Shown: positions 1 through 64,000 of the stretch, piece after piece
How the letters are laid out: every line of letters begins with the position of its first letter
Numbering within the stretch: position 1 is the stretch's first letter
DNA from: an uncultured Gemmatimonadota bacterium
GTDB taxonomy: Bacteria; JAAXHH01
Reading direction: 5' to 3'
Length of the DNA stretch: 64,000 nt
Assembly (NCBI GenBank): GCA_951812955.1
Contig: OX638340.1
Location: forward strand, 1-64,000
Program-made: the position numbers and the translations under genes
Notes under the pieces: generated by a model
What the model was told of the DNA's origin: nothing
The model's database searches: none
What the model saw: only the letters and a program-made list of their open reading frames with translations

Positions 1-264
1 CCCATATGTTCGGAAAGCCCGGGAATGGAACCGGCGTTGGAAGGTGGCTTATTCGTTGGTCCGATGCTGGTACAGCTCCACTGCGCCACGCAGGGAGCGT
101 CCATCGCCTATACCTTCAATGAGGACGACGACCCCCACTGGCTGTTGTACACCGAACCGCTGCGACTGGAATACGGCGAGCATCGATTGAAGGCAAGGGC
201 GATCCGCATAGGATACCGCGAAAGCCGCGAGATCCAGGTGAGATTCGTGGTGCGGGAGACATGA
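1..264 (+). CDS. 3' end of a gene that starts upstream of the window; hypothetical protein (C-terminal fragment)
   Basis: The open frame runs from window position 1 with no upstream stop. The 79-aa tail has no motif I recognise. It ends 160 nt before the next gene on the same strand. Confidence 0.3.
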   Translation, partial: PICSESPGMEPALEGGLFVGPMLVQLHCATQGASIAYTFNEDDDPHWLLYTEPLRLEYGEHRLKARAIRIGYRESREIQVRFVVRET

Positions 265-424
265 TCGGAGTGGCCGAGACATGATCGATGTGGTGGTGTA
301 CAGGCGTTCGGAGAAATGGGGCGCCGGGTCCAGTCTCCAAATGGATTGACCGGCGGATCGGGATTGGTTAAGGAAATACAGGCATGAATCGTGCAATTCC
401 GCGCACAGAACCCGGGGGACCGCC

Positions 425-1276
425 ATGGATCCTTCCTGCATTGCCCACTGCCTGACGGAAGCAGAGCGGGACCAATTCGATAAGCAGGGCTATTTCATCG
501 TGGAGAACGTCCTGGCGGACGACATGGTCAAGGCCCTGAACCGCATCGCGGACCGTATCGACGAGGAAAACCGGCCGAAAGAGGGCGACGGCGTCTACCG
601 TGTCCTGAACCACTTCGACATCATCGGCCGGGACGACCTGCTGCTGGAACTGCTTGACTGGCCGAAAACCTTCCCCAAGGTCTGGGGTATACTCGGCTGG
701 CACATTCAGCTGTACCATTCCCATTTAATCGTCTCGCCACCGTGGCCGGCCGGACAGAAACCCAGGAAACGGCGCCTGGGCTGGCACCAGGACAGCGGCA
801 GGCTGAACATCGACCTGGAAACCTCGCCCCGCCCGCGGATATCGTTGAAAGTGGCGTTCTTTTTGAGCGACTGCACGGCAACTGACCGCGGGAACTTCCA
901 CGCCGTTCCGGGTAGCCATCGCAGAGACGAAATCGAGTTTCCCGAGGACGACGAGCTGGATCCGGACGGGGCTGTGCCGATCCAGGCGGCGGCCGGCGAC
1001 GCCGTGTTCTTTGATCGCCGCCTCTGGCACGCTTCGGGGATCAACTATTCCGAGATCAGCCGCAAGGTGCTTTTCTACGGATACAGCTACCGGTGGCTGC
1101 GTCCCCGGGACAACATGACGGTGGATCATTACATGAGCCGCTGCGACCCCATCCGGAGACAGCTTCTTGGCGCCGGACCATCGGGTGGTCATGGTTATAC
1201 TTCGCCCCTGCTCGAAGACATCCCCCTGCGCGAGTGGATCGGCAAACACGCGGGCCGGGAGAACGTGGTCGGCTGA
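425..1276 (+). CDS. phytanoyl-CoA dioxygenase (PhyH) family Fe(II)/2-oxoglutarate oxygenase
   Basis: 283-aa ORF. The N-terminal 'QFDKQGYFIVENVLADDMVKAL' and the later 'WHQDSGR...GNFHAVPGSH...LWHASGINYS' (HxD...H facial triad plus 'RRxxxxxYxY') are typical of the PhyH family. Confidence 0.75.
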   Translation: MDPSCIAHCLTEAERDQFDKQGYFIVENVLADDMVKALNRIADRIDEENRPKEGDGVYRVLNHFDIIGRDDLLLELLDWPKTFPKVWGILGWHIQLYHSHLIVSPPWPAGQKPRKRRLGWHQDSGRLNIDLETSPRPRISLKVAFFLSDCTATDRGNFHAVPGSHRRDEIEFPEDDELDPDGAVPIQAAAGDAVFFDRRLWHASGINYSEISRKVLFYGYSYRWLRPRDNMTVDHYMSRCDPIRRQLLGAGPSGGHGYTSPLLEDIPLREWIGKHAGRENVVG

Positions 1277-1310
1277 GACGGTGATATGCTTGGACAGTCC
1301 TCAGATAGTC

Positions 1311-1418
1311 CGGTCCACCCAGGTGGTCGGGTCCTCCCAGGTGGTCGGGTCCTCCCAGGTGGTCGGGTCCACCCAGGTGGTCGGGTCCACCCAGGTGGTC
1401 GGGTCCTCCCAGGTGATT
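1311..1418. repeat. 18-bp tandem repeat, about 6 units (GGGTCC[A/T]CCCAGGTGGTC), directly upstream of the first operon gene
   Basis: Seen directly: units at 1311-1328, 1329-1346, 1347-1364, 1365-1382, 1383-1400 and 1401-1418. Each unit carries an inverted repeat CCACC-N2-GGTGG and an AGGTGG (Shine-Dalgarno-like) core. The last unit supplies the AGGTGA RBS at 1411-1416 for the ATG at 1423. Confidence 0.9.
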
Positions 1419-1422
1419 GGGC

Positions 1423-1716
1423 ATGAGTGAATCAACCGGAAACATGGCGGAACAGCAGGCCCTGCTCGACCGGATCGCCGAGGCCGTGGTCGCGCGCGAA
1501 CTCACCGCGCCCGCGGTGCTCTTCCTTGAATCTATGAAACCCCTCTCGTTTCTGGGTGGTCAGTTCATGGCGTTTCTCAGTCCCTTCATTCACATGGTGG
1601 TCGATGCGTCAGAATACGACCGGATCGCCGAGGCCATCGAGCGCCGCGAGAACGTGGAATTTCTGATACAACGCATTGAGCATCATGCTTCCGGGAACGA
1701 TGACCCGGCCGACTGA
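1423..1716 (+). CDS. small hypothetical protein (97 aa), first gene of the candidate operon
   Basis: ATG at 1423 is preceded by AGGTGA. The ORF track starts at the TTG at 1417. The protein is acidic and helical-looking, with a duplicated 'DRIAEA(V/I)' motif (EYDRIAEAIERRENVEF). I could not assign a family. Confidence 0.5.
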   Translation: MSESTGNMAEQQALLDRIAEAVVARELTAPAVLFLESMKPLSFLGGQFMAFLSPFIHMVVDASEYDRIAEAIERRENVEFLIQRIEHHASGNDDPAD

Positions 1717-1721
1717 TTTCT

Positions 1722-1770
1722 GTCCAACCAGGTTCTGGCCAATCAGGTTCCGGCCAACCAGATTCGTAAG
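1722..1770. repeat. 15-bp tandem repeat x3 (CCAAYCAGGTTCYGG) immediately after the small ORF
   Basis: Seen directly: ccaaccaggttctgg / ccaatcaggttccgg / ccaaccagattcg. Intergenic between the stop at 1716 and the next start at 1836. Confidence 0.8.
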
Positions 1771-1835
1771 TACGCGCAGACGCTCGGCGTACCGCTTCAG
1801 GTAGATGCTTTCCATGTTCACGTAGAAGAATCCCC

Positions 1836-3638
1836 ATGTCCCTTCCATCGGATATTGAAGTCATTCTGGCCACGGACTGCGGCAGCACGACGACCAAGGC
1901 CATCCTGATCGAAAAACGGTCCGGCGCCTACCGTCTCCTTGTTCGCGGCGAGGCGCCGACGACCGTGGAGGCGCCCTTCGAGGATGTCACGCGGGGCGTG
2001 CTCAACGCGGTGCGCGAGGTGGAGGAGCAATCCGGCCGCGCGATCCTCGACGGGGACCGGATCGTCTCGCCGGGGGCCGGGGGCCGGGGGGTTGACCTCT
2101 ACGTCTCGACGAGCAGCGCCGGCGGCGGGCTTCAGATGATGGTGGCCGGGGTGGTCAAGAGCATGACCGCCGAGAGCGCCGAACGGGCGGCCCTCGGCGC
2201 GGGCGCCATCGTCATGGAAACACTGGCGTCCAACGACGGGCGCCTGCCCCACGAACGCATCGAACGCATCCGGCAACTTCGACCGGACATGATCCTGCTT
2301 TCGGGCGGCGTGGACGGCGGTACAAAGTCCCACGTGGTCGAGATGGCAGAACTAATCTCCGCCGCCGACCCGAGACCCCGTCTGGGAAGCGGATACGATC
2401 TGCCGGTCATATTTGCCGGAAATACAGAGGCCGGCGAGGACGTCAGGCGGATCCTGGACGACAGGACGGAACTCAGCCAGGTGGAGAACCTGCGGCCCGT
2501 GCTCGAGGCGGAGAACCTGGGCCCCGCGCGGGAACGGATCCATACACTGTTCATGGAACACGTGATGGCCCAGGCGCCCGGTTACCGGGCCCTGATGGCG
2601 TGGACCCACGTGCCCATCATGCCCACCCCCGGCGCCGTGGGCAGGATGGTGCGGGTCGTCGCCGACCGCGACGGTATCGACGTGGCGGGCGTGGACATCG
2701 GCGGCGCGACCACCGATGTGTTCTCGGTCTTCGGCGGCGCCTTCAACCGGACCGTGAGTGCCAATCTCGGCATGAGTTACAGCATTTCCAACGTGTTGAC
2801 GGAAGCGGGACTGGAGGCCATTGCGCGGTGGCTGCCGTTCGATATGACCGACGCCGATCTGAAGGACCGCCTCGGCAACAAGATGATCCGTCCCACCAGC
2901 ATCCCCCAGACCATGGAGGAACTGATCATCGAGCAGGCCGTGGCCCGCGAAGCCCTGAGGTTGGCCTTCGAGCAGCACAGGAACTTTGCCGTGACGTTGA
3001 AGGGCGTGCAACAGCTTCGAACGATATCGGACACCTTTGACCAGCAGACGGGCGGACAGACCCTGGTCGACCTGATGAACCTGGACCTGATCATCGGCAG
3101 CGGCGGCGTGCTTTCCCATGCGCCGAACCGGTCACAGGCCGCGTTGATGCTGGTGGACGCCTTTCAGCCGGTAGGCATCACGAACCTGGCGGTGGACAGC
3201 ATATTCATGATGCCCCACCTGGGGGTGCTTTCCACCGTGCATGAGACCGCGGCGCTGGAGGTTTTCGACCGAGACTGCCTCGTATATCTCGGACCCTGCG
3301 TCGCCCCGGCCGGAAGGGGTAACGCGGGTTCGCACAGCGTGACGGTGAAGGCCAGGGCCGATGGCGTGGAAACCGTGTGCGAGGCCGTCGTGGGAGAACT
3401 GGCCGCGATCCCGACAGGGGAAGCGGAGGAAGTCGTACTGGAGGTCATTCCATCCCGCGGTTTTGACGTCGGCGCCGGCAGAGGCACGCCGGTCACCCGT
3501 ACCGTCCGCAATGGCCCGCTGGGCGTGATTATCGATACGCGCGGCAGACCGCTTCAACTGCCGGCCGACGCGGCCGAAAGGGTGGAGGTCCTGAAGCGAA
3601 GTTACCGCGCACTCGAAGTCTATCCGGAGTCCAGTTGA
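1836..3638 (+). CDS. GlmL/MutL(EutA)-like actin-fold ATPase (600 aa); the 'methylaspartate mutase accessory' type, here without mutase subunits
   Basis: N-terminal 'VILATDCGSTTTKAILIE' phosphate-1 motif, a second 'GVDIGGATTDVFSV' motif and 'DLIIGSGGVLSHAP' match the actin/ASKHA fold as seen in GlmL/EutA-like proteins. It is much longer than the roughly 460-aa GlmL. The stop TGA at 3636-3638 overlaps the next ATG. Confidence 0.65.
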   Translation: MSLPSDIEVILATDCGSTTTKAILIEKRSGAYRLLVRGEAPTTVEAPFEDVTRGVLNAVREVEEQSGRAILDGDRIVSPGAGGRGVDLYVSTSSAGGGLQMMVAGVVKSMTAESAERAALGAGAIVMETLASNDGRLPHERIERIRQLRPDMILLSGGVDGGTKSHVVEMAELISAADPRPRLGSGYDLPVIFAGNTEAGEDVRRILDDRTELSQVENLRPVLEAENLGPARERIHTLFMEHVMAQAPGYRALMAWTHVPIMPTPGAVGRMVRVVADRDGIDVAGVDIGGATTDVFSVFGGAFNRTVSANLGMSYSISNVLTEAGLEAIARWLPFDMTDADLKDRLGNKMIRPTSIPQTMEELIIEQAVAREALRLAFEQHRNFAVTLKGVQQLRTISDTFDQQTGGQTLVDLMNLDLIIGSGGVLSHAPNRSQAALMLVDAFQPVGITNLAVDSIFMMPHLGVLSTVHETAALEVFDRDCLVYLGPCVAPAGRGNAGSHSVTVKARADGVETVCEAVVGELAAIPTGEAEEVVLEVIPSRGFDVGAGRGTPVTRTVRNGPLGVIIDTRGRPLQLPADAAERVEVLKRSYRALEVYPESS

Positions 3639-4762
3639 TGGCCCACGCCTATACATCGGGCCTGCGCGTATCGCCCCGGACCGTTGTCGCCCGGACACGG
3701 CGCCTTCCACTGAGTGGACAGGTGGTGGTGCAGGTGGATGACCGGGTACGGCCCGATACGGTGGTCGCAGAGACGTATCTGCCCGGACCGGTGCACAACG
3801 TCAACGTCGCCAATGCCCTGGCCATTGCGCCCGAGGACGTACCAGGCTGTATGCTGAAGCAACGGAACGATTCGGTGGAAAAAGGGGAGTTGATCGCCGA
3901 ATCAAAGGGGATTTTCGGGCTGTTCAAGTCCGCTGTCCGGTGCCCAGAGCGCGGAACAGTCGAAATGGTGTCGGATGTGACCGGCCAGGTGCTTATTCGG
4001 GAACCGTCGACCCCGGTACGGATCAACGCCTATCTCGATGGCAGGATAACCGAACTCCTTCCTGGAGAGGGTGTCATGGTGGAAACAGTCGGAGCCTTCA
4101 TCCAGGGCATCTTCGGCATAGGGGGCGAAGTGCACGCGCCGATAAATCAGATCGTCCAGTCGCCCGATGAGGAGGTCACCGAGGAGATGGTCGATGCGCG
4201 GTGCGCGGGACAGATCGTCTGCGGCGGATCCATGATCACCCTTGACGCGCTGCGTAAGTTGATAAGGGTCGGCGCGTCGGGTGTGGTGGTAGGGGGCATG
4301 CAGTACCACGACATCGGCGACCTCCTGGGTTACCAGATCGGCGTCGCGGTGACCGGCGGGGAAGACATCGGCCTGACCGTGGTGGTCACCGAAGGCTTCG
4401 GGCGGCTGCCCATGGCCGAGCGCACGTTCGACCTGATCGGGTCCATGGAGGGCCGGGAAGCCTCTATGAGCGGCGCCACGCAGATCCGGGCCGGTGTGAT
4501 TCGCCCCGAAATCATCATTAAGACCGACGGCTTCGAAGAACCGCAGGCACGATCGGATCCGGCGGCCCGCGGCCTGGTATCCGGGTCCCTGGTGCGCCTG
4601 ATCCGCAAGCCATGGTTTGGAGAAATCGCCACGGTGGCGTCGTTGCCGGAACAACCCGTCAGGCTTCCGACAGGCGCCCTGGCCCGGGTGCTGGAAGTTC
4701 GCAGGACGAACGGAGAGATCGTGACCGTGCCCCGAGCCAACGTGGAGATCGTGGAGTCCTGA
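3638..4762 (+). CDS. hypothetical protein (375 aa), translationally coupled partner of the actin-fold ATPase
   Basis: ATGA overlap with the upstream gene. Gly-rich central region ('GIFGIGGEVHAP', 'GGSMITLD...GASGVVVGGMQYHDIGD'). No TM segments obvious and no family recognised. Confidence 0.5.
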   Translation: MAHAYTSGLRVSPRTVVARTRRLPLSGQVVVQVDDRVRPDTVVAETYLPGPVHNVNVANALAIAPEDVPGCMLKQRNDSVEKGELIAESKGIFGLFKSAVRCPERGTVEMVSDVTGQVLIREPSTPVRINAYLDGRITELLPGEGVMVETVGAFIQGIFGIGGEVHAPINQIVQSPDEEVTEEMVDARCAGQIVCGGSMITLDALRKLIRVGASGVVVGGMQYHDIGDLLGYQIGVAVTGGEDIGLTVVVTEGFGRLPMAERTFDLIGSMEGREASMSGATQIRAGVIRPEIIIKTDGFEEPQARSDPAARGLVSGSLVRLIRKPWFGEIATVASLPEQPVRLPTGALARVLEVRRTNGEIVTVPRANVEIVES

Positions 4763-5700
4763 TGCGTCTATCCCCGTCACGCCGCAAGCCACACCCTGAT
4801 TCCTTCGCGATCGCGCTGCTGCGTGCTGTCCTCGCGTGTACGGTGTTCGTCGCCATGGCGCAGACGGATCTCCTTTTCGCACAGACTGACACCGAATCCG
4901 GCTGGTTCAACGCGGACCGGACCCAGGCCCTGGTACTCGGGATCGTCCTGACGGGCGCCATTCTGCTTTACGTTGTGCTGGCCGCCTCGGGCCGGCCCCT
5001 TTTCATTCGTAAAATCGCCGGCCTGGAAACGGTCGAGGAAGCCGTGGGCAGGGCGACGGAGATGGGCAAGCCCATCCTCTACGTCCCCGGCCTGAACGAC
5101 ATGGACGAGGTGCAGACCATCGCGTCCATGAACCTGCTGGGTCATCTCGCCACCATCATCGCGGGATACGACTCCAGGCTGCACGTACCCGTACGCAAGT
5201 CCCTCGTCATGAGCGTGGCGCGCGAGACCGTGCAGCAGTCCTACCTGTCCGCGGGGCGCCCCGACGCTTACCAGGAGGACGACATTCACTACGTGTCGGA
5301 CGCCCAATTCGCCTACGCGGCGGCCGTCGATGGCATCATCGTACGTGAACGGCCGGCCGCATGCTTCTACCTGGGCGGATTCTACGCCGAATCCCTTATC
5401 CTGGCGGAAACGGGCAACTCCATCGGGGCCATACAGATCGCGGGAACGGCCAGGCCTCCTCAACTGCCATTCTTCGTGGCGGCATGCGACTATACGCTGA
5501 TCGGCGAGGAACTTTTCGCCGCCAGCGCGTACCTGTCCAAGGAGCCGCGCATGCTCGGCAGCCTGAAGGGCCAGGACGCCGGCAAGGGCATCGCCATCGT
5601 GTTCATCCTGGCCGGCAGCGCGCTGGCCACACTGGAGTCCGTCACCGGAAACGAGACCGTCCGCGAAGTGTCGCAAATCGTCCTCTGGCTTTTCAGGTAG
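4762..5700 (+). CDS. membrane protein (312 aa): N-terminal signal/TM, a second TM, then a soluble domain and a C-terminal hydrophobic segment
   Basis: ATG at 4762 overlaps the TGA of the upstream gene (TGATG). Hydrophobic stretches 'FAIALLRAVLACTVFVAMA', 'LVLGIVLTGAILLYVVLAA' and a C-terminal 'GIAIVFILAGSALATL'. The longer ORF-track start at 4612 lies inside the upstream gene and is unlikely. Confidence 0.5.
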   Translation: MRLSPSRRKPHPDSFAIALLRAVLACTVFVAMAQTDLLFAQTDTESGWFNADRTQALVLGIVLTGAILLYVVLAASGRPLFIRKIAGLETVEEAVGRATEMGKPILYVPGLNDMDEVQTIASMNLLGHLATIIAGYDSRLHVPVRKSLVMSVARETVQQSYLSAGRPDAYQEDDIHYVSDAQFAYAAAVDGIIVRERPAACFYLGGFYAESLILAETGNSIGAIQIAGTARPPQLPFFVAACDYTLIGEELFAASAYLSKEPRMLGSLKGQDAGKGIAIVFILAGSALATLESVTGNETVREVSQIVLWLFR

Positions 5701-5705
5701 ATCCC

Positions 5706-6386
5706 ATGCGTCGTAAAATACCGCTCATCATCACATTCATCATCGGCGTTGTCCTGGTCACAGGGTATTTCGTGACAAGGGGACCGTTCAACACGCTGTA
5801 TGAGAGTTTCTCCGATTATTTCGCCATCATTACGGTCTTCGCCTTCATCCTCGGCGGCGGCAGTCTGCTAAAGATTCATTTGAAACGCGTTTCCAACCGA
5901 TCCACGGACTGGCCCTACAGTGTGGTAACCCTGGCGGGGTTCCTCGTCACCCTGGTGATCGGACTGTTCAAGGTGGGCAATCCGGATGGGATGGGCGGGG
6001 AGATCCTGGCTGCCGGTTCCTGGCTGCGCTTCCTGTTCGACGGGGTCTACAATCCGCTGTCGGCGACCATGTTCTCCCTGCTGGCCTTCTTTGTCGCCTC
6101 GGCGTCCTACCGGGCCTTCAGAGCGCGTACGAAGGAGGCCACCATCCTCCTTTCCGCCGCCATGGTCATCCTGCTGGGCAGAACCCCCGTGGGCGCCTGG
6201 CTGACGGCCTGGATGCCGGAAATCCTGGGATTTCTCGAACTGCCGAACCTGGCCAACTGGATCATGGCCTGGCCGAACACGGCCGGCCAGCGTGCGATAA
6301 TGATCGGCATCGCCCTGGGGGTCATCGCGACCTCACTGCGCATCATCCTGGGGATCGAGCGCAACTACCTGGGCAGGAGGGAGTGA
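5706..6386 (+). CDS. polytopic integral membrane protein (226 aa)
   Basis: ATG at 5706 lies 5 nt after the upstream stop. There are 5-6 hydrophobic helices ('IPLIITFIIGVVLVTGYFV', 'FAIITVFAFILGGGSLL', 'VVTLAGFLVTLVIGLF', ...). The track's longer N-terminus (from 5361) is an Arg/Gly-rich readthrough inside the previous gene. Confidence 0.5.
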   Translation: MRRKIPLIITFIIGVVLVTGYFVTRGPFNTLYESFSDYFAIITVFAFILGGGSLLKIHLKRVSNRSTDWPYSVVTLAGFLVTLVIGLFKVGNPDGMGGEILAAGSWLRFLFDGVYNPLSATMFSLLAFFVASASYRAFRARTKEATILLSAAMVILLGRTPVGAWLTAWMPEILGFLELPNLANWIMAWPNTAGQRAIMIGIALGVIATSLRIILGIERNYLGRRE

Positions 6387-6388
6387 GC

Positions 6389-7288
6389 ATGCGGATTCCC
6401 GATTCCATCCTGCATATCGACCGGCGGATCATCTTCCTGCTCATCGGGGCGGCCGTCTGCATACCCCTGATCCTGCAGCCCCGCTTCCAGGACAGTCCCA
6501 CGCCTATCGTCCAGTCGATTTTCGACACGGTGGAGCGGCTGCCGTCCGGGTCGCGCGTATTCCTTTCCTTCGATTACGGTCCGGACACGGCGCCCGAACT
6601 GGATCCCATGGCCAAGGCCCTCGTGCGGCACACGATGACCCGGGGCCACGAGGTGTCCTTCTTCACCCTGTTCCCCGAAGGGCTGGGACAGATCAAGAAG
6701 ATCACGGACAACCTGCTGCCTGTGGAGTTCCCGGAGAAAGCCTATGGCAGGGATTTCGTGAACCTGGGTTACAAGGCCGGCCTGGGTGGCGCGATTAATA
6801 CGATGGTCGTCAACTTCCGAACGCTGATCAATGCCGACGCGGAGGGCACGCCGCTCGACGATCTGCCCATGACCGCGGATGTCGACGAGATGGTGGACTA
6901 TGCCATTATCCTCAGCCTGACCGCGGGCGACCCGGGACTGAAGGAGTGGATTCAGTTCGCGGGCGATATCGCGGGGATTCCCGTCATGGGCGGGGGCACC
7001 GCCGTGGTGGCGCCGGAACTGTATCCCTACTATCCTCAGCAACTGGTCGGCCTGATGGGCGGCCTCAAGGGCGCTTCCGAGTACGAGTCCGCCCTTGTGG
7101 ACCGGTATCCGGCCTACCGTAACGCCACCATGGACGCCACCATGCGCATGGGGCCCCAGGTCGTCACCCACGTGCTGATCGTCCTGCTGATCCTGCTGGG
7201 CAATCTGGCTTACTTCTTCGGCCGATCTGGCCGACCGGGCCGGAATGACCGGACGGACCGGGCGGACCAGGCGGACCGCAGGCGTTAA
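6389..7288 (+). CDS. bitopic membrane-anchored protein (about 300 aa) with N- and C-terminal TM helices; the C-terminal tail is encoded by a 9-bp repeat
   Basis: GGAGG at 6377-6381 precedes the ATG at 6389; GTG at 6383 is an alternative that overlaps the upstream TGA. TM 'IIFLLIGAAVCIPLIL' near the N-terminus and 'VVTHVLIVLLILLGNLAYFF' near the C-terminus. Terminal 'GRSGRPGRNDRTDRADQADRRR' is low complexity. Confidence 0.5.
   Translation: MRIPDSILHIDRRIIFLLIGAAVCIPLILQPRFQDSPTPIVQSIFDTVERLPSGSRVFLSFDYGPDTAPELDPMAKALVRHTMTRGHEVSFFTLFPEGLGQIKKITDNLLPVEFPEKAYGRDFVNLGYKAGLGGAINTMVVNFRTLINADAEGTPLDDLPMTADVDEMVDYAIILSLTAGDPGLKEWIQFAGDIAGIPVMGGGTAVVAPELYPYYPQQLVGLMGGLKGASEYESALVDRYPAYRNATMDATMRMGPQVVTHVLIVLLILLGNLAYFFGRSGRPGRNDRTDRADQADRRR
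7243..7280. repeat. 9-bp tandem repeat (RGGCGGACC) x3-4 inside the 3' end of the 6389-7288 CDS
   Basis: Seen directly: ggacggacc / gggcggacc / aggcggacc (7251-7277). It belongs to the same family as the arrays at 18810-18935 and 21110-21175. Confidence 0.7.
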
Positions 7289-7299
7289 AGGAACGGCGT

Positions 7300-7974
7300 A
7301 TGGATGTTACACTGCAGCTTTGGATCGACGCGGCCCTGACGCTGATGATCCTCAGCTTCCTGTACCGTGACAATCCTTTCTACAAATTCGCCGAACATCT
7401 CTTTGTCGGCGTGTCCGCCGCGTACCTCATGGCAATCGGATTCTGGGACCACCTGGTCCCGAACCTGCTGGGCAAACTGTTCCCCTCGCTCATGTCGGGG
7501 GTCGTGCCCGGCGCCGTCGGCCGGTCGCCGGATTACTACTACATCATCCCCGCCGTCTTCGGCCTGCTGCTTCTTACCCGCCTGGTCGACCGCTGGGCCT
7601 GGCTCAGCCGGTGGGCGCTGGCGTTCATCGTCGGCGGCTCGGCGGGATTCAACCTGCCCCGCTTCCTGGATTCGGACTTCATCATTCAGGTCCAAAGCAC
7701 CATGGTTCCGCTCGTGGTGCTCGACCCGGCTGGCAATCTGCTCTGGGGCGCGAGTTTTTCCCACATTGTACTCGTTCTGGGCGTGATCTGCGGACTGGTG
7801 TACTTCTTCTTCTCCGTAGAACACAAGGGGATACTGGGACACGTGTCTCGTGCTGGGATCTGGGTGTTGATGGTGACCTTCGGCGCCGCCTTCGGATACA
7901 CGGTCATGGCGCGCATCTCCCTCCTCACCGGCAGGATGGAAGCCCTGGGCGCCTGGCTCGCCACCATGTTCTGA
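7300..7974 (+). CDS. polytopic integral membrane protein (224 aa), last gene of the candidate operon
   Basis: AGGAA RBS before the ATG at 7300. At least 5 hydrophobic helices ('AALTLMILSFLY', 'LFVGVSAAYLMAIGFW', 'YYYIIPAVFGLLLL', 'IVLVLGVICGLVYFFF', 'IWVLMVTFGAAFGYTV'). Confidence 0.5.
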   Translation: MDVTLQLWIDAALTLMILSFLYRDNPFYKFAEHLFVGVSAAYLMAIGFWDHLVPNLLGKLFPSLMSGVVPGAVGRSPDYYYIIPAVFGLLLLTRLVDRWAWLSRWALAFIVGGSAGFNLPRFLDSDFIIQVQSTMVPLVVLDPAGNLLWGASFSHIVLVLGVICGLVYFFFSVEHKGILGHVSRAGIWVLMVTFGAAFGYTVMARISLLTGRMEALGAWLATMF

Positions 7975-7992
7975 TTGGAGACCGTCGCGCGG

Positions 7993-8040
7993 CCCGGTCC
8001 GATGTCCGGGCGACCCGGTCCGATGTCCGGGCGACCCGGT
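7993..8040. repeat. 21-bp direct tandem repeat x2.3 (CCCGGTCCGATGTCCGGGCGA) just downstream of the operon
   Basis: Seen directly at 7993-8013 and 8014-8034 plus a partial third copy. It contains the CGGACCGGG core shared with the 9-bp repeat family (reverse orientation). Confidence 0.8.
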
Positions 8041-8156
8041 ACCGGCACCCATGATTTCTGTTGCGCATTGCCATGGCCCGCTGTTATTTACTGAACCGTT
8101 CATTTCGGTCCCGGCCCGTGACGTCGGGACAGGGCGTACACGCGTAATGGAGTCCC

Positions 8157-9134
8157 ATGCAAGCCATCATCCCCGTTGCGGGCAGCGGAAGCCGGTTGCG
8201 CCCGATCACGCCAGGAACCCCCAAGGCCCTGGTTCCCGTCGCGGGGAAGCCGGTGCTCGAGTACATCCTCGAACAGATTGCCGGCCTGGGCATCCGCGAG
8301 GTCATACTGGTCATCTCCCCCTCGGGGGACGCCATCCGCGGCTTTGTCGATCAACGTGATGAGCTCGAGGCCCGGTACGTCGTACAACGCGAGCCGCTCG
8401 GGATCGGTCACGCCGTGTATCAGTGCCGCGGCCTGCTGAATGACGGCCCCGTCCTGGTCGTACTGGGCGATATAATCTACCTGTCGGACTATTCCTTCCT
8501 GGGCAAAGAACCGCCGGGCCACGCTATCGGCGTAAAGCGCGTATCAGGCGATCTTACCGGGTACGGGCTGGTAGAAGTCTTGGACGGGCGGATCACCCGG
8601 CTGGTGGAGAAACCCGATCATCCCATCTCCAATACGGCGATCGCCGGGATCTACTATTTTTCCAGGTCCGGTCCGCTCATGGATGGACTGGAGAACCTTG
8701 TCAAGTCAGATCGAAGGACCCGAAACGAGTATCAGCTAACGGACGCGCTGCAGTGGATGGTGGAAAAGGGCGAGCATCTGTCTCCCTTCGACGTCGACCA
8801 CTTGTACGACTGCGGCACGCCGGACCGTCTGCTGGAGGCCAACCGGCGGCTTCTGGACCTGAACGGGGGGAACTGCAGCATACCGGGCAGCGTCATCATA
8901 CCGCCCGTCGACATCGCCTCCGGCGCCCGGGTGCACCGATCCGTCGTCGGTCCCCACGTCGCCATCTCGTCCCGGGCCTCCGTCGTGCGCACCGTCGTAC
9001 GCGACGCCACCATCGGAACCTGCGCCCGGATCGAAAACTGTGATCTCAGGCGTTCCGTCGTTACGCCGCACGCCGTGTTGGCCGACACCGTAGAACGTGC
9101 ATCGACCGGCGCGCGTTGCGCGGTTTATGTCTGA
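8157..9134 (+). CDS. sugar-phosphate nucleotidyltransferase (NTP_transferase domain plus C-terminal left-handed beta-helix)
   Basis: N-terminal 'MQAIIPVAGSGSRLRPITPGTPKALVPVAGKPVLEY' is the canonical G-x-G-x-R-L nucleotidyltransferase signature (RmlA/GlmU/ManC-like). The C-terminal hexapeptide-like region is 'SVIIPPVDIASGARVHRSVVGPHVAIS'. Sugar specificity cannot be called. Confidence 0.75.
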   Translation: MQAIIPVAGSGSRLRPITPGTPKALVPVAGKPVLEYILEQIAGLGIREVILVISPSGDAIRGFVDQRDELEARYVVQREPLGIGHAVYQCRGLLNDGPVLVVLGDIIYLSDYSFLGKEPPGHAIGVKRVSGDLTGYGLVEVLDGRITRLVEKPDHPISNTAIAGIYYFSRSGPLMDGLENLVKSDRRTRNEYQLTDALQWMVEKGEHLSPFDVDHLYDCGTPDRLLEANRRLLDLNGGNCSIPGSVIIPPVDIASGARVHRSVVGPHVAISSRASVVRTVVRDATIGTCARIENCDLRRSVVTPHAVLADTVERASTGARCAVYV

Positions 9135-9192
9135 CCATGTACCGATAACCGATCGTCCCCGATCCTCAGGCAGTTCATTAGGAGCATGACAC

Positions 9193-10335
9193 ATGACACC
9201 TGGTTACCTCTTTACTTCCGAATCCGTTACCGAAGGCCATCCCGATAAAGTCGCAGACCAGATCTCCGACGCCGTATTGGACTCCGTCATCGAGCAGGAC
9301 CCCTATTCCCGGGTGGCCTGCGAGACCTTCGTCACTACGGGCCTGGTGCTTGTCGGAGGGGAGATCACGACAGACGGCTACGTGGACGTGCAACGCGTGG
9401 CGCGCGAGACCGTCAAGTCCATCGGTTATACGGACTCGGGATTCGGGCTGGACTGGGAGTCCTGCGGCGTGGTCGTTTCCCTCGACCAGCAATCGGCCGA
9501 TATCGCCATGGGGGTGGACCGGGAGGGCGCCGGCGACCAGGGCATGATGTTCGGCTACGCGACCAACGAGACCCCTGAAATGATGCCTCTGCCCATTACC
9601 CTCGCCCACCGGCTGACCCGCAACCTCGCGTCGATCCGGAAGGACGGCGTTGCGCCTTACCTGCGTCCCGACGGAAAGTCACAGGTCACGGTGGAATACG
9701 TGGACGGCAGTCCCCGGCGGATCGACTCTGTGGTCATCGCCGCCCAGCACGACCCGGACGTCTCCGGCGAGAAGATCAGGGAGGACATCGTCAACGAGGT
9801 AATCGGTCCCGCGCTGCCGGCCGAGTTGGTTGACCCGGGCCGGATCAAGTACCACGTCAACGCGACCGGCCGTTTCGTTACGGGGGGACCGCAGGGCGAC
9901 GCCGGCCTGACAGGCCGGAAGATCATCGTGGACACGTACGGCGGCTACTGCCGCCACGGCGGCGGAGCCTATTCGGGCAAGGACCCGACCAAGGTGGACC
10001 GCTCGGCTTCCTATGCCGCGCGCTACGTCGCCAAGAACGTCGTCGCGGCGGGTCTGGCGGAGAAGTGCGAGATCCAGCTCGCCTACGTCATCGGCGTGGC
10101 CGAACCGGTTTCGGTCAATGTAGATACCTTCGGCACGGGGACCGTCGACGACCTGGAGATCACGCGCCTGATCCGCAAGCACTTCGACCTGACGCCGCAG
10201 GGCATCATTGAGCGTCTCGACCTGAGGCGGCCGATATACCGTCCCACGGCTTCCTACGGCCACTTCGGACGGAACGAGGCGGGTTTCACCTGGGAGCAAT
10301 GCGACAAGGTGGAGGAACTCAGGAACCACGCCTGA
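9193..10335 (+). CDS. metK: S-adenosylmethionine synthetase
   Basis: '[24 protein letters not shown]', '[12 protein letters not shown]', '[27 protein letters not shown]' are hallmark MetK motifs. An AGGAGC RBS lies upstream. Confidence 0.95.
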
Positions 10336-10352
10336 GCAGGAAGGGGCTTGGT

Positions 10353-10388
10353 CCGTGAACGCGTTACTGCGGGTGACCGCGTTCACGG
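10353..10388. terminator. candidate bidirectional stem-loop terminator between convergent metK and lptG
   Basis: 11-bp perfect inverted repeat CCGTGAACGCG (10353-10363) / CGCGTTCACGG (10378-10388) with a 14-nt loop. There is no U-tract, so it is only hairpin-type. Confidence 0.4.
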
Positions 10389-10401
10389 TGTCACGGGGGT
10401 C

Positions 10402-11484
10402 TCATTTCGGCGCCCTGACCAGCAGAATCAGGGCGAGTAGTCCGAAGAGCGCGTTGGCGCCCCATGCCGCCGCCATGGGCGGGAGCAATCCGGCGTGACC
10501 GAAGGCCTGGGCAAATCGGAGCAGTCCCCAGTAGACGAAACAGATCCCGATACTCAGGGCAAATCCCACCGCGACGCCGCCCCGTCTCAGATGGGAGGCC
10601 AGCGCGCCGCCCAGCAGCACGATGATCAGACCCGCGCCCGGAAATGCGATCTTCAGGTTGAGGTCTACCAGGTAGCCCTGCACGTCTCCTCCTCCCCGCC
10701 GTACGTTCTGAATCAACTGGTCGAGTTCGCCGTAACTCATCTCCTCGGGGCGTTTCTGCCCTCGCAGGAAGTCCTCCGGCGTCTCGGACCATCCGTCGGG
10801 TTCCAACTCGGCGAACGAGGTGTATTCGGACAGTCCGCCTCCAACCAGAAACTGTCGTTTAACCCCGTTGAAAAGCAACCAGCGCCCATCCATCCAGACG
10901 GCGCGTTCCGCCGTGAGGACGCTGGTGACGGAGCCGTCGCGGAACTCGGTGACGTGTATCCCCGTGCCCTCCTCGATGCGTCCGTTGAAAACGCGGATAT
11001 AGATCTGGCGCCCTCCATCTCCCCTGAAATACACATCGTACCGGATGTGTTGCCCTGCGCCGCCTTGCATGTCCACGTGTTCCGATTTGATTTCGGCACG
11101 TTTCATGCTCGTGTGGGGAACAAGCCATTCACCGGCCCAGAACAGGCATGCGCATACCACCACGCTGACGAGGAGCATCGGCCGCAGCAACCGGTACAGG
11201 CTGAGCCCCGATGCTTTCATGGCGGTCAGTTCTCCCAGCCTGGTCAGCTGGCCGAAGGTATAAAGACTGGCGAGCAGCAGACTGACAGGAATCGTGAGCA
11301 CGAAGATGTAGGGCATGTAATAGACGTAGTAGAGCGCGATATAACCCGGTGCCACGTTGCGGTCCAGGAATCGGTCCAATTGCTCGATGAGATCGACCAC
11401 GAAGAAGATGCTGACGAAGGCGACCAGGCTGACGGCGATGGCGGTAATGAACAGGCGGAGTACGTACCGGGTGATCAGGGACAT
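10402..11484 (-). CDS. lptG: LPS export ABC permease, LptG (YjgP/YjgQ family)
   Basis: 360 aa; N-terminal 'ITRYVLRLFITAIAVSLVAFVSIFFVVDLIEQLDRFL', 'AMKASGLSLYRLLRP', a periplasmic beta-jellyroll segment, then 3 C-terminal TM helices. This is the LptF/LptG architecture. It is second in the gene pair, so called lptG. Confidence 0.8.
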   Translation of the reverse strand: MSLITRYVLRLFITAIAVSLVAFVSIFFVVDLIEQLDRFLDRNVAPGYIALYYVYYMPYIFVLTIPVSLLLASLYTFGQLTRLGELTAMKASGLSLYRLLRPMLLVSVVVCACLFWAGEWLVPHTSMKRAEIKSEHVDMQGGAGQHIRYDVYFRGDGGRQIYIRVFNGRIEEGTGIHVTEFRDGSVTSVLTAERAVWMDGRWLLFNGVKRQFLVGGGLSEYTSFAELEPDGWSETPEDFLRGQKRPEEMSYGELDQLIQNVRRGGGDVQGYLVDLNLKIAFPGAGLIIVLLGGALASHLRRGGVAVGFALSIGICFVYWGLLRFAQAFGHAGLLPPMAAAWGANALFGLLALILLVRAPK

Positions 11485-11521
11485 GAAGTAGCGTTCCTCT
11501 GGTGATTTCGACGCAATGACG

Positions 11522-12748
11522 TCAGATGCGATCCCTGCCGCTGACCCAGACCAGGACGGCTCCGGGTACGCCTATGACGATGTTCGCGGCCCACATCGCC
11601 CAGACTGGATCGATCAGATCGCGGTCCGCCAGTTCTTCGCCGCCGAGCAGGCAGGCCCAGTACAGGAGGAAGAAGCAGAGGCTGACGCCGACGCTCACGC
11701 CCATGCCGCTCCGGCGGATACGCACACCCAGCGGCGCGCCGATCAGCACGAAGACGAGACACGCCGCCGAAATGGCGTACTTTTTGTGGATTTCGACGAC
11801 GTAGCTGTTCTTCTGCCGCTGCCTCAACGAGATCGTCCGCTGCGCTTTGGCCCTGGCCGCTTCGATGGAATCTGTCTTCGCCTGCGAGTGAACCGGCCCG
11901 GGTACAAGACTTGCCGCGACCTCGTCGATCTCCAGTTGCCATTCATCGATTTTCGCCTGCATCATTTCAATGTTCAATTCGCGGTCGCCCCGGGTTCCCG
12001 CCTCCGACCGCTGGACGCCGCTGGGCGCGGTGCGAATCGAAAACCGCTGCCGCTCGAAGACCTCTTTGAAATACCGCCCCGTAGACTCGTCCTGTTGAAG
12101 GAGCTCTCCGTCATAGAGCATCAGGTTGATCCTGCTGCCCGTCTCGTTGACGTGAAACTCGCCCGACCTGGCCGTCATGATGCGCGGGTAGCGCAGGTTC
12201 TCCGTTTCGTAGATGGTGATGCTTTCAATCTCATTGTTCCTCGGATTGACCCGGTCGATCAATATGCTGTATCCCGGAATGTCCTTCATGAATATGCCTG
12301 CGGTGAAAAGCAGCGTGGGACGGGCGCGGTGGATATCGTTCATGAGCGAACGGGCCCGGTAATTGGCTTCGGGCAGGATGACGTCCATAAAGTACAGGTG
12401 ACTGCCGCCAAGGAGTATTCCCAGAACCAGCACGGGTGAGACCATCTGGTAGAAACTGACGCCGCCCGCCTTGAACGCCGTGACTTCGTTATCGGCCGAA
12501 AGCCGGCCGAAAGCCATGAGACTGGCGACCAGTACGGACATGGGAATCGATACGGCGACGATCCAGGCAAGGTTGAGAAAGAAAACCTCGAGCACGGTAA
12601 GCAGTTCGAGGTTCTTGCCTATGATGAGGTCGGCAATCTGAAATATGATGTCCATCACGAGGATGAACGTGATGATCACGAATGAAAACAGAAAGGGCCC
12701 GACGTGCGCTTTAAGAACGTATCGGTAGAGGTGAACCGGGAGGGTCAT
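11522..12748 (-). CDS. lptF: LPS export ABC permease, LptF (YjgP/YjgQ family)
   Basis: 408 aa; 'LYRYVLKAHVGPFLFSFVIITFILVMD', 'AFKAGGVSFYQMVSPVL'; same architecture as the adjacent paralogue. Confidence 0.8.
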   Translation of the reverse strand: MTLPVHLYRYVLKAHVGPFLFSFVIITFILVMDIIFQIADLIIGKNLELLTVLEVFFLNLAWIVAVSIPMSVLVASLMAFGRLSADNEVTAFKAGGVSFYQMVSPVLVLGILLGGSHLYFMDVILPEANYRARSLMNDIHRARPTLLFTAGIFMKDIPGYSILIDRVNPRNNEIESITIYETENLRYPRIMTARSGEFHVNETGSRINLMLYDGELLQQDESTGRYFKEVFERQRFSIRTAPSGVQRSEAGTRGDRELNIEMMQAKIDEWQLEIDEVAASLVPGPVHSQAKTDSIEAARAKAQRTISLRQRQKNSYVVEIHKKYAISAACLVFVLIGAPLGVRIRRSGMGVSVGVSLCFFLLYWACLLGGEELADRDLIDPVWAMWAANIVIGVPGAVLVWVSGRDRI

Positions 12749-12929
12749 GGGCCAATCCGGTGGAATACGGACCGGGGCAGGGTGTTCCGACGAGTTCGGT
12801 GCCGGGCATCGTCGACGATAGTTTCGATGTTATTGATGGTCCCTCGACTATATGAATATACCGCGTGGTATCGAGGGGAAGCAAGCTGTTTTATACTGAG
12901 CGACGCTCCCGATTTGCCGGGAATTTCGC

Positions 12930-12958
12930 TTGACTTGCCGTACGTGCCGCGCTATACT
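12930..12958 (+). promoter_or_regulatory. near-consensus sigma70-type promoter for ssb
   Basis: TTGACT (12930-12935), a 17-nt spacer, then TATACT (12953-12958). An AAGGAG RBS sits at 12979-12984, 8 nt before the ATG at 12993. Confidence 0.55.
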
Positions 12959-12992
12959 CATTTCATTCATTTACAGATAAGGAGCATCCTTG

Positions 12993-13430
12993 ATGGCCAG
13001 TTTAAACAAAGTCATTCTGATCGGTAATCTCGGCGCTGATCCCGAAATGAGGTACACGCCTTCCGGCCGGGCCGTGGTCAATTTCCGCATGGCCACTACG
13101 CGCCAGTGGAACACGCAGGACGGAGAACGGCGGGAAGAAACGGAATGGCACCGGATCGTAGCCTTTTCCAAACTCGCGGAGATCTGTGGCCAATATCTCA
13201 AGAAAGGCGCTCCGGTGTATGTTGAAGGACGGCTGCAAACCCGTTCCTGGGAGGATCAGAACGGGATGAAGCGATATATGACGGAGATCGTAGCGAACGA
13301 GATGCAAATGCTGAGTGCCCGCCAGCAGAGCGAGGTTTCATCGGACGCGCCCGGTGGAATCGGAAATACCGCGACGGAAGAGCCGCCTTCTTCGCCAGGG
13401 ACCGATTCCGACGACGACCTTCCGTTTTGA
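12993..13430 (+). CDS. ssb: single-stranded DNA-binding protein
   Basis: '[36 protein letters not shown]...[41 protein letters not shown]' is the OB-fold. The acidic C-terminal tail ends 'DSDDDLPF', the canonical SSB tip. Confidence 0.95.
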
Positions 13431-13499
13431 CGTCATTCGAGGGATAGTCCGTTTTCGCAGCCGGTTGATCCATACATCGTGGGCCAGTAGTGAGAACCC

Positions 13500-14198
13500 A
13501 TGACCGTTAGACTTAGCGGCAACGGACTTCCTCGAATAACGATCCTTATCGCCCGGCAGGAACCCGTCGATTCGCTGATCAGGTGGCTTCGCGGCGCGGG
13601 TTACCCTTTGACGGAACTGCGTTACACCGTCGTCGAAGACCTCCACGCCCGAATTCCCGATTCGGACATCCTGCTCTTCCATACGGATCGTCCAAGTTCG
13701 GACCTCCCCATTGTGATGGATGAATTGAAGTCTCGGCAGATACTGCGGGCTCCCGCGGTCATTGTGCTGACCGGCTGCGATGCCATCGGTGACTTGGACG
13801 TAACCCGTGGAATCGACGATTTCATTTGCGCGCCATACGATATCCGCGAGTTCGACCTGCGCATCAAGAACGTCCTCTGGCGCCGGCACAGCGTGCGGAT
13901 TCAGGATATGATCGTCTGGGGCGACCTGCTAATCAACCTGGGCAACTACGAAGTCACGATCCGGGGCAAGTCGATCGACCTGACGCTCAAGGAATACGAG
14001 TTGCTCAAGCACCTGGCCAGGCACCGGGGGAGGGTGTTCACCCGGGATGAACTGCTGACGGCCGTATGGGGATATGATTACTTCAGCGGTACGAGGACGG
14101 TGGACGTGCACGTGAGGCGGCTGCGGATGAAGATAGAACGCCACGGCGTTCATATCATCACGACCGTCCGGGGGGTCGGGTACAAGTTCGGAGACTGA
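13500..14198 (+). CDS. OmpR/PhoB-family winged-helix transcriptional regulator with an atypical (probably phosphorylation-independent) receiver domain
   Basis: C-terminal 'LTLKEYELLKHLARHRGRVFTRDELLTAVWGYDYFSGTRTVDVHVRRLRMKIE...VRGVGYKF' is a clear Trans_reg_C domain. The N-terminal half is receiver-like but lacks the acidic DD pair and the conserved Lys ('ICAPYD' where K-P is expected). Confidence 0.75.
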   Translation: MTVRLSGNGLPRITILIARQEPVDSLIRWLRGAGYPLTELRYTVVEDLHARIPDSDILLFHTDRPSSDLPIVMDELKSRQILRAPAVIVLTGCDAIGDLDVTRGIDDFICAPYDIREFDLRIKNVLWRRHSVRIQDMIVWGDLLINLGNYEVTIRGKSIDLTLKEYELLKHLARHRGRVFTRDELLTAVWGYDYFSGTRTVDVHVRRLRMKIERHGVHIITTVRGVGYKFGD

Positions 14199-14199
14199 A

Positions 14200-15942
14200 A
14201 TGCGCAGGACCGCGTTGATCATACTTACATCCGCGTGCGTGATTTTCGGGTGCGCGTACTACAATACCTTCTACAACGCCAGGAAAGCGTTCAAAGAAGG
14301 GGAGCGCATTCGGCTCAGTCAGCAGACGCCCGACGGCGGCTTGCCTCCACAGGCCATTGCCTCCTACGAACTCGCGATCGAAAACGCGGGTCTTGTCCTG
14401 CGGGACCATGCGGGAAGTTCCCTGGTCGACGACGCATTGGTCCTGATCGGCGACGCACTGGCGATCCAGGGGCGGCACGAACAGGCCGTTAAGAGATATC
14501 AACAAGTCCTGAGGTTGTTCCCGGACAGCGAATTTACCGGCCACTGCGTTTTTTCACTCGGTCTCGGCTTGCTCAACGCGGGTGATTCCACACGGGCAGA
14601 TGAGCTGCTGGATCGCTTCGTTCGCGAATATCCCGGCAGCGACCGAATCCCGGACGCCTTCATGCTGCGGGGGAAGATCTCCTTCGGCGGCGCCCGCTAC
14701 GAAGAGGCCGTCTCGCGGTTTCAAGATATTCTGGAACAGCATACGAGCCACGATATGAAAGCGGAAGCCAGGTACTACATCGCACGGTCCAAGCTGGAAC
14801 TGAGTCTATACGCCGATGCAAGGGAACACCTGGAACAAGCCATCGAGCAGGCCCGGTCGAACAGGTTGAAATTTCAGGCCAGTTTCATGCTGGGTGAAAG
14901 TATGCGGCGCGAAGGGAGTATTACCGGCGCGCTGGAGGTGTTCGAATCGCTGTTGGATCTGCGCGCCTACCGAGATTACCACCCCGAGGTCATGCTGGCG
15001 ATGGCGGCCTGCCTTGCCGAACTGGACCGGCATGAAGCGGCCGTTTCCAGGTACGAGTCCGTCATTTCGTTATACGAATCAGACCGAAATCACGCGGAGG
15101 AAGTCTCGCGTGCCATGTTCGAACTGGGGGAATTGTACCGGATCGCAGGCGACCTGGAGTTGGCGGAACAAAGGTACGCCGACGCGCGGCGCGCGAGTCC
15201 GCGTTCGTTCTGGGTCGGTGACGAGTCCGATCGCAAGTTCCGAGCCATCGGTGAACTGCGTCGTCTGAGCCAGAACCTTGGAAACATGCAGGTCGCGTTG
15301 GAATCGGTCAGACCTTCCGGCGATACCGAATCGACAAGCCCATCGAACTTCGCGAAGTTGATGGATAGCGTGATCGGGCTTCGATTCCAACTGGCTGAAC
15401 TTTATCTGTTCAGATTGGAGATGGCCGACTCGACATTGAGCCAGTATCGTGCCATAGAAAAGGAGTCGGCCGATCCCTCCATGGCCGCCAAGGCGGCCTT
15501 CGCGAGGGCCTGGGTACTCGAGGAAATATTGAAGGACAGGGTAAACGCGAGATCGGTCTATGACGCCATCGCCGTGCTGTATCCCGGGACTGCTCACGCC
15601 GTGGAGGCATCCATCGCACTATCGAAACCGATTGAAGGCGAACTTCCTCAGGACCGGCTGTTTGCGGAGGCGGAACGGCTGCTTTTCGAAGCGGACCAGC
15701 CGGACTCCGCGCGTGGCCTGTACGAACTGGTCATTCGCCGGTATCCGGATGGAGCATTCGCGCCGCGTGCGCTCTTTGCCCTTGGATGGCTCGCCGAGAC
15801 GCGTTTCGACGATCCGGAAACGGCCCTCGGACACTTCCATGAAATCGTGGAACGCTATCCCGGGTCGGAACAGGCGGAGTCCGTCCGCGACAAGATTCGC
15901 CTCATGGAAGAACTGCGTCCAGCGGCGGATCCGGACAAATGA
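14200..15942 (+). CDS. tetratricopeptide-repeat (TPR) lipoprotein
   Basis: N-terminal 'MRRTALIILTSACVIFGCAYYN' is a lipobox-type signal with Cys. The rest is multiple TPR-like A/Y/L-rich helical repeats. ATG at 14200 follows the regulator's stop by 1 nt. Confidence 0.7.
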   Translation: MRRTALIILTSACVIFGCAYYNTFYNARKAFKEGERIRLSQQTPDGGLPPQAIASYELAIENAGLVLRDHAGSSLVDDALVLIGDALAIQGRHEQAVKRYQQVLRLFPDSEFTGHCVFSLGLGLLNAGDSTRADELLDRFVREYPGSDRIPDAFMLRGKISFGGARYEEAVSRFQDILEQHTSHDMKAEARYYIARSKLELSLYADAREHLEQAIEQARSNRLKFQASFMLGESMRREGSITGALEVFESLLDLRAYRDYHPEVMLAMAACLAELDRHEAAVSRYESVISLYESDRNHAEEVSRAMFELGELYRIAGDLELAEQRYADARRASPRSFWVGDESDRKFRAIGELRRLSQNLGNMQVALESVRPSGDTESTSPSNFAKLMDSVIGLRFQLAELYLFRLEMADSTLSQYRAIEKESADPSMAAKAAFARAWVLEEILKDRVNARSVYDAIAVLYPGTAHAVEASIALSKPIEGELPQDRLFAEAERLLFEADQPDSARGLYELVIRRYPDGAFAPRALFALGWLAETRFDDPETALGHFHEIVERYPGSEQAESVRDKIRLMEELRPAADPDK

Positions 15943-16090
15943 TGCGTTGACATCCGGCCCGGCCGGCTGTATCGTAGAGGAGCGAAAGCTGGAAGGCCAT
16001 GCGGTCCGGCAATGATGCGAATCCATGGAACTGGACGATCCGCGGTATCCGGATGCGACCTGAATCCCGTCCGCCTCACAGCAAGCGAGC

Positions 16091-16951
16091 ATGTCGACCA
16101 TCCCCATCTGCCAGTATGACGCCGAGATCCTGTCCAACCGTCAAATCGGTCCCGGTCTTTACTGGATCGACCTGCTGGCACCCGAAATCTCACGCCACGC
16201 CCAGCCCGGTCATTTCGTACACCTGATCGCTTCCGACGTCTCGAAGGACAGCAGCAGGCAGACCTGGCTCCGTCACACCCCCCTGCTCAGGCGCCCCTTC
16301 AGCATTGCCGAACGCGATCCAGAAAAAGGCGTTTTCGGACTCATCTACCGGATCGTCGGCGGCGGAACAGAGATCCTCGCCACACGGCGCGAAGGAGAAC
16401 GCGTAGATGTACTCGGTCCGCTGGGAAGGACATTTGAGCCGATACGCGCGGGACGGCCGGTGATCATGGTCGCGGGCGGGGTCGGGGTAGCGCCCTTTCT
16501 CTCCCTGGCACAGGAGACGGTAAGAGATGGGCGGTCGGACCCGGCGGAAATGACGGTGCTGTTCGGCGCGGCGACGGCTGGCCTGTTGAGCGGGGAAGAG
16601 AAATTCCGCCAACTGGGGGTCGACGTCAAGCTGGCAACCGACGATGGCACGACCGGTCACCACGGCCTGGTGACGGATATGCTGGAACGGGAACTTGCCC
16701 GGTCGCCCCGGCAGTGCGCTTATCTCTATGCCTGTGGACCCACGCCCATGATGCGGCGCTGCCAGGCAATCGCCCGGGAGGCCGGTATCGACGGACAGGT
16801 TTCCCTGGAGGGGATCATGCCCTGCGGCGTGGGGGTCTGCATGGCCTGTGTCGTTCCCTGCGTCATCCCCGGCGATCGATCGTCACCCCGCCGCTACGAG
16901 CGGGTTTGCGACACCGGTCCGGTTTTCGATATGGAGGAGGTCGTGTTGTGA
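16091..16951 (+). CDS. pyrK: dihydroorotate dehydrogenase electron-transfer subunit (FAD/2Fe-2S)
   Basis: FNR-like 'RRPFSI' and 'GGVGVAPF' motifs, and the C-terminal Cys cluster 'MPCGVGVCMACVVPC' typical of PyrK. Confidence 0.85.
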   Translation: MSTIPICQYDAEILSNRQIGPGLYWIDLLAPEISRHAQPGHFVHLIASDVSKDSSRQTWLRHTPLLRRPFSIAERDPEKGVFGLIYRIVGGGTEILATRREGERVDVLGPLGRTFEPIRAGRPVIMVAGGVGVAPFLSLAQETVRDGRSDPAEMTVLFGAATAGLLSGEEKFRQLGVDVKLATDDGTTGHHGLVTDMLERELARSPRQCAYLYACGPTPMMRRCQAIAREAGIDGQVSLEGIMPCGVGVCMACVVPCVIPGDRSSPRRYERVCDTGPVFDMEEVVL

Positions 16952-17898
16952 AGGCACAACCCGATTTATCGGTTAGCATCGGAGCGCTGAAACTCAGAAA
17001 CCCCGTCCTCGCCGCGTCGGGTACCTTCGGATACGGATCTGAATACGGCCGGTTCGTGAATCTCTCTGACTTCGGCGGAATCGTCACCAAGACACTCACG
17101 CCGGAACCCTGGCCCGGCAATCCTCCACCGAGGGCCGCGGAAACGGCCGCCGGCATGCTCAATTCCATCGGACTGCAGAACGTGGGCGTAGAGGCTTTTG
17201 TCCGGGACAAGATGCCGTATCTGAGAAAAATGGATACCGCGTTAATCGTCAACGTGGGCGGGGGGCCGGTCGAGGAATTCGTCTACGTGACCGAACGCCT
17301 GTCCGACTGTGAAGGCATCGATGCGCTGGAGATCAACATGTCCTGCCCAAACGTGTCGGGGGGGTTGGACTTCAGCACCGATCCGCGGCGCGCGGGAGAA
17401 CTCGTTTCCGCGCTGCGCAGCATCACGGACCTGCCGGTCATCGCAAAACTCACGCCGAACGTTACGGACGTCGGGGAAATCGCCCGCAGCGTCGAAGATG
17501 CCGGCGCCGACGCGATATCTGCAATCAACACGCTACGTGGCATGGCGGTGGACATCCGCACGCGCCGTCCCGTACTGGGCGCAGTCACGGGCGGTCTTTC
17601 GGGGCCGGCCATCAAGCCCGTGGCAATAGCGGCCGTTTACCGGATCGCAAGCCAGGTGGACGTTCCGGTCATCGGAATCGGCGGTATCATGAGTGGCGAA
17701 GACGCCGTAGAATTCCTCGTGGCCGGCGCCACGGCCGTTCAGGTTGGAACGGCCAACTTCGTCGAGCCCCGCTCAGGCGCGTCCGTCGCGCGGGAGTTGG
17801 CCGGCTGGTGCGCCGCGTCGGACATACACTCGGTCCGCACACTGATTGGAAGCATGCGGATCCCGTCACAAGAGGACGTTCCATGTCACCCTTTGTAG
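16948..17898 (+). CDS. pyrD: dihydroorotate dehydrogenase catalytic subunit (class 1B)
   Basis: GTG start at 16948 overlaps the pyrK stop. 'LKLRNPVLAASGTFGYG', 'IVTKTLTPEPWPGNPPPR', 'NSIGLQNVG', 'NMSCPNV', 'GIGGI' match PyrD. The upstream part of the ORF-track frame (from 16714) lies inside pyrK. Confidence 0.9.
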   Translation: MKAQPDLSVSIGALKLRNPVLAASGTFGYGSEYGRFVNLSDFGGIVTKTLTPEPWPGNPPPRAAETAAGMLNSIGLQNVGVEAFVRDKMPYLRKMDTALIVNVGGGPVEEFVYVTERLSDCEGIDALEINMSCPNVSGGLDFSTDPRRAGELVSALRSITDLPVIAKLTPNVTDVGEIARSVEDAGADAISAINTLRGMAVDIRTRRPVLGAVTGGLSGPAIKPVAIAAVYRIASQVDVPVIGIGGIMSGEDAVEFLVAGATAVQVGTANFVEPRSGASVARELAGWCAASDIHSVRTLIGSMRIPSQEDVPCHPL

Positions 17899-18695
17899 AC
17901 AGTTTGAACCGTGCTCGCGACAGGACGAACAGCCTGGTCTGCGTGGGACTCGATCCGGACGTGGATCGGTTTCCGGAGCACTTGAAATCGGGAAATGATG
18001 CGGTATTCGAGTTCAACCGGTCGATCATCGAGCACACATCGGACCTCGTATCGGCCTATAAGCTGAACATCGCATTTTTCGAAGTCATGGGTGCCCGGGG
18101 CTACGAGGTGCTCGAGCGCACGCTCACGGTGATCCCGGAAGAGGTCGTGGTGATCTGCGATTGCAAGCGGGGCGACATGGGGAATAGCGCGCGCATGTAC
18201 GCGAAGGCGCTGTTCGAGCACTTCGGATTCGACGCGGTGACGGTCAATCCCTACCAGGGGCGGGATTCCGTTCAGCCCTTCCTGAATTACACCGACCGTG
18301 GGGTCTTCATCCTCTGCCTGACTTCCAACGAGAGCTCGCGCGATTTCCAGCACCTGTCCGTCAACGGACATCCACTGTATATCGAGGTGGCCAGTGCGGC
18401 AGAGTCCTGGAACACCGCCCGAAACGCGGGGCTGGTGGTGGGCGCTACGCAGGCGGAGTCACTGGCGGAGATACGTGCCGTCTCCCCCGACATGCCTCTG
18501 CTGATACCGGGGATCGGCGCCCAGGGCGGCGACCTGGAAACCGTCATCCGCGCCGGCGCCGACACCAGCGGCGGTGGACTGCTCATCAATTCCTCCCGGA
18601 GCATACTTTATTCCTCCGGCGGCCTCGATTTCGCCGAGTGCGCCCGGGCGGCGACGCTAAGGCTCAGAGCAGAGATCAACACCCTGCTTCCCTGA
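17883..18695 (+). CDS. pyrF: orotidine 5'-phosphate decarboxylase (long/type-2 form)
   Basis: 'LVCVGLDPD', 'KLNIAFFE', 'ICDCKRGDMGNSA'; ATG at 17883 overlaps the pyrD 3' end. Confidence 0.85.
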   Translation: MSPFVDSLNRARDRTNSLVCVGLDPDVDRFPEHLKSGNDAVFEFNRSIIEHTSDLVSAYKLNIAFFEVMGARGYEVLERTLTVIPEEVVVICDCKRGDMGNSARMYAKALFEHFGFDAVTVNPYQGRDSVQPFLNYTDRGVFILCLTSNESSRDFQHLSVNGHPLYIEVASAAESWNTARNAGLVVGATQAESLAEIRAVSPDMPLLIPGIGAQGGDLETVIRAGADTSGGGLLINSSRSILYSSGGLDFAECARAATLRLRAEINTLLP

Positions 18696-18809
18696 ATACC
18701 ATGCTCGGTCCGGCGTCAGGCCACGCCACGGTTTTTCGGACCCTGCGTAACCGGATGTATCGACACGGGCGTAAATCCCGTGTTTCAAGGAACGTCGACC
18801 GATGCGGAA

Positions 18810-18935
18810 CAGGATCAATCGGACCAATCGGGCCAATCGGACCAGTCCGGCCAGGCGGACCGAGTGGGCAAATCTGGCCAAGCTGGCCAAGCTGACTAGG
18901 CGGACCAGGCGGACCGAGCTGACCAGGCGGACCAG
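18810..18935. repeat. array of 9-bp/hexamer-type tandem repeats (…GGACCAATCGG… and …AGGCGGACC…) upstream of the methyltransferase gene
   Basis: Seen directly: caatcggaccaatcgggccaatcggaccagtccggccaggcggacc ... ctggccaagctggccaagctgactaggcggaccaggcggaccgagctgaccaggcggaccag. It gives Arg/Thr/Asn repeats in the + frame and a PGP/IGP repeat in the - frame. Confidence 0.7.
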
Positions 18936-18939
18936 AGAC

Positions 18940-19479
18940 ATGGAGACCAACTTCGAGGTACGCAGTTTCGATGCGGAGATCACAAAGGAAGCGTACGACA
19001 GGCTGCCCAAGCTGCCGCTGTATTTCGTACTGGACAACCTGCGCAGCGCATTCAACGTGGGTTCCATATTCCGGACCTGCGACATCCTGCGGGTTAAAAG
19101 CCTCTTTCTGTGCGGTTACACGGCCTGTCCGCCCCACGCGAAGCTGGAGAAGACGGCCCTGGGCACCATAGATTACGTCCCCTGGCGTAATTTCGAGTCG
19201 GCCGTCGACGCGGTCGACTACCTGCGAGACAGAAGCGTCGCGGTGTGGGCCGCCGAAACGGCTTCGGGTTCGGTTCCGTATGACGAGGCGGTATTTCCGG
19301 ACGAATTGGCGATCGTCCTGGGTAACGAGGCGCTGGGCGTGAGCCGCGACGTGCTGGAACGGTGTGACGGCCTGGTCGAAATCCCCACGCGGGGCTACAA
19401 GAATTCGCTCAACGTGGCGTCCGCCTGCGCGGTCCTGGGATTCAAGGCGCTGGAGCAAATGGAAGGGAAATCGAACTGA
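18940..19479 (+). CDS. SpoU/TrmH-family RNA 2'-O-methyltransferase
   Basis: 'VLDNLRSAFNVGSIFRTCD', 'IVLGNEALGVS', 'LVEIPTRGYKNSLNVASACAVL' are the SPOUT motifs. Start chosen at 'METNFEV' because the 46-aa upstream extension is repeat-encoded low complexity. Confidence 0.75.
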   Translation: METNFEVRSFDAEITKEAYDRLPKLPLYFVLDNLRSAFNVGSIFRTCDILRVKSLFLCGYTACPPHAKLEKTALGTIDYVPWRNFESAVDAVDYLRDRSVAVWAAETASGSVPYDEAVFPDELAIVLGNEALGVSRDVLERCDGLVEIPTRGYKNSLNVASACAVLGFKALEQMEGKSN

Positions 19480-19505
19480 CCGGGTCGAATGATCCTGCGG
19501 GAAGG

Positions 19506-20285
19506 CTACGGGTCGCTCGACCAGGTCTTCCTGCCCACGAAGAACGGTCCCAGCGAATCGATGTACAGGGCGGTCTGCTGGGTCTTACGCATGTCCTGGA
19601 CGACCCGTGAGAGCGGGTAAAGTTCCTTGCCGAGCAGTCCGATGACGAAGTCGTTGTCCGCCTCGTCCAGCCCGTAGCAAGCCAGGCGGATGTCGTGGGC
19701 GAAGTCGGCCCGGCCGTAGGCTCGGCCGATGTGGGCGTGCTCCATCAGGATCTGGCGCTGCTCCTTGTGTTCAAGGCGGGCGAAGGCGCCGTTCCGTCTC
19801 AGGGGATACCAGATAGCCCAGGGCCAGTCGGGATTGAGCACGGTGTTGCGCGGCCGGTGTATGAGCGATTCCTTCAGGTCCGGTTCGTATCCCATGGAGT
19901 AGGTCCTGCCGAACATCGTCATGTTTCCGCGTAGTTCCATCGCATCGAACGGACTGACAGTCAACAGGTTCCGGACGTCCGTTACGAAGGCATCCGGATC
20001 TTCGGCCAGGAACAGCACGCCGATACCCGTGGGATCGTTGACATCGAGATACACCGCGGAATCCAGACCGGATTTCCGCAGCGCGACGATGCATTCGCCG
20101 GTTATGTCCGGGGCCCGCCGGACGGATTCCCGGCTGGACACGGTGAACACATTGAGCTGCATGTACAGCCGTGTTTCGGCCGTCTGGGCCTGGCCGTTTA
20201 CTGGCGCTCCGCGTTCGAGTATATCTGGGGTCCTGCCGGTGTCTTCGTTCACGTCGCTTCCCTGCCTTCTCTTTGACGATTCCAT
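19506..20285 (-). CDS. hemQ: chlorite-dismutase-family coproheme decarboxylase (HemQ/ChdC-like)
   Basis: Cld-family ferredoxin-like fold motifs 'LYMQLNVFTV', 'IGVLFLAEDPDAF', 'WPWAIWYPLRR', 'LMEHAHIGRAYG'. Start at 'MESSKRR' (20285), because the longer ORF would overlap the divergent hemH start. Confidence 0.7.
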   Translation of the reverse strand: MESSKRRQGSDVNEDTGRTPDILERGAPVNGQAQTAETRLYMQLNVFTVSSRESVRRAPDITGECIVALRKSGLDSAVYLDVNDPTGIGVLFLAEDPDAFVTDVRNLLTVSPFDAMELRGNMTMFGRTYSMGYEPDLKESLIHRPRNTVLNPDWPWAIWYPLRRNGAFARLEHKEQRQILMEHAHIGRAYGRADFAHDIRLACYGLDEADNDFVIGLLGKELYPLSRVVQDMRKTQQTALYIDSLGPFFVGRKTWSSDP

Positions 20286-20380
20286 CCCAAAACCCGTGGC
20301 TGGACGCGGGTAAATTACGGAGGAGACGGCAGCATGGCAAGCAAATCCGGGGTTATGAGATCTGACAGGGAGGAAGCCCG

Positions 20381-21430
20381 TTGAACTACGACGCATTGCT
20401 CCTGGTATCATTCGGGGGCCCGGAAGGCGCCGCCGACGTCCTCCCCTTTCTCGAGCGCGTGCTCAAAGGCCGGCGCGTTCCCAGGGAACGAATGATGGAG
20501 GTCGCGGAACACTACCACCATTTCGGTGGGGTCAGCCCGATAAACAGCCAGAACCGGGCACTGATCTCCGCCCTTGAAAGCGCGTTGGCGAACCGCGACC
20601 TTCCCCTCCCGATCTACTGGGGAAACCGGAACTGGCATCCCTTGCTGGCGGATACGGTCCGGCGGATGGCCGCGGACGGGATCCAACGGGCGCTGGCCCT
20701 CGTTACGTCCGCCTACAGCTCCTATTCGAACTGCAGGCAGTACCTCGAGAACATCGAGGATGCCCGGCGCGAGGTGGGCGGCGGCGCCCCGAAAATCGAC
20801 AAGATCAGGCCCTTTTTCCATCATCCGGGTTATATCGAAACGATGGAGGCACGCGTTCGTTCCGCCCTGGACCGCTTGCCGGAAGCGCGCCGCGCCTCGG
20901 CGCACCTGGTGTATACCGCCCACAGCATACCCCTGGCCATGGCTCGGGGATGCGCGTACGAAGCGCAACTCCGGGAAGCCTCCCGGCTCATCAGCGCGCG
21001 CGCGGGCGCTTCCTCCTGGACGCTGGCATTTCAAAGCCGCAGCGGTCCGCCCGCTCAGCCCTGGCTGGAACCCGATGTCTGTGATTACATCCGGTCGTTC
21101 CACGAGACTGGCGCGGGCCGGGCGGACCGAGCGGACCGAGCGGGCCGGGCGGACCGGGCGGACCGGGATATCGTGTTGATCCCCGTAGGATTCATCTCGG
21201 ACCACATGGAAGTGGCCTACGACCTGGACATTGAAGCGCGGGCGTGTTGCGATGAGCTCGGGGTACGCATGGTCCGGGCGGAAACGGCGGGGACTCATCC
21301 CCGCTTCGTGGAAATGATCGTGGAACTCGTCGAAGAACGCCTGTCCCTGACGACGGCCAGGGCGGCCGTGGGTGTCCTGGAACCGTGGCCCGATCGATGC
21401 CCGCCGGACTGCTGCCCTTCCGGCAGGTAG
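20381..21430 (+). CDS. hemH: ferrochelatase (likely coproporphyrin ferrochelatase CpfC) carrying an in-frame repeat insertion
   Basis: 'LLVSFGGPEG', 'SPINSQNRALISALESAL', 'YWGNRNWHP', 'IPVGFISDHMEVAYDLDIEA' are ferrochelatase signatures. 'GAGRADRADRAGRADRADR' immediately before the 'IVLIPVGF' strand is encoded by the 9-bp repeat. Confidence 0.85.
   Translation: MNYDALLLVSFGGPEGAADVLPFLERVLKGRRVPRERMMEVAEHYHHFGGVSPINSQNRALISALESALANRDLPLPIYWGNRNWHPLLADTVRRMAADGIQRALALVTSAYSSYSNCRQYLENIEDARREVGGGAPKIDKIRPFFHHPGYIETMEARVRSALDRLPEARRASAHLVYTAHSIPLAMARGCAYEAQLREASRLISARAGASSWTLAFQSRSGPPAQPWLEPDVCDYIRSFHETGAGRADRADRAGRADRADRDIVLIPVGFISDHMEVAYDLDIEARACCDELGVRMVRAETAGTHPRFVEMIVELVEERLSLTTARAAVGVLEPWPDRCPPDCCPSGR
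21110..21175. repeat. 9-bp tandem repeat (CGGACCGRG/CGGGCCGGG) x about 6 inside hemH
   Basis: Seen directly: ggccgggcggaccgagcggaccgagcgggccgggcggaccgggcggaccggg. Confidence 0.8.
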
Positions 21431-21455
21431 GTCATGTGGGAAGAACCGGCCATCC

Positions 21456-22490
21456 TCAGACCGGGACCTCCCACCGGTCCATGGGTTCGGTGGAACGTAC
21501 CCGGCGCATGCCCGCGTCGGCGAACCGGCCGAAGGCCTTCTCCGCCTCCCCAGTAAAATCGATCACACCGGGAACGACGACCGGTGAGGTGCAGTCCTCC
21601 AGCAGGCAGACTTTCGCGGTCATGGACGGCTTGCGCGCCTCGAACTCCGTCCGGAGATCTTCCACCGTCCACGCCACGCAATGACTCTTGGCCTGCCCGG
21701 CCACGATGACGGCGTCGAAGGTCATCAAGTGATCGACCAGCGGCGAATTCCTGTCACCCACCGGATGGCCGCCGGCGTCTTCCATTACGTCGGGGCGCAA
21801 CACGGAGTAGTTCTCTGTGAGGGCATGATTCCCTTTGAGTTCGAAGCGGGCCTGACGGACTCGCGCGATGCTGTGAAAGAAAACCGCCTCCTCGACCGCG
21901 GACACCAGGGCGTGGCCGATGCCCCCGAGCATGGCGTGGTACGGCCAGATCATGAGCGGATACTTGCCATCGCGCGCGAGGCGCCGGACGTAATGCAGCG
22001 CGTAGGCGGAAAGATCGATCCGGCCGCCGAACCAGGCCTCCACCGTGGGATTCACACGCCAGGTTCCCTGTTCTACGTCGTCCGGGGTGATGACCGTTTC
22101 GCCGCCTATGGGATGTCCGCCCCCTTCGTCGACCCAGAACATCGGGTGGAAGATCTGCTGGGCCGTGTGGGTGTCCATCGTGGGGATAATCTCCGTAATG
22201 GAATGGAGGTTGCGGTAGATGAAGGTGCATAGGCGGTCGTTGTCCTCCACGGCGCCACGTCCGCTCCGTCCACCGACGAAAAGCTCGAATCCGGGAAGAC
22301 AGAAAGTGTTCTGGCAGTCCACCAGGAGCAGGGCGGTTCGAAAGGCATCCTCGACCGAGGGCCGGATCCCGCGTTCTTCCGCCCAATCTCGGGCATCCGC
22401 GGCCCGTTCTCCGTATGGGACGCGCCAGACCGTCTCGACGGACCCCGACGTGTAGTGGGGCGGAACGTCTCCGAGTGGTTTAAAGTTCAT
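21456..22490 (-). CDS. isochorismatase-family cysteine hydrolase, nicotinamidase(PncA)-like
   Basis: '[15 protein letters not shown]' is the cysteine-hydrolase motif. A catalytic Cys candidate lies in '[12 protein letters not shown]'. It sits immediately downstream of nadE, with an 11-nt overlap. Confidence 0.65.
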
Positions 22491-24549
22491 CGGGGATGCG
22501 ATCTAAATCCGACAGCCAGACCGCCGGAGAAGCATCGGACGGCATCCGCCAGTCGCCACGGGGGGATATACAGGTCATGCCGACCTTGGGCCCTTCCGGC
22601 AGGCAGTTCCGTTTGAACTGGTTCTGGAAGAACCGGACGATAAAGACGCGCAGCCAGGTCTTGATCTCCCGGAGTTCGTACTTTCCCTCGAATGCATGCA
22701 TTGCCATCCGGGCGATACGCGAGGGCGAGAAGCCGAATCGCATGAAGTAGTAGATGAAGAAGTCGTGCAGTTCGTAGGGACCGATTTTCTCTTCGGTTTT
22801 CTGGGCGATCTCCCGCTCGCGCGGTGGCAGCAATTCCGGTGAAATAGGCGTGTCGAGAATGTCCAGCAGCACGTCCCTCACTGCCGACTCCTGTTCGAAG
22901 ACCTCGTCGGCGGTCCAGCGGATCAGGTAGGAAATGAGGGTCTTGGGAATCCCTGCATTGACGCCGTAATGGCTGGCATGGTCGCCGAACATGGTGCACC
23001 ATCCCAGCGCCAGTTCCGAAAGGTCGCCGGTACCGAGTACGATACCCTTGACCTGGGCGGCCGTGGCGAGTTCCTCCAGTTTCCGGGTCCATGCCTGGGT
23101 GTTTTCGTAGACGAGGTCTTTCTTGTCTTCCGAATGCCCGATATCCCCGAAGAACTGCCGCACCGCGGGTTTGATGTCGATCTCCCGGAAAGTGGCGCCG
23201 ACCGCCCGGATCAGCGTACATGCGTTCGAGTAGGTTCGCTCCGTAGTGCCCAGTCCCGGCATGGTCAGGGCCACGATGCGGGACCGCGGCAGGCCGAGCA
23301 GGTCCATGGTGTGTACTGCGACATTCAGGGCGTGGGTCGAATCCTGGCCCCCTGACACCGCCACGACGACCCTCCGGGCATCCTCGGGCAGCGATCTCAG
23401 CTTGGTCGCGAGTCCGGTGGACTGGATCATGAACACTTCGCGGCACCGCTGGCTGCGATCCGCGAGATTTTGCGGTACGAAGGGATGAGAGGGTATATCG
23501 CGCTCGAAGGTCCGATGCGCTACTCCGGGCGCCTTCCCGGCATTCTTCGAACCCTCTTCTCCAGCGTGGCCGGCATCTTTCGAACCCTCTTCTCCATCGT
23601 GGCCGAACCGGAATCCCGGAAGGTAAGCGGACCGCCAGGATGACTTGTAGTCCATGGCGTTCTGACGGAAAGAGCCCTGGACGCCCCGCTCCAGCGTCAG
23701 CGCCTCCACGTCGACGTCCGCGACGATGCAGGCTCCATCAAGCTGGAAGCGTTCGGTTTTCGCCAGCATGTAGCCTCGTTCGGCGATGAACCCGTGGCCG
23801 TCCCAAACCACGTCCATGGTCGACTCCCCGAATCCCGCCGCGGCGTACATGTGGACGGCCTCGTTGCGGCCCGATGAAGCCAGGACGAGGTCCTCCCGGT
23901 ACTGCGCCTTGCCGATGACGATGTTGGAGGCCGACAGGTTCGCCAGAATGCTCGCGCCCGCCAGCGCCGCCCTGCTGCTCGGGGGCACCGGAACCCAGTC
24001 GTCTTCGCAGATCGTCGGATATATCACGACCCTGGGATCATCCGTACGCAACAGCACGTCGGGTCCGAATGGCGCTTCCCGGCCACAAAGAGATACAGAG
24101 TCGGTCTGCGCTTCCGCGGCCCGGGCAAAATACCGCGTCTCATAAAACTCGCGATATTGCGGGAGATAGGTCTTGGGCGCAACGGACAGGATGTCTCCGC
24201 GGCTGCAGGTTACCGCGACGTTGAAGACCGCGTGATCGATCCGCAGGGGCATGCCGAAACTGAAAGCCAGGCCGGTTTCCCTGGTCTGGTCCAGCAGTTC
24301 CTCAAGCGCCTTCAGCGCACCGTCCAGCAGCGCCTGGGAATGGAAGAGGTCGGCGCAGGTATAACCGGTCAGACTCAATTCCGGGAAAAGGACATAGGAA
24401 GCTCCCTTCCCGCCTGCCGCTTCGATCTGCTCCAGGTGATGCGCCACGTTCGCCGCGGGGTCGCCCACGCGAATACGGGGTACGGCGATGGCCAGGCGCA
24501 CGAAGCCGTGGCTGCGCACATCGAGAAACTGTTCGGGGCTGAGTTCCAT
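22480..24549 (-). CDS. nadE: glutamine-dependent NAD+ synthetase (N-terminal nitrilase/CN-hydrolase domain plus C-terminal synthetase)
   Basis: 689 aa. N-terminal '[19 protein letters not shown]...[15 protein letters not shown]' is the CN hydrolase domain. C-terminal '[15 protein letters not shown]' is the PP-loop (SGGxDS) synthetase domain. An internal 33-bp tandem duplication lies in the interdomain region. Confidence 0.9.
23539..23604. repeat. 33-bp direct tandem duplication inside nadE (30/33 identical)
   Basis: Seen directly: ggcattcttcgaaccctcttctccagcgtggcc / ggcatctttcgaaccctcttctccatcgtggcc. It encodes the duplicated peptide '[23 protein letters not shown]'. Confidence 0.85.
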
Positions 24550-24727
24550 GGCCTCTGTATCCCGGACGATAACTAATGGACCGTTGCGAACCGGTGACCG
24601 TTACGATCCTATATCTTTGCAATCGGCTTATACTGGTCGCCGGCTGCCGGGCGTCACGAAAAAGATAAGGGATATGCGATCGGGCAGGCAAGACGCAATT
24701 TCCGGCGCGCCAAAGGGTTTCGGACGG

Positions 24728-25612
24728 TCAGTCTGCCTCGATCAGCCGCCCCTTCACGTCATGGCCGACCTCCACGGCGTCGCGGCCCTGCTGTTTTCTC
24801 CGCATCCGGTCGCGGTACCTCAGGGGCATTTCGCGGCGGCGCCAGGAAAGGAATCCCCGTTCGTGCCGGTCCCGGTTCCGGATCGATGCTGGCGCAGGAA
24901 CGGCGATGATTCCATGGGTAATCGAGGTCATCTTGCGGGACATGGCGATGATTTCCCCTTTGCTCACGATAAGGGTCACGCCGACGTTGGCTTCTACGAT
25001 GGGCACGCCGTTCTCCCTCGCGCGGGCGAGCACGGCCCGGTCCTGTGCGCGGAACCTCGAACCGAAGGAGGGAATGAGCAGGTACCGGGCGCCGTCGAGC
25101 ACCGGTATCCGCGCGATGTCCGGGTTCCACCGGTCGTTGCAGATGACCATGCCGGCCCGGCCGAAGGGGGTGTCGAAGGCGCGACTGTGCCTGCCCAGGC
25201 GGTTGAACCACCAGGAACGGTGATGGCCCTCGGCCAGTTGCATCTTGTGGTACTTGCCACGCAGGCGCCCCCGATGATCGAGGAACACGGCGCAATTGTA
25301 GACTTCGTCGTCGATCCGCTCCGCCAGGCCGAACACGAGGCACATGCTTAACGATCTCGCGAGCTCCCGGAACCGGGCGATGGTTCCGCTGCGCATGGTC
25401 AGCGACACGCGGTTCATTTCTTCCGGCGGGATCTCACCGTCTATGATTTCGTTGACCACATACCCTTCCAGCACGCCCTCCGGCGCGACGGCCAGTTCGG
25501 CACCCCCAGCCGCGGCCTCGCGGAACATCTCTTCCAGCCGTTCCGCATTTCCTTCGAGGTCCAGCTTGACGGGTTTGAACGAGATCGCCGCAACCCGTAC
25601 ATCTCGAAACAT
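24728..25612 (-). CDS. carbon-nitrogen hydrolase (nitrilase superfamily) protein
   Basis: 'VRVAAISFKPVKLDLEGN', 'ELAVAPE' (catalytic Glu), 'HYHKMQL' (Lys) and 'GMVICNDRWNP' (Cys in C-x-D/E-x-W) give the E-K-C triad of the CN hydrolase family. Confidence 0.75.
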   Translation of the reverse strand: MFRDVRVAAISFKPVKLDLEGNAERLEEMFREAAAGGAELAVAPEGVLEGYVVNEIIDGEIPPEEMNRVSLTMRSGTIARFRELARSLSMCLVFGLAERIDDEVYNCAVFLDHRGRLRGKYHKMQLAEGHHRSWWFNRLGRHSRAFDTPFGRAGMVICNDRWNPDIARIPVLDGARYLLIPSFGSRFRAQDRAVLARARENGVPIVEANVGVTLIVSKGEIIAMSRKMTSITHGIIAVPAPASIRNRDRHERGFLSWRRREMPLRYRDRMRRKQQGRDAVEVGHDVKGRLIEAD

Positions 25613-25909
25613 GGTTCGCCTCCAGTTTTATCGGTCACGTCCCGGTTGGCCGGCTGGCCCGTCGGGTCAAAACGGACAACCTTCTCACGGTCTTTTGCAG
25701 GAATCGGTGCTCCGGGCCACGGGCTACAAGCATTGCGGTTTTTAGACTAATGGAATATACTGCCGACATTCACTACCGCGCAACGGTGGCCTGGTCTTCC
25801 CTCGGTCGCAACTCAGGACGGGGGATCGTCTCGCTTACCGGAACGATCTTCAATTCGAAGGCAAGATCGCAGTATACGAAGGCAAGTTCGCGCAAAATAG
25901 AGCCGAAAG

Positions 25910-26638
25910 GTGGTACCCATGCCATCAACGGACACCCGAAACGAATCTGTAACGAAGGTCGCCGTCGTCCTGCTCAGCGGCGGGGTCGATTCGGCGACGG
26001 CGCTCGCCATCGCCCGGCACGACGGTTTCGACTGTCACGCCATCACCTTCGACTATGGACAGCGACACCGGTTTGAACTCGAGTCGGCCAAAAGGGTCGC
26101 CAGATCCATGGGGGTCGGTCGCCACGTAACCATACCTTTTGACCTGCGGGCAATCGGAGGGTCTTCGCTGACGGACGACTTACCCGTGCCCAGGGACCAG
26201 GATCCGGCGTCCATGGCCGCGCAGATACCTTCTACTTATGTCCCGGCCCGCAATACCATATTCCTTTCCTTCGCACTGGGTTGGGCTGAAGTACTTGGCG
26301 CATTCGACCTGTACATCGGCGCCAATGCCATCGATTACAGCGGCTATCCCGATTGCCGCCCCGAGTATATCGCGGCCTACGAGAACCTGGCGAACCTGGC
26401 CACGAGAGCGGGAGTGACCGGAGAGGGCAGGTTCAATATCCACGCGCCGCTCATCGAAATGTCCAAGGCGGATATCCTTCGCACCGGGGTCCGGCTCGGG
26501 GTGGACTACGCGCTCACGACAAGTTGCTACGACCCGGCGAGTGACGGGGCGGCCTGCGGCGGATGCGATGCCTGCATCCTGCGGCGAAACGGTTTTGAAG
26601 AAGCCGGCATCGTGGATCCGACGCGATACGCCTCATGA
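25910..26638 (+). CDS. queC: 7-cyano-7-deazaguanine synthase
   Basis: '[19 protein letters not shown]' PP-loop, 'TFDYGQRH', and the C-terminal zinc-binding '[20 protein letters not shown]' (C-x...-C-x2-C-x2-C) are characteristic of QueC. Confidence 0.9.
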
Positions 26639-29600
26639 GGACTCCGACGCGCGGGAGTCCGCTTCAATCCCGGCCAGCATTTCCCGCAGTCTTTTCGGGG
26701 AGACCGTCCTTGCGGTTCCGAGTTCCTGGGCGAAAACCGACACACGGTACTCTTCGAGCATCCATCTGAATTCACTGAGCAGGGCGGGATTCACGTCTTC
26801 CCGGTTGATCAACGCCCTCAGCGCGTCATCGAAGGGCCGGACCAGCGCGGCTTTTTTAAGGTCCTTCGAACGATCTTCCCGCGCCCGGAGATTCCGCGTT
26901 TCTACTGCCTTCAGAAATCGTACCAGGTTAGGCAATTCCACAGCCGGCGTTTTCAGCAGGAAGTCGCGCGGTATCAACCGCTTCAGATCGTCTTCCATGC
27001 CCGGGTACGCATCGGCCGTTCGCAGTTCTCCCCAGGAAACACTTTCCAGCTCCTGCATCTGTTGCCGAAACCAGTCCGGGAGTTTCTTCAAAAGCAAGCG
27101 CGCTGTCTCCACGTCTTCTTCGAAGCGCCGGGCCGTCAGGGGATACAGGGGCTCGCGGGTAAACAGCGCGCCCAGGAGGTGGCCGTAGGCGTAATCCAGC
27201 AGCGCTTCGAATCCGCCTGCATGTTCCGCCAGCCCGGGAAGATCCCGCAGGAATGCCAGGTCCCGGCGCATCCATGCCAGTTCGTCGCTCATCCGCCGTT
27301 CGAGCAGGCGGATCAGTCCCGTTCTCGTCTGCCGGTATGCCTCGTGCCGGTCCCGGAACAGGCGCAGATCCACCACGTCATCGTCAGCCTGCAGTCCGGG
27401 ATAGGCGTACTTCGGCAACGACCCCGACAGACCGGTTTCAATTTTGTCGGGCAGGTCGCCGGCCGGCCAGTCCCGCAGGTCATATCTTTCCCAGGTCTCC
27501 ACCGCCTTGCTCCAGTCTTCTGATTCGGCGGCGTTGGTACGGACCACGATTTCATTGCGGACCCGTTCCGGGTCGCGGGTCGTAAGGACGGTGCCGCCGT
27601 CCTCGCCGGTCACCAGGACGCGCATCCGGAGGTGATCCGGTATCGTGCCTGCCTCCCAGTCCGACCGGTCTATTTCGATTCCGTTATGTCTTGCGATGTA
27701 CTCCGTAAGCGCGCTGGCCAGGGAAGTATCAGTCGGGGACAGGTCCTCCGCGATCTTCCTGGCCGTATCGGGAATCGGTACGAGTAGCTTGCGTTTCCTT
27801 CCGGGCAATCCCCTCAGCATCGCCTCGATTTTCTCGCACAGCAGGCCCGGCACAAGCCAGTCCAGCGAATCGGGATTCAGCAGGTGTACCTTGTCCTGCG
27901 GCAGCGAAATGGTGACGCCGTCTTCTTCCCGGCCCGGTCGGCAGGCATACCGCAGGGGCAGCTTGTCGCCTTCCAGGTTGAAGTGTTCCGGAAAGTCCTC
28001 CGGCCAGTCTGGCAGGCCCGGACGGTCAATACGGTCCGGTTCATCCCCGGTTCCCGTGAGATCCTGAATCTCCATGCGAAGGAACGAGGCGTTTCCCTTC
28101 CCGCCGGTTTTGATCAACCGGTTGAGATCGTGTACCGAAGAAACCCTGGAAATCCGTTTCTCATAGAACCTGAAGGCGACCTCATCGAGATCGACACGAT
28201 AGGTGTTACGATGTTTCAATTGCCAGGTCTCGGCATCCCGGCGGATTTTGCGGTTGTGGTCCATGAAGCCGTAATGCGACCGCAGCTCGTCGTTGACCAG
28301 GGCCTCCCGGATGAAAATACGTGTCGCGTCATCGGGTTCGACCGCCTTGTAGTCGATCGTCCGGCGGTCGACCATCAGGCCGTGGAGGTGCAGCGTTTCG
28401 GTGACGGTCACCCGCTCGGCGGATCCGTCCCACCCCGGGTCCGTATGCGAGGCCCGGCACAGATGGCGGCCCAGTTCCGCGGCCCATCCAGGTTGTATTC
28501 GCGCCACGGTGCGCGCATAAAGCCGGTTGGTTTCGACCATTTCCGCGGCGACGATCCACGGCGCCGCTCCTACTCCCTCCCTTTGTCCGTCCTCTCCATC
28601 CTTCCCGTTATCGACGTCAAGCTGTCCCGTCGGACGCTTTCCTTGGCGTTTCGCGTCCGGCTTCCTTCGAAAGAGGACGGAACCGGGGAAGATCATGGCC
28701 GTTCGGTTCCGGGATCCGGTGTAGAGATTGCCTTCCCGCTGCTCGGCGACCTGGCTGAGCAGTCCGCTCAGGATCGAACGGTGGATTGCGTCGTAGTGCG
28801 CGCTACCGGATCGTCCCGACCGGCCGCGGAAACCGCCGGTTTCCCGGAGCGAGCGACGAAGTTGCACGTAGATGTCGCGCCATTCCCGCATGCGGTTGTA
28901 GGACAGATAGTGTTGCCGACAGAACCTGCGCATGGCCGCCTGGGTCTGCAGGTGCTCGAAAGTATTGTGAAAGGCATCCCAGATATTGAGCAGGGTCAGG
29001 AAATCCGAGGCCCCGTTCCTGAATTTGCGGTGTTCCCTGTCCGCCTGTTCCTGCTGGTCCAGGGGCCTTACCCGGGGATCTTGAATGCTGATGGCCGATG
29101 CGATCACGAGGATCTCCTGCAGGGCGCCTTCCTCGCGAGCCTGCAGCAGCATGCGCGACACCGTGGGCGACACCGGCAGTCTGGCCATGTCCCGCCCACG
29201 GCCGGTCAGCTTCCGTTCCCGGTCGATGGCGCCCAGTTCGGCAAGCAGCTGGAATCCGTCCCGTATGGCCTGGGGCGTGGGCCGGTCCAGAAAGGGGAAG
29301 GCGTGGACGTCGCCCAGTTTCAACACCAGCATGCGCAGGATGACCTCGGCGAGATTGGCGCGCTGCAACTCGGGCGTGGTATACTCTGCCCGGTTCGCCA
29401 GGTCGGATTCGCTGTAGAGTCTCAGGCAGACGCCTCCGGATACGCGTCCGCAGCGTCCCGCCCGCTGCAGGGCGCTGCTCTGCGCGATGGGCTCGATGGG
29501 CAGCCGCTGGGTGCGGGTCCTCGAGGCGTAGCGGCTTATCCGTGCGAAACCGGTGTCGACGACGTACTTTATGCGGGGTATGGTCAGCGAGGTCTCCGCG

Positions 29601-30676
29601 ACGTTTGTTGCCACCACGATGCGGCGGTTGTTGCCAGGCCGGAAGACACGTTGCTGGTCCGCGTTGGTCAGCCGGCCGAAAAGCGGCAGCACGTCGGTGT
29701 GCCGGTAGGACCTTCCTACGAGCCGCCTGCGTGTCTCGTGTATGTCCTTCTCCGTGGGAAGAAAAACAAGGATGTCGCCCTGGCCCGGTTCTTCCATTAT
29801 CCGGTCGACCGCGTCCACCGCCCCGTCGACATAGGTATAGTCCTCGGTTTCGCCCCGGGTTTCTTCGAGGGGTAGATAGCGTATTTCCACCGGGTACAGG
29901 CGTCCGGAAACCTCGATGACCGGTGCCTGGCCGAAGGCGTCTGAGAACGCGGTCGCATCGATCGTCGCCGAGGTGACCACGATTTTCAGATCCTTCCTGC
30001 GTCGGATCAGCAGCCGCAGGTATCCCAGCAGGAAATCGATGTTCAGGCTGCGCTCGTGGGCCTCGTCGATGATGATCGTGTCGTATTCCAGCAGGTCGGG
30101 ATCGTGCTGTATCTCGGCAAGCAGCATGCCGTCGGTCATCATCTTGACGCGGGTCTCGGCCACGGTCTCGTCCGTGAACCGGATCTTGCACCCGACTTCC
30201 CTTCCCCAGGTCACGTCGAGCTCTTCGGCGATGCGACGCGAGACTGACAGCGCGGCGACCCGGCGGGGCTGCGTGCACGCGATGCGTCCGTACACGCCCC
30301 GGCCCGCTTCGAGACATATTCTGGGCAGTTGCGTCGTCTTGCCCGAGCCGGTCTCTCCCGTTACGATGACGACGGGATGACCGCGCAGGGTTTCGAGTAT
30401 TTCATCCTTCTTTGCCGCAATGGGAAGTTGGGCGTCGATGGAGATGGACGCGTGGGACTGGAGGCGCTGATCCACGAGCGCGGCCGAAGCCTCGGCCCGA
30501 TTCTTCAACCTGGCAAGCCGGTCGTGGTCCCCTCGCCGAGCGCCGCGCAGCTTCTTCAACTGCCGCTCTATTTCGCGGCGGTCGTTCAGCGTGCACCGCG
30601 CGAGAAGTCCCCTTATTTCATCCGGCAAGTGATGACCGGGTGCCGGCATCCTGGAATGCGTAGTCTTGCCGTTCAT
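26633..30676 (-). CDS. hrpA: ATP-dependent RNA helicase HrpA (DEAH-box)
   Basis: 1347 aa; '[22 protein letters not shown]' (Walker A), '[20 protein letters not shown]' (DEAH), '[21 protein letters not shown]', 'QRAGRCGR', followed by the long HrpA-specific C-terminal region. Confidence 0.9.
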
Positions 30677-30829
30677 GAGTATCCGTTTCTTGCACGATTA
30701 AGGTTGACTCCGACCGAACCTGGCTGTTACGCAAGTAGGCCGGTACGACAAGGCTCGCTACGGTACCGCCGCAAAAAGTCACTGATGCGCACCAGTTTCG
30801 AATAGATGCTGATGGACCTGGTGAGCGGG

Positions 30830-31189
30830 GATGGGCGCGAATGCTCGCAGCGCGATAAATGACAGATTACGAATTAAGATCTCGGAATCAAAACCCATTC
30901 TTAACGTGTGTTAGGGAAAAGAAGAGGGGTAAATGCGCGACACGCTGGTTTTTAGGCTACCAAATGAACGCGTATTTTGATTTCTATTCGATCACCAGGA
31001 GCTAAATCAGTCTGCATGGGTTGACGGGAATAACACTTTACTGTAAAAATGGTTTGGTTTAATAACTTACATTACAAATTCTGCTACTAACGTAAGTCTG
31101 ACTCCAATTAGCATTCCACGTAGCCCGAACTCACGTAGCGTATCAGGAGTGCTATTCTTCCACAACCTGCCCGTGAGGAGAACGCAAAG
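30830..31189. promoter_or_regulatory. AT-rich (about 40% GC) 360-bp intergenic island upstream of the substrate-binding-protein gene
   Basis: Sharp compositional drop relative to flanks. Contains a repeated 'cacgtagc' motif and an AGGAGA RBS before the ATG at 31190. Function unassigned; it could hold a promoter, a leader, or an ncRNA. Confidence 0.4.
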
Positions 31190-32464
31190 ATGAATCCGGC
31201 GCAGCGATTGGTTTCTCACTTGATACCCCCTCTTGTGATGATTGCGGGGTTGCTGCCGGCGACCTTTAGCATGGCCTGTCGGGGCGGGCAGGATGCCCCC
31301 GAGCCAGATGCCGGCGGACGAGGAATGAATACGCCGCACCCGGCAACAGCGCAGGGTGAAGGCCGGGAGGACCCCGGGTTTTCCGACGGCCATGTCCTTT
31401 TTGGCCAGTCCGCCGCGTTCACCGGACCTGCACGGGAATTGGGCCAGGCGATGCGCCTTGGTATCGAGGCGGCATTTCTCGAGGCCAATCAGGGTGGAGG
31501 GGTCTATGGCCGCGAACTGCAGCTCAGGGCGTTGGATGACGGATATGAAACCTACTTTGCCGTTTCCAATACGCAACAGTTGATTGAGAATGAAAAGGTC
31601 TTCGCGCTGATCGGCGCGGTGGGCACGCCCACGTCCCGTGCCGCATTGCCGCTGGCCCGATCAGCCGGGGTGCCTTTCCTGGCTCCGTTCACGGGGGCGG
31701 AGTTCCTGCGCGACCGGGAACTGGACAATGTGCTCAACGTCCGGGCTTCGTACTACCAGGAAACCGAAGAGATGGTGTCGAGGCTCACCGAGGACCTGGG
31801 GATCACCCGCGTTGCCGTCCTCTATCAGGACGATTCCTTCGGCATGAACGGGCTGGAGGGCACGCGATTGGCGCTGGAACGCAGGGGACTGGCGCCGGTA
31901 GCGGCCGCGCATTACCCGCGCAATACCCGCGCGGTGAAGGGAGCATCACTCAATATCACGGCGGCCAATCCGGAAGCCGTGATCATGATCGGTTCCTACA
32001 GGCCGGTGGTCAGGACCATAGAGCTGGTGCGGCGGGAGATGGAACCGGTATTCATGACGGTCTCCTTTGTGGGGAGCAACGCCCTGGCGAACGCGTTGGG
32101 GTCCTCCGGGACCGGCGTGTACGTTACGCAAGTAGTCCCTCTCCCCAATGATGAAAACATCCCCGTGGTGGCTCGATATCAACGCGCCCTCTCCGAGTAC
32201 GACCCCAAGGCCGAGCCCGGTTTCGTTTCACTGGAGGGTTACCTGGCCGGACGCCTGGCCGTCGCCGGTCTCAAGGCTTGCGGCCCCGACCTGAGTCGAG
32301 CGTGCCTGCTCCAGTCGGTACGAAATGCCGGCGCCATAGAAATCGACGGCATCCAGCTCGAATACGGGCCGGACGATAACCAGGGTTCCAATGCCGTGTT
32401 CTTGACCGTGATTGGTGCGGACGGCAAGTATCACGGGGTCGAAGACCTGAGAGGCTCGTACTGA
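31190..32464 (+). CDS. ABC-transporter substrate-binding lipoprotein, branched-chain amino acid (LivK/type-I PBP) family
   Basis: Lipobox 'LLPATFSMACRGG'. 'GQSAAFTGPARELGQAMRLGIEAAFLEANQGGGVYGRELQLRALDDGYE' and 'ALIGAVGTPTSRAALPLA' fit the Peripla_BP_6 family. Confidence 0.75.
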   Translation: MNPAQRLVSHLIPPLVMIAGLLPATFSMACRGGQDAPEPDAGGRGMNTPHPATAQGEGREDPGFSDGHVLFGQSAAFTGPARELGQAMRLGIEAAFLEANQGGGVYGRELQLRALDDGYETYFAVSNTQQLIENEKVFALIGAVGTPTSRAALPLARSAGVPFLAPFTGAEFLRDRELDNVLNVRASYYQETEEMVSRLTEDLGITRVAVLYQDDSFGMNGLEGTRLALERRGLAPVAAAHYPRNTRAVKGASLNITAANPEAVIMIGSYRPVVRTIELVRREMEPVFMTVSFVGSNALANALGSSGTGVYVTQVVPLPNDENIPVVARYQRALSEYDPKAEPGFVSLEGYLAGRLAVAGLKACGPDLSRACLLQSVRNAGAIEIDGIQLEYGPDDNQGSNAVFLTVIGADGKYHGVEDLRGSY

Positions 32465-32484
32465 AGTCCCCCTGAACTGCACCA

Positions 32485-34257
32485 GTGGAGAACCACAAGA
32501 TGTCCATGGAAGGCTTCTCGCTCCAAGAGATAGTGGATCTGTTCAGATTAGCTGAGCACACGCCCGAACTGCACCAATCGTTGCTGACGCTCGGTATGCT
32601 CATCATCGTTGCCAAGTTGGCCGAGGGCGCTTTTCGCAGGCTGCGGCTGAACTCCATCATAGCCTATGCAGCGACAGGTATGTTCCTTGGTCCGGTTTTG
32701 GAATTGACCGGTGTCTGGTGGATTGAGTCTACGCTGCACCTCGAGTTGGTTTTGGCGCTGGGCGTGTTCATCTTTTTTTTCCTGATCGGCCTGGACGAAG
32801 TGGATATTTCCAGTTTCATGTCGTCCCTCAAGGGCCATTACTTCCTCGCGGCTATACTGTCCGTGATCGTGTCACTCGGCATATCTATGCTGGTCACCAC
32901 CGAATTGGTTTTCGATTTCGGTCTGAAACTGAATTTCACCGAGTCGCTGGCGCTGGCCGGCGTACTGTCGATGACCAGTCTGGGCATCGTGGCCAAAGTG
33001 CTGACAGATGGTGGATACCTGAAACAGCCGGTCGGACTGCAGATTTTCACCGTGGTGATCATCGCCGAGTTGATTGCCCTGCTGCTGATCGGCTTCAGCA
33101 TCGGTGAGCACGCCCACCAGGTTTCACCTCTCGGCATTCTGGTTTTGCTGTGCAAAGTGGCCGGTTTTTCGGTGGTGACCTGGATATTGTCGTCGCGGGT
33201 GCTGCCGCCGTTGGTGGCGCTGTTGCAGCGGGTGATCCAGGTGCCCCAACTCTCCCTGGGTCTGCTGCTTGGCATGCTCTTCCTGATCGTGTACGGCGCG
33301 GAAGCAGTGGGGCTCCACGGCTCACTCGGCGCTTTACTGTTCGGAGCGTCGCTGTCGAGCCTTCCCTACCAGGTGCAGCGGGAGATTATTCCTGGGATTC
33401 GCAGCGTGGCCGAAGGGTTTTTCGTACCGCTCTTCTTTGCTTCCGTCGGATTGAGCTTCAGCTTTACCTTCGTAACCTTGCCGCTGGCGGCCATGGCGGG
33501 GTTGGCGCTGATCCCTCTAATTGGCAATTTCACCGGCGCCTTCATCGGGGCATACGTGTCGCGCCTCACCGTTCCCTACGCCGTGGCAACCGGGTTGATG
33601 GGCAAAGGAGTGGCTGAAATCGCGCTGTTGCTGGTTATGTGGGGATCTGGAATCATCGACGAGGTGGTATTCTCATTCCTTGTGCTGGTCATGTTCTGCT
33701 ACATCCTGTTCATGCCGGCGGTGATTAACTACGCGGTAGGCCGGGCCAGCCGCAGGACCGACCTGCCAGCGCAACTTGACGACATTCCGATGGGAATAGT
33801 CCGCTTCGCGCTGGAAGACATCAGGATTGATGACATTCTGGACCGCTCGCATGGGTATCCTGCGTCTTCGGTCTCAGTGCGTGATTTCACTGAGCAGTGG
33901 GTCGTTCCGCACCAGTCCCACTATGTCGTGGCAGATAAGGAAGCGCTGGTTGGGATCGTGTCCCTGGAGATGCTCCGCTACCTGCCTAAGGACGATTGGG
34001 GCAAGACCAGGCTAGACACCGTGGTACGCCGCCAAACCCCCAAGGCCTGGCCTGATGAGCAAGTCGAAGACATACTGCACCGAATGTCGGAGAGTTCTCT
34101 TTCCGTCATGCCCGTCGTGGAAAGGGATACGGAAAAGTTCATAGGCGCGGTCACCAGCAGCGACATCATCCAGCTCATGACCATGGATGCCATGGGCGAG
34201 AGCAGACCGCCGCACCGCTCGGTCAACACCTCGACAAGATCCCTGCAGGACCATTGA
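32485..34257 (+). CDS. cation:proton antiporter (CPA/Na+-H+ exchanger family) with C-terminal CBS domain pair
   Basis: About 12 TM helices with the CPA-type 'LFFFLIGLDEVD'. The C-terminal roughly 140 aa has two CBS-like segments ('GYPASSVSVRDFTEQWVVPHQSHYVVADKEALVGIVS', 'VMPVVERDTEKFIGAVTSSDIIQLM'). Start could also be 32500 or 32506. Confidence 0.75.
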   Translation: MENHKMSMEGFSLQEIVDLFRLAEHTPELHQSLLTLGMLIIVAKLAEGAFRRLRLNSIIAYAATGMFLGPVLELTGVWWIESTLHLELVLALGVFIFFFLIGLDEVDISSFMSSLKGHYFLAAILSVIVSLGISMLVTTELVFDFGLKLNFTESLALAGVLSMTSLGIVAKVLTDGGYLKQPVGLQIFTVVIIAELIALLLIGFSIGEHAHQVSPLGILVLLCKVAGFSVVTWILSSRVLPPLVALLQRVIQVPQLSLGLLLGMLFLIVYGAEAVGLHGSLGALLFGASLSSLPYQVQREIIPGIRSVAEGFFVPLFFASVGLSFSFTFVTLPLAAMAGLALIPLIGNFTGAFIGAYVSRLTVPYAVATGLMGKGVAEIALLLVMWGSGIIDEVVFSFLVLVMFCYILFMPAVINYAVGRASRRTDLPAQLDDIPMGIVRFALEDIRIDDILDRSHGYPASSVSVRDFTEQWVVPHQSHYVVADKEALVGIVSLEMLRYLPKDDWGKTRLDTVVRRQTPKAWPDEQVEDILHRMSESSLSVMPVVERDTEKFIGAVTSSDIIQLMTMDAMGESRPPHRSVNTSTRSLQDH

Positions 34258-34296
34258 AGCGGCAGTCTTTCTGCGGCCACCGCGCCAGGGATATTC

Positions 34297-35496
34297 CTAC
34301 ATCAGCAGGCCCGCCACGGTGGCGGTCATGTTGGCGGCCAGGGCGCCGCCGATCATGGACCGTATACCGAACCGGGCGATGTCCTTGCGACGCTCCGGCA
34401 CCAGCCCGCCGATCCCCCCGATCATGATCGCGATGGTACCGAAGTTGGCGAAACTGCACAGCGCGTAGGTGGCGATGACGAATGATCGCTCCGACAACTG
34501 TGCCTCCATCGCGCTGAGGTCCTGGTAGGCAAGAAATTCGTTCAGAATGGTCTTCTTGCCGATCAGCATGCCCACGGCCTGGGCGTCTTCCCACGAAACG
34601 CCCATGAGCAGCGCCAGCGGCGCGCAGACCCATCCCAGGATGCGTTCGAGGGACAGCGGCGCGCCGTCCAGATGGGGGGCGAGTCCCACAGCCCAGTTGA
34701 ACAGGCTGACGAAGGCGATGGCCACGATAAGCATGGCGGCCACGTTCAGTGCCAGTCTCAAACCGTCCGACGCTCCGCTGCAGGCTGCGTCGATAAAGTT
34801 GACGCCCGGTTTCGGCACGTCCACGGTCACCACGCCCAGGGTACGTGACGTTTCGGTCTCGGGCGTCATGATCTTGGCGATGACCAGCGCCGCGGGCGCC
34901 GACATGAGCGATGCGGCCAGGAGATGGCCCGCGTCGGCGCCCAGGGCGACATAGGCGGCGAGCACGGATCCGGCCACGGTCGCCATGCCCGAAGTCATCA
35001 TGGCCATGATCTCGGACCGGGTCATGGTCTTCAGGTAGGGCAGGATGACGAGGGGCGCCGTGGAGGCGCCGAGATAGACGTTCGCCGCCGCAGCCATGGA
35101 TTCCGAGCCGGACGCGCCCATGGCGCGCACCATGACCTTGGCCATCTGCCGGACGACCCACTGAATCCACCCCAGGTAGAACAGGATCGAAGTGATGGAG
35201 GAAACGAAGATGATCATCGGGAGCACGGAGAAGCCGAACAACGCCGTTTCCACCAGGTCGCCGAAGACGAATCGCGCCCCTTCGTTGGAGAAGGCGATTA
35301 CCTTGTTAATGGCCAGCCGGGCCAGGTCGAAGACCAGTTGGCCTGGCGCCGTGTGCAGCAGCAGCAGGGCGAGCAGGGCTTGAAGACCCAGGCCGCTTCC
35401 GATCAGCCGCCAGTTCAATCGCCGCCGGTTCTCCGAGAGAAGCCAGGCTATACCCAGAAGGACCAGCAAGCCTAAAAGGCCAATTACGCGTTCCAT
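34297..35496 (-). CDS. nupC: concentrative nucleoside transporter (NupC/CNT family)
   Basis: 399 aa; 'GARFVFGDL', 'SSITSILFYLGWIQWVVRQMAKVM', 'NEFLAYQDL', 'ALCSFANFGTIAIMIGGIG' are strongly conserved CNT-family blocks. Confidence 0.85.
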   Translation of the reverse strand: MERVIGLLGLLVLLGIAWLLSENRRRLNWRLIGSGLGLQALLALLLLHTAPGQLVFDLARLAINKVIAFSNEGARFVFGDLVETALFGFSVLPMIIFVSSITSILFYLGWIQWVVRQMAKVMVRAMGASGSESMAAAANVYLGASTAPLVILPYLKTMTRSEIMAMMTSGMATVAGSVLAAYVALGADAGHLLAASLMSAPAALVIAKIMTPETETSRTLGVVTVDVPKPGVNFIDAACSGASDGLRLALNVAAMLIVAIAFVSLFNWAVGLAPHLDGAPLSLERILGWVCAPLALLMGVSWEDAQAVGMLIGKKTILNEFLAYQDLSAMEAQLSERSFVIATYALCSFANFGTIAIMIGGIGGLVPERRKDIARFGIRSMIGGALAANMTATVAGLLM

Positions 35497-35499
35497 TGG

Positions 35500-36981
35500 T
35501 TATCCCCGGCTGGCGGTTCGCGGCCACAGGGAGGCCAGGCCGACGTACAGGAATCCGGCGAAAAACAGGCAGAGGAAGGGGATGGAAGGGTAGATGCCGT
35601 TGATGGCCGTGTAGTATATCAACAGGCCGAAGTGCACGGCGAACAGCAGCTCCAGCGCCGGAAGCCAGTTCCGGATCCCCCGGTAGCGCAGCCTGCGCCA
35701 CCGGACCGCCTGCTCCGTCCTGCTTAGGATGCCGTATTTCGGCGTCCGTTGAAAACCCGACTTGAGGTTCAGCAGCGCTTCCATGACGGCCCGCGTGTTG
35801 TTGAGGCAGATGCCAATGCCGATGGACATGAGCACAGGGAGATAAAGGGGACACCAAATCCACCGGGTGCGGTTTATTTCGAACTGCGCAAACAGGTAGA
35901 AGAGCGATACGGATACCGTGGCCGCGCAAAGAAAGGGCAGGTCGATCCAGAAGGAATTGATCCACCCGGCCTGCACCCGGATTACTATTGATGGAAAGAT
36001 CAGGACCGACAGCAGCAGCATGAGCATGTAGGCCATGTTGTTGGTGAGGTGATAGGTCGCCTCAAGCTTGTTGCGGAAGGGCAGCGAGCTGCGCCATACC
36101 GATGGAAGCATTTTCTTCGCGGTCTGGATGGATCCCTTGGACCACCGGTGCTGCTGGGTCTTGAATGCGTTCATTTCCACCGGGAGTTCAGAGGGGGTGG
36201 ATACATCTTCCAGGAACAGGAACCGCTGGCCCTGGAGTTGCGCCCGGTAGCTGAGGTCGAGATCCTCGGTCAGCGTGTCGTGCTGCCAGCCGCCCGCCGC
36301 ATCGATGCAATCCCGCCGCCAGATCCCCGCCGTCCCGTTAAAGTTGAAGAACCTGCCCGACCGGTTTCGCGCGCCGTGCTCCATGACGAAGTGTCCGTCC
36401 AGCATGATCGCTTGGACTCTGGTCAGGATCGAGTAGCCGCGGTTGAGATAGGACCAACGGGTCTGCACCATGCCCACCCGTTCGTCACCGAATCGGTGCA
36501 TCGTGTTCCTCAGGAATCCCGTAGGCGGGATGAAGTCTGCGTCGAAAATGGCGATGAATTCTCCCCTGGCCGCCTGCATTCCCGCCTGCAACGCACCCGC
36601 TTTGTAGCCCGTACGATCCGTCCGGTGCAGGTAGTGGATGTCGAAGCCGGCTTCCCTGTATCTTGTCACGCACCGGGCCGCTATTTCGCGGGTCTCGTCG
36701 GTAGAGTCGTCCAGGACCTGGATTTCCAGGCAATCGCGTGGATAGTCGATCCGGCAGACGGCGTCGATCAGCCTTTCCACCACGTACTGTTCGTTGTAAA
36801 GGGGTAGTTGTACGGTAACCGAGGGGGGCGGATCTGCGAGGGCTTCCGGCTTTACAGGCCGGGCCCGTTTCTTATATTTATAATACAGATACACCATGAG
36901 GTAACGGTGCATGCCGTAGACTGCGAGCAGGAACAGGACGAAGAAGTAGAGGATAATGAAGATCAGCGAAAGATAGCTCAT
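35500..36981 (-). CDS. processive family-2 glycosyltransferase (cellulose/chitin/hyaluronan-synthase-like membrane GT2)
   Basis: 'VTVQLPLYNEQ', 'LDDSTDET', 'AIFDADF' (DxD) and 'QQHRWSKG' (QxxRW) between N- and C-terminal TM bundles. Confidence 0.8.
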   Translation of the reverse strand: MSYLSLIFIILYFFVLFLLAVYGMHRYLMVYLYYKYKKRARPVKPEALADPPPSVTVQLPLYNEQYVVERLIDAVCRIDYPRDCLEIQVLDDSTDETREIAARCVTRYREAGFDIHYLHRTDRTGYKAGALQAGMQAARGEFIAIFDADFIPPTGFLRNTMHRFGDERVGMVQTRWSYLNRGYSILTRVQAIMLDGHFVMEHGARNRSGRFFNFNGTAGIWRRDCIDAAGGWQHDTLTEDLDLSYRAQLQGQRFLFLEDVSTPSELPVEMNAFKTQQHRWSKGSIQTAKKMLPSVWRSSLPFRNKLEATYHLTNNMAYMLMLLLSVLIFPSIVIRVQAGWINSFWIDLPFLCAATVSVSLFYLFAQFEINRTRWIWCPLYLPVLMSIGIGICLNNTRAVMEALLNLKSGFQRTPKYGILSRTEQAVRWRRLRYRGIRNWLPALELLFAVHFGLLIYYTAINGIYPSIPFLCLFFAGFLYVGLASLWPRTASRG

Positions 36982-36983
36982 AC

Positions 36984-38363
36984 ATGTCCGTTTCTGCTTA
37001 CAGATTCCATGCCCGTCTCCCCGGCCGGATCGCGATCCCCGGAATCCTGCTCGTGGCCGCCTGTGTCTGCATAGCGGCCATCGGGGACCTGAGGACCGGA
37101 CTGTTCGATCCCAACGCGTACCTGCCCGGGTTCGCGGCCACCCTGGTAACCCTGCCCGACGCCCTGCTGCTTTTCTGGATTCCCTTTGCCGCTGCTTTCG
37201 TCGTCTATACGATCGCCGTCGTACACCAGGTCCGTGCCGACGCTACGCCGGATCGGAGTCCACTCTGGTTCATCCTGGCCGCGGCCATCCTCTGCCGCAT
37301 CGTCCTGCTGTTCAGTCCACCCACGCTTTCCGACGACATCAACCGGTATTTGTGGGACGCCCGGATGCAGTTCCACGGCGTCAATCCCTATGTATATGCG
37401 CCGGAAAGCGAAGATATCGCCCACCTTCGCGATGAATTCCATGGGGGAATCAACAACAAGGATGTCCCGACGGTCTATCCGCCCCTGATGCAGACGGCTT
37501 TCATGGTCGCCGCGTACCTGTGGTACAGTCCAACTTCCATGAAACTGTTCTTCACCCTGTGCGACGTGGGCGTGATCGTGCTCATGATCCTGGTACTCGG
37601 TCGTCGAAACCGTCCGCCGGAGCGGGTGCTCATCTACGCCTGGAATCCCCTCGTCCTCGTTGAAATCTCCGGTAGCGGGCACAACGATTCGCTGCCCGTA
37701 GTCCTCATGCTCGCCGCGTTGCTGGCGGTAGACGGTCAGCGGTCTTACCGGGCGGTAGCCTGGCTCGCCCTTTCCATGCTCGCCAAATGGTTCACCGTCA
37801 TGCTTGTACCGGCCTTCTACCGCAAATTTCGCAGCCTGAAGCCGTTCTGGATCCTGCCGGCCCTGATCTTCGTCTCCTACCTGCCCTATCTCGACGCCGG
37901 TCCGAGCCTGTTCGGCGGACTCCTGGTCTACGGCGACAAATGGCGGTTCAACGACAGTATCTTCTCGATCTTGTTCTATCTGACGGATTCGCTGAACGTG
38001 TCCAAGATCATCGTGGCCACGCTCTTCGCCGGCCTGGTTGCGTATTGCGCGGCCTGGATACCAGATCCATTCCGTTCGGCTTTCATTCTTCTCGGTGCCT
38101 ATCTCGCGCTTACGCCCACGGTGCAACCCTGGTACCTGGTCTGGATCATCCCGTTCCTCTGCCTCTACCCCAACCCGGCATGGATCCTGCTTTCTGGCCT
38201 GGCCGCCCTTTCATACCATGTCGTGATCGGGTTCGTACTCAGCGGGACCTGGCACGAAGAAACCTGGGTTCGCTACGTGCAGTACGTCCCCTTCTACGGC
38301 CTGTTGATCGCGCAGTTTCTGAGGAACGGTTCGTGGCGGAACGCGCTGAAACCGGTTTCCTGA
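36984..38363 (+). CDS. polytopic membrane protein, GT-C-type glycosyltransferase-like (DUF2029/PMT-like)
   Basis: 459 aa, at least 10 hydrophobic helices, and an early loop with 'LSDDINRYLWDARMQFHGVNPY' (Asp-rich first-loop motif as in GT-C enzymes). Start codon uncertain: the ATG at 36984 is only 2 bp from the divergent GT2 start. Confidence 0.55.
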   Translation: MSVSAYRFHARLPGRIAIPGILLVAACVCIAAIGDLRTGLFDPNAYLPGFAATLVTLPDALLLFWIPFAAAFVVYTIAVVHQVRADATPDRSPLWFILAAAILCRIVLLFSPPTLSDDINRYLWDARMQFHGVNPYVYAPESEDIAHLRDEFHGGINNKDVPTVYPPLMQTAFMVAAYLWYSPTSMKLFFTLCDVGVIVLMILVLGRRNRPPERVLIYAWNPLVLVEISGSGHNDSLPVVLMLAALLAVDGQRSYRAVAWLALSMLAKWFTVMLVPAFYRKFRSLKPFWILPALIFVSYLPYLDAGPSLFGGLLVYGDKWRFNDSIFSILFYLTDSLNVSKIIVATLFAGLVAYCAAWIPDPFRSAFILLGAYLALTPTVQPWYLVWIIPFLCLYPNPAWILLSGLAALSYHVVIGFVLSGTWHEETWVRYVQYVPFYGLLIAQFLRNGSWRNALKPVS

Positions 38364-38592
38364 TTCACGCTGAAACAAGCGGGAAAACCCGGGCTGCGCA
38401 CGCATCCCGGCGCACCGGCGTAAATTAACCGGCACAGGGGTCGGATGCAAGGGCTAACGCGTCGCGCCGTGCGATGGCAACAGCCGATTTCGATTGACGA
38501 AATCCCGCCGTGAATGTACACTTCTCCGCCGAATTCGGCACCTTGACCGTTTCGATTACATGACCCCGACCACGTGCATCCCGGAGGAATCC

Positions 38593-39360
38593 ATGCCCGA
38601 TACATCCCTGTTCTCCCTGGAAGGCAAAACCATGATCGTTACTGGTGCGAGCAAGGGCATCGGCAAGGCCGTCGCGCTTGCGGCCGCCAGCGCCGGCGCC
38701 GACCTGGCGATCGGAAGCCGCACCCGGGCCGACCTGGAACTCGTGGCTACCGAGATCCGGTCGATGGGCCGTAGTTGCGCCGTTCATACGGTGGACGTGG
38801 GCAAGGTAGACTCGATCCGCGCGTTCGCGGACAAGGTGCTCGCTGAAGCAGGGGAAATCGACATCCTGGTCAACAACGCCGGGTGCAACCGGATCATGCC
38901 GGTGCTCGAAGTCACCGAAGAAGTGTACGACGAGATTATTGATGTGAACCTGAAAAGCGTATTCTTCCTCAGCCAGGCTCTCGCAGCCCACATGATCGAA
39001 CGAGGCCGCGGCGGCCGCATCATCAACGTTTCCTCCCAGGTGGGCGTGGTCGGCGGTCCATTGCGCGCGGCCTATACCGCGGCCAAGGGCGGCGTGTGCA
39101 CGCTGACCAAATCCATGGCGGCCGAATGGGCGGAGCACGGAATCACCGTGAATGCCGTGGCGCCGACCATGACGCGGACTCCTATGGTGGAGAAAGCGAT
39201 GGAGAACCCGGGATTCCGGGCCAATATCAAGAAGATTCTGCTGGGCCGGATTGCCGAACCGGAAGAAATCGCCAGTTCGATCATCTACCTCGCGTCCGAC
39301 GCCAGCGCCATGGTAACCGGCCACACCATGGTCGTGGACGGCGGATATACGGCCGTCTAA
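38593..39360 (+). CDS. short-chain dehydrogenase/reductase (SDR) family oxidoreductase
   Basis: 'KTMIVTGASKGIGKAVA' (TGxxxGxG), 'NNAG', the catalytic 'SSQVG...YTAAKGGV' (S...YxxxK) and 'VNAVAPT' C-terminal motif. GGAGGA RBS before the ATG at 38593. Confidence 0.85.
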   Translation: MPDTSLFSLEGKTMIVTGASKGIGKAVALAAASAGADLAIGSRTRADLELVATEIRSMGRSCAVHTVDVGKVDSIRAFADKVLAEAGEIDILVNNAGCNRIMPVLEVTEEVYDEIIDVNLKSVFFLSQALAAHMIERGRGGRIINVSSQVGVVGGPLRAAYTAAKGGVCTLTKSMAAEWAEHGITVNAVAPTMTRTPMVEKAMENPGFRANIKKILLGRIAEPEEIASSIIYLASDASAMVTGHTMVVDGGYTAV

Positions 39361-39465
39361 CGGCGCGCAACGGCCCACACGGCTACTGCGCGGCCGTTTC
39401 CTCACCGCTTCCGGTTCATCCCACATCGAGGCCGGTACCGCATCAAGTTCGGTACCACATCAAGG

Positions 39466-40461
39466 TCAGTTCCGCTGGCTTTTGACCAGGGCCCGGGCCC
39501 GGTTGTGCTCGCGGTTGGTGGTGGAGAAGATGTGCGTGCCGTCGCCTCGGGCTACGAAGAAAAGGTAGGGAACCTCCCGGGGATACAGGGCGGCGTGTAT
39601 GGATGCCATCCCGGGGCTGCAGATCGGTCCCGGCGGCAGCCCGTCATGCACGTAGGTGTTGTAGGGCGACGGGTCCGAAAGGTGCTTCTGGTACAGCCTC
39701 ATGTTGGGTCTTCCGATCCCGTATTGGACCGTTGGATCGGCCTCCAGACGAATGCCCCTTCGCAACCTGTTGTGAAACACCCCCGAAATTACCTCCCTTT
39801 CGTCGTCCACCATCGCTTCCTGTTCAATGATGGATGCCAGAGTAACGATCTCGTGTATGCTGTACCCCAGTTCCTCGGCCCGATTTCGGTACTCCGCCGT
39901 AATGGTTTGCAAATAACGGGACGTCATTTGCTTGAGGATGTCATCGACCGTCATGTCGGGGTACATGTTATAGGTCGCGGGATACAGGTATCCTTCCAGG
40001 GTAGACGCGTCGATCCCCAGCGATCGCACTACAGCCGGATCGGCGGACCGGTGTACGAATGCGGTGGAGTCTATACCTATCTTCGCTCGTAGAGTTCGGG
40101 CCGTTTCCGGTATGGTCAGGCCCTCCGGGACGTTGATACGATTGGCCGCGATCCTGCCCTCGGTGAGCATGCTCAGGATCTGGCCGGGGTCCATGTACGC
40201 CTCGATCTCGTAACGGCCCGCGTTGATCCCATGCTCTACCCCCTTGTAACGCGCCACGAATTCGAACAGGATCGCGTGACGTACGACGCCATGGTCTTCC
40301 AGTCCCCGGGCGACCTCGGACAGGGTCATGCCGGGGTCGACGTTGAAGATCAGGGCGTCTTCGCGGGGTACGGGCGTGGTAATAGACTGGTATGCCGCCG
40401 TGAGCAAGGCCGCTCCGGATAGTACGGCAAGTGCGATGACGCCAGGGATCAGTTTCTTCAA
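39466..40461 (-). CDS. mltG: endolytic murein transglycosylase MltG (YceG family)
   Basis: N-terminal TM 'LIPGVIALAVLSGAALL', 'GMTLSEVARGLEDHGVV', 'ASIIEQEA', 'GGLPPGPICSPG', 'LFFVARGDGTHIFS' are MltG/YceG blocks. Confidence 0.85.
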   Translation of the reverse strand: MKKLIPGVIALAVLSGAALLTAAYQSITTPVPREDALIFNVDPGMTLSEVARGLEDHGVVRHAILFEFVARYKGVEHGINAGRYEIEAYMDPGQILSMLTEGRIAANRINVPEGLTIPETARTLRAKIGIDSTAFVHRSADPAVVRSLGIDASTLEGYLYPATYNMYPDMTVDDILKQMTSRYLQTITAEYRNRAEELGYSIHEIVTLASIIEQEAMVDDEREVISGVFHNRLRRGIRLEADPTVQYGIGRPNMRLYQKHLSDPSPYNTYVHDGLPPGPICSPGMASIHAALYPREVPYLFFVARGDGTHIFSTTNREHNRARALVKSQRN

Positions 40462-41060
40462 TCTAGGGATTCCGTTTCGTCCGCCGTCCGCCGGCGGGCA
40501 TCCAGGTAGTTCTGCAGCATGATCGTGGCGGCGATTCGGTCCAGGCCGCCCTTGTTCCCCCTGACCTCCATGCCCATTTCGTCCATAGCGCGGCGGGCCG
40601 ATATACTGGTCAGTCTTTCATCCCAGGTACGGACTTCACAGGAAACCCGGTCGCGCAGTTGTCTGGCGAAGGCCTCGACCTTTTCGGCCATTCGGCCCGT
40701 GGTCCCGTCCATGTTAACCGGCAGCCCCAGGACGATTTCGAGGACCTGCTCCGCCTCCGCGGCCTCGGCGATGTGCTCGACGGATTCGCCGACACTCCGC
40801 GTAGCCTTCGTTTCCAGGCCGTGGGCGATCAGACCGGCCGGATCGCTCAGGGCGAGACCGATCCGGCGTTCTCCGAAATCGACGCCGAGTATCCTGCCCT
40901 CCGTGACGCGGCCGATCCCGGCGCTCGCGGACGGGTCGGCATAACCGGGATCAACGGGAATCCCGTCCACATGTTGCCGGGACCCTCCGTAACGCCGCTT
41001 GCGCGACGCCCTGCGTCTCCCTTCCGTCGCGGCACTGTTCGTCCTGTTCTTCCTGGGCAT
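40458..41060 (-). CDS. ruvX: Holliday-junction-resolvase-like nuclease RuvX/YqgF (with basic N-terminal extension; start uncertain)
   Basis: 'RILGVDFGERRIGLALSD', 'LPVNMDGTTGRMAEKVEAFARQL', 'VRTWDERLTSISA' match RuvX. The first roughly 55 aa are Arg-rich low complexity. An in-frame GTG at 40970 is an alternative start. Confidence 0.7.
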   Translation of the reverse strand: MPRKNRTNSAATEGRRRASRKRRYGGSRQHVDGIPVDPGYADPSASAGIGRVTEGRILGVDFGERRIGLALSDPAGLIAHGLETKATRSVGESVEHIAEAAEAEQVLEIVLGLPVNMDGTTGRMAEKVEAFARQLRDRVSCEVRTWDERLTSISARRAMDEMGMEVRGNKGGLDRIAATIMLQNYLDARRRTADETESLD

Positions 41061-41096
41061 GTCTTTCTCCCTGTCTCAGCCGGCAGCGGTACCCGT

Positions 41097-41984
41097 TCAG
41101 TGCTTCATAGCCCGTTCCCGCTCGATCATCGGCGGCAGCCCGGTCACGCTGATGCGCCAGAGCAGGCGGCTGTCACGGGGACCGGTGGCGGGTTCCAGCA
41201 CCGTGGCCTTGTGCAGGGTCGAAAAGGTATCCCACGCCCCCGCTTCGCCCACCCTGAAGTCGTACTCCGTCACGTATTCGGGCTTGATGGCGTGGGCGGC
41301 CAGTTCGTCCAGCAGATCGAAGGCCTCGTCATCCGGCATGCCGACGATGCCGAAGGAACTGCCGCAGACGCCGTATAGCGCCTTTCGTCCGGTGACCGGG
41401 TGGCGTTTGACCAGGGGATGATAAACGTTTTCGATCCGGTCCTTCTGGTCCAGCGTCAGTTTTTCCGCGGAGGTCGTTGATTCTTCGTTCAGGTCCGCCC
41501 GGTTGCCATAGTGATGCAGGACGGTCATGCGGTCTATGGCGTCTTTCGTCTTCGCGGGCAAATCGTCGTAGGCGGCCATCTGGTCGGCGAAGTAGGTCGG
41601 GCAGCCCCCATCGGGCCACTGCCTGCCGTACACGACCGTGGAACTGTTGGGCGGGTCCTGGTAGGCCACGTCCGTGTGCCAGAAGGCCGCGCCTTCATAA
41701 ACGCCGATGGGCTGTCCGTCTTCGAAAATGTTGGAGAGGTTGAGTATGGCCGGGTGGTTTTCGTGGCGCAGATGGTCCAGGAAATGAGGCTTCTGCACGC
41801 CGAACTCCCTGGTGAACGCGTCGTAGCGATCGAAGGTCATTTCCTGACGCGGGATCACGATCAGCCCATGGACGTGAAACACCTGGAGGATTTCCCCCAT
41901 GACGGCGGGCTCCAGCGGGCTGGACAGGTCGACCCCGGAGATCTCCATGCCGAATCCGGGCAGAGGTTTAGTGGAAATACGCAT
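41097..41984 (-). CDS. TauD/TfdA-family Fe(II)/2-oxoglutarate dioxygenase
   Basis: 'GMEISGVDLSSPLEPAVMGEILQVFHVHGLIVI', 'WHTDVAYQDPPNSSTV' (HxD), and a C-terminal 'H' in 'LHKATV'. Start at 'MRISTKPL' because the track's longer N-terminus is Arg-rich readthrough. Confidence 0.7.
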   Translation of the reverse strand: MRISTKPLPGFGMEISGVDLSSPLEPAVMGEILQVFHVHGLIVIPRQEMTFDRYDAFTREFGVQKPHFLDHLRHENHPAILNLSNIFEDGQPIGVYEGAAFWHTDVAYQDPPNSSTVVYGRQWPDGGCPTYFADQMAAYDDLPAKTKDAIDRMTVLHHYGNRADLNEESTTSAEKLTLDQKDRIENVYHPLVKRHPVTGRKALYGVCGSSFGIVGMPDDEAFDLLDELAAHAIKPEYVTEYDFRVGEAGAWDTFSTLHKATVLEPATGPRDSRLLWRISVTGLPPMIERERAMKH

Positions 41985-42030
41985 GGCCTTCACCTCCCGT
42001 ACTTCAAGGCGCCATCCGCAATACGCCAAT

Positions 42031-43014
42031 CTATGTCGGCGCGCCGTAGGGACTGTCCTGAAACATCGACTTGAGGTCCTGCGCCCACCCCGTGTCCGGC
42101 AGAAAACGGACACAGTCGTTCCAGCCCGATTCGAGACCCGCGCGGAACAGCGGTTCCGCGGAATCCCGCGGCCATGCGCCTATCAACCGGAACAGCGAAG
42201 GCGAATAAGCGGTGGGTCTCTCCAATTTAACCGCTTCCGGCCGGATCATGCAATGGGCGGCTGCCGGGCTCAACCGGTTTCCGTACCGCGCAAGCAACTC
42301 GTCTACCGGTGTTCCGGTATTCGGCGCCGGTTCGCCTTCCGTTAGGTAAAGCAGTCGCAACAGGGGGAGCATGGCCCCATCGGGCAGCGCGTCGTCCGGA
42401 CATTCGAGCAGGGAGGCATAGACCTCGTCGCCTGCATATTCCGAACCCAGGTCACCCAACCGGCCGTACCGGTCGACGATTTCCGGCGGCGCGGCGCACG
42501 GAACCGGCGCCAGGGTCCTTTCCGGAGGCAGCTCCGTTCCGGCGTCCGATGGGAAAACCTCCCGGTAAGCCGAAAGGGTGGCCCGCTTGACCTCGTACGG
42601 GTACATGTCCGGGTGGAAGTCCTGGACGCGGTCCGCGGCGTACGTGAGCCATCCAGGCGCGTATACGGCCTCGTCGCGGTAAAGACCGGCACGGACAGGA
42701 ACCGTGGCCTCTCCAGCCAGGACCCGCAACTCGCCGGGATCCAGGGGCAGGCCGCGGATGGCCCGGTGCGCCACGTCGAACAGTATCGCCACCCTGGACA
42801 GATCATCGTCCTCTTCGAGCCGCAATGTTGATCTAATGATCTTCTCGGCAGCTCTTCCAAGCCTGCCCAACGGTTCCACCACCGTCCAACTGCCCTTGAT
42901 TTCAGACTGACCCCGGCCGATCCAGCCGCCCCTGTTGAACCAGTTCGCGATCGATCGGACGAGCATGATGGCGACCACTACGAAGAGAGCGACGATGAGT
43001 ATGCGTTGGAACAT
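42031..43014 (-). CDS. hypothetical membrane-anchored protein (single N-terminal TM)
   Basis: 'ILIVALFVVVAIMLV' N-terminal helix, then a roughly 300-aa Pro/Ala/Leu-rich domain with no recognised motif. Confidence 0.4.
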   Translation of the reverse strand: MFQRILIVALFVVVAIMLVRSIANWFNRGGWIGRGQSEIKGSWTVVEPLGRLGRAAEKIIRSTLRLEEDDDLSRVAILFDVAHRAIRGLPLDPGELRVLAGEATVPVRAGLYRDEAVYAPGWLTYAADRVQDFHPDMYPYEVKRATLSAYREVFPSDAGTELPPERTLAPVPCAAPPEIVDRYGRLGDLGSEYAGDEVYASLLECPDDALPDGAMLPLLRLLYLTEGEPAPNTGTPVDELLARYGNRLSPAAAHCMIRPEAVKLERPTAYSPSLFRLIGAWPRDSAEPLFRAGLESGWNDCVRFLPDTGWAQDLKSMFQDSPYGAPT

Positions 43015-43020
43015 GATGTT

Positions 43021-44196
43021 CTACGGGGCGATTCCCAGCATGTCGACGACGATCCCGCAGTAGGCCCGGGCGACGCGGAGCGTGGATTCGATACTGACGA
43101 ATTCGTTGGCCTGGCAGGTGTTCCCCCCTTCGGGTCCGTACACCAGCGTCGGGATGCCTCCGGTCACGGCAAAATGATTCGTGTCGGCCACGCTTCGCGC
43201 CAGGGCGTAACGCACCGGCCGGCCGAGCTGCTCTTCGACCCGCTTCCTGGCGGACCGGACGAACTTCGAACCGGGATCCACGATATACGGCGCCGGAGCG
43301 GGTGTGGGACGGTCATCCCACGAGACGCGCCACTTCGACTCGATCGACAGGGATTGGATCAGTGCCTCGATATTCTCCACGGCCTGGCCGACCGACTGGC
43401 CGGGCAGAATGTGCCGGTCGAGGACGATCTGCGCGTGTTCCGGTACGAGGATGATGTTCCTCCCACCGCTGATTTCGATTACACAGATCGTACCGCCCAG
43501 GTCGTACTCGTCATTCCATCCCAATTCGATCCGATCCAGCGCGGCAATGATCATGGCCGCGTCATGGACCGCGTTGACGCCTTCGCCCGTGTATGCGGCG
43601 TGCGCCGTCTTGCCCGACAGGTCGATCTTGATCACGTGCCGTCCCCGCGAACCGATGCGGAGTCGGCCGGGCGGCGTGGGTTCGGGTATGAGGCAGCCCT
43701 CGCATCCTTCCAGCAGTCCGCTCTCGATCAGCGCGTGGGCGCCCCGCGACCAGTTCTCCTCGTCCGTCGTGGCGGAGACGATCAGGTCGCCGGAGAGTTC
43801 CGCACCGGACCGCACGATGGCCTCCACCGCGGCGAGCACGGCCGCCGCGCCGGCCTTCATGTCGTGGGCGCCGAGTCCGTATAGACATCCGTCCTTCACC
43901 ACCGGAGACCACGGGTCCGTCTCCCACCCGTCACACGCGTCGAAGGTGTCCTGGTGGAAATTCAGCATGAACGCGCGGCCGTTGCCGCGGCCGGTTATCC
44001 GCGCCGCCAGGCTGTCTCCCGATTCGGCAACCGGAATCCGGCGCACGTCGGCAAGCCCGATCTCCTCCAGGTGTCCGTGGATCATGTCGCCCAGGGCCTT
44101 TTCGTTTCCCGTGACCGATGGCACGGAAACCAGCGCCTCAATCAGTTCCGTAATCCGTTCCGCGGTAATGGTGTTGTAGATGGCGCCTGGGGTCAT
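43021..44196 (-). CDS. M20/M25/M40-family metallopeptidase (ArgE/DapE/ACY1-like)
   Basis: 'GNEKALGDMIHGHL', 'FHQDTFDA' (H-x-D), 'GLGAHDMKAGAA' (D-metal/E), 'SATTDEENWS' (EE), 'VIEISGG'. Start at 'MTPGAIY'. Confidence 0.75.
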   Translation of the reverse strand: MTPGAIYNTITAERITELIEALVSVPSVTGNEKALGDMIHGHLEEIGLADVRRIPVAESGDSLAARITGRGNGRAFMLNFHQDTFDACDGWETDPWSPVVKDGCLYGLGAHDMKAGAAAVLAAVEAIVRSGAELSGDLIVSATTDEENWSRGAHALIESGLLEGCEGCLIPEPTPPGRLRIGSRGRHVIKIDLSGKTAHAAYTGEGVNAVHDAAMIIAALDRIELGWNDEYDLGGTICVIEISGGRNIILVPEHAQIVLDRHILPGQSVGQAVENIEALIQSLSIESKWRVSWDDRPTPAPAPYIVDPGSKFVRSARKRVEEQLGRPVRYALARSVADTNHFAVTGGIPTLVYGPEGGNTCQANEFVSIESTLRVARAYCGIVVDMLGIAP

Positions 44197-44374
44197 GTCC
44201 CGTAGTATCGTCTCTGTAGAATTTCGTCCGTATCTGCAGGTCTTTCGCTCATTTTCATGATACAACGTAACGTCCTGTCAGACAAGAGAATTATCTTGAC
44301 ATTCAGGGCCCCGATCGTTAGTTATACCAGCGCTTTCAAGGCATTTCGGGTTCATCTATTTTATGGAGTAAGAC

Positions 44375-45769
44375 ATGGCATCAGCGCACTATGACGTGGC
44401 GGTGGTCGGCGGCGGTCCCGGCGGGTATGTTTCGGCGATTCGCGCCGCCCAGCTCGGATTGAAATCGGTTGTGATTGAAAAGGACAAACCCGGCGGCGTG
44501 TGCCTGAACTGGGGATGCATACCCACCAAGGCGTTGCTCAAGAACGCCGAACTCGTCCTTACCATGCGTCACGGGGAAGACTACGGCATCTCCTGCGACA
44601 ACCTCCGGTTCGACATGGGCAAGGCCGTGCAGCGAAGCCGGAAGGCCGCCAACACGCTCGCCGGCGGCATCAAGTTCCTACTCAAGAAGAACAATGTGGA
44701 TCTCGTCAGCGGCCACGGCCGGCTGGCATCGGCCGATTCCGTCGTAGTAACCGATGCTGGGGGTGAAACGCAGACCTTAAAGGCCCGTTCGGTCATTCTC
44801 GCGACGGGTTCGCGGTCCAAGGCCATCCCCGCCGTCCCCGTGGACGGAGAGCGTATCATCACCAGTACGGAAGCCATGCTGATCGAAGAACCGCCCGTTT
44901 CGATGACCATTATCGGAGGCGGCGCGATCGGCGTGGAGTTCGCCTACTATTACGCTGCCTACGGGACGAAGGTCACCATCGTCGAAATGCTGCCCCACCT
45001 CCTGCCCGTGGAAGACGAAGAGATCAGTGAAACGCTGGAGAAGAGCTTCGCGAAGCTGGGTATCGAAATCAAGACCGGGGCGCGTGTCGAAACGGCCGAA
45101 TCGGGTCCGGACGGAACGGCCGTGACCGTTACCGTCAACGGGGAACAGGAGACCCTGAAGGCCGACGTTACGCTGCTGGCCATAGGACGCGACGCGAACG
45201 TCGAGGATATAGGGCTGCAGGAACTCGGCGTGGAGACCGACAGAGGTTTCATCAAGGTGGATGAAAACTGTCAGACGTCGGTATCCGGTGTATACGCCAT
45301 CGGCGACGTCACGGGACCGCCCCTCCTCGCCCACAAGGCCTCTGCGGAAGGGATCAACCTGGTGGAACGGCTCGCGGGCCATTCAGCCCCGCCCATCGAT
45401 CGGGGAAACATCCCCGCGTGCACCTATTGCCAACCCCAGGTAGCCAGTGTCGGACTTACCGAAGCCCAGGCCGCAGAAGAACGCGAAATCCAGGTGTTCC
45501 GCATGCCCTACCGCTCCAGCGGCAAGGCCGTGGCCGTCGGGCAGACGGACGGCATGGTCAAGCTGATCGCTGACGCAAAGTACGGCGAGATACTCGGCGC
45601 GCACATCATCGGCGCGGACGCCACCGAACTGATCGCGGAGATCTGCACCGCGCGCACGTTGGAATCGACCACCCGGGAACTGCACAAGACCATACACGCC
45701 CACCCCACGCTGTCGGAACTGGTCATGGAAGCCGCCGCCGGGATGGAAGGCGCCGCGATCCACATCTAG
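44375..45769 (+). CDS. lpdA: dihydrolipoyl dehydrogenase (E3)
   Basis: 'YDVAVVGGGPGGYVSAIRAAQLGLKSVVIEK...GGVCLNWGCIPTKALL' (FAD plus redox disulfide CLNWGC), 'TIIGGGAIGVEFA' (NAD), and a C-terminal 'HAHPTLSE' His-Glu dyad. Confidence 0.9.
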   Translation: MASAHYDVAVVGGGPGGYVSAIRAAQLGLKSVVIEKDKPGGVCLNWGCIPTKALLKNAELVLTMRHGEDYGISCDNLRFDMGKAVQRSRKAANTLAGGIKFLLKKNNVDLVSGHGRLASADSVVVTDAGGETQTLKARSVILATGSRSKAIPAVPVDGERIITSTEAMLIEEPPVSMTIIGGGAIGVEFAYYYAAYGTKVTIVEMLPHLLPVEDEEISETLEKSFAKLGIEIKTGARVETAESGPDGTAVTVTVNGEQETLKADVTLLAIGRDANVEDIGLQELGVETDRGFIKVDENCQTSVSGVYAIGDVTGPPLLAHKASAEGINLVERLAGHSAPPIDRGNIPACTYCQPQVASVGLTEAQAAEEREIQVFRMPYRSSGKAVAVGQTDGMVKLIADAKYGEILGAHIIGADATELIAEICTARTLESTTRELHKTIHAHPTLSELVMEAAAGMEGAAIHI

Positions 45770-45899
45770 GATACCCGCGGTCAACCCGCGCTTCGATCCG
45801 TTCCGTTTCCGCGGGGGCTGGCGCGTCGCCCGATGACGGCCTCCACAGGCCAGGGCGGGTTCGACCATGATACTCGGAAAACCGCCATACGCGGCCCGG

Positions 45900-48398
45900 A
45901 TGCGTAGCAAATCCCCTTTCCTGGCCGGCGTGTTGTTCTCCGCCTGCGTCTTCATCTCCGGAGTCGCGGGACAGGGGTGCGATTCCGGTTCCGAGCCTCA
46001 CCTGAACAGACTGGCCGGAGAAGCAAGCCCCTATCTGCGCGGCCATGCCCGGAACCCGGTGGATTGGTATCCGTGGGGCGCGGAAGCGATCGGACGCGCC
46101 CGCCGGGAGGGGAGGCCCATCTTCCTTTCCATCGGTTACTCGACCTGCCACTGGTGCCACGTCATGGAACGCAGGGTGTTTTCCGACCCCGGTATCGCCG
46201 CTTTCATGAATGCCCATTTCGTGAACATTAAGGTGGACCGCGAAGAACGCCCCGATGTAGATGAGATCTACATGGCGGCCACCCAGCTCATCACGGGCGG
46301 CGGCGGCTGGCCCAATTCGGTGTTCCTTACACCGGAACTCGAACCGTTTTTCGCCGGTACGTATTTCCCGCCGGAGGACCTGCCCGGCCGGCCCGGTTTC
46401 CCCCGGGTGCTGAACCTGTTGAAGGAGGCGTGGGACGCCCGCAGGGATGACCTGGTCGGACAGGCAGGCCGAGTGGCGGAAGCGATCCGGTCGCTTCAGC
46501 GCGACCAGGTCGCAGGAGACGGGACGGCGGTCCTGGACGAAGGAATACTCTCCGGTGCCCAATCGCACCTGAAAACGCGATACGATGCCGAAAACGGAGG
46601 ATTCGGCCCTGCGCCCAAGTTCCCGGCCCCTTTGCGAATTGAACTGGCGCTGAAAGAATACGAACGCACCGGCGACGGATCCCTGCTGTCCATGGCCACC
46701 CATACGCTGGACGTCATGATGAACGGCGGACTGTACGACCACGTGGGCGGCGGATTTCACCGGTATGCTACAGATTCCGGGTGGCGCATTCCCCACTTCG
46801 AAAAGATGTTGTATAACCAGGCAGACCTGGCCCGTGTCTACCTGCTGGCCTTCGAAATTACCGGCGAAACAGCCTACCGGGCCGTAGCCGAAGACGTGCT
46901 CGCCTTCGTCCAACGGGAGATGCGGGACCCCGGGAGCGCTTTCTATACCGCTGTGGATTCCGAGACCGACACCGTTGAAGGGCGTTACTACCTCTGGTCC
47001 GAGGAGGATATCAGGAAAACGCTTGGCGCAGACGCGGACGTCTTTCTGACACACTACGGCCTGGCGCCCATTTCCGGGACGGTCGCCGGAATCCCTGCCG
47101 TGGGTGACGTGGAAGGTGACGCGGTGGGCGTCGTGGATGGAGGCACGATAGGAGACGCGGAAGGAGATGCAGATGGTGACGCGGATGGTATCACCGGCGC
47201 GGGTGTCCTGTACGTAAGAACGGATAGGGATTCGGTCGGACCGCCCGACGGCCTGGATGAGCTGCGTGAAACGCTCCGATCGGCGCGTTCGAACCGAAAG
47301 CCTCCCGTGGTGGACACCAAGGTAATCACGGCCTGGAACGGCCAGATGATCGACGCCTTCGCCTACGCGGGGCTCGTGACGGACAACGGGCGTTACGTCG
47401 ACACAGCGGCGCGGGCCGCGGACTTCATCCTCGACCGCCTCTGGGACGACGGGTCCGGCCTCCACCGGATCTACCTGGAAGGAGCGGTTCATCGGGAAGC
47501 ATTTCAGGAGGACTACGCCTGCCTGATCCAGGGCCTGCAGAGACTGCATGAGGTCAGTGCGGAGCCGCGTTGGCTCGCCGCGGCCGAAATGCTCACGAAC
47601 CGGATGAACGAACGCTTCTGGGATACCGAGCGGGGCGGGTACTTCTTCGCGGAAGGCGGAGAATACCAGATCGTTCGCACGCGAAACGCCTTTGATGGCG
47701 CACGGGCATCCGGGAACGGCATGGCCGCCCGGTCACTGGTCTCAATGGCGCGCCTCACCGGCGACTATCGGTACCGGGCGCGAGCCGCACGCCTGTTCAA
47801 CGCATATGCTTCGTCGATGCATGAGATCCCCGGCCGGTTTACCTCCATGATCCTTGCGCTGCGGGACTATCTACACGACGAACGGATTCCGGTACAAATG
47901 GCTGGCGCGGATGGAGGGTCCCCCGCCGGGGAGCACGGGCGGAACGGAAGGACAGGCCCGGGAGAGGGGACGGACCCTTCGGGTGCGGGATTCGGCGGCG
48001 AACCAAAGGTCGTGGCCCGGCTGAGCGTCGTGGCGGGCCCGCGCGAGGAATCCTTCAACGCGACCGTATCGATCTCCATCGAGGACGGTTGGCACATTAA
48101 TGGCAATACGACTTCTGTCCCGGGACTGGTTCCCACGGCCCTTACTTTCAACGCGGATATCCCCATCGAGGCCGCCGCGATTTCTTACCCACCGGCTGAG
48201 ACGATGCGGTTCGCATTTGCCGACGCCCCGCTGGAGGTCTATCGTGGCGACGTCCGGCTGGGTGCCGATATCGATGTGGATCCCGGGTCCCTGGCGGAAG
48301 GCATGCTACTCTACGCGACCCTCTACTACCAGCCCTGCGACGACGCCGTGTGCCTCGAGCCGGCGGAGATCACGATGTCGGCCCCGATGCATCCGTGA
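45900..48398 (+). CDS. DUF255/YyaL-type thioredoxin-domain protein with (alpha/alpha)6 'N-acylglucosamine-epimerase-like' domain, a Gly/Asp repeat insertion and a long C-terminal extension; lipoprotein
   Basis: Lipobox '[11 protein letters not shown]'. '[46 protein letters not shown]' is the thioredoxin-like CxxC part. '[26 protein letters not shown]' and the downstream region are YyaL-like. The ORF-track start at 45867 is 11 aa longer. Confidence 0.7.
47104..47195. repeat. imperfect GGTGACGCGG-type repeats encoding a (V/E)GDA(D/E)G Gly-Asp tract inside the DUF255 protein
   Basis: Seen directly: gtgacgtggaaggtgacgcggtgggcgtcgtggatggaggcacgataggagacgcggaaggagatgcagatggtgacgcggatggtatc. It gives '[35 protein letters not shown]'. 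Confidence 0.7.
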
Positions 48399-48623
48399 TC
48401 GGGTTGAAGTGATCCGCAAGGAGAGTCCGGCACCGGGAGCGCGGGAGGATCGAGCGCGCCGGGAGCGCGGGAAAGAAGTTGCCGGATCCCCATGTACCGG
48501 TGTACAGTACAGGGATAACCGGGCGCGCATGAGGTTTTGGAACATCGCGATCCACGACCCGCGCCAGAGGTATATACCGTCACGTGGCCCCTTCCGGTCA
48601 CTTCGCCTTACGTACGAACCGCC

Positions 48624-50330
48624 ATGTCTGAAACGAACTTTGATCCCGATCCGCGGCTGAGCGCGCCGATGCGCCGGCATCTCCGTACCCTCGATCTGGA
48701 TACGGTGGATGCCTACAGGAACTGGTGCCGTGAAAACGGATTCAACGCCCGCCTGAACAAGACTCTGCCACAGCGCCGAAAGGAACTGGCCTCGGCGCGG
48801 AGGACCACGAAACAGCATCGGATCGATTCCGAACTCGAGGCGCATATCCGTGCGCTGGCTCTCGGCACGATCGCGGAGTACCAGGCCTGGTGCCGGACGC
48901 ATGGCGTGGGAGACGGCCTTCAGAAGAGCAAGGCCCAGCGGCGCCAGGAGATCACGCTTGCGCGGCAGTCGCGAAACCGCGAGTTCGCCGAGCGGTCGAC
49001 CACCAGCCAGCACAGGCGTCGCCGAAAGGACATGTTGAAACGGATCGCCGCCGGTGAGATCGGCGACATGGAGCTCACCAGCCCCGTTCTGCTCAGGGTG
49101 CATCACCTCTTTCACAACGCGCCGTTCGATCCGGAGGCCAGGACGGCCTTCCTGTCGCTTCTTCTGCACGTCGAAAAACATGGAAGACTTTTTCATATCA
49201 AACCCGCCGTGCCTCAATACGGGCCGCAGCCGTACAACAATTTCGTGGACGGACTCGCGTCGCTGGCCGCCTGGCATGACCGCTGGATCCGGAAGGTCGA
49301 GGACTGGAAACCGGATAGCCACAACGGAAGGCGGCAGTTCGGCGCGTTGGCGCGCCATCTCCTGGCCGAATACGACGTGCCGTCGTGCATGGATACGGCG
49401 TACTTCACCGGATTGGATCCAGGCGCGAGAATCCGGCAGGGTTGGTTCGTTCACGTCGGTGGAGGCAAGAACATCAGGAAGGCTTCCATTCCGTTGCGAT
49501 TTACGAAGCGCATGGCCCACGAATTCATCGTTTCCGCCCCGTCTCAATACACGGTGGACGCGGCCCTTCGCTGGGCACAGGTGATCGGGATGGGAGGAGA
49601 CGACCTGTTAGCGGAGGCGGTCTGCGACTCGATGCTTGGGGAAGCGGTCGGGGAGGAGCCTTTCTGGGAGACCGTCCTGCACTTTTTCGTGAACAATCCC
49701 ATGCTCGACGTGGCGCATGTCGGTCCGATCATCGATTATGTCCATCACCAGCGGCATGTCGGTCAGGAGCGGCGGAATCCGGACGGAAGCGTTCGTCTCA
49801 TCGATCCCCCCGATCCGGATTTCACCATGAAGGGCCGTACGCCCGAATCCATGTTGCGGCGGGTGGAAGCCTGGCACGCCTCGATATCCAAGGCCTCGGT
49901 GAAGACGCCCAGAACCTGGCCGTCGTCCGGGATCCAGGGATTCGAGTGGGTGGATGAGGACGAAAGGGCGGGCGAGATCCGCAATTGGGCGATCGAGGAG
50001 GTTCTCAACGAACGGGCCCTATCGGAAGAGGGCAAGGCCATGCGGCATTGCGTGGCCACCTACAGGACCTCGTGCGCCAACGGCCACCGGTCCATCTGGT
50101 CATTGAAGGTGAGTTACACGAGTTCCGGCACCGTTCGCCGCGTCCTGACCATAGAACTGATCAATAACAGGAGGTACATCCGGCAGGTGCGCGGCAAAAG
50201 CAATTCCCGGCCCCTGGACGCCCACAGCGGTCGCGCCCAGGAAGGGTGGGACGTATTGCTCCGGTGGGCAAACCAGGAAGGCCTGACGCTACCTAGGGAA
50301 GGGTCGCCGTTCATGAGGAGATTGCATTAG
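48624..50330 (+). CDS. hypothetical protein (568 aa) with an N-terminal tandem 'Y-x2-WCR-x2-G-x8-K-x3-QRR-x-E-x3-AR' repeat and a C-terminal Cys/His-containing domain
   Basis: Repeats are 'DTVDAYRNWCRENGFNARLNKTLPQRRKELASARR' and 'GTIAEYQAWCRTHGVGDGLQKSKAQRRQEITLARQ'. The C-terminus has 'AMRHCVATYRTSCANGHRSIWSL'. No confident family; it vaguely resembles PcfJ-like/plasmid-borne proteins, but this is a guess. Confidence 0.45.
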   Translation: MSETNFDPDPRLSAPMRRHLRTLDLDTVDAYRNWCRENGFNARLNKTLPQRRKELASARRTTKQHRIDSELEAHIRALALGTIAEYQAWCRTHGVGDGLQKSKAQRRQEITLARQSRNREFAERSTTSQHRRRRKDMLKRIAAGEIGDMELTSPVLLRVHHLFHNAPFDPEARTAFLSLLLHVEKHGRLFHIKPAVPQYGPQPYNNFVDGLASLAAWHDRWIRKVEDWKPDSHNGRRQFGALARHLLAEYDVPSCMDTAYFTGLDPGARIRQGWFVHVGGGKNIRKASIPLRFTKRMAHEFIVSAPSQYTVDAALRWAQVIGMGGDDLLAEAVCDSMLGEAVGEEPFWETVLHFFVNNPMLDVAHVGPIIDYVHHQRHVGQERRNPDGSVRLIDPPDPDFTMKGRTPESMLRRVEAWHASISKASVKTPRTWPSSGIQGFEWVDEDERAGEIRNWAIEEVLNERALSEEGKAMRHCVATYRTSCANGHRSIWSLKVSYTSSGTVRRVLTIELINNRRYIRQVRGKSNSRPLDAHSGRAQEGWDVLLRWANQEGLTLPREGSPFMRRLH

Positions 50331-50337
50331 ACGTGTA

Positions 50338-50392
50338 AAGCGACGGCATATGGGCGGCCGCGTTGGAAGCGGCAAGGTATGCCGTCGCTTTG
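50338..50392 (+). terminator. stem-loop (14-bp perfect inverted repeat) 8 nt after the stop of the 568-aa gene; candidate terminator
   Basis: AAAGCGACGGCATA (50338-50351) / TATGCCGTCGCTTT (50379-50392), with a 27-nt GC-rich loop, followed by TTGTGATT. Confidence 0.5.
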
Positions 50393-50596
50393 TGATTGGG
50401 TATGCTCCCGCGGGGCGCCGGAGTCATACCGAATCCTTTGACCATTGGCAGGCAATCGATCGTGCCCGTGATGCGATCACAGGTCTCGTTTCCTGCCCTG
50501 TACTACACCATTAGACGCCGAAATGCAAAAAAAGATGCACTAAATCGCTCATCGGGCACCTGATCCCGCATGCGCCAATCCAGGGACCTTTCGGGA

Positions 50597-51130
50597 ATGC
50601 CATATATCGAATCAATAACCTTTCTCGCCGCGATCACAGGCTTTGCCGGGTTGACCGCAAATATGGTCCTGGTCGCGGCAAACCGCCACCGGCGATATCA
50701 CATGATTCCGGTCGCTCTGATCGTTTTCGCCCATGTCCTTCTCGTCTGGCACTTCAGGTACGAATGGGAGATCGCCCAGGCCACGAGAAACGGCTACGCG
50801 GGGTTCGTGATATTTCATACCGCCCTGCTGGGCATCCTGTCCGCCCCGCTGGTCGGAAGCCGGCTGGCAAGGCGGCTCGTGGCCTTCTCGTTCTGCGTCG
50901 CCGCCATGGGCGCCAGCGGAGCCGTACTGCGCTACGAAGAAGTGGCGATCTATCGCCTGCCGGTTCTTGTTTTCGACCTCGCGGGACTAACCGCGCTGGC
51001 CTATTGGATGTTCAGGCCATGCGGACCAGCGAACGAGTTTTACAGACGGTATTTTGGCGTGAACCGGTACGAAAGGGAACCGGGCCGCAGCGTAGGGGCT
51101 GAAAACCGGCAAAACGACCGGGGAGACTGA
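50597..51130 (+). CDS. hypothetical small membrane protein (4 predicted TM helices)
   Basis: 'ITFLAAITGFAGLTANMVLVAA', 'MIPVALIVFAHVLLVW', 'GFVIFHTALLGILSAPLV', 'LVAFSFCVAAMGASG', 'LAGLTALAYWMF'. No family recognised. Confidence 0.4.
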   Translation: MPYIESITFLAAITGFAGLTANMVLVAANRHRRYHMIPVALIVFAHVLLVWHFRYEWEIAQATRNGYAGFVIFHTALLGILSAPLVGSRLARRLVAFSFCVAAMGASGAVLRYEEVAIYRLPVLVFDLAGLTALAYWMFRPCGPANEFYRRYFGVNRYEREPGRSVGAENRQNDRGD

Positions 51131-51162
51131 ATCGACCACAGCGATCCGGGAGGGGATGCTAG

Positions 51163-51972
51163 ATGATGAACCTGGCTGAACAGAAGGCCTTTTTCGAGGA
51201 AGAGGGATACCTGATCGTCGAGGACCTGCTGTCGGAAGACGAATTGGCCGGATGCCGCGAGGAAATCGAACGGCTGCACCGGTTTTCCGCGGAACTCGAG
51301 GCCGCCGGCGATCCGAGATCTTCGCGTTTCCAGCGCGAACCCTACGCGAAGGGCGCCAACCGTGCGGACGGCCTGCCCGTGCTTCGGAAAATCGAAAACA
51401 CGCGGGAAACCTCGGCGTTTTTTCGCGATCTCTCCGTCCATCCGAACCTGCTTAGCGTGGTGGGAGGGCTGCTCGGTCCCGACCTGCTGCTGTTCCGAAG
51501 CACCCTGATGCTCAAGCCGGCTTTTCACGGCTCCGCACACGCGCCGCACCAGGATTCGGCCTACTGGCCGATAGAACCACCCGTGCTCGTAACCGTCAGC
51601 ATTGCCCTGAACGATGCCACGACCGAGAACGGCTGTTTCTACGTCATCCCCCGAAGCCATACCTGGGGCATGAAAGACTGGGGACATATCGCACAGGCGC
51701 AGGATACGGAGCCGGCGCATGGGCACGACTTGAAGGAGGCGCCCCAGCTCGAGGTGCCGCTGAAGGCTGGAAGCGCGCTGTTTTTCCACAGCCTGATGGT
51801 GCACGGATCCGGTCCCAACAGGTCTCCCGATCCACGCAATACGGCGCTTTACGCCTACTTTCCGCCCGGCGTCCGCTACGTTCCGGGGGAAGGCAGCCCC
51901 AGGGTGAAAACCTATCCGGTGGCGTGCGGTCTGGACGGAAAGAAGACCTTCACGCTTGAGGCCGCGGGTTAG
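51163..51972 (+). CDS. phytanoyl-CoA dioxygenase (PhyH) family Fe(II)/2OG oxygenase (second copy in the window)
   Basis: 'FFEEEGYLIVEDLLSEDEL', 'PHQDSAYWP' (HxD), 'HSLMVHGSGPNRS' (distal His, Arg). GGGAGG RBS upstream. Confidence 0.75.
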   Translation: MMNLAEQKAFFEEEGYLIVEDLLSEDELAGCREEIERLHRFSAELEAAGDPRSSRFQREPYAKGANRADGLPVLRKIENTRETSAFFRDLSVHPNLLSVVGGLLGPDLLLFRSTLMLKPAFHGSAHAPHQDSAYWPIEPPVLVTVSIALNDATTENGCFYVIPRSHTWGMKDWGHIAQAQDTEPAHGHDLKEAPQLEVPLKAGSALFFHSLMVHGSGPNRSPDPRNTALYAYFPPGVRYVPGEGSPRVKTYPVACGLDGKKTFTLEAAG

Positions 51973-52216
51973 GGTCGTATTCCGGTTCCGTTACGGCCAT
52001 GCTTGCCTACAAACACACATTTATCGATTTATAGTTCCGGTTACAATAAAAATAAACTATATTATAATTATAAATCACATTTAATGATGGCATCCCGGGT
52101 CCGAAGCGGAACGCCATGGCGAGGGCGATTGGCAGGCAAACCAAGCTCCCGCAATGGATGCCGTCCTTATCGGTTCGTTTTCCTGAGACCAGTCAGCACC
52201 GAGTCGGGGAGATTTC

Positions 52217-52396
52217 ATGCGAAACACAGAAGCGCAACAGATCAACGCGGCACTGAATGAATTGCGTGGAGAACTACGCGAGGTAGTCATCCTGTTGTCG
52301 ACGATAGCCAGGTACATAGACGATTTCCGGTACGAGACGCACAAGTTGAACCGGTACTTGCGGAGAATCCCCCGCGAAGATCAGTCCGGGGCCTGA
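52217..52396 (+). CDS. possible small ORF (59 aa), below the ORF-track cutoff
   Basis: ATG at 52217 is preceded by GGGGAG. It encodes 'MRNTEAQQINAALNELRGELREVVILLSTIARYIDDFRYETHKLNRYLRRIPREDQSGA', an amphipathic/coiled-coil-like peptide. It sits right after an AT-rich island. Confidence 0.3.
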   Translation: MRNTEAQQINAALNELRGELREVVILLSTIARYIDDFRYETHKLNRYLRRIPREDQSGA

Positions 52397-52519
52397 CCCG
52401 CGGTTCCAAGCTGTCCGCGCTGCAGGTGCGCCCCCGTGCTGACCGTGCGATCCATGGAACCCTTGCCGTCCTTGCCCGTCCTTGCCGTCCAGACGATACG
52501 CACCTTCCGTGAGCTTCCT

Positions 52520-53530
52520 ATGTACTATGACCAGGGTTCGTTCGATATTCGATGCGAGTGGGGTGAGGAAGGGCTTCAGGAACTGCTGTCCGGCAGCAGG
52601 GCCGTGGTCATCGTCGACGTCCTGTCGTTTTCCACCAGCGTAGACATCGCGGCGGGCAATGGCGCCCTGGTCTACCCGTGCCGAACGAGGGACCATACGG
52701 CGGCTGCCTATGCCCGGTCGCGTGACGCGCTGTTGGCCAACACCACCCGGGAATTCGAAGGAGGCGGATATTCTCTGTCCCCTTCGTCCCTGGTGAACAT
52801 TCCCGCCGGTACCGCCCTGGTCCTGCCCTCTCCCAACGGGTCGACGCTCTCCCTGTCGACCGGCGATACGCCGACATTCGCGGGTTGCCTAAGGAACGCA
52901 ACGGCCCTTGCGGGCATTTTGCGGCGATACGGAACCGGCATCAGTATAATCCCCGCGGGAGAACGGTGGAAGGAACAACAGACGCTCAGACCGGCGATCG
53001 AAGACCTGGTCGGCGCGGGGGCCGTCATTCACGCGCTGGAGGGCTCCCGTTCACCGGAGGCCGAAACCGCCGCCAGCGCATTTGCGGCGTTCAAGGATGA
53101 CCTGCCGTCGGTCATTGGCGCATCGGGGTCCGGCAAAGAACTGATAGGCAGGGGTTTCGAGGAAGACGTGCGGCTGGCAGCGGCCCTGGACGCGAGCGAC
53201 AGTGTTCCGGTTCTGAAGGATGGGCCTACCGGTCGTCCCGCGAATCCGGCGTCGTGGAGTTGTGACTGCAATGCGGTCTTTGCGGCGGATTCCTTACACT
53301 TCGTAAGCCTTCCACGCACCCAGGCAACCGTGCCCTCGACGGACGTGAAGAAGCCGTTTTCCGGGCTCGGCGATGTACCCGGAAATCGAGTGCATCCCGA
53401 CCGCGCCGTGCCGGCAGATCCCGCTCGGGTCGTTCTCGTGATCGGCCAGAATCTCCTTGATCGTGTCCACGTTGATCGTCCCCCAACGCGACCGGACAAG
53501 CTGCCGGATGCGGTCCAGGCGCGGACATGA
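52520..53530 (+). CDS. 2-phosphosulfolactate phosphatase (ComB) family protein; the 3' roughly 240 nt of the ORF overlap the convergent C45 gene
   Basis: 'AVVIVDVLSFSTSVDIAAGNGALVYP', 'GGGYSLSPSSL', 'ALVLPSPNGST', 'ISIIPAGERW' fit the ComB fold. ComB is usually about 240 aa, so the true stop may be missing (frameshift?) or the tail is a readthrough artefact. Confidence 0.55.
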   Translation: MYYDQGSFDIRCEWGEEGLQELLSGSRAVVIVDVLSFSTSVDIAAGNGALVYPCRTRDHTAAAYARSRDALLANTTREFEGGGYSLSPSSLVNIPAGTALVLPSPNGSTLSLSTGDTPTFAGCLRNATALAGILRRYGTGISIIPAGERWKEQQTLRPAIEDLVGAGAVIHALEGSRSPEAETAASAFAAFKDDLPSVIGASGSGKELIGRGFEEDVRLAAALDASDSVPVLKDGPTGRPANPASWSCDCNAVFAADSLHFVSLPRTQATVPSTDVKKPFSGLGDVPGNRVHPDRAVPADPARVVLVIGQNLLDRVHVDRPPTRPDKLPDAVQART

Positions 53531-54325
53531 GTCGGGCAGGTGTCCGGATTCGTGATCGGCGAACTCGGAAGTCAGGTAATGGTTGGTATGCAGGCAGGCG
53601 TCCGGATGGGCGTCCTGGTACCGGGCAATCCCTTCGGGCCGTATTTCCACGGTATCGATGCTTCCCTGTCCGTCGCACAGTACCAGGTTGGCGGCCGAGC
53701 AGGTGCGGTGCCTGGCAAGAAGTCCCACGCAGTCCCCGACCGTCCGCTGTTCCAGGACCAGACGCTTGATCGGGTAGTGGGGCAATCCCATCCGCCACGT
53801 ACATCCGTAGAGGGCATTGGCGAAATGGGCTACGCCGTACTCGTTCATTCCTGAATAACCCAGCTGCCCGGCGAATGTGAACATCAGCGCACGGGGCCGG
53901 CCATCGCAGGGTTTTACCCGCAACAGGATCGCGACATCGGCGTATTCCGGCTCTAGATCCTGGTTTTGTCCGGCCAGCGTGTTCCCATCCGCTGTTGCCG
54001 ACCGCGTGAGCGCGAAGGCGGTACAGGCCCCGACCGCCATTTGCGCGGCTTCGGCGCGGGCCTGGCACAGCACGGCTTCCTCCAGGCTGATGCCCGCGCC
54101 AGCCGCCAGTCCTCGCACCTCTTCGGCGAAGGCAGGACTCAGTTGCTCGAACAGCGGCCAGAAACCCATGGCGTTCCGGCACAGCGCATCCCGGGGCCTC
54201 CCGGTCAGCCGCTCGATCCAGAGCAGGTACCGCTGGACGGGACCGGCTGCCTGCGCGCCATGCTGGTAACCCATTTCGTAGCCGCTGCCTTCGACTTCAA
54301 TCAGGGGGAAAGTATGATCGTTCAT
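53294..54325 (-). CDS. peptidase C45 family protein (acyl-CoA:6-aminopenicillanic-acid acyltransferase-like Ntn hydrolase)
   Basis: 'GSGYEMGYQHG' near the N-terminus, 'VGACTAFAL' (the Ntn-type Cys after autoproteolysis is typically in 'xGCT/S') and 'LAGQNQDLEP' are C45-like. Confidence 0.65.
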   Translation of the reverse strand: MNDHTFPLIEVEGSGYEMGYQHGAQAAGPVQRYLLWIERLTGRPRDALCRNAMGFWPLFEQLSPAFAEEVRGLAAGAGISLEEAVLCQARAEAAQMAVGACTAFALTRSATADGNTLAGQNQDLEPEYADVAILLRVKPCDGRPRALMFTFAGQLGYSGMNEYGVAHFANALYGCTWRMGLPHYPIKRLVLEQRTVGDCVGLLARHRTCSAANLVLCDGQGSIDTVEIRPEGIARYQDAHPDACLHTNHYLTSEFADHESGHLPDSCPRLDRIRQLVRSRWGTINVDTIKEILADHENDPSGICRHGAVGMHSISGYIAEPGKRLLHVRRGHGCLGAWKAYEV

Positions 54326-54379
54326 GGTGCTCTCCTCCGGTTTTGTCCGGGCCCGGTCTGACTGCCGAGCAAAGTGCCT

Positions 54380-57300
54380 TCAACGCGGGTTCCCGGTGTA
54401 CGTCCAAGCCCTCCATCCTTGCAGCATCGGGAAATAAAGACCCAGGTTTACCGGTCCGGAATACATTGACTGCAAGACGCTCGCATAGCCCTCCAACTGG
54501 TCGCGGTACCGCCGCTGTTCATTGTCCAGGAACCCTTCGAGGTCCCCGCCGGTATGGGCGCTGGTCTTGTAGTCGATGATCCAGCGCCTGCCCTCGGACA
54601 CGAAAGTCCGGTCCACGACGTATCGTTGGATCCTTCCGTCTAGAAACGTGGTAAGGGCAAGCTCTCTTTCGTCGCTCGGGTGCCGCGTCAGGATCCAGCG
54701 GCCTCGTTCGTCAGCGACGGTATTGCCGAGGGCGGACGTCGCCCTAGCAACCGCCTCGTCCAGCTTCTCACCGGCCAGTCCTTCCTGCCTGAGCGCAATG
54801 CGGAGCGTGTCCTCCCGGAAGTTCAGAAGATCCGGTGCGTACATGCGCTGAAGCATCCGATGCACGACAACCCCGACCCGGCGCTGAAGTTCGGTTACCC
54901 ACTCGAAGGTGGGATGCGCCGATTCGTGGCCTACCGGATCCGAGGGGTCAAGCCGCGGTTTAAGGTCGACGTTTTCAGGTAAAGGTCCGGGCGTCCAGCC
55001 CGCAACCAGGCGGCGGAGCGGCACGCCCCGGGGCTTCGCGTCGGCCAGATCTTCCTCCGGTTCCTGCTCTCCGCGGTCCTTCATCATCGACTGGAATTCA
55101 GGCTCTACCGCGTTCCAGATTCTTGCCAGCAGCGTTCGTGAGCCCGGCGTTTTCAGCGTTCCGCGCTCTGGATCGGTTTCGGCGTGACCGAGCAGATGCA
55201 GGCATTTCCGCGCCCTGGTGGCAGCTACATAGAGCAGGCGGGTCCGTTCGTGGTCGCGCTTTCGAGATTCAATGCCACCCAGGTAGGCGTAAAGCGGGTC
55301 CTTATCGCCGCCAGTCGCGCGAATAGGCGCCAGCAGAAGCCGGGACCGATCGCCGCGGGCATATTCGTGCCACAGGAGTAATTTCGGATCCTCCGCCCGG
55401 GGAAGCCGGCCCAGCCCCGGAAGGATGACGGTATCGAATTCCAGCCCCTTGGCCCGGTGAATCGTCAGCAATTGCACGTCCCCGCCGGCTTCGACGTCTG
55501 AAGGAGCGAAAAGGCGCTCGACGTCATCGGCGAATTCCTTCTCGTCCGGGATGCCCAGTCCGTCCTGGGCCCGTTCCAGGAGATCGAGAAAAGCGGAAGC
55601 GTCTTCACGTTCCGTCCGCGTTTCCAGACACTCCGGTCCGCCCAGCGCGGTCCAGGCGCCTTCCACCAGCCGTCGTGGCGGCAACCTGCCCCGCAGGGTG
55701 AACGCGTCGGCGAAAATGGGTATCAGGCGGCCGATCCTGGATACGGCGTCAGGAGACAGCCGCTCCCGTCTCTCGCGGTCCTGCAGAAGGTCCCATACGG
55801 CGGATGCGGCGTTGCCTCCAACCAGGATTTCCAAATCCTTCAACGTGAGGCCGCACCACGGAGCGCGCAATATCGCCAGCCAGGCCAACCGGTCGCCGGG
55901 ATGCAGGAGCGCCTGTGTCAGTGACATCAAGTCCCGCACCACCGGACGGTCCCCCAGGGCGTCGATCTCCACGGCCCGGAATCTCTTGCCGTTTTCTCGC
56001 AGGGCGGAAACGATACCGGTCAGATGACTGCGGGCGGAGACCAGGACGGCGATGGTCTCGCCCGGTCGCTCCGCCTGCGCCTCGGAGATAACTTCGACCA
56101 CCCGTTCGGCTTCGGCGTCCTGGTCACGGACCAGGAAGGGGTGGAAGCGCACGCAACTGTCCGCTTTCTCGGACTTGAAGGCCACGGAAGGCTCGTAAGT
56201 TACCGCGCCCGACAGGATGTCCTCGTCAGGGGGGAACGCGTCACGCAGCGCGCGGTTCACCCAGACCACGACCCGAGGATACGAGCGGAAGTTCACCGAC
56301 AGCGCGAGGGGGATCGGCCGGATGGCGCCGACCCCGTTTTTCCGGGCCTGAAGAAAGAGCCCCACCTCCGCTTCGCGGAAACCGTATATCGACTGCATGG
56401 GATCGCCCACCAGGAACAGCGTCCGGCCGTCTCCGGGGCGCCAGTCCCTGATCAGGCTGGTGAGCAGGCCGTACTGGCTCTGGGAGGTATCCTGAAACTC
56501 GTCGATGAGCAGGTGCCGGATGTGAAAGTCCAGGCTGCGGGCCAGGTCGGTGGGCACCTTGTCGGGACCCAGCGCGGCCCGCGCCCCGATGCCGATCTCC
56601 GTGAAGTCGACGCACCCTTCTTCCCGGAACACGAGCCTGAGCTGCGCCACGGCCACGGGCAGCAGGAGCATCAGCGCGTTCAGGACGTCCCACTGTCCAT
56701 CTTCGAAACGCGGAGCGGGCAGCGACCGCAGCTCATGCAACGACTCGGCGAATACCGGGTCCAGGTCGATGCGGGCGAGCCTTTCTTTGGCGGCGCGTCC
56801 GGCATCGGTGGGGGGGAATCCATGGTTCCTGTTGACCGCCCTGCGCCGGGTTCCCTGAGCGGTCAGGAACAATTCCGCGAAACCGATCCAGCAGGGAAGG
56901 GATTCGGCATCGGAACCTGGAAATCCGGAAAGTCCGATGCATGCATCTATCGCGCTCGCCCGGTTCTCCGCACGCAGATTCTCTGCCGCGAAACCGGCGA
57001 GTTCAACGGTTTCGTTTCGGTGCTGTTCCGCGAATGCGCTGCGGACATGCTCCAGGGCGCTTTCGATAACCAGCCTGAGGGATGACTCCAGGTCCCTGCG
57101 CAATGCTTCGTGCTTTCGAGGCGCCGCGGATTCGCTCATCGCACCGGGATTCGCAGGATCGGACAGGTGCCGCATCCACTGGTCCCGGGTGCCCAGCATG
57201 ATACTCAGCAGACGCTCGACTCTACCGAAGTGGTTGTCCAGGTGGGAAAGCAGTCTGGACAAAGCCCCCGTCACGTCTGGCGGTGTCTCATCTGCGTCCA

Positions 57301-57787
57301 GCATGGCCACTGTGCGGCGTGCCGCACGGGCGTACAGGTGTCCTGCATTGTCCACCGGCCGAGGCGCCGCGCCCATGCGTGAAACCCAGGGCATCCGCCG
57401 TACCAGCATGGCACAGAGCGAATCGATCGTTTGTATTCGAAGGCGCGCGGGATGCTCGGCCAGCCGCCAGTCCAGCGCGTCGTTGCGGGCAACGGCATCC
57501 CTCGCAAGCTGCCAGGTATGGATTTCGTGAGGCGTCGCAGGGCGCGGTCCCGCGGCGCTTCTCAGGGCCGCGACGATCCGATGGCGCATCTCCGCGGCCG
57601 CCTTCCTGGTAAAGGTAATGGCCACGACGGCCTCCGGACGGTCCACCTGTGCCAGCAAGGCCAGGTATCGCTGTATAAGCAATTCGGTCTTGCCGGACCC
57701 CGCGGGCGCCTGGACGATGAACGACCGGGTATGGTCGAGCGCTTGTAGGCGTTGCGCCTGGTCTGCCACGCGTTCAGCCACGGTCAT
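54380..57787 (-). CDS. addA: UvrD-type helicase plus C-terminal PD-(D/E)xK nuclease: double-strand-break repair helicase AddA
   Basis: 'FIVQAPAGSGKTELLIQRYLALL' (Walker A), 'LLIDEFQDTSQSQ', 'LLTIHRAKGLEFDTV', 'LLYVAATRARKCL', then a C-terminal 'IDYKT' nuclease motif. Start at 'MTVAERV' (57787). Confidence 0.85.
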   Translation of the reverse strand: MTVAERVADQAQRLQALDHTRSFIVQAPAGSGKTELLIQRYLALLAQVDRPEAVVAITFTRKAAAEMRHRIVAALRSAAGPRPATPHEIHTWQLARDAVARNDALDWRLAEHPARLRIQTIDSLCAMLVRRMPWVSRMGAAPRPVDNAGHLYARAARRTVAMLDADETPPDVTGALSRLLSHLDNHFGRVERLLSIMLGTRDQWMRHLSDPANPGAMSESAAPRKHEALRRDLESSLRLVIESALEHVRSAFAEQHRNETVELAGFAAENLRAENRASAIDACIGLSGFPGSDAESLPCWIGFAELFLTAQGTRRRAVNRNHGFPPTDAGRAAKERLARIDLDPVFAESLHELRSLPAPRFEDGQWDVLNALMLLLPVAVAQLRLVFREEGCVDFTEIGIGARAALGPDKVPTDLARSLDFHIRHLLIDEFQDTSQSQYGLLTSLIRDWRPGDGRTLFLVGDPMQSIYGFREAEVGLFLQARKNGVGAIRPIPLALSVNFRSYPRVVVWVNRALRDAFPPDEDILSGAVTYEPSVAFKSEKADSCVRFHPFLVRDQDAEAERVVEVISEAQAERPGETIAVLVSARSHLTGIVSALRENGKRFRAVEIDALGDRPVVRDLMSLTQALLHPGDRLAWLAILRAPWCGLTLKDLEILVGGNAASAVWDLLQDRERRERLSPDAVSRIGRLIPIFADAFTLRGRLPPRRLVEGAWTALGGPECLETRTEREDASAFLDLLERAQDGLGIPDEKEFADDVERLFAPSDVEAGGDVQLLTIHRAKGLEFDTVILPGLGRLPRAEDPKLLLWHEYARGDRSRLLLAPIRATGGDKDPLYAYLGGIESRKRDHERTRLLYVAATRARKCLHLLGHAETDPERGTLKTPGSRTLLARIWNAVEPEFQSMMKDRGEQEPEEDLADAKPRGVPLRRLVAGWTPGPLPENVDLKPRLDPSDPVGHESAHPTFEWVTELQRRVGVVVHRMLQRMYAPDLLNFREDTLRIALRQEGLAGEKLDEAVARATSALGNTVADERGRWILTRHPSDERELALTTFLDGRIQRYVVDRTFVSEGRRWIIDYKTSAHTGGDLEGFLDNEQRRYRDQLEGYASVLQSMYSGPVNLGLYFPMLQGWRAWTYTGNPR

Positions 57788-60452
57788 CCTCCGGTTCCTC
57801 CGTCCCCTGTCCAATTCGGCACAGCGACGGCAGCGCGCAGTGCCTGCAGGTCTGAGCCGGGTCTTTGGGATCCACATGGGCCCGGCCCTCCCGGAAGTCG
57901 CGGCCGAGGCGGTCCAGCACCGTCCTCCAGTCGCCTATGGTCTGTTCCATCGGCGGCTGCTCCTCGGGTACCCGGACCCCCGGCACGATGCCCGGGGACT
58001 CGGCCAACCCCCTGAATCCGGCTTCTCCCGTCCTCAGCCTGGCGAACACGACACCCGCTACCGGCGCATCCGCGCAAACGGCGTATATGGGCAGCTGGGG
58101 ATCATCCGGTCTCGCGCCTTTCCAGTCTGATGGCCCGCATTCGCCGGTCTTGTAATCGAGGATGACCAGTTTCCCGTCCTCCAGGCGATCCACCCGGTCC
58201 GCCCGTATATTCACCTCGATGCCGCCGACTTCAACCGTCCGTCTTTCCTCCTGGTCGACGACCGTGAAGGGCTGCCGAAGGCGTTCCAGGCGCAGCCAGT
58301 CTCCGATGACGGAAATCAACCTGGCCTGCTCGATTTCCGCGAACCGGGGATTTCGCAGGATCCGGCCGCCCAGCATGCCCCGGACTTCGGGTTCGACGTG
58401 CGAACGCACGATTTCCGTCAGCTCCTCTTCAGTCACTTCGAGCAGCCCCCCGTGAGACTTGAGCCGTCCCCACACCCGTTCGAGAACGCGATGGACGAGC
58501 AGTCCCCGCTCGAGTGCGTTCAGTCCGGATTCAGGTTCCTCCAGCGCCCTGGCGCCAAGGCGCATTTCTGCAAATGCCTTGAATGGACAGGCCGCCTGGA
58601 GCTTGAACAGGAAGGTCCCGCCCCCGAGCGCCATATCGTCGCACGGCGGTCCGTAGTGGTCGTCCACCATCTCCAGCACGGAAGCGCTTCGGAGTCGTTC
58701 CCCGTCACCGGGCGACAGCTGGATCCCCAGTTCAGCAGCCGAGGTTTCGGGCAACATGCTTACGAGCGGGCTGACGCGCAGGTCCGTGTCCTCTTCCCGC
58801 TCCGGATAGCTGACGACGACGGAACGCGCGGCCGAAAGAAGGCGTCCTGTGAGCGTCCGGGTGAGTTCGAGTTCCCGTTCAGGCGACGATCCGGGGAGGT
58901 CGTAACGGCGTTGAAGACGAAGTGGAATGAACGGATCCGGTGCGGGATCGGCCGGCCACGCGCCGTCATGCATGCCCATCATCCAGAGCCGGTCGAAACG
59001 CAGGCCCGAGCTTTCTAAAACACCCAGAATCTGCACGGGGGCCGGCGTGGATTCCGGTTGAAACAACCTGGCCGAAGCGAGATTTCTCAGCATGGACACC
59101 GCCGCGTGGCGTGTTACGCGGCCGGACACGGCGTCCAGACCGGCCAGCTCGGAGAGCAACTCGTGCCAGACTTCCAGGGTCTGGTATTCGATACTGTCGA
59201 GCGTGCGGTCACCGGGCCATCCAATGTCGCGTAGGAACCCCGACAGGACCGGAGCCCAGTCGCTTGGCAGCCGCGGGGCCTGAATCGCCTTGTACTTCTC
59301 TGCCCATGTCCCACACAGGGACGTGAATACGGGACACCCGTCGGCGTCCCCTCGTCTGCCGGCCAACCCGATCAACTCCGATATGGAGACATCCGGTGCT
59401 CCTCGGGCGCGCAGAGCGGCGTCCAGCATGGCCCGGCGGGTCATTTCCTCCGCGGCCCCGGGTAGAAACGGAGACCGGAGTACACGGCCCGCAAGCTCGA
59501 CGGCGATATCCCCGGGGTCGATACCGAGGAACAGCAACGCCGTCTCGATTACGGGGTATTCATCGAGAGGCAGCCCCAGGGAGATGTTGAAGCATCGCGC
59601 CGGGTCGAGGTCAGGCCGGAGCCGGTCGCGGGGATGAAACACCTCGCCGAATACGCGCTCGATCTCACTTCTACGCCGTTCCAGTCCGGGCACGATGATG
59701 CCGATTCGGTACGCCGGGTCATGGGCGTCCGGATCGATTTCCACACACCCGCGGGCCCATTCTGCGGCGGCACGGAGCTCGCGGCCGGCGTCGGCAAGGC
59801 CCAGGCGCGCGGCGTCGCCGGCTTCATCAGGGCGCGCGCTTTCCCGGATCTCCACGCCGCGCCTTGCGAGGGCGTCGATCAGGCTCTGTTGGACAGGCGA
59901 GAGTTCCAGGAATCCCGCGAATTCGACTTCTTCGGGAACGGGAAACGCTTCCTGGTCGATGAGGTCACCCACAGCCGCGGTCAGTTCGGCGTTCGAAATC
60001 CAGTCGTTGCGGCGGCAACGATCGCGAAACGCTTCGGCCCAAGACAGAAAGGTCCGGGCGTCCGCGGATTCATTCCACGCCTCGTCGTCGACCGGCAGCG
60101 CCCAGCCGCACAGATGGTCCCAGGACCTGGTGGCGGCCTCAACGGTCGAAGGGACGTCCAGCAGGCTTTCAGATTCTACAGGCCCATCAGGCCCGGATCG
60201 AATGATGTTTTCCCAAATCAACCGTTCTTCAGCCGGCCGGAGCAGGCGTGCCAGCGTGGCCGGGTGATCGTAGAACAGCCCGTTCTGCCAGGTCTCCGAA
60301 AGCCATGCGGAGAGCGGCAGGATCTGTGCGGTTGGCCACGTGGTTTGCCCCGCCGTCTCCTGGTCCCGGTCATGGCTCAGGCGGAGATCGCGTGCGAGGC
60401 GCGTGGTCGCAGTGATAACGGTCATGGAGGCAATATCCGGATTACACGGCAA
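57774..60452 (-). CDS. addB: AddB-type PD-(D/E)xK nuclease subunit (alphaproteobacterial-style AddB, no active helicase) with C-terminal Cys cluster
   Basis: About 890 aa upstream of addA on the same strand, with a 14-nt overlap. 'LVILDYKTG' is the nuclease motif. 'CRHCALPSLC' near the C-terminus is consistent with the AddB Fe-S staple. An alternative start lies at 'MTVITAT' (60425). Confidence 0.7.
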   Translation of the reverse strand: MPCNPDIASMTVITATTRLARDLRLSHDRDQETAGQTTWPTAQILPLSAWLSETWQNGLFYDHPATLARLLRPAEERLIWENIIRSGPDGPVESESLLDVPSTVEAATRSWDHLCGWALPVDDEAWNESADARTFLSWAEAFRDRCRRNDWISNAELTAAVGDLIDQEAFPVPEEVEFAGFLELSPVQQSLIDALARRGVEIRESARPDEAGDAARLGLADAGRELRAAAEWARGCVEIDPDAHDPAYRIGIIVPGLERRRSEIERVFGEVFHPRDRLRPDLDPARCFNISLGLPLDEYPVIETALLFLGIDPGDIAVELAGRVLRSPFLPGAAEEMTRRAMLDAALRARGAPDVSISELIGLAGRRGDADGCPVFTSLCGTWAEKYKAIQAPRLPSDWAPVLSGFLRDIGWPGDRTLDSIEYQTLEVWHELLSELAGLDAVSGRVTRHAAVSMLRNLASARLFQPESTPAPVQILGVLESSGLRFDRLWMMGMHDGAWPADPAPDPFIPLRLQRRYDLPGSSPERELELTRTLTGRLLSAARSVVVSYPEREEDTDLRVSPLVSMLPETSAAELGIQLSPGDGERLRSASVLEMVDDHYGPPCDDMALGGGTFLFKLQAACPFKAFAEMRLGARALEEPESGLNALERGLLVHRVLERVWGRLKSHGGLLEVTEEELTEIVRSHVEPEVRGMLGGRILRNPRFAEIEQARLISVIGDWLRLERLRQPFTVVDQEERRTVEVGGIEVNIRADRVDRLEDGKLVILDYKTGECGPSDWKGARPDDPQLPIYAVCADAPVAGVVFARLRTGEAGFRGLAESPGIVPGVRVPEEQPPMEQTIGDWRTVLDRLGRDFREGRAHVDPKDPAQTCRHCALPSLCRIGQGTEEPEDDRG

Positions 60453-60539
60453 GCGGTCTCAGGAATAGATTGGGCGGCGGTGCTGGCAGTCCGCTCGATT
60501 GTGCAGAAAATGCGGGGATAGACGCGCTTGAGGAAAGCA

Positions 60540-60860
60540 GTTTTTGACCTGGCCGGAATTTGGGGTTGTAATCGAAAGCATTCGCAGATCAAGAATCTCA
60601 TTACGGACCATGTTTGAAATAGATGCGTTACGTCGAGTATAACCGTACAGAAGCTATCTTGCGCAAAAAATTAAATAAAATACATCTAAGTTAAAAATAT
60701 TTGTTACGTATTATTCATTTATCGGATATATTGCTTGACATAGCCTAATTGTCACCGGCATAAGTATATATGAAACCCATGCATGTCGTGTTCCGGTCCG
60801 CTCCGCGCTGCGGTACAGACCGGATTTCGGAACTGCAAGAGATCTAATATCCTGTGGTTG
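60540..60860. promoter_or_regulatory. AT-rich (about 35% GC) intergenic island upstream of the MarR gene, with a TTGACA -35-like hexamer at 60735-60740
   Basis: Strong compositional drop. TTGACA is followed about 17-24 nt later by A/T-rich 'cataagtatatat'. The exact -10 is ambiguous. Confidence 0.35.
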
Positions 60861-60895
60861 GCGTGACGGGACATGAGCAGCGCGAGCGAGTCATC

Positions 60896-61369
60896 ATGAA
60901 TAAACATCAGAGAAGGAAGTTAACGGACAGGTTCGTGTTTGCCGTGGAACAGCTGAATCGCCAGATGTCCGGCGGGCATTGGGTAAAACTGCGGACAATG
61001 AACCTGAATGTTCACCAGGTCAACACGCTTCTGGTACTGAACCATTACGGTCCGCTGTGCATGAGCGCGATTGCCGGGCTGTTGGGCAGTACGCAGTCAC
61101 ACACCACGAACGTTGTGCGTAAACTGGTCGGCAAGAAGTACATGAAGCGAAAATCGGACCCGAATGATCGAAGAGTCGTGATCGGTGAAATCACAGACCT
61201 GGGTAAGCAAGCCGCGAATCGGTACCAGGATATCATCAGGCAACGAGCGACCATGGTGTCCGAAAGATGGGACGTGGAGCAATTGGAATCCGTTGTCACC
61301 TCATTGGAGTTACTGGGGCGCGGCGATGGGGAATCACAGTACAAGCCCGATTCCGGCCAATCCGGATGA
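60896..61369 (+). CDS. MarR-family transcriptional regulator
   Basis: 'LNVHQVNTLLVLNHYGPLCMSAIAGLLGSTQSHTTNVVRKLVGKKYMKRKSDPNDRRVVIGEITDLGK' is a winged HTH with the MarR 'DxR' wing. Start at 'MNKHQRR'. Confidence 0.8.
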   Translation: MNKHQRRKLTDRFVFAVEQLNRQMSGGHWVKLRTMNLNVHQVNTLLVLNHYGPLCMSAIAGLLGSTQSHTTNVVRKLVGKKYMKRKSDPNDRRVVIGEITDLGKQAANRYQDIIRQRATMVSERWDVEQLESVVTSLELLGRGDGESQYKPDSGQSG

Positions 61370-61437
61370 GCACGAAGCATGTCGAGGCCGACTGGTCATC
61401 CGGTTAGGTGAACGTGAACATAGCTCCGGGATTACTT

Positions 61438-62574
61438 TCAGGCCGTCTCGCCGGCCAGGGTCGTGATTGCCTCCACCAGCGTATTCAACTCGGAATCACT
61501 GGTGTAGAACGCCACCGAAATCCGTACACCGGTCGGTTTGTTGATGTGGGTAGCCCGCTGGGTGATTTGCCAGCGGTTGCGGAGCGCTTCCGAGACCTCG
61601 TTTCCCTCCATGCCCTCGATTGCGAAAGCGACGATGCCGGACTGGGTTTCGGCGTGGCGTGAGCTGGTGACCCGCACGCCGGGAATGGCGTCGAAGCGCG
61701 AGCGCAGTGATTCCGCCTTTCGTCCCGCCTCCGCGGCGATGGCTTCCGGCCCGCCGATGCCGGTCATGAAGTCAAGGCTGGCGGCAAGACCCTGGTAGAG
61801 CATGCAGGCCGGGGTTCCTGTCTCGTACTGACGGGCCGTGCCATCGGGCTCGTGCGGCCGCCGCAGCGGTTTTAGTACTTGCTGCGCGCCTTTCCGAACA
61901 AATAGAAACCCGGTGCCCATCGGCGAGAGCATCCACTTGTAGCAGTTGGTGGCGTAGAAATCGCAACCCATATCGTGCAGATCCACCGGAAACTGTCCAA
62001 TGGCCTGGCAACCGTCCCAGAGCGTGAGAATGCCGCGTTCTCGAGCCAGTGCGCAGATCTCCCTGGCGGGCAGCCGGGTCCCGGTATCCGTCGTGACGTG
62101 GCTGAAACAGAATAGCCGGGTACGGGGGGTGATGGCCTGTTCCAGCCGATCCAGGATCAGGTCCGTATCCTGGTCGATATCGACCACCTTGATGACCGCC
62201 CCTTCCCGGTCTGCCAGACCCTCGGCGGCCTGCAGGGGGACCGGATGTTCTTCGTTGGTAATAATCACTTCGTCGCCCGGTTGCCAGCGAAGCCCGCCGA
62301 GAACCATGCCGTAACCCTCGCCGGTGCTCATCGACAACGCGATCTCCTCTGTTTCGGCGCCGAAGAAGCCGGCGATCGTGGCCGGCATTTCGGAAGCCGC
62401 CCGCTCCATCTCGGTGTACCAGTCGAACGTGCTCACACTGCCGCTGAGCAACTGCTGATAGCTATCGGCTATCGCTCCGTTCACGCTGACAGGGGGCTGA
62501 CCGAATCCTCCAGTGTTGAAATAAACACCGTGTTGCAGGCCCGGAATCTGATCTCGTATCCGTGCGACATCCAT
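61438..62574 (-). CDS. class-V aminotransferase-fold PLP enzyme (cysteine desulfurase/isopenicillin-N-epimerase-like)
   Basis: 'VYFNTGGFGQPP', 'LFCFSHVTTDTG', 'LWDGCQAIGQFPVDLHDMGCDFYATNCYKWMLSPMGTGFLFV' (the PLP Lys in 'CYKW') are typical. Start at 'MDVARIRD'. Confidence 0.8.
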   Translation of the reverse strand: MDVARIRDQIPGLQHGVYFNTGGFGQPPVSVNGAIADSYQQLLSGSVSTFDWYTEMERAASEMPATIAGFFGAETEEIALSMSTGEGYGMVLGGLRWQPGDEVIITNEEHPVPLQAAEGLADREGAVIKVVDIDQDTDLILDRLEQAITPRTRLFCFSHVTTDTGTRLPAREICALARERGILTLWDGCQAIGQFPVDLHDMGCDFYATNCYKWMLSPMGTGFLFVRKGAQQVLKPLRRPHEPDGTARQYETGTPACMLYQGLAASLDFMTGIGGPEAIAAEAGRKAESLRSRFDAIPGVRVTSSRHAETQSGIVAFAIEGMEGNEVSEALRNRWQITQRATHINKPTGVRISVAFYTSDSELNTLVEAITTLAGETA

Positions 62575-62591
62575 GGGCTTCCCTCTCCTCG

Positions 62592-63479
62592 TTAAATCGC
62601 CAGATGTTTCCTGAAGAATCCGACGGTGCGGTTCCACGCCAGCGCGGCCGCCGTCTCGTTGTACCGGGGTGTCGAGTTGTTGTGGAAACCGTGCAGCGTC
62701 CCCTCGAACATGTGCATTTCGTAGGTCACGCCGTTCGCTTCGAGTGCCGCTTCGTACTCGGGCCACATGGCGTTGATACGCGGATCGGTTCCCGCGTAGA
62801 TGATCATCAAGGCCGCCTCGATCTTCGGCACGTCCTCGCTCGCGGCCGTGGCACCGTAGTACGGCACGCCGGCGTTCAGTTCGCTGCCGAGGGCGACCGC
62901 CAGGCGATTGGTCATCCCCCCTCCCCAGCAGAATCCCGTGGCGCCGAGGCGCCCGTTCGACAGTTCGTGCGCCTTAAGATACCGGGCACTGTTGATCATG
63001 TCCTGATCCAGCTTCGCCGGGTCGAGACTCCGCTGCAAGGTACGGCCATCGTCATCGTTACCGGGGTACCCGCCGACCGGAGCCAGTCCATCCGGTGCCA
63101 GCGCGAGGAATCCGGCCACGGCCGCGCGCCGCGCCACGTCCTCGATGTAGGGATTGAGGCCGCGATTCTCGTGGAAAACCACGACGGATGGAAAGGGCCC
63201 GTCGCCGGTGGGTTGCACGAGGTATCCGCGCATAGTCCCGGACGTGCCTCCGGGAGACGGGTACTCGACGTACCTGCCCTTGATCCGCCGGTCGGTGAAG
63301 GAGATCGTCTGGGCCTCGGCGTAGCGCGGCAGGAGCGATTCGGCCATCCAGAGCGCGGAGGCGCCGCCGATCGTGATCGCCGAGGCGCGCTTGAAAAACG
63401 TGCGCCGGTCGATATGGCCGTGACAATATTCGTCATACAGGACGAAGATGCGCGGGTCGATCTTTTTTTCAGAAGACAT
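62592..63479 (-). CDS. dienelactone hydrolase family protein with twin-arginine signal peptide
   Basis: 'RRTFFKRASAITIGGASALWMAE' is a Tat motif. 'VVVFHENRGLNPYIEDVARRAA', 'GATGFCWGG' (nucleophile Cys in G-x-C-x-G) and 'HGFHN' match the DLH fold. Confidence 0.8.
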   Translation of the reverse strand: MSSEKKIDPRIFVLYDEYCHGHIDRRTFFKRASAITIGGASALWMAESLLPRYAEAQTISFTDRRIKGRYVEYPSPGGTSGTMRGYLVQPTGDGPFPSVVVFHENRGLNPYIEDVARRAAVAGFLALAPDGLAPVGGYPGNDDDGRTLQRSLDPAKLDQDMINSARYLKAHELSNGRLGATGFCWGGGMTNRLAVALGSELNAGVPYYGATAASEDVPKIEAALMIIYAGTDPRINAMWPEYEAALEANGVTYEMHMFEGTLHGFHNNSTPRYNETAAALAWNRTVGFFRKHLAI

Positions 63480-63799
63480 GGGTCTTTGCTCCTTAAGGCT
63501 GGCGATTTGCTCACTTGCTCACTCGTTCGCGCCGCACGGCCGAGATTCGCACCGGATGAGGTTCTGCACCGGGCTAGGTCCTTCCAGGACTATTGCCTAC
63601 TCCAATAGTGACTAACCGGCATTTTAGTGACGAATAACGGCATGCCCAACGGATCACCAGTATAAAATACAATCTGGACCCGCGATTTCAAGGAGGATGC
63701 AGGGGACTTGCCAGAATGGATAGTGCTTGATGTTGGCATTGTCCGCTGTAATTTGCATGACCGTTCACCTGTTATACTAGTGGATACTGGTAGAGGAGT

Positions 63800-64000
63800 A
63801 TTGTGTATGACAAGCACGCTTCCGGATCTCACGGCAAAACTCGTTTCGATTGACTCGACGAACCCCTCGCTGGTCTCGTCCGGAGCGGGCGAAGCGGAAA
63901 TTGCCGCCTTCGTAGCGGACTGGTGCCGGGATCAGGCCCTCGATGTTCGAATCATAGAGGCCGATGGGCGTCCGAACGTGGTTGCTGTCGCGAAGGGTAC
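63800..64000 (+). CDS. 5' end of an M20-family peptidase/deacylase gene (runs off the window)
   Basis: ATG at 63800 is preceded by GGAGTA. 'LVSIDSTNPSLVSSGAGEAEIAAFVADW' resembles ArgE/DapE N-termini. Truncated by the window edge. Confidence 0.45.

Follow-up and report, generated by a model that had tools for sequence, protein, structure and literature searches.

An aspartate-less pseudo-receiver regulator of the OmpR/PhoB class, linked to ssb in uncultured bacteria and probably independent of phosphorylation

The 232-residue protein encoded directly downstream of ssb in the stretch of DNA analysed here (the window, 64,000 nucleotides) is best read as a transcription factor of the OmpR/PhoB class that would act without phosphorylation and use an aspartate-less pseudo-receiver as its dimerisation module; we put the probability of this reading at about 0.65. 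Of the catalytic quintet of a typical phospho-accepting receiver, four residues are absent, the phospho-acceptor Asp among them, and Thr alone is left. A preliminary description had proposed an atypical orphan regulator, and this is supported in silico by the loss of most of the quintet, the retained fold, the retained dimer residues and the search for a kinase in the window, which found none. A 2025 J Bacteriol minireview defines a pseudo-receiver as a receiver-like domain missing at least one of the five residues and an aspartate-less receiver (ALR) as one with no phospho-acceptor Asp (PMC12632262); judged from its sequence, the N-terminal domain falls among the pseudo-receivers as an ALR, which makes the protein an atypical response regulator. 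The gene and its two domains are as follows.

13500..14198, + strand: regulator coding sequence, 232 aa plus stop (ORF list and sequence, 22 genome orthologs, dN/dS well below 1)
13527..13889, + strand: pseudo-receiver (aspartate-less receiver) domain, residues ~10-130
13908..14195, + strand: winged-helix DNA-binding domain of the OmpR/PhoB type, residues ~137-232 (Pfam Trans_reg_C, identity, dN/dS)

The ATG at 13500 is the first possible start because an in-frame TGA occupies 13491-13493. Orthologs were found in 22 species-representative genomes, each 232 aa long and 68-97% identical; all are metagenome-assembled genomes (MAGs) labelled Latescibacterota, Gemmatimonadetes/Gemmatimonadota or plain 'bacterium', and several of their names hint at sponge or coral hosts. 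A second, metagenomic tier of orthologs (51-61% identity, ~250-259 aa), one of them labelled Zixibacteria, carries an N-terminal extension. Pairwise Nei-Gojobori comparison (204 ortholog pairs, 23 orthologs) gives dN/dS of 0.16 for the N-domain (codons 1-133) and 0.011 for the DNA-binding half (codons 134-232): purifying selection maintains both halves, the DNA-binding half extremely so, and on these values a pseudogene or a gene in decay is rejected. An antisense ORF at 13338-13889 (- strand) is judged spurious, selection acting on the + frame; spurious antisense frames of this kind are common at the GC content of the window (62%).

The DNA-binding half is the canonical winged helix that had been claimed for it, with a match to the whole Trans_reg_C model (1-77/77) at residues 156-230 (E 1.5e-28) and 55-59% identity to GlnR and 50-53% to VicR/YycF in this domain. 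Canonical PhoB, BaeR, MtrA and WalR/YycF have the same arrangement of two domains and share the sequence of the recognition helix (TVDVHVRRLR) and the residues of the dimer face; in contrast to these regulators, the window protein lacks the catalytic quintet, and no partner kinase was found for it. Pfam and NCBIfam recognise nothing in the protein beyond the winged helix, the partial NCBIfam matches to PhoB, MtrA and YycF (~115 bits) lying far under the equivalog cutoffs of 270-340 bits.

The N-terminal half escapes Pfam Response_reg (PF00072) even at E<=1, and its homology to receivers emerges from profile comparison and structure prediction. The profile used (alignment A2) covers the first 133 residues of 17 family members, in which identity falls to 36% and 13 residues are invariant. 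Against solved receiver domains it matches BaeR (E 2.8e-9), AdeR (4.8e-9) and TorR (1.6e-8), as well as PhoB (PDB 1b00, E 1.6e-6, query 12-128 to PhoB 4-122); hhalign aligns it to the E. coli PhoB receiver over 115 columns with 95.5% probability (E 1.4e-8), and the comparison to CheY alone is not significant (E 0.21). The PhoB register in hhalign agrees with the coordinates of the PDB 1b00 match. An AlphaFold2 (AF2) model of the monomer, built from a 32-sequence family alignment (mean pLDDT 82.6), predicts strands beta1 at residues 13-17, beta2 at 37-41, beta3 at 57-61, beta4 at 86-92 and beta5 at 107-111, and helices alpha1 at 21-32, alpha2 at 45-48, alpha3 at 65-78, alpha4 at 93-98 and alpha5 at 115-130. 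In Foldseek, the whole model matches full-length OmpR/PhoB regulators, e.g., PrrA (3.9e-16 over 228 columns), with further matches to MtrA, PhoP, RpaA, GlnR (8hih) and HP1043 (2hqr). By profile and by model, then, this half is a receiver homolog with the (beta-alpha)5 receiver fold.

An exhaustive phmmer search of 1.84 billion 50%-identity representatives with the N-domain returned just two 50%-identity clusters at E<=1e-10, both belonging to the family itself; the remaining matches are generic receivers at E 1e-6 to 1e-3, and a word-indexed search with the N-domain profile added no members to the family already known. Since only two clusters pass at E<=1e-10, the degenerate N-domain is restricted to a narrow lineage, and by its sequence the family is a narrow, lineage-specific one (MAGs labelled Latescibacterota, Gemmatimonadota or Zixibacteria) inside a known class. 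So few relatives, the silence of PF00072 and the failure of the CheY-only comparison might suggest that the winged helix alone matters, the N-terminal half being either what remains of a decaying domain or a sequence with no receiver ancestry. That explanation is hardly credible and, as far as sequence analysis goes, refuted: the N-domain dN/dS signals purifying selection, the invariant residues of the A2 alignment speak for constraint, and the profile-to-PDB and hhalign matches are significant and run from beta1 to alpha5.

The catalytic quintet was mapped by HMMER alignment to BaeR and hhalign to PhoB, with the same outcome for acidic pair, Asp and Lys; the Thr was assigned from the AdeR and PhoB alignments, the BaeR alignment being one off there.

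13548..13556, + strand: codons of I17-A18-R19, with I17/A18 at the acidic Mg-binding pair (PhoB E9/D10; BaeR and PhoB alignments)
13680..13682, + strand: codon of H61, at the phospho-acceptor Asp position (PhoB D53), end of beta3 (alignments, AF2 model)
13770..13772, + strand: codon of T91, the sole quintet residue kept (PhoB T83), end of beta4 (alignments)
13830..13835, + strand: codons of A111-P112, at the conserved Lys-Pro position (PhoB K105-P106), end of beta5 (alignments)

In the AF2 model the mapped residues lie at the C-terminal ends of beta1, beta3, beta4 and beta5, the site of the quintet in true receivers. The preliminary description had aligned the domain by eye, noting no acidic pocket near beta1 and 'CAPYD' in place of 'TKP', and both observations hold: I17/A18 stand where PhoB has E9/D10 (in the segment ILIARQE), A111 stands where PhoB has K105 (in FICAPYD), and no D-D-D-T-K set emerges when the profile is aligned to PhoB and BaeR. 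The receiver was rightly called degenerate, but the extent was understated: the degeneracy is stronger because the phospho-acceptor Asp is lost as well, to H61. Both the metal-binding pair and the Lys are gone family-wide. Residue 18 is Ala in 22 of 23 close orthologs, and positions 17-19 hold at most one acidic residue, in a minority of the 32 family members only; position 111 is A, T, H, D, E, G or P and never Lys (0/32), next to an invariant P112; position 61 is His in 26/32, Gln in 4/32, Tyr in 1/32 and Asn in 1/32, with Asp or Glu in none. Thr91 is kept in 26/32, one subgroup having Ala, and the switch Tyr (PhoB Y102) is replaced by F108.

Could the protein nonetheless be a conventional phospho-regulated regulator, phosphorylated on D63 or His61 by a kinase whose gene lies elsewhere in the genome? 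D63 lies two residues past the canonical Asp site, and 17 of 23 close orthologs have it; distant kinases are frequent for orphan regulators (PMC12632262). Elsewhere in the family, however, position 63 is S, T, V, I, E, N, A or R, and the acidic pair and Lys, which catalyse phosphotransfer, are missing from all members. The kinase search points the same way within its reach, which was the 64 kb window and the ortholog loci rather than whole genomes. A crude motif screen of all six frames of the window found no H-box, N-box or G2-box, three isolated G1-like matches being its only kinase-box matches, and Pfam scans of 33 window ORFs (all the largest included, about a dozen smaller or overlapping ORFs lying outside the scan) found no HisKA or HATPase_c. 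The 22 orthologous loci show full synteny, over the ~14 kb that they cover, with this part of the window, in which no kinase was found, and the Pfam-annotated flanks of three divergent orthologs contain none. The statement that no kinase gene adjoins the regulator is thus borne out, its neighbours being ssb and a TPR lipoprotein gene, and the suggested search for a partner kinase came back empty, by motif screen and Pfam alike, as far as the window extends. Conventional phospho-regulation is very unlikely.

What the domain has kept is the surface through which activated receivers pair.

13815..13883, + strand: alpha4-beta5-alpha5 face, D106, D107, F108, E117, R121 and R128 (hhalign; invariant or nearly so in 32 members)

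By hhalign, these residues correspond to PhoB D100, D101, Y102, E111, R115 and R122, respectively; P112, W127 and R129 are likewise invariant or nearly so in the family alignments of the N-domain. In the BeF3-activated PhoB dimer, R91 contacts E111' across the alpha4-beta5-alpha5 face and R122 contacts the main-chain carbonyls of D76'/I77'; in BfmR, R124 (the counterpart of PhoB R122) also salt-bridges D102', which aligns to PhoB D100, and the BfmR R117-D103' pair equals PhoB R115-D101' (PMC4888885). D101R rescues PhoB R115D (PMC4511772). A 2-residue deletion in alpha4 takes out the position of PhoB R91, with which E111 pairs, leaving one of the three canonical salt bridges unmappable. Most pseudo-receiver dimers employ part of this face, on which many of these regulators pair without phosphorylation, and ChxR, GlnR, HP1043 and RamR form dimers without phosphorylation (PMC12632262).

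Because the alpha4-beta5-alpha5 salt-bridge residues are preserved, the pseudo-receiver is probably a dimerisation module, constitutive or otherwise regulated, that would hold the active-like state. As HP1043 and GlnR are described to do, the dimer would bring its pair of winged helices onto direct repeats in the DNA. Activity would probably be set mainly by protein level; the gene, which lacks a Shine-Dalgarno sequence, is apparently transcribed together with ssb from a conserved sigma70-type promoter. The strongly conserved DNA-binding domain and the fixed place of the gene beside ssb and lptFG suggest that the targets are a conserved set of housekeeping or envelope-related genes.

The domain may also do more than dimerise: T91 and F108, both residues of the switch mechanism, are kept, and it may still toggle between conformations on another input. 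One explanation goes further and has the pseudo-receiver sense a ligand, redox state via Cys110/Cys93, a Ser/Thr/His modification or a partner protein, with this input rather than expression level controlling dimerisation or DNA binding. Such inputs have precedent among known atypical regulators, namely redox-controlled Cys in RitR and HP1021, ligands, and, in GlnR, acetylation as well as phosphorylation on Ser/Thr (PMC12632262). All 23 close orthologs have C110, the two switch residues are kept, and the family-specific invariant residues P11, W29 and G34-Y35 lie off the dimer face and have no obvious role. Yet neither C110 nor C93 is conserved among the more divergent half of the members, which carry I, T, N, Y, F or A instead, the replacement of His61 by Gln, Tyr or Asn in some members means that His-specific chemistry is not universal, and no ligand pocket or partner was identified. 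We regard control by another input as possible but rather unlikely.

Set against known systems, the protein shares with the ALR class of the OmpR/PhoB type the Asp-less receiver fold, the fusion to Trans_reg_C, the orphan gene and the alpha4-beta5-alpha5 face (PMC4395418, PMC12632262). It is more degenerate than most ALRs, with one of five quintet residues left (Thr) and no visibility to PF00072. Its lineage is uncultured, and His seldom takes the place of the Asp; in the ALR survey of Maule et al. 2015, Arg, Lys and His jointly make up 4% of Asp-site substitutions (PMC4395418). HP1043 (HsrA) of Helicobacter pylori (PDB 2hqr) is likewise an orphan OmpR-type regulator without a phospho-acceptor Asp, and itself dimerises and binds DNA without phosphorylation (PMC12632262; PDB title). 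The two proteins match in sequence (E 1.4e-14) and, by Foldseek, in fold; HP1043 differs in being only ~21% identical and no specific relative, in belonging to another phylum with another gene context, and in that its essentiality and regulon are known. The regulator presumably works like the characterised analogues HP1043, ChxR, RitR and GlnR.

The best sequence matches among solved structures are the GlnR proteins of M. tuberculosis and S. erythraea (E 1.2e-33 to 5.9e-31), driven by the DNA-binding domain. Actinobacterial GlnR (PDB 8hih, 8hig, 8hml; GlnR_1st in Pfam, PF21695, a minor pseudo-receiver family) is also an orphan without the Lys and forms a phosphorylation-independent homodimer, but it keeps the conserved Asp for dimer-stabilising charge interactions (PMC12632262), where the regulator has His. 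The genes under GlnR control belong to nitrogen metabolism, to which the regulator shows no link, and beside it there are no nitrogen-assimilation genes (its neighbours are lptGF, ssb, the TPR gene and pyrKDF). PF21695 does not match the window protein, and its orthologs reach sub-threshold scores only (P0018, 18.2 bits against a 27-bit cutoff). Membership of the GlnR family was rejected on the missing PF21695 match and the missing Asp (position 61 is H/Q/Y/N). Family members score at least 239 bits; the next full-length matches, at ~160-170 bits, include many Latescibacterota proteins with PF21695, which in the examples sequenced keep the Asp and lack others of the quintet. The two whose surroundings were examined (P0044, L079 5001-5729; P0036, L080 5001-5696) are orphans as well, and their neighbourhoods are unrelated: a DsbD-like gene and pdxA adjoin one, and UPF0182 and carbonic anhydrase genes adjoin the other. 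Orphan pseudo-receiver OmpR-type regulators thus seem common in Latescibacterota. From its sequence, the degenerate domain of the regulator appears to have branched off from a GlnR-like pseudo-receiver clade and to have decayed further.

The gene has a fixed place in the chromosome, between ssb and a TPR lipoprotein gene in the window, as previously stated.

12993..13430, + strand: ssb (Pfam SSB, E 2.9e-43), directly upstream of the regulator, linkage conserved
14200..15942, + strand: TPR lipoprotein gene, 580 aa (many Pfam TPR families, lipobox VIFGC)
10402..12748, - strand: lptG and lptF (PF03739 LptF_LptG on the orthologous genes), divergent from ssb, conserved neighbours

The order metK, lptG-lptF (- strand) / ssb-regulator-TPR-pyrK-pyrD-pyrF (+ strand) is the same in all genome loci that reach that far (three of the 22 end short on the downstream side) and recurs in a Tara Oceans MAG. 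The 51-61% identical orthologs keep lptF(G) / ssb-regulator, but there the next gene encodes an FG-GAP repeat protein instead of the TPR protein; the conserved unit is therefore ssb-regulator beside lptFG rather than regulator-TPR, and the TPR gene, whose ATG lies 1 nt past the regulator stop, adjoins the regulator in the lineage of the window only. In one divergent locus (L074 2328-9244), two large FG-GAP proteins (1499 and 510 aa, the larger also with Big_5) separate the regulator from a TPR protein. In NCBIfam, the TPR lipoprotein matches PorW/SprE, a lipoprotein of type IX secretion, below threshold (94.7 bits, cutoff 250), and it has repeated YbgF/CpoB-like TPR matches. A surface or secretion theme around the TPR/FG-GAP genes is possible.

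The other window genes are of a housekeeping kind: metK, lptFG, pyrK/D/F, ferrochelatase, NAD synthase, a HrpA-like helicase and AddAB-like nucleases. The last are a pair at 54380-60452; the longer protein, of 1165 aa, joins a UvrD-type helicase to a PD-(D/E)XK nuclease domain, and its partner of 892 aa is likewise a PD-(D/E)XK protein; a PcfJ-like protein of 597 aa (E 5.5e-10) is encoded at 48537-50330. The listed pyrD ORF (16714-17898) opens with the GTG at 16714, so that it shares ~240 nt with pyrK (16091-16951); because ortholog pyrD (306 aa) begins at the pyrK stop, the true start in the window is probably near 16950-16980. Similarly, ssb is listed from TTG 12990, and the conserved ATG 12993, with a conserved AAGGAG 8 nt upstream, is probably its start. 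The SSB protein ends in the typical acidic tip DDDLPF; at three orthologous loci (L016, L017, L019, ~7800-7870) tandem CCGTCCGG-type repeats, which would encode proline/serine/glycine-rich units, are inserted in its C-terminal linker and are absent from the window.

Upstream of ssb and of the regulator, the following elements stand out.

12930..12958, + strand: promoter-like site TTGACT-17-TATACT upstream of ssb (consensus scan, 10/12 matches; both hexamers conserved in all aligned orthologs)
12884 down to 12855, - strand: divergent sigma70-like promoter TTGCTT-18-TATATT on the lptF side (conservation)
13431..13499, + strand: ssb-regulator spacer, 69 nt, with a conserved 3' part and possible pairing with the start codon (alignment, RNAalifold)

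On the - strand, conservation favours TTGCTT-18-TATATT over the TCGATA/TATAGT pair reported by the scan. The + strand site is the likely promoter for ssb, the regulator and the TPR gene: its conservation and the absence of any terminator-like hairpin between these genes suggest a single transcript. Footprinting of conserved blocks found no candidate site for operator-like direct repeats in the lptF-ssb or the ssb-regulator spacer, every conserved block between lptF and ssb being explained by one of the promoters (one on each strand), by the lptF leader or by the Shine-Dalgarno sequence of ssb. A conserved block, GGTCCCTCGACTA (12838-12850), lies in the presumed lptF leader, and the region 12838-12986 holds the two divergent sigma70-like promoters.

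No Shine-Dalgarno sequence precedes the regulator ATG. Instead, the 25 nt before it and the first ~9 codons are conserved, synonymous sites included (region 13446-13535), and RNAalifold predicts a hairpin, CGUGGG (13478-13483)/CCCAUG, that pairs the start codon, together with a long-range helix between AGUCCGUU (13446-13453) and AACGGACU (13521-13528). Covariation is almost nil (term +0.17), so the structure is a tentative prediction; the single-sequence fold has a z of -2.68. The putative hairpin could throttle translation of the regulator. Rfam matches nothing in the whole window.

A bolder picture, speculative and on balance doubtful, would make this a lineage-defining housekeeping regulator, possibly essential like HP1043/HsrA, whose position in the ssb operon beside lptFG would be older than the split from the Zixibacteria-labelled relatives; His61 and Thr91/Phe108 could then provide a novel, non-phosphoryl hold or toggle of the active conformation, and the start-codon hairpin could throttle translation.

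Aspartate-less pseudo-receiver regulators are a known class, of which the window protein is a new, lineage-restricted member; it leaves the knowledge of two-component signalling unchanged and is mildly unusual in its single remaining quintet residue and invisibility to PF00072, its His at the Asp site and its deeply conserved linkage to ssb. For annotation, it illustrates that 'winged helix-turn-helix domain-containing protein' labels can hide receiver-derived domains missed by Pfam. The family adds a well-defined, unusually degenerate aspartate-less OmpR-type lineage from uncultured bacteria, partly sponge- or coral-associated by MAG name, and its combination of four lost catalytic residues, an intact dimer face and an extremely conserved DNA-binding domain offers a clean natural example of pseudo-receivers as dimerisation scaffolds.

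Follow-up and report, generated by a model that had tools for sequence, protein, structure and literature searches.

A ferrochelatase gene from an uncultured Gemmatimonadota bacterium with a length-variable, repeat-encoded loop and a probable role in a coproporphyrin-dependent haem route

In the stretch of 64,000 nucleotides that we analysed (the window), a ferrochelatase gene (hemH) contains a tandem repeat just ahead of the part that encodes a conserved strand and the catalytic motif (DIVLIPVGFISDHME). Does the protein tolerate the repeat as a surface loop, or is the gene impaired? And does hemH, which is divergently transcribed from a gene of the chlorite dismutase family, belong to the coproporphyrin-dependent branch of haem synthesis? 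Both questions were raised in an earlier note on this DNA.

The ferrochelatase gene is intact

20381-21430, + strand: hemH (probable cpfC), ferrochelatase gene, 349 amino acids, TTG start; support from Pfam, NCBIfam, the PDB and an AF2 model
21167-21229, + strand: core strand and catalytic motif DIVLIPVGFISDHMEVAYDLD (residues 263-283), directly after the repeat array

The reading frame of hemH is open throughout, from a TTG start that is preceded by a Shine-Dalgarno sequence (GGGAGGA) to the stop. The protein matches the Pfam family Ferrochelatase (PF00762) with 279.8 bits (cut-off 27), and residues 4-320 align to positions 2-316 of the 317 in the profile. It also scores 431 bits against NF000689, an NCBIfam equivalog (cut-off 408), and 146.4 bits against TIGR00109 (cut-off 124.6). 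Because curated thresholds are passed over the full length, we assign the protein to the ferrochelatase family, and Pfam and NCBIfam confirm the full-length ferrochelatase that the earlier note had read at 20381-21430 on the + strand. By exact look-up, the 349-amino-acid sequence is not on record in the protein collection, so close homologues stood in for it.

The catalytic residues are all in place. H181 (in TAHSIP) and E277 (in SDHME) align with the catalytic H183 and E264 of B. subtilis. E277 is invariant in both of our family alignments (61 and 87 sequences), and H181 is invariant in the set of 61 and at least 90% conserved in the set of 87. H181, H275, E277, and the PVGF motif are among the 120 invariant columns of alignment A1. 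Within DIVLIPVGFISDHMEVAYDLD, H275 and E277 correspond to H262 and E264 of B. subtilis HemH, and P268, G270, F271, D274, H275, E277, L282, and D283 are invariant across both the 61 and the 87 homologues.

The AF2 model (pLDDT 90.1, pTM 0.89) has the ferrochelatase fold of two Rossmann-like domains with parallel four-stranded sheets, and its best Foldseek matches are CpfC from B. subtilis and L. monocytogenes (target-normalised TM 0.86-0.89, E 1e-26). Around the repeat, the model places helices at residues 233-250, 253-259, and 276-293 and a strand at 264-267. The insert is modelled weakly (pLDDT 53-68); confidence is also lowered, to 69, in the block of residues 111-120.

If the repeat disturbed the conserved strand beside the active site, then the enzyme might be impaired or the gene might be on its way to becoming a pseudogene. 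The insert does directly adjoin the conserved DIVLIPVGF strand, and its own conformation is modelled with uncertainty. However, the model is confident elsewhere, and it forms strand 264-267; all of the invariant family residues are present in an open frame; dN/dS is about 0.22 (0.22-0.23) in comparisons with two relatives that are 96-97% identical; and relatives with anywhere from 0 to 36 extra residues at this site all retain the frame and the core. Also, we saw no second ferrochelatase in the 64-kb window that might compensate. We consider impairment, which the earlier note had left open, to be very improbable. Judging by its sequence, the gene is intact and is not impaired by the repeat, because the protein retains every catalytic and core residue, with a dN/dS of about 0.22. 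We recommend a functional annotation for hemH instead of a pseudogene label, since anywhere from 0 to 36 repeat-encoded residues can be added to the conserved core, at the far end of a catalytic strand.

A 9-bp tandem array encodes a loop of variable length

21113-21166, + strand: tandem array of six 9-bp units (GCG GRC CGR) that encode AGR-ADR-ADR-AGR-ADR-ADR, from Tandem Repeats Finder and in-frame translation

Translated in frame, the array gives AGRADRADRAGRADRADR, which is followed immediately by DIVLIPVGFISDHMEVAYDLD. Tandem Repeats Finder describes 21113-21167 as a 9-bp repeat (6.1 copies, 89% matches, score 82) or, alternatively, describes the same array as a 27-bp repeat (2.0 copies, score 99). 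This confirms that a "RADRAD" insertion lies directly before the conserved core strand, as had been noticed earlier, but the insert is not 19 amino acids. The repeat encodes 18 residues, and the net insertion is 15 amino acids relative to the shortest orthologues (334 amino acids, with the loop HESGADRD) or to B. subtilis HemH, and 16 amino acids relative to 28wn, the closest solved structure.

The array varies among close relatives. It is 9 bp shorter in L001 (97.2% nucleotide identity) and 27 bp shorter in both L002 and L003 (96%). The comparisons with L001 and L002 cover about 11-21 kb of aligned sequence, in which the coding indels lie at tandem arrays and are multiples of 3. Across 55 orthologues from Gemmatimonadota, the loop has 8-44 residues, and 39 of the lengths fit 8+3n; seven of the orthologues have just the 8-residue loop. 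Even among proteins that are 91-97% identical to the query, there are loops of 11, 14, 20, 23, 26, 31, and 37 amino acids. Exactly the same site holds between 0 and 36 extra residues in dozens of orthologues. This supports the other option in the earlier note, which is that a surface loop tolerates the insert. The orthologues were collected as full-length proteins, and copies with a broken frame would not be recovered that way, so the lack of frameshifted alleles among the matches is weak evidence.

Repeat units resemble each other more within a genome than between genomes. The unit is GCT GAC CGG in L001 and L044, GTG GAC CGG in L002, and GCG GAC CGR here; L006 has a single GGA GAC CGG unit, which represents the ground state. 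The pattern by position is strict (A, then D, then R or Q). With head-to-tail 9-bp units, a variable copy number, and conserved flanks, the array is a coding VNTR of the slippage type. In-frame coding VNTRs or simple sequence repeats whose unit is a multiple of three have been described in genes of Burkholderia and Mycobacterium. The hemH array resembles bacterial coding VNTRs in its head-to-tail units of a multiple of 3, its copy-number differences between close strains, and its homogenisation within the array. Unlike the usual VNTRs, it lies in an enzyme of central metabolism instead of a surface or contingency gene, and its unit (GCN-GAC-CRG) recurs at several loci in this lineage of Gemmatimonadota. 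At 7244-7279, for instance, another protein ends in an ADR/ADQ repeat that is read in the same frame.

GC-rich short tandem repeats are prone to errors in assembly, and the exact protein is absent from the protein collection, so we considered whether the repeat could be an artefact of assembly or sequencing. This is hardly credible: independent assemblies from many samples, including megabase contigs from long reads, have arrays at the same site, with varied copy number and always in frame, and the homologue P0003 is just as long, with an array that closely resembles this one.

We also looked for an unusual single-strand DNA hairpin that might promote slippage, but there is none in the array (z-score -0.92). 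Separately, we considered CGGWCCG, an RsrII-like palindrome within the unit, as a possible genome-wide iterated palindrome. We dropped this candidate: there are 45 sites versus 31 +/- 6 expected, and many of them are inside arrays.

How the loop may have arisen

We think it likely that hemH encodes a working ferrochelatase, from a clade that includes the actinobacterial CpfC, whose solvent-exposed loop was expanded by slippage and varies in length in a nearly neutral way. The ancestral loop, which links a helix of domain II (ending in DYIRSFHETG) to the beta-strand that leads toward the catalytic His/Glu motif, would have contained a single codon triplet for G(A/G)-D-R (GCN GAC CGN). Replication slippage is the most likely process by which this triplet was multiplied, in this lineage, into an in-frame 9-bp array, which has six copies here. 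The strand has the array at its N-terminal end, and its C-terminal end is followed by the catalytic residues, so the extra 15 residues should project into the solvent, probably as a short helical hairpin of Ala, Asp, and Arg, and leave the porphyrin cleft undisturbed. We infer that the insert is away from the active site from this topology and not from measured distances. From strain to strain, the copy number would then rise or fall by drift, giving a length polymorphism that is nearly neutral; our sole reason for regarding the insert as neutral is its variability.

The insert could instead be a functional module under selection, such as a charged helical arm for contact with the membrane, with an iron donor, or with the ChdC-like partner, and its length would be tuned rather than drifting. 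Expanded arrays do persist across many lineages without collapsing to one unit. In an (ADR)n sequence, Asp and Arg are also spaced at i and i+4, an arrangement that should favour a helix, and helices are modelled there. The strict pattern by position might seem to favour a module as well, but it is expected anyway from a young slippage array of one codon triplet. A tuned length is hard to reconcile with loops of 11 to 37 amino acids among strains that are 91-97% identical, or with the seven of 55 orthologues that have only 8 residues, and the solved CpfCs lack an equivalent element. Overall, a dedicated module seems improbable. Nevertheless, some property of the ADR repeat, such as its charge or its helix propensity, may be selected, because repeats of this type are also found in other proteins, including the one that ends at 7244-7279.

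More speculatively, this lineage might have a repeat system that writes helical (Ala-Asp-Arg)n segments into the loops and tails of housekeeping proteins, by way of GCN-GAC-CRG arrays at unrelated loci whose copy number changes, or the ChdC-like clade described below might be a mechanistically distinct terminal haem synthase. We give these ideas little chance of being correct. If there were a dedicated mechanism or selection beyond plain slippage, then the repeat system would be a new way to diversify core proteins. The finding itself is real but fairly ordinary, and none of the results overturns current views; their practical value is for annotation and for choosing targets for enzymology.

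The ferrochelatase resembles the actinobacterial CpfC

The best solved relative of the ferrochelatase is 28wn_A, a coproporphyrin III ferrochelatase (E 1.4e-74). The enzymes from Firmicutes match with 1e-38 and the human enzyme with 1e-26. F11 aligns with Y13 of B. subtilis and with a Phe in 28wn. This proximal residue is reported to be Phe in actinobacterial CpfC, Tyr in Firmicutes, and Met in human PpfC (PMC10427985). With a CpfC as the nearest characterised relative and a proximal Phe, the protein groups with the CpfC clade.

Residues 3-324 align with 28wn, which belongs to the actinobacterial class of CpfC (as in C. diphtheriae and M. tuberculosis). Shared features are GGPEG with the proximal Phe, the His-Tyr before GGxSP, the internal Cys in YSxCRQY, and a C-terminal extension past the core of the Firmicutes enzymes. 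Unlike 28wn, the protein is from a diderm host (a member of the Gemmatimonadota), and it has the hypervariable (A-D-R)n loop where 28wn has a 16-residue gap. Its C-terminal cysteines also differ from those of actinobacterial CpfC, as they are arranged as CX3CC.

The CpfCs of Firmicutes (B. subtilis HemH, 1AK1; L. monocytogenes, 8AT8 and 6SV3) have the same fold (target-normalised TM 0.87-0.89, rmsd 2.6-2.9 A) but are only 26-28% identical. The catalytic His and Glu are shared, and Y45, S52, and Y121 correspond to the propionate-binding Y46, S53, and Y124 of the L. monocytogenes enzyme. The protein differs from the Firmicutes enzymes in having Phe for the proximal Tyr, Gly for T14 of L. monocytogenes, the 15-residue insert, and a Cys-rich C-terminal tail. 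The propionate-binding Tyr and Ser (Y45 and S52) are also present in PpfCs, as in human ferrochelatase, so these two residues do not discriminate between CpfC and PpfC.

A divergent relative of coproheme decarboxylase is next to hemH

19506-20285, - strand: chlorite-dismutase-family gene, probable divergent coproheme decarboxylase (ChdC/HemQ-like); support from Pfam, PDB profile search, and an AF2 model

The chlorite-dismutase-family gene is where the earlier note had placed it, on the minus strand. Gene callers start it at 20252 in its relatives (248 amino acids). Only the general model, PF06778 (Chlor_dismutase), is passed (46.9 bits versus a cut-off of 25); the protein scores just 30.4 bits against NF008913 (cut-off 253) and 29.1 bits against NF042928 (cut-off 235), which are the HemQ equivalogs.

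Other comparisons point to ChdC. A PDB search with a profile of the family returned only entries of the ChdC type at E up to 0.001, and the best matches were 1vdh from T. thermophilus, L. monocytogenes ChdC, and Geobacillus HemQ. Y160 and H183 correspond to the catalytic Tyr (Y147 in L. monocytogenes, Y145 in S. aureus) and the proximal His (H174 in L. monocytogenes) of ChdC, and they are invariant in 43 family members. At the positions of Q186 and Q187 of L. monocytogenes ChdC, this protein has His and Asp, and not Arg, so it lacks the distal Arg of functional chlorite dismutases. The AF2 model (pLDDT 89.7) is a two-domain ferredoxin-like alpha+beta barrel, as in ChdC. All of the top 26 Foldseek matches are ChdC entries (target-normalised TM up to 0.76), and the first chlorite dismutase, from Nitrospira, is at rank 27; its rmsd is 6.1-6.4 A versus 3.4-5.4 A for ChdC. 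The protein thus shares its fold, the catalytic Tyr, the proximal His, and the lack of a distal Arg with the known ChdC/HemQ proteins (L. monocytogenes, C. diphtheriae, S. coelicolor, and TT1485 of T. thermophilus). Unlike those proteins, it is far under the equivalog cut-offs, and it has only 14-20% structure-based identity to them.

The ChdC-like proteins form a separate clade that is found in at least 589 species genomes, with records named as Gemmatimonadota, Latescibacterota, Acidobacteriota, Planctomycetota, Poribacteria, and Omnitrophica among others. We single out this large clade for enzymology; its function is putative. The divergent pair of the chdC-like gene and hemH is conserved in L001-L003 and at nine further loci, with a common control region of 95-128 bp. 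In most other phyla, the chdC-like gene does not adjoin a haem gene. Among 80 loci with the gene, the recurrent neighbours that we scanned against Pfam outside of the Gemmatimonadota group encode purine-synthesis and other housekeeping functions (adenylosuccinate synthetase, AICARFT, a sigma factor, SLT, and others), with no cgoX, hemE, or hemN. The neighbourhoods therefore add no evidence about the pathway. Inspection of the distant loci for haem-gene neighbours did not find any either.

A probable coproporphyrin-dependent route in a diderm bacterium

10402-12748 (10402-11484 and 11522-12748), - strand: lptG/lptF pair, evidence for an outer membrane with LPS; PF03739 (LptF_LptG), 280 and 267.7 bits

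Going by these sequence comparisons, the bacterium probably makes haem by the coproporphyrin-dependent route, because the ferrochelatase carries the Phe marker and finds its best solved relative in a CpfC and because its ChdC-like neighbour has the catalytic Tyr and the proximal His. We infer that coproporphyrin is the substrate of the ferrochelatase. Profile scans found no further haem genes in the 64-kb window.

The alternative is that the enzyme is a protoporphyrin ferrochelatase in the classical pathway and that its neighbour is not a coproheme decarboxylase but, for example, some other haem-binding or peroxidase-type protein. The neighbour misses the HemQ equivalogs by over 200 bits, and its relatives in most other phyla are isolated from haem genes. 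The occurrence of Y45 and S52 in PpfCs also leaves room for this alternative. Furthermore, a cultured member of the same phylum, Gemmatimonas phototrophica, has hemEFG and hemN, so hemF, hemG, and hemN are all present; its hemEFG operon adjoins a horizontally acquired photosynthesis cluster (PMC11406998). (The gene that adjoins hemH in G. phototrophica is given no name in the supplements of its transcriptome paper.) Against this, the nearest solved relative of the ferrochelatase is a CpfC by 36 orders of magnitude in E-value, and the proximal Phe is as in actinobacterial CpfC. ChdC structures are the first matches of the neighbour, which keeps the catalytic Tyr and proximal His without a distal Arg, and the gene pair is conserved around a common control region. 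Finally, HemQ is reported in Acidobacteria and Planctomycetes (PMC5095920), and homologues that are 52-59% identical to the ChdC-like protein are present in genomes with those names. We view the protoporphyrin alternative as unlikely. The coproporphyrin branch that the earlier note proposed is plausible: the CpfC relationship, the Phe, the ChdC fold with its Tyr and His, and the conserved pair speak for it, and the neighbour's score on the HemQ equivalog (30 versus 253 bits) speaks against it.

The genes for LptF and LptG are present on the minus strand, so the Lpt outer-membrane machinery was correctly recognised. The earlier note implied that a coproporphyrin-dependent route would be novel in an organism with Lpt, but it is not, because there are already reports of HemQ and the CPD pathway from diderms, namely the phyla Acidobacteria, Planctomycetes, and Deinococcus-Thermus (PMC5095920, PMC10740692, PMC7611857). 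Gemmatimonadota would join the diderm phyla that probably make haem via coproporphyrin.

Conserved cysteines are a candidate Fe-S site

20732-20734, + strand: codon for Cys118, an internal Cys and candidate fourth Fe-S ligand; invariant in alignments A1 and A2, and also Cys in 28wn
21398-21415, + strand: C-terminal CX3CC group (C340, C344, C345), from the alignment of 87 homologues

C340 and C345 do not vary among the 87 homologues, in which conservation of C344 is at least 90%. A search of the C-terminal 49 residues against the PDB, for the Cys motif of 28wn, gave only spurious matches. Weerth et al. describe a three-Cys [2Fe-2S] motif, CX(1,11)CX(1,11)C in PROSITE style, in which three of the four ligands are grouped (in the C-terminal tail or in an internal insertion) and one is distant. 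The CX3CC group does not fit this motif. The same grouping has been described in ferrochelatases of Planctomycetes (PMC8529089), and Weerth et al. do not count it as a complete [2Fe-2S] motif; the Planctomycetes case is "missing a fourth cysteine." The pattern of CX3CC plus one internal Cys is a candidate site for an Fe-S cluster.

A conserved upstream open reading frame

20334-20384, + strand: conserved 16-codon uORF (MASKSGVMRSDREEAR), whose TGA stop overlaps the TTG start of hemH

We searched 18600-21700 against Rfam for a riboswitch or leader and found no match up to E = 1. A scan of 20150-21600 for sigma-70 promoters and terminators gave just two weak promoter-like sites and no terminator. 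The block that flanks the uORF is the most conserved portion of the intergenic region, and in eight of 11 Gemmatimonadota loci, the uORF has the same length and its ATG is at -47.

A copy-number-variable repeat in an intact ferrochelatase

The ferrochelatase gene hemH is intact and selectively constrained, and it carries a strain-variable 9-bp coding repeat in a surface loop.

20381-21430, plus strand: hemH, 349 codons, with a TTG start six bases past a GGGAGGA Shine-Dalgarno sequence

The predicted protein matches Pfam's Ferrochelatase model over its full length (279.8 bits), and it scores above the threshold for the NCBIfam equivalog NF000689 (431 bits; the cut-off is 408) and passes TIGR00109 as well. 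Its closest homologues (74-97% identity) are from metagenome-assembled genomes, and those with names are Gemmatimonadota.

Tandem Repeats Finder identified a 9-bp repeat with 6.1 copies at 21113-21167 (it also reported the same array as two copies of a 27-bp unit). In the hemH frame, 21113-21166 encodes AGR ADR ADR AGR ADR ADR, and the conserved DIVLIPVGFISDHMEVAYDLD is immediately downstream. The array and its translation agree with the earlier note, which had described a repeat-encoded insertion before a conserved strand of the ferrochelatase fold. The size needs correcting from 19 amino acids: the repeat encodes 18 residues, and compared to the shortest orthologues and to solved ferrochelatases, a net 15-16 residues are inserted.

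The earlier note left open whether a surface loop tolerates the insert or the gene is impaired. Length varies chiefly in one region of the alignment of 61 homologues, that between ...DYIRSFHE(T/S)G and D(I/L)V(V/L)IPVGF. Across 55 Gemmatimonadota-type proteins, this loop ranges from 8 residues (HESGADRD, in 334-amino-acid proteins) to 44 residues, and its length is 8+3n in 39 of them. Even among proteins that are 91-97% identical to the window's protein, there are loops of 11, 14, 20, 23, 26, 31, and 37 residues. Every invariant family residue in this alignment is present in the window's hemH, and three pairwise comparisons with relatives gave dN/dS of 0.22-0.23, so the gene is under purifying selection. 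These results rule out a pseudogene, and they favor the tolerant loop: the insert is not a lesion but a coding repeat whose copy number varies.

Compared as DNA, the window's array and that of L001, a relative, are exactly one 9-bp unit apart; the arrays of L002 and L003 differ from the window's by three units. The units are GCT GAC CGG in L001 and L044, GTG GAC CGG in L002, and GCG GAC CGR in the window; L006 has a single GGA GAC CGG unit. Units of the same genome thus resemble each other more than those of different genomes do, which is the pattern expected if units were repeatedly gained and lost by slippage. Slippage would be the mechanism that adds and removes 9-bp units in hemH.

Position of the insert in the fold

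We built an AlphaFold model of the hemH product from an alignment of 87 sequences (pLDDT 90.1, pTM 0.89). Confidence was lower for residues 241-260 (pLDDT 68 and 53), the loop with C118 (69), and the nine C-terminal residues (64). According to Foldseek, the model superposes on the coproporphyrin ferrochelatases (CpfC) of B. subtilis and L. monocytogenes with target-normalized TM scores of 0.86-0.89. Around the insert, the model runs from helices 233-250 and 253-259 into a strand at 264-267, then PVGFISDH, and then another helix (276-293). Because the insert precedes the N-terminal end of strand 264-267, while the catalytic H275 and E277 follow its C-terminal end, the insert is predicted to lie at the edge of the domain-II sheet and away from the porphyrin cleft. 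This mapping onto the structure, which the earlier note had proposed as a check, reflects topology and not measured distances. In repeats of the form (A-D-R)n, Asp and Arg are spaced as i and i+4. This spacing favors helix, so a solvent-exposed helical hairpin would be a reasonable picture of the insert.

Some orthologues (P0031-P0052 in the 61-sequence alignment) have a second hypervariable segment, in the linker after EERLSP (around 21344-21361 in the window). It can hold up to about 30 extra residues that are rich in Ala, Pro, Arg, and Val and are partly repeated (…SAVEARPAA…). In the window's hemH this linker is of minimal length.

Type of ferrochelatase

The best solved relative of the hemH product is 28wn, which was deposited as a coproporphyrin III ferrochelatase (E = 1.4e-74), as compared to about 1e-38 for the CpfCs of Firmicutes and about 1e-26 for human ferrochelatase. 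Residues like Y45 and S52 are also found in protoporphyrin ferrochelatases (PpfC), so we give them little weight as evidence for a CpfC. Y45, S52, and Y121 align with the residues of the L. monocytogenes enzyme that hydrogen-bond propionates 4 and 2 (PMC9794026). F11 aligns with Y13 of B. subtilis; this position is Tyr in the CpfCs of Firmicutes, Phe in actinobacterial CpfCs, and Met in human PpfC (PMC10427985).

The protein also has two conserved cysteine features:

20732-20734, plus strand: codon for C118, a conserved internal cysteine
21398-21415, plus strand: C-terminal CX3CC (C340, C344, and C345), a conserved cysteine group

C118, C340, and C345 are invariant in both the 61- and 87-sequence alignments, which include Gemmatimonadota and Planctomycetota. 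C344 is invariant among the 61 sequences and at least 90% conserved among the 87. Published work describes CX3CC for Planctomycetes and considers it an incomplete [2Fe-2S] motif that lacks the fourth ligand (PMC8529089). C118 could be a candidate for this fourth ligand alongside CX3CC.

The neighboring gene and the haem pathway

19506-20285, minus strand: chlorite-dismutase-family ORF; relatives' start is at 20252, which gives 248 amino acids

The only Pfam model that this neighbor passes is the general Chlor_dismutase (46.9 bits), and against the HemQ equivalogs, which require 235-253 bits, it scores 30 bits. We compared a profile of 43 members of its family to PDB (E ≤ 0.001) and found T. 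thermophilus TT1485 (1vdh), L. monocytogenes ChdC, and Geobacillus HemQ; true chlorite dismutases were absent from these matches. The family members all have Y160 and H183, which correspond in the alignment to the catalytic Tyr and the proximal His of L. monocytogenes ChdC. The positions that align with distal residues are His and Asp, and not Arg as in chlorite dismutases. The structural model of this protein (pLDDT 89.7) is most similar to ChdC structures; the chlorite dismutase of Nitrospira first appears at rank 27, with a worse rmsd. From these residues and the predicted fold, we read the neighbor as a putative divergent ChdC-like enzyme that falls below the curated membership threshold.

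This clade is present in at least 589 species' genomes and is widespread in diderm phyla (records name Gemmatimonadota, Latescibacterota, Acidobacteriota, Planctomycetota, Poribacteria, and Omnitrophica, among others). The gene adjoins hemH in just 10 of 81 loci (80 plus the window), essentially in the Gemmatimonadota group; at the other loci, the neighbors that we scanned are unrelated housekeeping genes.

hemH and the ChdC-like gene are divergently transcribed from a region of 95-128 bp. They are found with lptG, lptF, ssb, pyrimidine-synthesis genes, a SpoU methyltransferase, nadE, queC, and hrpA, and two relatives (96-97% nucleotide identity) are fully syntenic over about 11-21 kb. Among the ORFs that we scanned across the 64 kb, there were no other haem-synthesis genes. 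Given a CpfC-like ferrochelatase and a divergent ChdC-like neighbor, the coproporphyrin route is the likeliest reading of haem synthesis in this host, and we hold it with fairly good confidence. The earlier note's inference of this pathway is reasonable and, here, unproven. Gemmatimonas phototrophica has hemN and hemEFG, the latter adjoining a horizontally acquired photosynthesis cluster (PMC11406998), so Gemmatimonadota do not uniformly lack the protoporphyrin branch.

The earlier note had mentioned Lpt outer-membrane machinery. We confirmed LptF and LptG directly in the window, so the host likely has an outer membrane with LPS. The implied novelty of a coproporphyrin branch in such a diderm does not hold up. 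HemQ has been reported from Acidobacteria, Planctomycetes, and Deinococcus-Thermus (PMC5095920). Genes of the coproporphyrin-dependent route were reported for three out of four genomes of Acidobacteria, along with a separate CgoX branch that comprises Nitrospirota and Acidobacteriota (PMC10740692). [quoted passage not shown]

The most unusual aspects of the locus are side ones, namely a conserved 16-codon ORF upstream of hemH and the recurrence of the 9-bp unit at other loci.

An ORF upstream of hemH

20334-20384, plus strand: 16-codon ORF MASKSGVMRSDREEAR, with its own GGAGGAG Shine-Dalgarno sequence

This ORF ends in a TGA that shares bases with the TTG start codon of hemH (gTTGA). Of 11 Gemmatimonadota loci, 8 have an ORF of this length that begins at the same ATG, at -47. 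The block around the ORF, GTAAATTAYGGAGG...ATGGCAAGCAAAT, is better conserved than the rest of the intergenic region. This region matched no Rfam family. The ORF may have a role in translational coupling, or it may encode a leader peptide.

Related repeats elsewhere in the window

NNN-GAY-CRN arrays of at least three units occur at 37.6 per Mb in Gemmatimonadota-type loci and at 5.3 per Mb in other loci of equal GC, or about 7 times more densely. For the 18-mer pattern, there were 12 matches (1.5 expected). The 9-bp unit family of the hemH array, GCN GAC CRG, recurs at these loci:

7244-7279, plus strand: C-terminal tail (...NDRTDRADQADRRR) of a membrane protein with no annotation (6383-7288), read in the ADR/ADQ frame as in hemH
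18812-18935, plus strand: 5' end of the SpoU methyltransferase ORF, read in another frame (TRRTRRTELTRRTR) and varying in length among strains
around 28022, minus strand: a 9-bp indel in hrpA (DRIDR)

Other repeats and a nearby ORF are:

23537-23605, minus strand: 33-bp repeat (2.1 copies) in nadE (22480-24549), encoding 22 residues between the CN-hydrolase and NAD-synthase domains
21456-22490, minus strand: 344-amino-acid ORF between hemH and nadE, with no Pfam match
1308-1415, plus strand: 18-bp repeat GTCGGGTCCACCCAGGTG, 6 copies with 95% matches
47103-47189, plus strand: degenerate 12-bp repeat, 7.2 copies, in ORF 45867-48398 (a DUF255/thioredoxin-domain protein)

L002 and L003 lack one copy of the nadE repeat (678 instead of 689 amino acids), so this is another in-frame copy-number polymorphism. 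The ORF at 21456-22490 is shared with L001 and is absent from L002 and L003. It has a weak two-segment match to the nicotinamidase PncA (3pl1; E = 0.09), with a VDxQNxFC-like motif and an HCV motif, and may encode a divergent isochorismatase-fold hydrolase linked to NAD metabolism. The repeat at 1308-1415 lies between the stop codon of a PhyH-family gene (425-1276) and a small ORF (1417-1716), and appears to be intergenic or in a 5' leader. The repeat at 47103-47189 encodes a stretch rich in GD(A/V)(E/D).
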